Source of the DNA: an uncultured virus (IMG/VR IMGVR_UViG_3300037470_000488)
Taxonomy: Duplodnaviria; Heunggongvirae; Uroviricota; Caudoviricetes
Strand: one strand, 5' to 3'
IMG/VR virus record: IMGVR_UViG_3300037470_000488
DNA length: 20,000 nt
In this document: positions 1-20,000 of the stretch, piece by piece
How the letters are laid out: the number at the start of each line of letters is the position of its first letter
How positions within the stretch are numbered: position 1 is the stretch's first letter
Made by a program: the position numbers and the translations under genes
The notes under the pieces: model-generated
What the model saw: the letters and a program-made list of their open reading frames with translations, nothing else
Database searches by the model: none
Told to the model about the DNA's origin: nothing

Positions 1-2
1 GC

Positions 3-170
3 GCCGCACGCGCCGAGGCCGCTCTCGCCCGCGCCCGCGAGGAAGCAGCCTGGATCCGCCACAACTACCCCGCCCTCACCCACGCCAACGACCGTCTCAC
101 CACCGCCCTCGACCAGCCCCCGCCCGGCCCGGCAGCGACCCAAGCGACCGACGACCCGAAGGAGATCTGA
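3..170 (+). CDS. 3' end of hypothetical phage protein (partial)
   Basis: Open frame from the window edge to TGA 168-170, GC3-rich codons (…ARAREEAAWIRHNYPAL…PGPAATQATDDPKEI*). Confidence 0.6.
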   Translation, partial: AARAEAALARAREEAAWIRHNYPALTHANDRLTTALDQPPPGPAATQATDDPKEI

Positions 171-172
171 CC

Positions 173-388
173 ATGGGATGGGGCTCCGCCTACAGCCTGT
201 TCAACACCGTCGCCGACGCCCTCCGCGAAGCCGGCGCCCCCGACGACATCAAGGAACGCGCCCTCACCAAAGTCATCGCCCGACTCCAGGAAGACGACTG
301 GGACACCGAACTCGACAGCCTCCAGTCCTACCTCGACGACCCTGCGATCGTCCGCGCCTTCGAAGCCAACGGCATCACCTGGGACTGA
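173..388 (+). CDS. Small acidic hypothetical phage protein (71 aa)
   Basis: AAGGAG RBS upstream of ATG; high GC3. Confidence 0.75.
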   Translation: MGWGSAYSLFNTVADALREAGAPDDIKERALTKVIARLQEDDWDTELDSLQSYLDDPAIVRAFEANGITWD

Positions 389-486
389 CCCGGCTTGACG
401 CCCATGCCACCATGAGACCGCTGCCCGAGTCGCACAAGCTGGCGCGGCCCGGGGACGCATGTGGTGCCGGTGATGCAACAGCGCAA

Positions 487-513
487 AGGCCCCGACCGTG
501 ACGGTCGGGGCCT
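487..513. terminator. Hairpin between convergent genes
   Basis: Perfect inverted repeat AGGCCCCGACCGT-G-ACGGTCGGGGCCT between a + gene and a - gene. Confidence 0.7.
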
Positions 514-528
514 CGCTGCATTCCGGGG

Positions 529-1023
529 TCAGGGCCGCCACGACTCCAGGTAGCCGGGCCGGTCCGCGTAGGGCAACGCGAGCAGGTGCAGTACCCCGTG
601 CAGCGTGTCGCGCCTGTGGACGGCAGACTCTTGTTCAAGCTCCGTCATGAGCACATCTTGGCCTCTGGCGTGCAGCTGCTGGCGGACGGTGGCGAGTTCT
701 TCAACCGCCTGAGCAGCGCCGACGTAGCGGTCGAGGACCTGCCGCTTGGCGTCGATCTCCCGCAGCACCCGCGCCGGATCATGCGCAGCAATGTGAGCTG
801 CGTCAGCCCACACGTTGCGGGTCTCGTCCCACGACTCCTGACTCATGGACGGCAGCCACGCCCTCAGATCGGTGTCGTTGCCTTCACCGGACAGGACGGT
901 CGCGGTGTGCCCGTACTGGCCGAGGTGAGTGTCGTGATCGCGCCACGGCCCGGACGTCGCCGACCGCGCGATCCGCTCGTCCTCGTCGATCTGGGCGCGC
1001 AGCCACTGCGCAAGATCATCCAT
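529..1023 (-). CDS. DUF6221-like actinomycete phage protein
   Basis: MDDLAQWLRAQIDEDERIAR…HIAAHDPARVLREIDAKR…LALPYADRPGY…W pattern; GAGGAG RBS before ATG 1023. Confidence 0.8.
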   Translation of the reverse strand: MDDLAQWLRAQIDEDERIARSATSGPWRDHDTHLGQYGHTATVLSGEGNDTDLRAWLPSMSQESWDETRNVWADAAHIAAHDPARVLREIDAKRQVLDRYVGAAQAVEELATVRQQLHARGQDVLMTELEQESAVHRRDTLHGVLHLLALPYADRPGYLESWRP

Positions 1024-1567
1024 GCTCCTCCTCCCGGTCCGCCCACGCCAGCAGCACCGCCGCCAGATCGCGGGCGTACTGCGTGTCATCCACGACACGA
1101 AGCCGGTTGAAGCGGATCGACTTCCCGCGCCCCTGGACGATCACGTAGGCGTCGCCGCCGTCCGGGTAGTCGGCGATGAGCATGCGGGCGTACTGCCCGG
1201 CTTCGGTGCTCTCCAGGAGCGCGGCGAGATCCTGCCGGGTGTACTTCAACGGCACCCGCCAGTCGGCGTCGTTGACGGACTCGTTCTCGTCTTGGGCGAC
1301 GGCAGTCATGGGCTCTCCTTGCTCGGCTTCCGGGGTGAGGTCGGTCCGCTTGCCCTGCTGCTTCGGGTTGGCCTCGAACCAGGCAGCCACCTCGTCACTG
1401 CGGAAGCGCAACTTCGTCTTCTCCATGCCTTCCACCGGAGCAGGCCGGGGGAAGGTGCCGCCGCGCCGATAGGTGTGCACGGACGACCGACTGACGTCGT
1501 ACTTCAGTGCGATCTCGCTGATGGACATCAATCGTGGACTCCCCTCGCTCTCAGGGTTTTTGGGCAC
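1016..1567 (-). CDS. AlpA/Xis-like HTH regulator fused in-frame to a C-terminal unknown domain
   Basis: GGAGG RBS before GTG 1567; LMSISEIALKYDVSRSSVHTYRRGGTFPRP…RFRSDEVAAWF resembles AlpA/excisionase HTH; second RBS (AAGGAG) and ATG at 1309. Confidence 0.7.
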   Translation of the reverse strand: MPKNPESEGSPRLMSISEIALKYDVSRSSVHTYRRGGTFPRPAPVEGMEKTKLRFRSDEVAAWFEANPKQQGKRTDLTPEAEQGEPMTAVAQDENESVNDADWRVPLKYTRQDLAALLESTEAGQYARMLIADYPDGGDAYVIVQGRGKSIRFNRLRVVDDTQYARDLAAVLLAWADREEEHG

Positions 1568-1582
1568 GGCAACATCCTCCCT

Positions 1583-1617
1583 GACTTCTTGACACTTGTC
1601 CAGAAGTCGGCCACTGT
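1583..1617 (+). promoter_or_regulatory. Rightward promoter with overlapping palindromic operator
   Basis: TTGACA (1589-1594)-N17-CACTGT (1612-1617); imperfect palindrome GACTTCTTGACA-CT-TGTCCAGAAGTC (11/12) covers the -35. Confidence 0.65.
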
Positions 1618-1636
1618 GGAACAGCACCAACAGAAC

Positions 1637-1669
1637 GGCCCGGCGTGAGTTCGCACCTCACGCCGGGCC
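1637..1669 (+). repeat. Leader hairpin with TTCGCAC loop
   Basis: 13-bp perfect stem GGCCCGGCGTGAG / CTCACGCCGGGCC. Confidence 0.75.
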
Positions 1670-1697
1670 AGCCACCCTGATCTCACCAGGAGTGACC

Positions 1698-1838
1698 GTG
1701 CCGCAGTCTACGAGCACCACCCCGCAACAACCCACCCCCACGCACGAGCGTGCCGGGCATGACCTCCCGCAACGCCACCCCGTCCCCACCCGCAGGACTC
1801 CCTCCCGCGCCGTGCGCCCGGCGGCTCCCTGTGAGTGA
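1698..1838 (+). CDS. Small hypothetical protein (46 aa)
   Basis: AGGAG RBS then GTG; stop overlaps next start. Confidence 0.4.
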   Translation: MPQSTSTTPQQPTPTHERAGHDLPQRHPVPTRRTPSRAVRPAAPCE

Positions 1839-1962
1839 CATCGACGCCGACATCGACGCCGCCTGGGCCCTCACCCAGCAACGCATCGCCGCAGCCACAG
1901 CCGCCGCCGAGGCCGCCGCCCAGGCCGCACGCGCCGCCGCCGAACAGGCGGCCACCCGATGA
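1831..1962 (+). CDS. Small Ala-rich helical protein (43 aa)
   Basis: GTG overlapping upstream ORF; SDIDADIDAAWALTQQRIAAA…; ATGA overlap with next ORF. Confidence 0.55.
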   Translation: MSDIDADIDAAWALTQQRIAAATAAAEAAAQAARAAAEQAATR

Positions 1963-2087
1963 CCTGCTGCGGCAAACCCATGCAAAAAGACGGCAACCAG
2001 TACGTCTGCCGCAAATGCGGCGCCTGGACCGACCCCGGCACCAACAACCCGACCACCCACCACTTCACCAACACCGAACAGAACTGA
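1959..2087 (+). CDS. Micro zinc-ribbon protein (42 aa)
   Basis: Manual translation MTCCGKPMQKDGNQYVCRKCGAWTDPG…; ATGA coupling; below ORF-track cutoff. Confidence 0.6.
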   Translation: MTCCGKPMQKDGNQYVCRKCGAWTDPGTNNPTTHHFTNTEQN

Positions 2088-2119
2088 CCAGCCACCCCAG
2101 ACCCAGCCGAGGACACCCA

Positions 2120-2314
2120 ATGTTCGGACGCAAAAACAGCGACAAGGCACCCACCGGCCGCGAGGCCGTAGCCCGCCGACTCCAGCAGGCCGGCCTCACC
2201 GTGGCCGGCGAACACGGAAGCCGGGCCGCCAACCGTGTCTCGCAGGTACTCGGCTGCGGACGCATCGAACTGTGCGACAACCCCACCTGCCAGAACTGCA
2301 CACCCACCAGCTGA
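2120..2314 (+). CDS. Small Cys-containing protein (64 aa)
   Basis: GAGGA RBS; MFGRKNSDK…CGRIELCDNPTCQNC. Confidence 0.65.
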   Translation: MFGRKNSDKAPTGREAVARRLQQAGLTVAGEHGSRAANRVSQVLGCGRIELCDNPTCQNCTPTS

Positions 2315-2400
2315 CCGACCGGCCGCCGGGCCCGCCTCGCACGGGCCCGGTCAAAGGGAACCGCGCCAGCGCTTCCAACCCGAACCCAAGAGGACACCCC

Positions 2401-2568
2401 ATGTCGAACCCGACCGCCGCCAACGTGGCCGCCGCCGCAGCCCACCACGCCCGCCAAAACCCCACCACCAACAACATCGCCACCGCCAACGCCATCTGCA
2501 TCGACGCCATCCGCGCCGGCGCCACCGGCACCGAAATCCAGCAAGCCACCCACACCCACCGCAGCTAA
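2401..2568 (+). CDS. Small hypothetical protein (55 aa)
   Basis: GAGGA RBS; high GC3. Confidence 0.65.
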   Translation: MSNPTAANVAAAAAHHARQNPTTNNIATANAICIDAIRAGATGTEIQQATHTHRS

Positions 2569-2596
2569 CCGACTACCCAATCCGAAAGGACCCGCC

Positions 2597-2710
2597 ATGG
2601 GCCTGATCAACCCCGAGACCGACAGCCAAGTCGAGGTGGAGGACGACGGCGACTACACCGTCACCTTCTCCATGACCCTCCCCCCCGCGCCCGCCGACGA
2701 CGAGAGCTGA
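2597..2710 (+). CDS. Acidic micro-protein (37 aa)
   Basis: AAGGA RBS; MGLINPETDSQVEVEDDGDYTVTFSMTLPPAPADDES. Confidence 0.55.
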   Translation: MGLINPETDSQVEVEDDGDYTVTFSMTLPPAPADDES

Positions 2711-2778
2711 CCGGTAGCCCGCGTCTCGCACGCGGGCCCTGGAAATCCGGCCAGCCCCCCACCCGAGAGGAGACCCGC

Positions 2779-2946
2779 ATGCACCGCCCCTTCCACAGCC
2801 CACTCGCCAGATGGGGCTTCACCGCCTGCGCCCTCCTCGCCGCAACCACCGGCCAACCCTGGCCAGCCCTCATCACCGGAGCACTCGCCGCCTACGCCTG
2901 GCGCACCCCCCAACGCCGACGCCGCCGCACCAGGAGCAACCCGTGA
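2779..2946 (+). CDS. Small membrane protein (55 aa)
   Basis: GAGGAG RBS; hydrophobic core and Arg-rich tail; GTGA overlap with next gene. Confidence 0.6.
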   Translation: MHRPFHSPLARWGFTACALLAATTGQPWPALITGALAAYAWRTPQRRRRRTRSNP

Positions 2947-3866
2947 AGACCCCCGCCGCCGCCCTCAAGGACAAGCCACCCATCCTGTACGGCGCCGTCG
3001 CCCTCGCCGCCCTCTCCCTCGCCTGGTCCGTCTACTCGATCACCGACCTCATGAACTCCGGCCCCTACGGACTGACCGTCGCCCTCGCCGGCGACATCGG
3101 CTGGATCACCGTTCTGTGGGCCGAGGCACATGGCGTCACGATCGCCGGACGAACCTGGCCGGCCACGGTCGCAGGCTGGCTGATCGCTGTCGGAGTCGGA
3201 GTTCTCCTCGCCGTACACGGTGCCGCCGCCGCCGAGCACGCCACGGCGCAGGCGATTGCCGGCCCGTTCGTCGTCGCCGTGGGCAAGCTGGTCTGGCTAT
3301 TTGCACTCGCCTCGATGCGCGACCCAGCCGCCCTCACGACCGAGCAGGAGGCCGAGATCCACTCGGTGATGCGGGACTCCGAGTACGAGGCCCGGCTATA
3401 CGGCGCAGAGATCAAGCGGATCGAGCGAGCGGCAGACACGGAGATCGCCCGGATCAACGCCGAGGCGCGCACCGTGCTCGCCCGCGATGACGTCAACTTC
3501 GAAGTCGGTCTCGCGCGGGTCCGTAAGCGCGACGAGATCGCCCGCCGTACCCCGCTCGCGATCACGGCCGGATCTTCCCCCGAGCCGCCGCCCGAAGTGA
3601 TCGGCGAGCAGAACGAACAGCCCCCGAACAACCTGATCATGCTCGCGAACAACCCGGGCGAACACTCCGCGAACAACCCGTTGAACAGGACGAACGTTGT
3701 TCCCGACCGGCCGACCATCGCCGATCTCGTTCGCGAGCAGATCGCGAACACCGAGAACAACACCGACGCGATCAACAACGTCATGGCCGCCCGCCCCGAC
3801 GCCAACCGAGACAGCGTCGCCGCCGCCGTCCGCCGAGCCCGAAGGAAGGCAGGGCCGTACCTGTGA
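2943..3866 (+). CDS. SpdB-like (plasmid spread) membrane protein
   Basis: AGGAG RBS and GTG; about four TM segments, coiled coil, low-complexity linker, basic C-terminal helix; upstream of TraB as in Streptomyces conjugative elements. Confidence 0.65.
   Translation: MKTPAAALKDKPPILYGAVALAALSLAWSVYSITDLMNSGPYGLTVALAGDIGWITVLWAEAHGVTIAGRTWPATVAGWLIAVGVGVLLAVHGAAAAEHATAQAIAGPFVVAVGKLVWLFALASMRDPAALTTEQEAEIHSVMRDSEYEARLYGAEIKRIERAADTEIARINAEARTVLARDDVNFEVGLARVRKRDEIARRTPLAITAGSSPEPPPEVIGEQNEQPPNNLIMLANNPGEHSANNPLNRTNVVPDRPTIADLVREQIANTENNTDAINNVMAARPDANRDSVAAAVRRARRKAGPYL
3605..3759 (+). repeat. Cluster of CGAACA direct repeats (clt-like)
   Basis: Exact CGAACA at 3614, 3625, 3646, 3659, 3670, 3745 plus one-mismatch copies; CGCGAACAACCCG twice (3644, 3668). 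Confidence 0.65.
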
Positions 3867-4162
3867 CCAAGCCGACGCTCCTCCTCACCGCCACGGCCGG
3901 CCTGCTCGCCGCGATCGTGGCCGTCTCCTGGTTCCCCACCAGCCCCCTCCTTGCCGCCGTGGTCGGCTACACGGCCGTCGTCGGGACGCTCGCCCACGGC
4001 ATCGGCGCACCCGTCCTACGCACGATCGGCGCCACCATCGTCGTCCTCGCCGCCGCCGTCGCCCTGCTGCTCCGCGCCCTGCGCCACACCATCGACGTCG
4101 CCCTCTGGATCCTCACCGCAGGCACCGGAGCCGCCGTCCACACCGCCAAGGCCACCGCATGA
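3863..4162 (+). CDS. Small hydrophobic membrane protein (99 aa)
   Basis: Start and stop overlap both neighbours; largely hydrophobic. Confidence 0.7.
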   Translation: MTKPTLLLTATAGLLAAIVAVSWFPTSPLLAAVVGYTAVVGTLAHGIGAPVLRTIGATIVVLAAAVALLLRALRHTIDVALWILTAGTGAAVHTAKATA

Positions 4163-6096
4163 ACCAGACCCCGGTGTACACGCCGATCCCGATGACGATG
4201 ACGACCGACGGCGCAACAAAGACCTACAAAATTCCAGGTCAAGGCGTTGCGAAGCCGTCGTCGTCATCGTCGTCGTCATCTGTCTGGCAGCAGTGCACCC
4301 TGTGCGCGGGCCGCCTCGGGCAGTGGATGTCGCGCCGCCGCTACGAACTCGCTCCCGCAGGAGCGACCAGCGCCCTCACCGTCCTCGGCCTCGCCCAAGA
4401 CGGCATAGGGCCCGCCCTCACCTACGGTCTCCTGGCCGCAGGCTCCGGGGGCGCCGCCTTCCTCGGCCTCAAGCACAAGAACCAGGCCGTCACACACATC
4501 GGCGCCGGAGGATTCATCGCCCTGGCCGACATCACCACCGCAGTCGCGGCTGGCTTCACGTGGCCGACCGCGACCGCGTGGGTCCTCTCCACTGGCGCCG
4601 CATATGGGGTGTACGCGCCGTGGCTGACGACGCAGCGCAACGCCCGCCTCAAGCTGCACGTCGACACCGTCAAAGCAAAGGGCGCCATCCCGGAAGCCCT
4701 CGGCCTGGAGGCAGCCGACCCCGGACTCACCGGCGCCAGCCCGGAAGAGACCGCGCTACGCCGCGGCTTCCACGCCCTCACCGGTGCGGTCCCGTTCGCA
4801 GTGACCGCCTTCCACCGGATGGCCGATGGCTCGTGGTCATGCATCCTCAAAACGCCACCCGGACGGAACAACGCCCCTACCGCCCTGGTGAAGCGGGCCG
4901 CACAGTTGCAGGCCAACATGGGCGTGCCCGGACGGCTCACCCTCGCCGAAGGACCGGAAGCCAACGACCTGATCGTCAAGGTCGCCATGGCGGACACCCT
5001 CGCCGCAACGCTGGAAGTCACCGACACCGGCGTCACCACCTGCCGTAAGCCCGTCCTCCTCGGCCGCGACGAGGACGGCGCCGAATTCCTCCTCACGCTC
5101 CTGTACCGGCACACCCTCGTGGCCGGCGCCTCCGACTGGGGAAAGTCCGGCATCGTCAACCTCATCCTCAAGCGCCTCAACAGGTGCGACGACGTCGACC
5201 TGTACGGCATCGACATGAAACCCGGCGCCCCCGAACTCGGGCCGTGGCGCGACCGGATGAAGGCCCTCGCCACCAACGCCGAACAGTCGCGCGGACTGCT
5301 GGAATGGATTCGCGCCGAATGCGAACGCCGCGGCGCGATCCTCGCCGAACTGTCCCGCAAGGCCATGGCCGAAGGCCGCGGACCGGTCCGCAAGTGGGTG
5401 CCGGGGGAGCACGGCACCGCCATCTTCGTGGTCACCGACGAGCTTGCCGAACTCGTCCGGCAGGACAATGACTTGGCCACCCTGTACGAGTCGCTGCTCG
5501 CGATCGCCCGCTTCCTCGCCATCCAGTTCGTGTCCGCCACGCAGCAGCCCTCCCGGAAAGTGTTCGGCGGATCCACGGACGCCCGCGGCAACTACGCCAA
5601 CCGCCTCTCCACCCGCGCCGGCGAGGCCGGGCACGCCCCATTCATCTTCGGCTCCGGCTGCCAGTCCAAGGGCTGGCGGCCCGAAACCCTCGACCTGCCC
5701 GGCAAGTTCCTCGCACAGACCCCGGAGCACGACAGCCCGCGCGTGTACCGGGCCGAGTACGTGTCCGACACCGACATCGCCGCCGAGGTCGGCTTCTTCT
5801 ACTCCGACGTACGCGACACCGAACCCCAGCCCGCCATCACCGACGAGCCGTGGGTACAGGCGTTCGCACCGCTCTCCTTCCCCGACGGCAGCCAGGTCGG
5901 CAAGGACCAATGGCCCGACCTGTACCGGCTGTTCACCGCCCTGGACGGCGGCGCCACAAAAAAGGAACTGGCCCAGACTGCGCGCGTATCCCGGGACACG
6001 GCGATGCGCGCGATCGAAGAGTGGACCCGGCACGGGGTGTACGAGCGCCGCGACGGCCGCGCCATCCGCTACTACCTGCCGACGGAGGAGTCGTGA
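4159..6096 (+). CDS. traB: TraB-like FtsK/SpoIIIE conjugative DNA translocase
   Basis: N-terminal TM segments; HTLVAGASDWGKS (Walker A), GIDMKPG, FVVTDELAEL (Walker B), SATQQPS; C-terminal wHTH-like TKKELAQTARVSRDTAMRAIEEW. Confidence 0.85.
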   Translation: MNQTPVYTPIPMTMTTDGATKTYKIPGQGVAKPSSSSSSSSVWQQCTLCAGRLGQWMSRRRYELAPAGATSALTVLGLAQDGIGPALTYGLLAAGSGGAAFLGLKHKNQAVTHIGAGGFIALADITTAVAAGFTWPTATAWVLSTGAAYGVYAPWLTTQRNARLKLHVDTVKAKGAIPEALGLEAADPGLTGASPEETALRRGFHALTGAVPFAVTAFHRMADGSWSCILKTPPGRNNAPTALVKRAAQLQANMGVPGRLTLAEGPEANDLIVKVAMADTLAATLEVTDTGVTTCRKPVLLGRDEDGAEFLLTLLYRHTLVAGASDWGKSGIVNLILKRLNRCDDVDLYGIDMKPGAPELGPWRDRMKALATNAEQSRGLLEWIRAECERRGAILAELSRKAMAEGRGPVRKWVPGEHGTAIFVVTDELAELVRQDNDLATLYESLLAIARFLAIQFVSATQQPSRKVFGGSTDARGNYANRLSTRAGEAGHAPFIFGSGCQSKGWRPETLDLPGKFLAQTPEHDSPRVYRAEYVSDTDIAAEVGFFYSDVRDTEPQPAITDEPWVQAFAPLSFPDGSQVGKDQWPDLYRLFTALDGGATKKELAQTARVSRDTAMRAIEEWTRHGVYERRDGRAIRYYLPTEES

Positions 6097-6416
6097 ACCC
6101 CCACCTGCCCGCCGAGCAGCAGGTACAGATCGGCTACGACATGGCCGGCCAGCCCATGTACGCGCCGCCGGTCCCGTACCAGTACCAGCCTGCGCAGTCG
6201 TACCCGCTGCCCCCGGTCAAGGCTCATCCTTGGGGTGCGTACGCGGGCCTCGGTTGCGTGGGCGTTCTTGCGCTCGGTTTTGTGGTGGTGTTGGTCGGGT
6301 TCGTGGTGTTCGGGTTCGCGATCCTGGCTGCGGTCCTTGCGTTGGCGGTGGTGGCGTTGACGATCTGCGTGCTGGTGCTGCGCGGCCTGTGGCGCGACTA
6401 CCAGAGGACGAGTTGA
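6093..6416 (+). CDS. Small membrane protein, Pro/Tyr/Gln-rich N-terminus
   Basis: GGAGGAG RBS, GTGA overlap with traB; long hydrophobic segment. Confidence 0.7.
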   Translation: MNPHLPAEQQVQIGYDMAGQPMYAPPVPYQYQPAQSYPLPPVKAHPWGAYAGLGCVGVLALGFVVVLVGFVVFGFAILAAVLALAVVALTICVLVLRGLWRDYQRTS

Positions 6417-6456
6417 CAGTCCTGCCAGACTGGGGCGCCGGGACCGCCCGGCACAA

Positions 6457-6493
6457 CGAAGGCCACCAGACTCCCCCCGTCTGGTGGCCTTCG
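6457..6493. terminator. Hairpin between convergent operons
   Basis: 15-bp perfect stem CGAAGGCCACCAGAC / GTCTGGTGGCCTTCG, 7-nt loop. Confidence 0.75.
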
Positions 6494-6508
6494 CCCATTC
6501 CCGCCCGG

Positions 6509-6715
6509 CTACGCTCCGGGCCCCGCGCCGGGATTCGTGCGCTTGCTGTTCTGGGGCAGGAAGGCGGCGGCCACGCCGACGATCGTGCCTGGGATGACCG
6601 TGATGGCGATGAGCCACCACAGGGAGGGTTTTGGTCCTGCGAGTAGTGCGATGGCGAGGCAGGTGATGGTGGGGGTGATGGCGAGTAGGGCTATGAGGGT
6701 GCTGCGTTTACTCAC
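6509..6715 (-). CDS. Small two-TM membrane protein
   Basis: GAGGAG RBS, GTGA overlap; two hydrophobic stretches. Confidence 0.6.
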   Translation of the reverse strand: MSKRSTLIALLAITPTITCLAIALLAGPKPSLWWLIAITVIPGTIVGVAAAFLPQNSKRTNPGAGPGA

Positions 6716-7197
6716 GTGGTCTCCTCGTCCAGGGTGATCGACACCTCCGGCCACGCCTTCCCATCCGACGGCATCAGCGTGGCCCTCCCCACGAGCCAGC
6801 CGCACATCACGATCTCGACATCGGATGGATCGGTGTCCAGCGGCAGATTGGCCATCTCCTGCTCGGTCACCTCGCGTCCCCGGTAGCGGTGCTTCGCTTC
6901 GCCGACGAGTCGGCCGAACGGAAGGGTGTAGGCAGCGTCGAGCATGCCGACGAGGCGCCCGGCTCGGATCTCGGCTGCGATCTCCTCGGCGTCTGGGTGT
7001 TCTTCGTCCAGGATCCCGGCGTAGCGGAGTAGATCGCCGTCGAGCCATACGCGGTCGATGCGGCCGATGCCGGGTTTGCCGGGGCGGTCGAGCGGGAGTG
7101 GCATGGGGCGAGTGAGTTCGGGATGTGGGTCGTCAAGTCGCCGGCCGTCTGCGGTGACGGTGTGGAGGACGGCGAGTACGCCGGTGAAGGTGGTCAT
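6712..7197 (-). CDS. Hypothetical protein resembling an actinophage capsid-maturation-protease domain
   Basis: AAGGAG RBS; FTGVLAV…TADGRR…PLPL…IGRIDRVWLDG…GRATLMP…AWPEVSITL. Resemblance from memory only. Confidence 0.55.
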   Translation of the reverse strand: MTTFTGVLAVLHTVTADGRRLDDPHPELTRPMPLPLDRPGKPGIGRIDRVWLDGDLLRYAGILDEEHPDAEEIAAEIRAGRLVGMLDAAYTLPFGRLVGEAKHRYRGREVTEQEMANLPLDTDPSDVEIVMCGWLVGRATLMPSDGKAWPEVSITLDEETT

Positions 7198-7646
7198 GCG
7201 GTGGGCTCCTTGCTGGCCGTCGGGCGCTCCGGCGGTTCGGTCCCGCGCCAGTACTCGGCAGCTTCCTTCTGCATCTTGTCGATCCACGCAGCCGTCTGCT
7301 CCGGGTCGTCCTTGACGCTGACGGGGCCAGGGTCGGTGAACGGCTGGTTGATCGTCACGTCGGATGCCGACGGCTCGAACGTGGTGAGCAGCAGCTCACG
7401 CTCACGCTCACGGCGCAGCTTCTCCCGCTCCCAGTCGCTCAGACACACGCCCATGACACCGTCCAGCACCCGCCCTGCCGAGTCGTAGGGGATGTTCTCA
7501 CGCTGCATCTCCGACTCCATGACGCCGAGCAGGGATCGCAGCGTCTCCACCTGCGTGTGGAAGAACTGGTCGTGTTGGTGGGCGTGGCGTGCGCCGGGGC
7601 GCTGGTTGAGGTGGTGCTCGATGATCTGATCTGTGCGGTCGCTCAT
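7194..7646 (-). CDS. Hypothetical protein (150 aa)
   Basis: GAGGAG RBS; ATGA overlaps on both sides. Confidence 0.7.
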   Translation of the reverse strand: MSDRTDQIIEHHLNQRPGARHAHQHDQFFHTQVETLRSLLGVMESEMQRENIPYDSAGRVLDGVMGVCLSDWEREKLRRERERELLLTTFEPSASDVTINQPFTDPGPVSVKDDPEQTAAWIDKMQKEAAEYWRGTEPPERPTASKEPTA

Positions 7647-7936
7647 GCGGTCTGCTCCTCGCTGGGCACCGGGCGCTCCGGCTTGCGCAGTCGGTCGGCG
7701 CGGTCCTTGTAACGCGCGTCCGGCTCGATGCCAGCCTCCCGCGCCATCTTCCGCACATGCGCCGCAGTCCAGCCTGACGCCTTGGTGACATCGGTCGGCC
7801 GGTGCTCGCCATCCCTCAGCGCGGTGAGGACGAGTTCCTTCAGCGCGTCACCAGACTGCTTGAGGCGGTCGGCGTCTCGCTGGCGGCGTGCGCCGGCCGC
7901 TGCGATCTCGTCGAGCGTGGGTCCCTGGGTCGTCAT
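7643..7936 (-). CDS. Small HTH DNA-binding protein, probably leaderless
   Basis: RPTDVTKASGWTAAHVRKMAREAG helix-turn-helix pattern; TACCTT 6 nt upstream of ATG and no RBS. Confidence 0.7.
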   Translation of the reverse strand: MTTQGPTLDEIAAAGARRQRDADRLKQSGDALKELVLTALRDGEHRPTDVTKASGWTAAHVRKMAREAGIEPDARYKDRADRLRKPERPVPSEEQTA

Positions 7937-7942
7937 GAGAAC

Positions 7943-8024
7943 AAGGTACCGCAACAGGGTTGCGATGCAATCCCCTCAGCGCTATGGTTTGAGTCAACGG
8001 CAGCGATACCGTCCATCGCTACCG
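7943..8024. promoter_or_regulatory. Divergent promoter pair with palindromes
   Basis: Rightward TTGCGA (7960-7965)-N17-TATGGT (7983-7988); leftward -10 TACCTT; palindrome CGCAAC-AGG-GTTGCG (7950-7964); second inverted repeat CGGCAGCGAT…ATCGCTACCG. Confidence 0.6.
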
Positions 8025-8045
8025 ATGATCCACAGGGGGACCACC

Positions 8046-8897
8046 GTGAACGCCGCCACCCGCACCCGCCGCAACACCCAGGGTCAGCAGTTCGCCCACG
8101 ACATGCGCCACTTCCTCTCCATCGGCACCCGCACCCGCCGCGACCGCAAGGGCCTCGACCTCCACCGCGAAATCGCCGACTGGGTCCGCGTCGCCGCCAT
8201 GGAACACGGCACCCTCGACCCCTCACAGGAGGAGTCCTTCCGCCCCGCCTACGACGTCGCATGCTCCTGGTTCAAGTGGATCAAGCTGGGGCGCGCCGAC
8301 TACACCGTCTGCGAGTACATCAACAACCTCACCCCCTACCAGTTCTGCGCCTTCCTCGGCCAGATGATCGACGCCGGAATCACCAGCACCAGCCAAGCGG
8401 GCCAGTACTTCAGCGAAATGCGCACCACGCTCATCGGCGAGGCGCAGGGGGATGAGGCAGCGGGGCAGACTGAGGCGGTCGACACCAAGGCCGCCACCCC
8501 TACCGGTTCGATGCGTCGGGCACTCGCACGCACCCGCCGCAACACCCTCCGCACCGCCGCCCGCACCAGCCGCGCCCTCGGCTACCGCACCCTCTCCGGC
8601 CTCATCGCCGCAGCCGTCGAAGCCGGCCGCCTCATTCGCACCGGGGACTTCCTCCAGCGCATCGGCGGTGGTGACCTCCCCGACGGACAGCAGTCCTGGT
8701 TCGGAAGGCACACGGCCAAGGCGTACCGCGCGGCCACCGGCAGCGAGCCTCTCAAGGTGTGGGCGCGGCACCGCACCACCGGCCGTTTCATTCACGTCAT
8801 GGTGTACGGCCCCATCGACGCCGCCCTGTACGCCGGCCTCCGCTCCTACAAGGCGACGCAGCACTTGCTCGCCGACATGTACGCGAGGTGCGCCTGA
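8046..8897 (+). CDS. Hypothetical two-part protein (283 aa)
   Basis: AGGGGGA RBS and GTG 8046; high GC3; RTRRNT occurs twice. Confidence 0.7.
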   Translation: MNAATRTRRNTQGQQFAHDMRHFLSIGTRTRRDRKGLDLHREIADWVRVAAMEHGTLDPSQEESFRPAYDVACSWFKWIKLGRADYTVCEYINNLTPYQFCAFLGQMIDAGITSTSQAGQYFSEMRTTLIGEAQGDEAAGQTEAVDTKAATPTGSMRRALARTRRNTLRTAARTSRALGYRTLSGLIAAAVEAGRLIRTGDFLQRIGGGDLPDGQQSWFGRHTAKAYRAATGSEPLKVWARHRTTGRFIHVMVYGPIDAALYAGLRSYKATQHLLADMYARCA

Positions 8898-8961
8898 GAC
8901 CAACTCCACGACGCAGCAGACGAACCAGACCAGCACCACCCGCACCGAGCGAGGGGCCCAC

Positions 8962-9357
8962 ATGCTCTCCACCACCGAACGTGCCGCCACCGCCGCCGAC
9001 ATCATCAAGCGGCTCACTGGCAGCACCTACCAGTCCACCGCCATCGACGCCCTCGGCTGGGGCATGGGCCCGGCCCAGCTCGGCATCGACCAGGCCGTCA
9101 AGGACGCCGAGTCCTTCGGGTACGTCATCGTCACCGAACTGCGCGGCAAGAAAATGGTCGAGCTCGCCCCGCTGTTCACCCTGGTCTACGAGACCAAGGA
9201 CGGCATCAAGCGGCGCGAGCCCAGCCCGGCCCGCGCCGTGGAGACCGTCGGCCGCGTGGTGATGCGGATGGCAGATCGGGAGGCCGCTTGGAATATCCAG
9301 GTCTTCGACAAGGGTGGCGATGACGTCACCTTCGACTTCGCCTGCTTCCGCGACTGA
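8962..9357 (+). CDS. Hypothetical protein (131 aa)
   Basis: GAGGGG RBS; high GC3; followed by a hairpin. Confidence 0.7.
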   Translation: MLSTTERAATAADIIKRLTGSTYQSTAIDALGWGMGPAQLGIDQAVKDAESFGYVIVTELRGKKMVELAPLFTLVYETKDGIKRREPSPARAVETVGRVVMRMADREAAWNIQVFDKGGDDVTFDFACFRD

Positions 9358-9481
9358 CCCGCCCGGCCCGGCCCTACAGGGTCGGGCCTCGCCACCGTCA
9401 CCGTCCTGTACCCCGTCGACTGCCCCGCCCTCACCCGCATCCAGCTCCTCGCTGACGCCCTCGCCGCGTAAGGAACCCGCC

Positions 9482-9673
9482 ATGCAGATCGGCCCCCGCA
9501 CCGTCATCTTCCACTCGCCCGACTCACACACCCTGTGGGACCGCAGCATCAACGGCATCACCTACCGCTTCATGGTGGTCTACGACGGCGAAGGGCAGCT
9601 CCAGGCTGCCGCCTGGCGCGTTGAGCGGTGGAACTCACTGACCGTGGCCCACCAGTGGGCCGCGACCGCCTGA
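9482..9673 (+). CDS. Small hypothetical protein (63 aa)
   Basis: TAAGGA RBS; MQIGPRTVIFHS…. Confidence 0.65.
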   Translation: MQIGPRTVIFHSPDSHTLWDRSINGITYRFMVVYDGEGQLQAAAWRVERWNSLTVAHQWAATA

Positions 9674-9770
9674 CCCCACCACGCCGAAGGCCCCGACCCC
9701 TCACGAGGTCGGCAGAGAAAACAGACCCGCCCACCCGAACACCCACCACACCACCGAAAGGCACAACCCC

Positions 9771-10166
9771 ATGACCAACGACCGCATCTCCATCGGCAAC
9801 GCCGAAGACTTCACCCACACCCCCACCCGCGGCTGGTTCATCGGAAACTTCCTCGACCCCACCACCGCAGGCCCCCGCTCCACCGACAACATCGAAGTCA
9901 AATGGAGCATCCACCCCGTGGGCGACCACCGACCCGACATCGCACCCGGCGCCGACACCGTCACCCTCACCATCCTCATCTCCGGCGCGTTCGAACAAAT
10001 CTTCCCCGACCAGCAGCCCGACAGCGTTCTCATGGAACGCCCCGGAGACTTCGCCCTCTACGGACCCGACGTCCCCCACACATGGCGGGCCCTCGCCGAC
10101 AGCGTCATGCTCACCGTCCGCTGGAAGAGCCACACTCCGGCCGGCGCCCGCCCGGAAAGCGGCTGA
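9771..10166 (+). CDS. Cupin-fold protein
   Basis: GWFIGNF…EVKWSIHP…TLTILISGAF…PGDFALYGPDVPHTWRA cupin-like motifs; GAAAGG RBS. Confidence 0.7.
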   Translation: MTNDRISIGNAEDFTHTPTRGWFIGNFLDPTTAGPRSTDNIEVKWSIHPVGDHRPDIAPGADTVTLTILISGAFEQIFPDQQPDSVLMERPGDFALYGPDVPHTWRALADSVMLTVRWKSHTPAGARPESG

Positions 10167-10205
10167 CCGGGCGCCCCTTATCCTGCGCCCAACCCGAGGG
10201 AGGGC

Positions 10206-10439
10206 GTGGTGGCCGTAGGCGTCGACCCGTTCCACGAGCAGGGCACCCATCACTGGATCATCGTCCTGGACGGTGTCGGCTGCCGCAGCGGCACCTGCTC
10301 CCCGGCGCCCGGTGAGACGCGGTACGACTGGTATCTGAAAATTCGGGCTCTGGTCCTGGACGAGGAAGGCATGTCTGACGGGCCGGTCCCGGTGACGCTC
10401 GACTTCGATATCCAGCTCAACAGCCTTGCGGCTGCCTGA
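10206..10439 (+). CDS. Hypothetical protein (77 aa)
   Basis: GGAGG RBS before GTG; codon bias weaker than neighbours. Confidence 0.45.
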   Translation: MVAVGVDPFHEQGTHHWIIVLDGVGCRSGTCSPAPGETRYDWYLKIRALVLDEEGMSDGPVPVTLDFDIQLNSLAAA

Positions 10440-10591
10440 CATCTCTGAGGGGTCGTCTCCGGATCGCACCGGAGGCGACCCTTCACCCATTCCTCCCCAG
10501 GTCCGTAACAGGAACCCACCCGCCTCTTCACACCACGCCCACATCCGATAACGTCCCCCATCCCACGACACACCACACCATGGGGGGATCC

Positions 10592-11197
10592 ATGAGCCAG
10601 CCCTACCCGCCCCAACAGCCCTACGGCTACAGCGCCCCGCCACCGCCGCCGAAGAAGACCAGCACCGGCAAAATCATCGGCATCGGATGCGGCGGCATCG
10701 TCGGCCTCATCATCGTGACCAGCATCATCGGAGCACTCGTCAGCAGCGGCGACGACAGCAAGAGCGACACCGCCTCCACAGCCACGAGCAGCGCACCAGC
10801 CGACCAGAACACGGACCCCGCGCCAGACAAAACCAGCGAGGCCCCCGCCGCCGAGGAGCCCAAGGAAGACGCACCCGTCGCGATCACCGCGAAGAAGACG
10901 ACGTTCGCGAAGAGCATCCTCGCCGACAGCAGCAACTACACCAGCGTCCTCGTCACCATCACCAACAACAGCGACAAGCCGATCAGCGTGAACCCACTCT
11001 GGTTCACCATCACGGACACCGCCGGCACAAAGCACACAGCAGCAATCGGCGTCGACGAGAAGCAGATCGACACCGTGGACCTGGCCACCGGCGAAAACAT
11101 CTCCGGCACCGTCACCGGGAAGGGCGCCTTCACTGCCAAGTACGTGACCTACGTCGACGGGTTCATCGGCGAACCGGTCCGCGCCGACCTGTCCTGA
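10592..11197 (+). CDS. Membrane-anchored extracellular protein, DUF4352-like
   Basis: Pro-rich N-terminus, KK plus one TM helix, Ser/Thr/Asp linker, beta-rich domain VLVTITNNSDKPISVNPLWFTITD…G; alternative start 10580. Confidence 0.75.
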   Translation: MSQPYPPQQPYGYSAPPPPPKKTSTGKIIGIGCGGIVGLIIVTSIIGALVSSGDDSKSDTASTATSSAPADQNTDPAPDKTSEAPAAEEPKEDAPVAITAKKTTFAKSILADSSNYTSVLVTITNNSDKPISVNPLWFTITDTAGTKHTAAIGVDEKQIDTVDLATGENISGTVTGKGAFTAKYVTYVDGFIGEPVRADLS

Positions 11198-11212
11198 CAC
11201 GTTCCCCGCTCT

Positions 11213-11243
11213 GGCCCGGCTCGCGTCCCTACGCGGCCGGGCC
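11213..11243 (+). terminator. Hairpin after DUF4352-like gene
   Basis: GGCCCGGC(T)CGCGT-CCCT-ACGCGGCCGGGCC. Confidence 0.55.
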
Positions 11244-11257
11244 GCCCCATGCCCTCT

Positions 11258-11290
11258 CCGGAAGATCACCACCGGGTTCCGGTCCACAAT
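11258..11290 (+). promoter_or_regulatory. Putative late promoter motif, copy 1
   Basis: CCGGAA-N21-CACAAT-N6-ATG(11297). Confidence 0.6.
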
Positions 11291-11296
11291 CACCCC

Positions 11297-11857
11297 ATGA
11301 GCGCCTACCCGGCCCGCTGCCCCGCCCGCAACCTCAACGGCCGCATGTGCGACAAACCCGCTGGCCAATGCACCCAGCACCTCGGTTACGGGACATGCGT
11401 CTGGCACCGGGGCGGACACCGGAACGTCGAGGAGGCATGGGCCATGGCGCAGGAGATTGCAGCCGAACGTGAGATCACCCCGCACGAGGCGCTACTCGGC
11501 CTCGTCCGAACAGCCGCCGCACGAGCGGCGTGGACCGACAACATCATTTTCCAGCAGCTCCGCGACCACACCGACAACGGCGGCGACCCGCTGAAACCAC
11601 CGGACGAACTCGTGCCGTGGCTACGGCAGTCCCGTGAGGAACGCAGGCTCGCCGCAACCACCGCCAAGACTGCCGTCGACGCGGGCGTCATGGTCGCGCT
11701 GGAGCGGCGCATCGACCTTGACCGTGACCTTGTCGTGTCCGCCCTCGCCGCCGCGATGGACGCGGCGCCGGAGCTGCCGCAGGAGACGCGGATTGTCATG
11801 CTCGGCGCAGCGCAACAGCATCTGATGCTGGCGGGGGGAGAGACGGCCGCAGCCTGA
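11297..11857 (+). CDS. Putative terminase small subunit
   Basis: N-terminal RCPARNLNGRMCDKPAGQCTQHLGYGTCVWHRGG resembles the Cys/HGG motif of actinophage TerS-like proteins; helical remainder; first gene of late region. Alternative start 11249. Confidence 0.55.
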   Translation: MSAYPARCPARNLNGRMCDKPAGQCTQHLGYGTCVWHRGGHRNVEEAWAMAQEIAAEREITPHEALLGLVRTAAARAAWTDNIIFQQLRDHTDNGGDPLKPPDELVPWLRQSREERRLAATTAKTAVDAGVMVALERRIDLDRDLVVSALAAAMDAAPELPQETRIVMLGAAQQHLMLAGGETAAA

Positions 11858-11860
11858 CGG

Positions 11861-11893
11861 CCGGAATGATCACCCGGAATGCGCTGGCACCCT
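11861..11893 (+). promoter_or_regulatory. Putative late promoter motif, copy 2
   Basis: CCGGAA-N21-CACCCT-N7-ATG(11901). Confidence 0.6.
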
Positions 11894-11900
11894 GCCGCGC

Positions 11901-12914
11901 ATGCGCATCCTCCTCACCGGCGCCGCGGGGTTCGTCGGCTCCCACGTCCTCGCTCACCTCCTCGCCAACACCGACGCCGAGATCGTCGTCCCCTGGACAC
12001 TCCGCCACCACGGCAACAGCCAGCGCCTCGCCGCCGCTATCGACCAGGCCCCCGAGCCCGGCGCCTGGAACGACCGCGTCACCACGTTCATGCACGACCT
12101 CGCCACTCCGATGCCGGCGACGCTTGTCGACGAGATCGGACCCGTCGACTACGTCTTGAACATCGCCTCCGAGTCCCACGTCGACCGCAGCATCTCCGAC
12201 CCGGCGCCGTTCATCCGGAACAACGTCGAGTTGATGCTGAACGTCCTCGACTACGCCCGCCAGGTCCGCCCGCGGATGGTGCTGCACATGGGCACCGATG
12301 AGGAGTACGGGCCCGCGTACGGGGACTACAAGCACCGCGAGTGGGACACGGTCCTCCCCTCGAACCCTTACAGCGCGTCGAAGGCGGCGCAGTCTGCGAT
12401 CGCCACCTCGTACTGGCGGACGTTCGGGGTGCCGGTCGTACTGACGCGGACGATGAACCTGATCGCGCCGGGCCAGGACGCGGAGAAGTTCGTGCCCACC
12501 GTGATCCGGAAGATCCTCGCTGGGGAGACAGTCCAGATCCACGCCAGCCCCGAAGGCGTGCCCGGCTCCCGGCACTGGATCGACGCCCGCGAGTTCGGCG
12601 CCGCCTGGCTGCACCTGCTGAACACGGTCGAGCCGCAGATGTACCCGGACGCCGACCGTCCGTCGATGTTCCACGTCGTCGGCGAGGAGCGGACGAACCT
12701 CCAGATCGCGCAGACGATCGCCGACCTCCTCGGCCGCCCGCTGCACTACGAGCTGGCCAGCTTCCATTCCAGCCGGCCAGGCCACGACCTCAGGTACGCA
12801 CTCGACGGATCGAAGCTGGCCGAGGCGGGCTGGGCGCCGGGCAGGTCGATCGAGGAGACCCTCTCCGACATCGTGAAGTGGTACGCCAACAACCCGGCAT
12901 GGCTCGCCGCATGA
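11901..12914 (+). CDS. rmlB: dTDP-glucose 4,6-dehydratase-like SDR
   Basis: TGAAGFVG, ASESHVDRSI, GTDEEYG, PYSASKAA (YxxxK), RPGHDLRYALD: RmlB signature motifs. Confidence 0.88.
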   Translation: MRILLTGAAGFVGSHVLAHLLANTDAEIVVPWTLRHHGNSQRLAAAIDQAPEPGAWNDRVTTFMHDLATPMPATLVDEIGPVDYVLNIASESHVDRSISDPAPFIRNNVELMLNVLDYARQVRPRMVLHMGTDEEYGPAYGDYKHREWDTVLPSNPYSASKAAQSAIATSYWRTFGVPVVLTRTMNLIAPGQDAEKFVPTVIRKILAGETVQIHASPEGVPGSRHWIDAREFGAAWLHLLNTVEPQMYPDADRPSMFHVVGEERTNLQIAQTIADLLGRPLHYELASFHSSRPGHDLRYALDGSKLAEAGWAPGRSIEETLSDIVKWYANNPAWLAA

Positions 12915-13135
12915 GCGCGCCCGCTGACGATGAGCGCCCATACAGGCAGCTCGCCCGCCTATCGCTCCAGCACTCGGCAGACCGACTGAACGCCATTCCC
13001 CAGGGACGGGTGGACACCGCCGAGATGCAGTGCCACGCCACCCTGGCCCAGGCAATCGCCAGTCTCGCCATGGCTCAGGCCCTCATCGAGATCGGCGACG
13101 CCCTACGCGCGCTGGGGGAGCAGTCAGATGGGTGA
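12911..13135 (+). CDS. Small helical hypothetical protein (74 aa)
   Basis: ATGA overlap with rmlB; stop overlaps next start. Confidence 0.6.
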   Translation: MSAPADDERPYRQLARLSLQHSADRLNAIPQGRVDTAEMQCHATLAQAIASLAMAQALIEIGDALRALGEQSDG

Positions 13136-13805
13136 CCTGTACCGCGCCGCGGTCATCCCGACGCGGGACCGTCACGACATGCTCGCCGACTGCATCAACT
13201 CCGTCGTGGACCAGGTGGACCGGGTCATCGTCATCGACAACCTCTCTGAACCGCCGATCGATCCGGAGCCGTGGCACGGCAAGGTCGGCGTGGTCGCGAT
13301 CCCGATCGACCCGCCGAACATCAGCACCCTGTGGAACGTCGGCATCGCCCTCGCCGACGCATCCGCCCACGCCGAGCAGGCCGCCCGGTGGGACATCGCC
13401 GTCCTCAACTCCGACGTCACCGTCCCGCCCGGCTGGATCGACGCACTCTCTACGGCAATGCGCTCCACCACCGCGGTCCTCGCCTACCCCGACCAGCACG
13501 GCGGCCACCGGCAAATCCTCCACACAAAGGCCGACCCGATCGACCTCCGGCAACGGATCACCGGCTACGCCTACCTGCTCCGCGGCGAAGCGGGTCTACG
13601 GCTCGACGAGTCCATGGCCTGGTGGTACAGCGACGACTCACTCGACTGGGAGGCGCGGGAGCAGGGAGGAGCGCTCCTCGTCCCGGGCCTGGCGGTCGAG
13701 CACCGCTGCCCGAACGGCTCGATGTACGAACGGCCAGAACTGAAGACGCAGGCCGGCCTCGACCGCGAAACCTTCCGTAAGAAGTGGGGCCGGACCCCAT
13801 GGTGA
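13128..13805 (+). CDS. Glycosyltransferase, GT2/GT-A fold
   Basis: AVIPTRDR, VIVIDN, WNVGI, AVLNSDV, WWYSDD motifs. Confidence 0.85.
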   Translation: MGDLYRAAVIPTRDRHDMLADCINSVVDQVDRVIVIDNLSEPPIDPEPWHGKVGVVAIPIDPPNISTLWNVGIALADASAHAEQAARWDIAVLNSDVTVPPGWIDALSTAMRSTTAVLAYPDQHGGHRQILHTKADPIDLRQRITGYAYLLRGEAGLRLDESMAWWYSDDSLDWEAREQGGALLVPGLAVEHRCPNGSMYERPELKTQAGLDRETFRKKWGRTPW

Positions 13806-13815
13806 GGAGCACCCG

Positions 13816-14631
13816 TTGAAGATTGCAGTAACCGGTGGTGCCGGATTCTTCGGCCGCGCCACCATCGAAGCCGCAGAGAACGCAGGGCACGACGTGTGGG
13901 CGTTCGACCGCACCCAAGGCATGGACATCCTCGGCAGCCTGGACGCGCTCGCCGACGCCGACACCGTCATTCACCTCGCGGGCGTCCTCGGCACGTCCGA
14001 GCTGTTCGACATGGCGGAGACCGCTATCCACGTCAACGTCATCGGCACGCTCCGCATCCTGGAGTGGTGCCGGGATCATGACGCCCGCTACGTCGGGGTG
14101 TCGATGCCGGACCCGTTCCCGTCGGTGTATACCGCGACGAAGGTCGCCGCGCGCAGGCTGACGACGGCATGGCATCACGCCTACGGCCTCCCCGTGTCGA
14201 CGGTCCGGGCGTTCAACGGCTACGGCCCCCACCAGCACTACGGGCCCGGCCACCCGCAGAAAATCCTGCCCACGTTCGCCCGCGCCGCGTGGGAGGGCCG
14301 GCCGTTGCCCATCTGGGGTGACGGTGAGCAGGCCATGGACCTCGTCCACGCGGACGATGTGGGGCAGATGCTTGTCGAGGCCACGGCGTTCGGGGATGAC
14401 CAGACGTTCGACGCGGGCACCGGCGTGGCGGTGACCGTGAGCGAGCTGGCGGAGTTCGTGCTGAAGGAGACCGGGTCGAAGGCGGGTGTGGAGCATCTGC
14501 CGATGCGTGCGGGTGAGGTGCCGGTGCAGATCACCGCGAAGGGTGAGGGCTGGGACCGGCTCGACTGGAAGCCCGAATTCTCGTGGGATCGGGTTGCTGA
14601 GACGGTGAGGTGGTACCGCGATGCCCGCTGA
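13816..14631 (+). CDS. NAD-dependent epimerase/reductase (extended SDR)
   Basis: GAGGAG RBS and TTG; VTGGAGFFG, IHLAG, YTATK, RAFNGYGP, IWGDGEQAMDLVHADD. Confidence 0.85.
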   Translation: MKIAVTGGAGFFGRATIEAAENAGHDVWAFDRTQGMDILGSLDALADADTVIHLAGVLGTSELFDMAETAIHVNVIGTLRILEWCRDHDARYVGVSMPDPFPSVYTATKVAARRLTTAWHHAYGLPVSTVRAFNGYGPHQHYGPGHPQKILPTFARAAWEGRPLPIWGDGEQAMDLVHADDVGQMLVEATAFGDDQTFDAGTGVAVTVSELAEFVLKETGSKAGVEHLPMRAGEVPVQITAKGEGWDRLDWKPEFSWDRVAETVRWYRDAR

Positions 14632-14905
14632 TCTACGCGAGCAGTATGCGGCTGCAGCCGAACGTTGCGGGTTCGATGTCTTCGATGCTGGCGAGGTTGC
14701 TGACGCTGTCCTCGCAATCCGTGACATTGAACTTGAGCGGGCAACGCGGCAGGTAGCAGCGGTCAAGGCCGTGACGGGCTGGCTGATGGAGGTCACCCGC
14801 AGCCCGGAACCAGACCCGGTACGCCGTGATGGGACACGCCGCATCGTGCACATGGTGAACCTTGCGCTGGACGACCCCGACGCCACCTTGGAGTACTACC
14901 AATGA
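14621..14905 (+). CDS. Hypothetical protein (94 aa), lower GC
   Basis: Overlaps both neighbours; more A/T-ending codons. Confidence 0.55.
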   Translation: MPADLREQYAAAAERCGFDVFDAGEVADAVLAIRDIELERATRQVAAVKAVTGWLMEVTRSPEPDPVRRDGTRRIVHMVNLALDDPDATLEYYQ

Positions 14906-15561
14906 CCGCTGATATCGCGATCGTGACCGCATGCTACGACGCCTACGACACAGTCAAGCCCGTCATGCCGCAGACCGGTGCGGATGTGGAGTGGATCCTC
15001 GTCACTGACACCGTGCCGGACGCCGAAGCTGCGCGCGGCTGGACGGTTGTGCACGAGCCGCGTCCGGATGTGCCGCCGAATCGTGCGGCGAAGGCGCCCA
15101 AGTTCGAGCCGTGGAAGTACACGGACGCCCCCGCGAGCATCTGGATCGACGCATCGTTCCGGGTCGTCTCCCCGGACTTCGCAGCTGCGGCGATGGGGTA
15201 CGCGAAGCCGATTGCGCAGTTCGTGCATCCGTGGCGGGACTGCCTGTTCGCGGAGGCGGTGGAGATTGCTGCGCTCGGCATGGACCCGGAGGGTGTGGCG
15301 GGGTGGCAGACGGCCCGGTACCGGGAGGCGGGGCATCCGGTGGGTTGGGGGTTGTGGGCGTCGGGTGTGATCGTGCGGCGGCATACGGCGGCTGTTCGGC
15401 GGATGGGTGCGGCGTGGGCGCGGGAGGTGGCGGGCGGGTCGGCGCGGGATCAGGTGTCGCAGCCGCACGTCCTGCGGGAAGCCCGACTGCGGCCCGCTTC
15501 TCTGCCGGGGACGCATCTGGCGAACGCTTGGCTCAAGTACGAGGGAAGCGGACGGCACTGA
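14902..15561 (+). CDS. Putative glycosyltransferase, DUF616-like
   Basis: IVTACYDAYD, LVTD, AKAPKFEP, SIWIDAS, HPWRDCLFAE, RDQVS motifs. Confidence 0.7.
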   Translation: MTADIAIVTACYDAYDTVKPVMPQTGADVEWILVTDTVPDAEAARGWTVVHEPRPDVPPNRAAKAPKFEPWKYTDAPASIWIDASFRVVSPDFAAAAMGYAKPIAQFVHPWRDCLFAEAVEIAALGMDPEGVAGWQTARYREAGHPVGWGLWASGVIVRRHTAAVRRMGAAWAREVAGGSARDQVSQPHVLREARLRPASLPGTHLANAWLKYEGSGRH

Positions 15562-15839
15562 TGAGCGAGCAGACACCGAGCGTGGGCCGGATCGTCCACT
15601 ATCAGAGCTACGGCACCCCGGGCGGCGAGTACACCTCCCAGTGCCGGGCCGCGATCGTCGCCGCCGTCTACAGCCTCGACAACCCACACCCGGACCTCGA
15701 GGTACACACCGAGGCCGAAGGCGCCGAGTGGGTGGCGCTCGCGGTGCTGAACCCGAGCGGCATGTTCTTCAACGACGCGTGCCACGACGAGCTGCGCAAG
15801 CAGGGCGGCACGTGGCATTGGCCGGAGCGTGTCGGATGA
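15561..15839 (+). CDS. Conserved small phage hypothetical protein
   Basis: PSVGRIVHY…RAAIV…GTWHWPER pattern; TGATG coupling. Confidence 0.75.
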   Translation: MSEQTPSVGRIVHYQSYGTPGGEYTSQCRAAIVAAVYSLDNPHPDLEVHTEAEGAEWVALAVLNPSGMFFNDACHDELRKQGGTWHWPERVG

Positions 15840-16273
15840 GACTGGAGATCGGCGGCGGGAAACTCCTGCCAGCAGGCTGGACCAACCTCGACCCCAACCA
15901 CGGCACCGGCGACTGGCGGCGCCTCGCACAAGACACGCCATGGCCCACCGGCGACCACACCGTAGAGGCCATGCGCGCGAGCCACGTCATGGAGCACATC
16001 CCCGCCGGTGACCCGCGCATCACGGTTCTCAACGAAGCCCACCGCGTCCTGCGCTCCGGCGCCGTGTTCGAGATCCGCGTACCCAACGCCCTGTCCGGAA
16101 CCTGGCACGCCTACGCCGACCCGACGCACGTCTCCTTCTGGTGCGTGGAGTCGTTCCACTACCTCGACGGTTCGAAGGCCGCCCACGCCGACTACGGACT
16201 CCTGCCGTGGAAGACGATCGAACTCCGCATCCAAGGCGACAACGAAATCCTGTGGAAGGGGACGCCGCGGTGA
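15836..16273 (+). CDS. Class I SAM-dependent methyltransferase
   Basis: RLEIGGG, ASHVMEH, NEAHRVLRSGA, DPTH motifs. Confidence 0.82.
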   Translation: MRLEIGGGKLLPAGWTNLDPNHGTGDWRRLAQDTPWPTGDHTVEAMRASHVMEHIPAGDPRITVLNEAHRVLRSGAVFEIRVPNALSGTWHAYADPTHVSFWCVESFHYLDGSKAAHADYGLLPWKTIELRIQGDNEILWKGTPR

Positions 16274-16842
16274 CCGGACCGGACCCGGTGGTGTCCGTCG
16301 TGGTTCCGTACCACGCGGCCCGCGTGAAGAACGGCATGCTCAAACGCGCGGCCGACTCCGTCAACGGGCAGACCGCACCCCACCACCTGATCGCCGTCGA
16401 AGACACCCAGCGCCAGGGCGCCGCAGCGACCCGGCAAGGGGGCCTCGACCAAGTCACCACACCGTGGACTGCGTTCCTCGACAGCGACGACGAACTCGAC
16501 CCCACCCACCTGGCGCAGCTCCTCGCCTGCGCCACCGAGACGGGCGCCGACTACGTGTACCCGTGGTTCCGCGTGAAGGGCGGCCGCGACCCGTTCCCCA
16601 TGTTCTTCGGCCGCCCCTGGGATGACGCTCACCCGCACTCGACGACGATCACCATCCTCGTCCGCACCGAACTCGCCCAGCAGGTCGGGTTCCGCAACGT
16701 GGCCGGTGAGGACTTCACGTTCACGAAGGACTGCGTCATCGCCGGGGCAAAGATCATCCACCACCCGGCCAGAACCTGGACCTGGTGGCATCATCAGTCC
16801 AATAGCAGCGGCATTCCGGGGCGCGGAGATGCGAAAACGTGA
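16270..16842 (+). CDS. Glycosyltransferase, GT2
   Basis: VSVVVP, SVNGQT, GAAATRQGGL, AFLDSDD (DxD), GEDF. Confidence 0.85.
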   Translation: MTGPDPVVSVVVPYHAARVKNGMLKRAADSVNGQTAPHHLIAVEDTQRQGAAATRQGGLDQVTTPWTAFLDSDDELDPTHLAQLLACATETGADYVYPWFRVKGGRDPFPMFFGRPWDDAHPHSTTITILVRTELAQQVGFRNVAGEDFTFTKDCVIAGAKIIHHPARTWTWWHHQSNSSGIPGRGDAKT

Positions 16843-16895
16843 TTAGCCACTGGTAGCATGAGAACACAACAGGTAACACAACCTGAGGAGTTCTC

Positions 16896-17480
16896 GTGCC
16901 ACGCAAGACGCGCCCTTTGGCCGAAAGGTTCTGGGAGAAGGTCCGCAAGGGAGAAGGCTGCTGGGAGTGGACTGCGGCCACAGTCCAGGGCTATGGAGTG
17001 ATTCAGATGGGACGCGGCCTCGGCACAAAGCGGGCTCACATCCTGTCCTACGAACTCTCGATTGGCCCCGTGAACGGACGTTGGGTTCTACACAAGTGCG
17101 ACAACCCTCCCTGCGTTCGACCCGACCATCTCTTCCTCGGCGATGTTGGAGACAACAACCGGGACATGATGGCCAAGGGGCGCAGCTGGCAGCAAAAGAA
17201 GACTCGGTGCCCGCACGGCCATGAATACACAGAAGAGAACACGTACTACACAGAGGGTCGGCGCCGATGCCGAGAATGCAAGCGCATCAAGAGGCGCGTG
17301 AAGCGCACCGAAGAAGAGGCGCAGCAGATGCGCTTGAACATGGGAGCGCCCCGACGTAACCGGACACACTGTCCGCAGGGCCACCCATACGACGAGCAGA
17401 ACACCCGTCGGACATCGCAGGGGCACCGGGCCTGCCGGACATGTGAGCGGGAGTGCAGAAGCAGAAACCGCAACCGATGA
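16896..17480 (+). CDS. Free-standing HNH endonuclease with two Zn-binding repeats
   Basis: ERFWEKV…CWEW…GYG…AHILSYEL…VLHKCDNPPCVRPDHLFLG…NNRDM; two CPxGHxY…NT…RxCRxC repeats; GAGGAG RBS. Confidence 0.88.
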   Translation: MPRKTRPLAERFWEKVRKGEGCWEWTAATVQGYGVIQMGRGLGTKRAHILSYELSIGPVNGRWVLHKCDNPPCVRPDHLFLGDVGDNNRDMMAKGRSWQQKKTRCPHGHEYTEENTYYTEGRRRCRECKRIKRRVKRTEEEAQQMRLNMGAPRRNRTHCPQGHPYDEQNTRRTSQGHRACRTCERECRSRNRNR

Positions 17481-17524
17481 GCAGCGGCCGACCCGACCGA
17501 GGCGACGCCCGCCACCGCTGACCA

Positions 17525-17557
17525 CCGGAAGCCGCCGCCCCCGCCACCGGTGACAAT
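17525..17557 (+). promoter_or_regulatory. Putative late promoter motif, copy 3
   Basis: CCGGAA-N21-GACAAT-N6-ATG(17564). Confidence 0.6.
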
Positions 17558-17563
17558 CCGCCC

Positions 17564-19768
17564 ATGGGCACCAACGACCGGGCATCTGTAGCGGCACGCG
17601 CCGCCGCCCTCCTCGGCGCCCAACTCACCCCACGCTGGCAACCACAGCCCCACCAAATCCCACCCGACGGCAACTGGACGGGATGGCTGCTCATGGCCGG
17701 CCGAGGAGCCGGCAAGTCGAAAGCCTGCGCCGAGTACGTACGCCAGCACGTCAACGGCCCACCCTGCCTACCCGGCGCCGTCCCGCACTGGATCTCCATC
17801 ATCGCGCCCACCCTCGGCGACGGCGTCACCTCCATGTACGAAGGGCCCGGCGGCATCCGCAACGCCGACCCCGGCGCCCGCCTCGTCCAAGCACCCGGCG
17901 GAACCGTCAGCCGCTGGCCCAACGGCAGCCAGGCAAAGCTGTACGGATCACACACACCCGAGGACGTCGAACGCCTCCGGGCCGGCGGTAACTCGTGCGT
18001 CCGGGAAGGCACGCTCGTCCGCACCGAGGACGGGCCACGCCCCATCGAGGACATCCTTCCTGGCGACCGTGTCTGGACCCGCAACGGACTACGGCGTGTG
18101 CTGCACGTCTGGGACAACGGTGTGAAGCCGGTGCGGAGATACGAGCACCAGGCCGGGCATGTCTGGCTTACCCCGGACCATGAGGTATGGACCACAAACG
18201 GGTGGAAACAAGTCTCACTCGTCCAGAGGAACGATACTGTTTTCACATGGGGAAACACGGAGATTCCATCCAGTACGCCGGAGTTCACTGGATACCGAGG
18301 AAAGACGGCTACTACCAGAACAAACACCGAGGATTGCTGCACCGGTACGTGTGGGCTCAAGCACACGGGCCCATCCCAAAGGGGATGCACGTGCACCACA
18401 AGAACCACGTCAAGTCAGACAACCGGCTGGAGAACCTGGTACTCCTCCGCGCCGGTGAACACTGGGCCGAACACGACCACGAGCGCGGCGGCTCGAACTG
18501 GCACAGCAAGGGCGGCACGGGATCGTGGCTCACCGCTGAGTACCGGGAGTACACCTGCGAGCAGTGTGGGGAGCGGTTCAAGTCGCGGACCAGGGCCGTC
18601 GTTCCGAAGTGGTGCTCAGACAGATGTCGAGGCTTTGCGACCCGCGCTCGTTCACGAGAGGAGCGGGTGTGCTGCGTGTGCGGCTCACAGTTCACCTGCC
18701 TCAAGTTCAACCCCACCCGCACCTGTTCGCGCCGGTGCACTGCGACCTACGCCTACACGCGACGTGGCCAGGGTGTATGACCTGACGGTTGAGCACGATC
18801 ACGAGTTCTTCGCGGGTGACCTCCTCGTCGCGAACTGCCTCGCCGTCCTCGAAGAGTTCGCGACCTGGCGGTACATGGAGCAGACCTACGATCAGCTCCG
18901 CTTCGGCCTGCGCTCCGGGCCGCACCCGCACTGGATCGCCGCGACCACTCCGAAGCCGCGACCGCTGCTGAAGCGCATGCTCGCAGGAGAGATCCGCGGT
19001 GTCGTCCACACGCACGCCACGATGTACGACAACCCCCACCTCGAACAGACCGTCAAAGACGCCCTCGAAGAGACCTACGCCGGCACCGACATCGGCGCGC
19101 AGGAACTCCAGGGAAGGCTGATCGACGAGGCCGCTGACGCGCTGTGGACGCGCGCCACGTTGGAGGGAACCCGGGTACGGCCGGATGAGGTCCCGGACCT
19201 CACCCGAATCTGCGTGGGCGTCGACCCGTCCGGCGGTGCTGGCGAGCAGGGCATCGTCGTCGTCGGCAAGTCCGGGCTCGTGATCCCCGGCGACGGCGGA
19301 CGGCCGCAGCACCACGGCTACGTCCTCGACGACCGGTCATGCAGGCTGTCACCAGACCAGTGGGGGCGCCGCGCGGTGCAGGCCGCGATCGACTGGGAAG
19401 CCGACGAGATCGTGGCCGAGACAAACTACGGCGGCGCCATGTGCGTGGCCACGCTGCGCACCGCGGCCGAGGCGCTCGGCGTGGACATCCCCATCCGCAC
19501 GGTCACAGCGACGCGCGGCAAAGTCGTCCGCGCGCAGCCCGTCGCCGCACTCGCCGCGCAGGGCCGCTGGCACATGGCCGGAGTCTTCCCCGAGCTGGAG
19601 GACCAACTCGCGACCTGGTACCCCGAGCTGGGCTGGTCACCGGACCGGCTCGACGCAATGGTGTGGCCGGCATGGCAGATGAAGCTGGTGGGTACGGCAG
19701 CGCGGGGTCAGGGTTCGTTGGGTGGGGATCTGGCCAGAAAGCAGATCGTTGGCGGGCGGCTACGGTGA
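17564..19768 (+). CDS. terL: Terminase large subunit containing an intein (734-aa precursor, about 454 aa spliced)
   Basis: PHQ, LMAGRGAGKS (Walker A), LAVLEE (Walker B), ATTP, DNPHL, VGVDPS, AETNYGG, SPDRLDA. Confidence 0.92.
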   Translation: MGTNDRASVAARAAALLGAQLTPRWQPQPHQIPPDGNWTGWLLMAGRGAGKSKACAEYVRQHVNGPPCLPGAVPHWISIIAPTLGDGVTSMYEGPGGIRNADPGARLVQAPGGTVSRWPNGSQAKLYGSHTPEDVERLRAGGNSCVREGTLVRTEDGPRPIEDILPGDRVWTRNGLRRVLHVWDNGVKPVRRYEHQAGHVWLTPDHEVWTTNGWKQVSLVQRNDTVFTWGNTEIPSSTPEFTGYRGKTATTRTNTEDCCTGTCGLKHTGPSQRGCTCTTRTTSSQTTGWRTWYSSAPVNTGPNTTTSAAARTGTARAARDRGSPLSTGSTPASSVGSGSSRGPGPSFRSGAQTDVEALRPALVHERSGCAACAAHSSPASSSTPPAPVRAGALRPTPTRDVARVYDLTVEHDHEFFAGDLLVANCLAVLEEFATWRYMEQTYDQLRFGLRSGPHPHWIAATTPKPRPLLKRMLAGEIRGVVHTHATMYDNPHLEQTVKDALEETYAGTDIGAQELQGRLIDEAADALWTRATLEGTRVRPDEVPDLTRICVGVDPSGGAGEQGIVVVGKSGLVIPGDGGRPQHHGYVLDDRSCRLSPDQWGRRAVQAAIDWEADEIVAETNYGGAMCVATLRTAAEALGVDIPIRTVTATRGKVVRAQPVAALAAQGRWHMAGVFPELEDQLATWYPELGWSPDRLDAMVWPAWQMKLVGTAARGQGSLGGDLARKQIVGGRLR
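17996..18835 (+). mobile_element. Intein in terL (280 aa)
   Basis: Block A CVREGTLVRT; IEDILPGDRV; block B LTPDHEVWT; blocks F/G VYDLTVEHDHEFFAGDLLVAN; +1 Cys. Removal gives RLRAGGNS|CLAVLEE. Confidence 0.92.
18247..18780 (+). CDS. HNH homing endonuclease nested in an alternative frame within the intein (177 aa)
   Basis: DGYY…LLHRYVWAQAHGPIPKGMHVHHKNHVKSDNRLENLVLL plus two CxxC…CSxxC fingers; TACTGT 6 nt upstream of ATG 18247; alternative start 18187. Confidence 0.88.
   Translation: MGKHGDSIQYAGVHWIPRKDGYYQNKHRGLLHRYVWAQAHGPIPKGMHVHHKNHVKSDNRLENLVLLRAGEHWAEHDHERGGSNWHSKGGTGSWLTAEYREYTCEQCGERFKSRTRAVVPKWCSDRCRGFATRARSREERVCCVCGSQFTCLKFNPTRTCSRRCTATYAYTRRGQGV
19734..19766 (+). promoter_or_regulatory. 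Putative late promoter motif, copy 4
   Basis: CCAGAA-N21-TACGGT-N7-ATG(19774). Confidence 0.55.
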
Positions 19769-19773
19769 CGGGC

Positions 19774-20000
19774 ATGGAGACTTGGCTGCTGCTGCTCGTG
19801 ATGGCGCTCGCGGTGTACCGGCTCACGCGGCTCGTTGTGGCTGACACGTTTCCGCCGGTGTTGTGGTTGCGTGACCGGCTCGTCGGCGGCTGGCGCCCGT
19901 TGACGGAGAAGGAGCGGGAGCAGCAGGTGGCCGACGCCCGCGCGTGGGAGGACGAGGAGAAGCCTTGGACAAGCCGGTTTTCGGTTCAGATGATCGATGA
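19774..20000 (+). CDS. DUF1360-like membrane protein (3' truncated by window)
   Basis: METWLLLLVMALAVYRLTRLVVADTFPP…; frame open to window end. Confidence 0.7.
   Translation, partial: METWLLLLVMALAVYRLTRLVVADTFPPVLWLRDRLVGGWRPLTEKEREQQVADARAWEDEEKPWTSRFSVQMID

Follow-up and report, generated by a model that had tools for sequence, protein, structure and literature searches.

Where is the nuclease of an intein whose interior translates into no recognizable domain? The question is raised by the terminase large subunit gene (terL) of an uncultured virus, IMG/VR record IMGVR_UViG_3300037470_000488, in a stretch of 20,000 nucleotides referred to here as the window. A first-pass annotation, made from the sequence alone, placed an HNH nuclease in another frame of the same strand between the intein splicing blocks, and proposed a dual-coding selfish element whose nuclease is translated apart from the host protein. 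The analysis described here makes it highly probable that two overlapping genes together form a homing intein here, with an HNH nuclease that is separately translated and probably cuts or nicks intein-less terL alleles. The parts of this account with direct support are the anatomy of the locus, conservation in the HNH frame, avoidance of stops in the intein frame, and the presence or absence of the intein in close alleles.

The terL precursor and its intein

The precursor (17564..19768; all features described here lie on the plus strand) is a 734-aa reading frame consisting of N-extein, intein and C-extein. A Pfam scan of this frame finds Terminase_6N, Terminase_6C and, over its cut-off, Hint_2 (E 2.8e-8), and no nuclease domain. 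PHROG terminase large subunit families also match. The N-extein (17564..17995, 144 aa) reads to an end at ...RLRAGGNS and is 92-95% identical to the N-exteins of the related terL loci L086, L087 and L089. The C-extein (18836..19768), which is recognized by its Terminase_6N/6C matches, begins with the +1 Cys followed by LAVLEEF, read here as the ATPase Walker B motif. The intein boundaries are ...RAGGNS/CVREGTLV... and ...LLVAN/CLAVLEEF (splice junctions are marked by a slash).

The intein itself (17996..18835) has 280 residues, from Cys1 to Asn280, and is precisely missing in L087. It matches Hint_2 (E 7.4e-9), with 34.7-36.6 bits against a cut-off of 28.4, and scores 19-23 bits with the Intein_splicing profile, under the cut-off of 35.8. 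The intein HMMs used here were built from three sequences. Four columns are invariant in an alignment of 49 inteins (C1, T59, H62 and N280) and the window has all of them. Block B is Thr59-x-x-His62. The penultimate residue of an intein is usually His; here it is Ala, and the same is true of L006, L012 and L069.

The N-terminal splicing domain (17996..18250; blocks A and B, CVREGTLV ... LTPDHEVW) shares 82-92% identity with its counterparts in L086 and L089. In the predicted model of the intein frame it forms beta strands, with pLDDT of 92-98 for residues 1-80 and 73 for residues 81-90. The C-terminal splicing domain (18766..18835; blocks F and G, RVYDLTVEHDHEFFAGDLLVAN) is modelled with pLDDT of 85-97 from about residue 250. 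This block is identical to that of L086 at 23/23 positions and to that of L089 at 100% by tblastn. The splicing blocks are complete, as the first-pass annotation had stated. A group I or group II intron was also considered at this locus and rejected, as there are no Rfam matches at E up to 1 within 17400-19900.

A nuclease gene in a second frame

The nuclease ORF (18247..18780) encodes 177 aa plus a TGA stop, in a frame two bases ahead of, or one base behind, the terL/intein frame. At full length this second ORF is 18187..18780, which leaves ATG 18187 as an alternative farther upstream. The earlier choice of 18247 agrees with the start position of the HNH relatives. The ORF matches HNH_3 (PF13392) with 60.2 bits against a cut-off of 24.8 (E 1.4e-16) and PHROG 15471 (E 6.5e-30). 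Scanning both frames with HMMs thus gives Hint_2 in the terL frame and HNH_3 in the other. Among 50 aligned sequences the invariant columns are H50, H51, N59, N63, H72, C104, C107, C123 and C127, and C142, C145, C160 and C164 are nearly so. The window keeps every invariant His, Asn and Cys plus the near-invariant Cys residues, and the two zinc ribbons appear in a predicted model with pLDDT of 91.3. Profile match, Cys columns and model all bear out the earlier reading of an HNH domain with two zinc fingers.

What kind of HNH nuclease is it? The sole solved protein matched by the family profile is I-HmuI (PDB 1U3E; E 1.5e-4). Foldseek, too, ranks I-HmuI first for the model (probability 0.99 over 114 columns), with an E of 0.024 and a TM score of 0.35 that make the overall likeness weak; at E 0.001 Foldseek returns no match. 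The Pfam family Endonuclease_7 is not matched at E up to 0.01, and T4 endonuclease VII is absent among the Foldseek matches listed.

The end of the gene ties it to the intein. Its TGA stop (18778..18780) is built from the last base of TAT and the GA of GAC in the block-F motif VYDL, exactly as first noted and as can be read directly in the sequence. In 62 of 62 loci the HNH stop falls within 29 nt of the block-F match.

The same layout in relatives

Searching IMG/VR with the HNH alignment found 206 relatives, from which 80 loci were kept and 51 are non-redundant. An HNH ORF one base behind an open intein frame is the arrangement in 71/80. The other nine comprise one locus nested in the other phase, one with a closed intein frame and seven with a free-standing nuclease. 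None of the 80 has the nuclease in frame with the intein. The layout recurs in three cultured phages, namely Tetrasphaera phage TJE1, Acinetobacter phage Highwayman (locus GC 0.40) and Rhodobacteraceae phage LS06-2018-MD07, and, with the same phase, in L086, L089 and L108, whose terL genes are closely related to that of the window. Locus GC ranges from 0.22 to 0.68 across the HNH relatives, and terminase Pfam families are found in 30 of the 41 spanning ORFs scanned. No near-identical DNA exists in 50,697 phage records.

Empty alleles and the function of the nuclease

Is this element mobile? Among 26 related terL loci the intein occupies this site in three and is absent from 23, and among 16 loci with at least 84% C-extein identity it is present in two. 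The search for intein-less alleles that the first-pass annotation had in mind has therefore succeeded, and its best product is L087, a precise empty allele (...RAGGNSCLAVLEEF..., site GGNS/CLAV) with exteins 91-92% identical to those of the window. L087 and either the window or L089 make a ready pair of empty and filled alleles. Such patchiness may have arisen through loss of the intein as much as through its gain. In a quick, unrooted HNH tree the nucleases of inteins at the ATPase-domain sites form one group (SH-aLRT 85; none of 500 shuffles is as clustered).

A mechanism consistent with these observations would begin with translation straight through terL, yielding a precursor of about 80 kDa. 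Its Hint halves (17996-18250 and 18766-18835), connected through some 170 disordered linker residues, would then excise the intein and leave an active terminase. The separate gene from ATG 18247 to TGA 18780 would supply the I-HmuI-like, double zinc-ribbon HNH nuclease, which probably cuts or nicks intein-less terL near ...GGNS/CLAV.... Repair after this putative cleavage would copy the whole intein into the empty allele.

What if the nuclease is not a homing enzyme at all, but works with the terminase in cutting DNA and is kept for the benefit of the phage? It would then resemble the HNH proteins encoded beside terminase genes. The HNH relatives sit almost only in terL, as the 30/41 spanning ORFs with terminase families illustrate, and the best phage matches of the nuclease include free-standing HNH genes near genome starts. 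Discussing a terL intein of its own, the brucellaphage paper (PMC4422536) suggests a functional terminase link, for which it cites Kala et al. 2014. Nevertheless, a packaging helper is unlikely. In 23/26 related terL loci the site carries no intein and no such HNH, which shows that packaging does not require either. Furthermore, the nuclease travels with the intein and ends at block F, its closest solved relative is a homing endonuclease, and HNH groups follow the insertion site.

How the nuclease may be translated

Returning to a separately made homing nuclease, one prediction concerns its start codon. An own start at the homologous place is found in 46 of the 51 non-redundant loci (41 ATG, 3 GTG and 2 TTG), mostly within 30 codons past a stop in the HNH frame, and is absent from five by the rule applied. 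Together with the patchy presence of the intein among the 26 alleles, this favours the dual-coding element first proposed. Shine-Dalgarno-like pairing of -5 kcal/mol or better precedes 39% of the relatives' starts and 19% of control positions (p 0.005). The window ATG at 18247 has a weak and badly spaced match (-3.8 kcal/mol; GAGG 17 nt upstream). A scan of 16700-19900 for sigma-70-like promoters, a search whose scope does not extend to actinobacterial promoter types, found none (shuffles expect 0.2). In view of the start codons in the relatives, the nuclease is probably made from its own start, apart from the intein polypeptide.

A different route would be a programmed -1 frameshift out of the intein frame, producing a fusion of N-extein, N-intein and HNH that ends at the block-F TGA. 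The window does contain a canonical and correctly phased slippery heptamer exactly where the HNH domain begins (G_GGA_AAC, 18250-18256), and 71/80 loci have their nuclease in the -1 phase. However, such a heptamer is present at the junction in only 5/51 loci, its rate there (0.0048 per codon) is close to that elsewhere in the same ORFs (0.0043), and in the window it simply spells the codons Met-Gly-Lys. An HNH-frame stop just upstream leaves only a few codons for slippage in most loci, and 41/51 have their own ATG. Frameshifting is therefore very unlikely to be how this protein is made.

One frame selected, the other kept open

The dual-coding stretch is the intein-frame linker (18251..18765). 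It had been described as about 178 codons of Thr/Ser/Gly/Ala-rich sequence with no domain, and composition (T 17.6%, S 13.6%, A 11.9%, G 10.8%), Pfam and the model agree: for about residues 89-249 pLDDT is 41-58 and secondary structure is absent. At E<1e-5 the linker frame resembles that of none of 50 relatives.

The intein frame is free of stops across the overlap in the window, as reported earlier. How surprising is this? When the HNH ORF is shuffled with synonymous codons (n=2000), 5.5% of shuffles are stop-free in the intein frame, with a mean of 1.9 stops. GC in this stretch is 63%, so that the window on its own departs only marginally from chance (P 0.055), and any stronger argument has to come from the relatives. 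In these, the intein frame has no stops in 51/51 non-redundant loci, where shuffles expect 0.6-5, and the third frame has stops in all 51. For the low-GC loci L002 and L060 none of 2000 shuffles is open in the intein frame. Summed over the 51 loci, stop avoidance reaches a log10 p of -78.9, a figure that overstates the case because the loci are related and not independent.

Conservation follows the other frame. Pairs among the 51 loci are alike at E<1e-5 in 1275/1275 cases in the HNH frame versus 161/1275 in the linker frame, and the window is alike to 50/50 relatives in the HNH frame versus 0/50 in the linker frame. The first-pass annotation had asked for tests of both points, and both hold: the HNH frame is conserved and the intein frame avoids stops. 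Against L089, its closest intein-bearing relative, the window has 124 differences in 530 bases. Read in the HNH frame they are 64 synonymous and 60 non-synonymous, and in the linker frame 34 synonymous and 90 non-synonymous; by HNH codon position 1, 2 and 3 they number 38, 21 and 65. Selection therefore acts in the HNH frame, and the intein frame in the overlap is kept stop-free and nothing more.

Could the nuclease ORF instead be a relic, carried by a vertically inherited and sometimes lost intein and open only through the scarcity of stops in GC-rich DNA? Even the third frame is open in 3.3% of the window shuffles, which shows how little an open frame costs at 63% GC. In addition, HNH expression is putative, and the HNH region is far more diverged among relatives than its flanks. 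Nevertheless, every invariant catalytic and zinc-binding residue is kept, the window-L089 substitutions concentrate at HNH third positions, a protein divergence of 26-61% has not disrupted the ORF in L086, L089 or L108, and both frames are open in low-GC relatives. A relic is thus highly improbable.

Finally, the idea that two compensating indels in sequencing or assembly shifted an ordinary in-frame HNH intein has next to no chance of being right: it has in its favour only that the window derives from a metagenome assembly, whereas contigs of three other runs (X3 over 18106-19380, X4 over 18257-19030 and X5 over 18062-18380) are identical at the frame junctions, with no other letters, no gaps and no indels listed inside the intein, L086, L089, L108 and 71/80 IMG/VR loci share the phase, and the HNH frame has a stop and then an ATG, as expected of a gene in its own right. 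The first-pass annotation had also considered a decayed copy among in-frame homologues, and the opposite was found, with 0/80 in frame.

Comparison with known systems

Arrangements of this kind are already in print, one from a brucellaphage terL (2015), others from inteins of actinophages (2025 preprint) and from dnaX of cyanobacteria (2026 preprint). The caution in the first-pass annotation that non-canonical actinophage inteins may have been described was well placed. As set out in the passages of the actinophage preprint on these elements (10.1101/2025.01.02.630785), a nuclease ORF in 'reading frame 3' lies between the splicing blocks of inteins, many of them in terL; the in-frame stretch is unstructured, and a free-standing nuclease gene is proposed to have invaded the intein. 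The nuclease phase and the unstructured intein-frame stretch are as in the window. However, the preprint places its nuclease in IPR004211, with a match to T4 endonuclease VII (1E7D), whereas that of the window is HNH_3, a comparison of descriptions. That survey covers PhagesDB only, whereas the HNH relatives of the window span GC 0.22 to 0.68. Gordonia and Mycobacterium are absent from the ten commonest organisms in a tblastn search of 50,697 phage records with the window HNH. The terL of Gordonia phage Forza was tried as a link to the preprint phages and set aside, as its 573 aa (1719 nt annotated) are too short for an intein.

The Brucella phage Tb/Pr terL intein, with its out-of-frame HNH ORF8 (GenBank JN939331; Virol J 2015, PMC4422536), occupies the same terL position as the window intein, five residues before the acidic pair (...NRAD/C...HN/CVIIDDP). 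However, ORF8 is in the other phase, starts 823 bases past the terL start and encodes a Pfam HNH (PF01844) nuclease with its HNH motif at the C-terminal end, not HNH_3. ORF8 and the window HNH align over 37 residues at 38% (E 3e-4).

Another parallel is the ShiLan domain, an HNH hidden out of frame within the DNA methylase gene of a mycobacteriophage (Genes 2025, PMC11855218). Like the window nuclease it combines an HNH with zinc fingers, here flanking it (195 aa), and occupies the third frame of a host gene that is open across it; the article reports a disjunct distribution and treats its mode of translation as an open question. Splicing domains were not found there, so its authors take the insert to be retained in the protein, whereas the window HNH sits within an intact intein. 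The cyanobacterial dnaX intein of the 2026 preprint shares the overlapping out-of-frame nuclease and the sporadic occurrence, and secondary invasion of a mini-intein is proposed for it. In that case, however, the host gene is cellular and not a phage terL. The HNH, reading-frame and endonuclease-domain passages of Kelley et al. 2016 (PMC5050341) do not mention an out-of-frame nuclease.

The closest solved match, I-HmuI, is the HNH homing endonuclease of Bacillus phage SPO1; as noted above, the match is weak overall. It does not have a pair of zinc ribbons like the one seen in the HNH model of the window. I-HmuI is encoded in a group I intron, not in an intein.

A possible composite family

What might the whole family represent? 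One tentative reading, which we hold to be possible and somewhat less than evenly probable, is an old and successful composite in which a mini-intein carries an overprinted HNH_3/double zinc-ribbon gene in a constant -1 phase, with its stop inside block F and with independent turnover of the nuclease cassette. On this reading, the composite would have moved among at least three terminase families and several insertion sites, in phages of 22-68% GC. The window and L086 are 53% identical in HNH, 23/23 in the C-terminal splicing block and 93-95% in the exteins, and free-standing and nested HNH copies are interleaved in the quick unrooted tree. A family-level account of such a composite was not found in the literature searched.

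The value of the window is mainly that of one more well-supported case, with a filled and an empty allele. It is a clean natural example of two proteins encoded by the same DNA with unlike constraints, as one frame evolves under ordinary protein selection and the other needs only to be stop-free. Splicing and cutting encoded as separate genes also bear on how inteins acquire nucleases (the 'splicing first' model). There is a warning for annotation as well: gene callers report only terL, and consequently the overlapping nuclease is missed.

Why is the phase so constant? Shuffles of these Lys/Arg/Glu-rich HNH proteins expect 0.6-5 stops in the intein frame and 3-33 in the other. Perhaps the -1 phase is kept as the cheap one, because fewer stops are expected there.

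The overprinted HNH gene

The terL gene of the window is a 734-codon ORF on the plus strand (17564-19768, by ORF scan). Its frame contains Terminase_6N, Terminase_6C and Hint domains according to Pfam. The intein (17996-18835, +) extends from Cys1 to Asn280 (18833-18835), which is followed by the +1 Cys (...RAGGNS|CVREGTLV...LLVAN|CLAVLEEF). It is inserted in the ATPase domain, five residues ahead of the acidic pair. On the same strand, one base behind the terL frame, is an inner ORF of 197 codons (18187-18780) that matches HNH_3 (Pfam, E 1.4e-16) and PHROG 15471 'HNH endonuclease' (E 6.5e-30). Its TGA stop (18778-18780, +) is composed of the block-F codons TAT-GAC. The intein-frame translation of the overlap (the linker, 18251-18765) is rich in Thr (17.6%), Ser (13.6%), Ala (11.9%) and Gly (10.8%), and a Pfam scan of the terL frame found no nuclease family. 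The first-pass annotation had reported splicing blocks in terL, a Thr/Ser/Gly/Ala-rich linker devoid of a domain, an HNH in another frame of the same strand and a stop built from block F. All of this was recovered, and both the observation and its interpretation as a dual-coding selfish element stand.

Structure predictions fit this arrangement. The HNH ORF model, built from an alignment of 50 family members, is confident (mean pLDDT 91.3). In the intein model, beta strands are predicted at both ends, residues 1-80 (pLDDT 92-98) and approximately 250-280 (85-97). Residues 81-90 score 73, and residues 89-249 have a pLDDT of 41-58 and no secondary structure. Exactly four columns are invariant among 49 aligned intein-frame sequences, and these are the splicing residues C1, T59, H62 and N280. 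The HNH alignment retains H50, H51, N59, N63, H72 and cysteine pairs, all of which are present in the window. Among solved proteins, the HNH family profile matches one, I-HmuI, a homing endonuclease (E 1.5e-4). Foldseek likewise ranks I-HmuI first for the HNH model (probability 0.99), but this match is weak overall (E 0.024, TM 0.35) and Foldseek returned nothing at E 0.001 or better.

Probable translation of the HNH ORF

How might the HNH ORF be translated? One possibility is a -1 ribosomal frameshift out of the intein frame. A slippery heptamer, G_GGA_AAC (18250-18256), does lie in the correct phase for a -1 shift from the intein into the HNH frame. However, only 5 of 51 non-redundant family loci have a slippery heptamer at the junction, which is the background rate, and G_GGA_AAC itself is not conserved in relatives. 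Therefore, independent initiation, as predicted from sequence, is the better reading, and the heptamer is probably just the codons Met-Gly-Lys. In most loci the conserved domain is preceded, at a distance of no more than 30 codons, by a stop in the HNH frame, with a start following that stop at the homologous place. A rule-based assignment for the 51 loci gave ATG in 41, GTG in three, TTG in two and none in five. Shine-Dalgarno-like pairing of -5 kcal/mol or stronger precedes 39% of starts versus 19% of control positions (p 0.005). The pairing at the window's own HNH start is weak (-3.8 kcal/mol), and a scan of 16700-19900 found no sigma-70-like promoter.

A family of nested HNH genes

Searching phage records with the HNH (tblastn) revealed matches inside the annotated terL of Tetrasphaera phage TJE1 and Acinetobacter phage Highwayman. 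Each of these terL genes stays open across its intein, and the HNH ORF runs one base behind, ending at block F. Rhodobacteraceae phage LS06-2018-MD07 has an identical layout. Searching IMG/VR with these three HNHs, aligned together, retrieved 206 relatives, of which the best 80 were retained. Every frame was scanned with two splicing-half HMMs made from the three inteins, and misses were checked by eye. Among these 80, the HNH is nested in an intein in the window's phase in 71, nested in another phase in one (L043), intact beside a stop-closed intein frame in one (L038) and free-standing in seven. None has the nuclease in frame with the intein, which contradicts the alternative that homologues are all in-frame and this copy has decayed. 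Of the 71, 59 have both splicing halves in one stop-free frame, five have the N half only (C-terminal blocks being visible by eye in four: L010, L031, L032 and L068), five have a divergent intein recognised by eye and two are interrupted by a contig end. In all 62 loci with both halves, the HNH stop (TGA 46, TAA 15, TAG 1) and the start of the block-F match are within 29 nt of each other.

The spanning ORFs of 41 of the 51 non-redundant loci were scanned, the set leaving aside the window, L001, L002 and seven cut or near-duplicate loci. A terminase family (Terminase_6N/6C, Terminase_3/3C or GpA_ATPase) was found in 30 of the 41, and an HNH family in the intein frame in none. Most of the inteins are inserted in the terL nuclease domain (...DH|C...N|CxDAxRY). 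The inteins of L003, L010, L017 and L031 are one residue ahead of the acidic pair.

Some members are unusual. L043 (1800-2870; GC 0.68) is the only one in which the HNH leads the intein frame by one base, and its intein ends are intact (...NDHA|CFPAGT ... FVVAN|CDALRY). L038 (1-1000) has an intact HNH ORF across which the intein frame is full of stops, with blocks F/G and the C-extein (...FIVHN|CYDAARY) downstream in the intein frame. Its contig begins just upstream of the HNH, placing the N half out of view. L038 may be a split intein or a 'fractured' terL, the nuclease gene separating the halves. The terL frames of L080 (3-3362) and L025 (3-3131) seemingly contain two inteins each: L080 has a LAGLIDADG_3 match (residues 228-271) in addition to its HNH-bearing intein, and L025 has two stretches of splicing sequence.

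Selection on the two frames

Across the 51 loci, all 1275 pairs are alike in the HNH frame (E<1e-5) versus 161 of 1275 in the linker frame. For pairs that include the window the counts are 50/50 and 0/50. Stop avoidance was assessed by permuting synonymous codons inside each HNH ORF, leaving protein and codon usage unchanged. The intein frame has no stops in 51/51 loci, whereas the shuffles predict 0.6-5. The conservation and stop avoidance that the first-pass annotation proposed to check are therefore both evident. The chance of a stop-free intein frame is 0.055 for the window and below 1 in 2000 for L002 and L060; the log10 values sum to -78.9 over loci, a sum that the relatedness of the loci inflates. 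Stops occur in the third frame of 51/51 loci (shuffles expect 3-33). This suggests that the window's phase may be the usual one because stops are cheaper to avoid there. Other phases are used by L043, Brucella phage Tb and Caulobacter phage RW.

The window and L089, a close terL relative, have 124 differences over 530 overlapping bases. These are 64 synonymous and 60 non-synonymous in the HNH frame, versus 34 and 90 in the linker frame, and they fall 38, 21 and 65 times at HNH codon positions 1, 2 and 3.

A sequencing artefact, in the form of compensating indels at the HNH boundaries, is ruled out: the window was assembled from sediment metagenome data, and contigs from three other runs (X3, 18106-19380; X4, 18257-19030; X5, 18062-18380), assembled contigs rather than raw reads, are identical to it, together spanning both frame junctions with no other letters or gaps and no indel listed within the intein.

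Mobility

With the C-extein as query, two genome loci and 25 IMG/VR loci were recovered, 26 of them informative. The intein is present at the window's site in three (L086, which is a contig of Streptomyces caniscabiei; L089; and L108), and the exteins directly adjoin in the other 23. The intein-less alleles that the first-pass annotation proposed to look for exist, and in L087 the site is precisely empty (...RAGGNSCLAVLEEF...). Among the 16 loci with C-extein identity of at least 84%, two have the intein.

Identity between the window and L086 depends on the region: 137/144 residues in the N-extein, 70/85 in the N-terminal splicing domain, 91/171 in the HNH frame, 77/162 in the linker frame, 23/23 in the C-terminal splicing block and 288/310 in the C-extein. 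Nucleotide identity is 53-66% for window 18247-18780 versus L086 2430-2960, and 83-94% in the splicing ends. The same region is likewise far more diverged than its flanks in L089 (2415-2960). The nuclease part has thus remained intact despite diverging much faster than its flanks. This sequence pattern suggests cassette exchange or fast evolution within a conserved intein scaffold. In a quick unrooted tree, the HNHs of all six ATPase-domain inteins fall together in a single group (SH-aLRT 85), and the seven free-standing HNH genes require at least three state changes.

L104 (1043-2833) is a window-family terL (C-extein 71% identical) lacking the ATPase-site intein. Instead, its terL nuclease domain is interrupted by a related intein, inside which an HNH is nested in the window's -1 phase.

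Relation to known systems

The first-pass annotation had cautioned that non-canonical actinophage inteins may already be described. Indeed, inteins with separate-frame nucleases are a class described by Gosselin et al. (2025 preprint), who report for actinophage terL a 'frame 3' gene that is endonuclease VII-like and propose that free-standing nuclease genes invaded inteins. The ShiLan paper (PMC11855218) describes an HNH hidden in the third frame of a gene that lacks an intein, and a cyanobacterial dnaX intein likewise has an out-of-frame nuclease according to a 2026 preprint. An out-of-frame nuclease in an intein is therefore an already described kind of element, of which the window is a well-supported further member. 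In the open literature searched, no paper was found to describe the HNH_3/zinc-ribbon family across phage groups.

In Brucella phage Tb, the terL record is annotated 'intein present' with an overlapping HNH ORF, and the intein has the same terL position as the window's. However, its HNH belongs to a different Pfam family, uses another phase and is barely alignable. In the DNA polymerase gene of Caulobacter phage RW (L114, 2185-2841), an intein with an N half like the window's (HMM E 2e-11) encloses a 219-codon ORF in another frame. Its phase is unlike that of the terL family, and Pfam assigns it no family at E up to 0.01.

Neighbouring genes

A second, free-standing HNH gene (16896-17480, +) lies just upstream of terL (HNH_3, E 6e-6; PHROG 826, E 2.3e-48). 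It is missing from L086 and L087, which have 35-137 bases there versus about 710-780 in the window, and a homologue (65% identical) occurs in only one of 27 related loci, L093. It looks like a further mobile nuclease gene adjoining terL. Farther upstream of the packaging genes, the regions 3697-6096 and 11901-16842 (+) contain an FtsK/SpoIIIE-like ORF together with two genes each of the NAD-dependent epimerase/dehydratase and family-2 glycosyltransferase kinds. Such genes are unusual cargo beside a terminase. The terL-adjoining glycosyltransferase gene is common to the window, L086 and L087.
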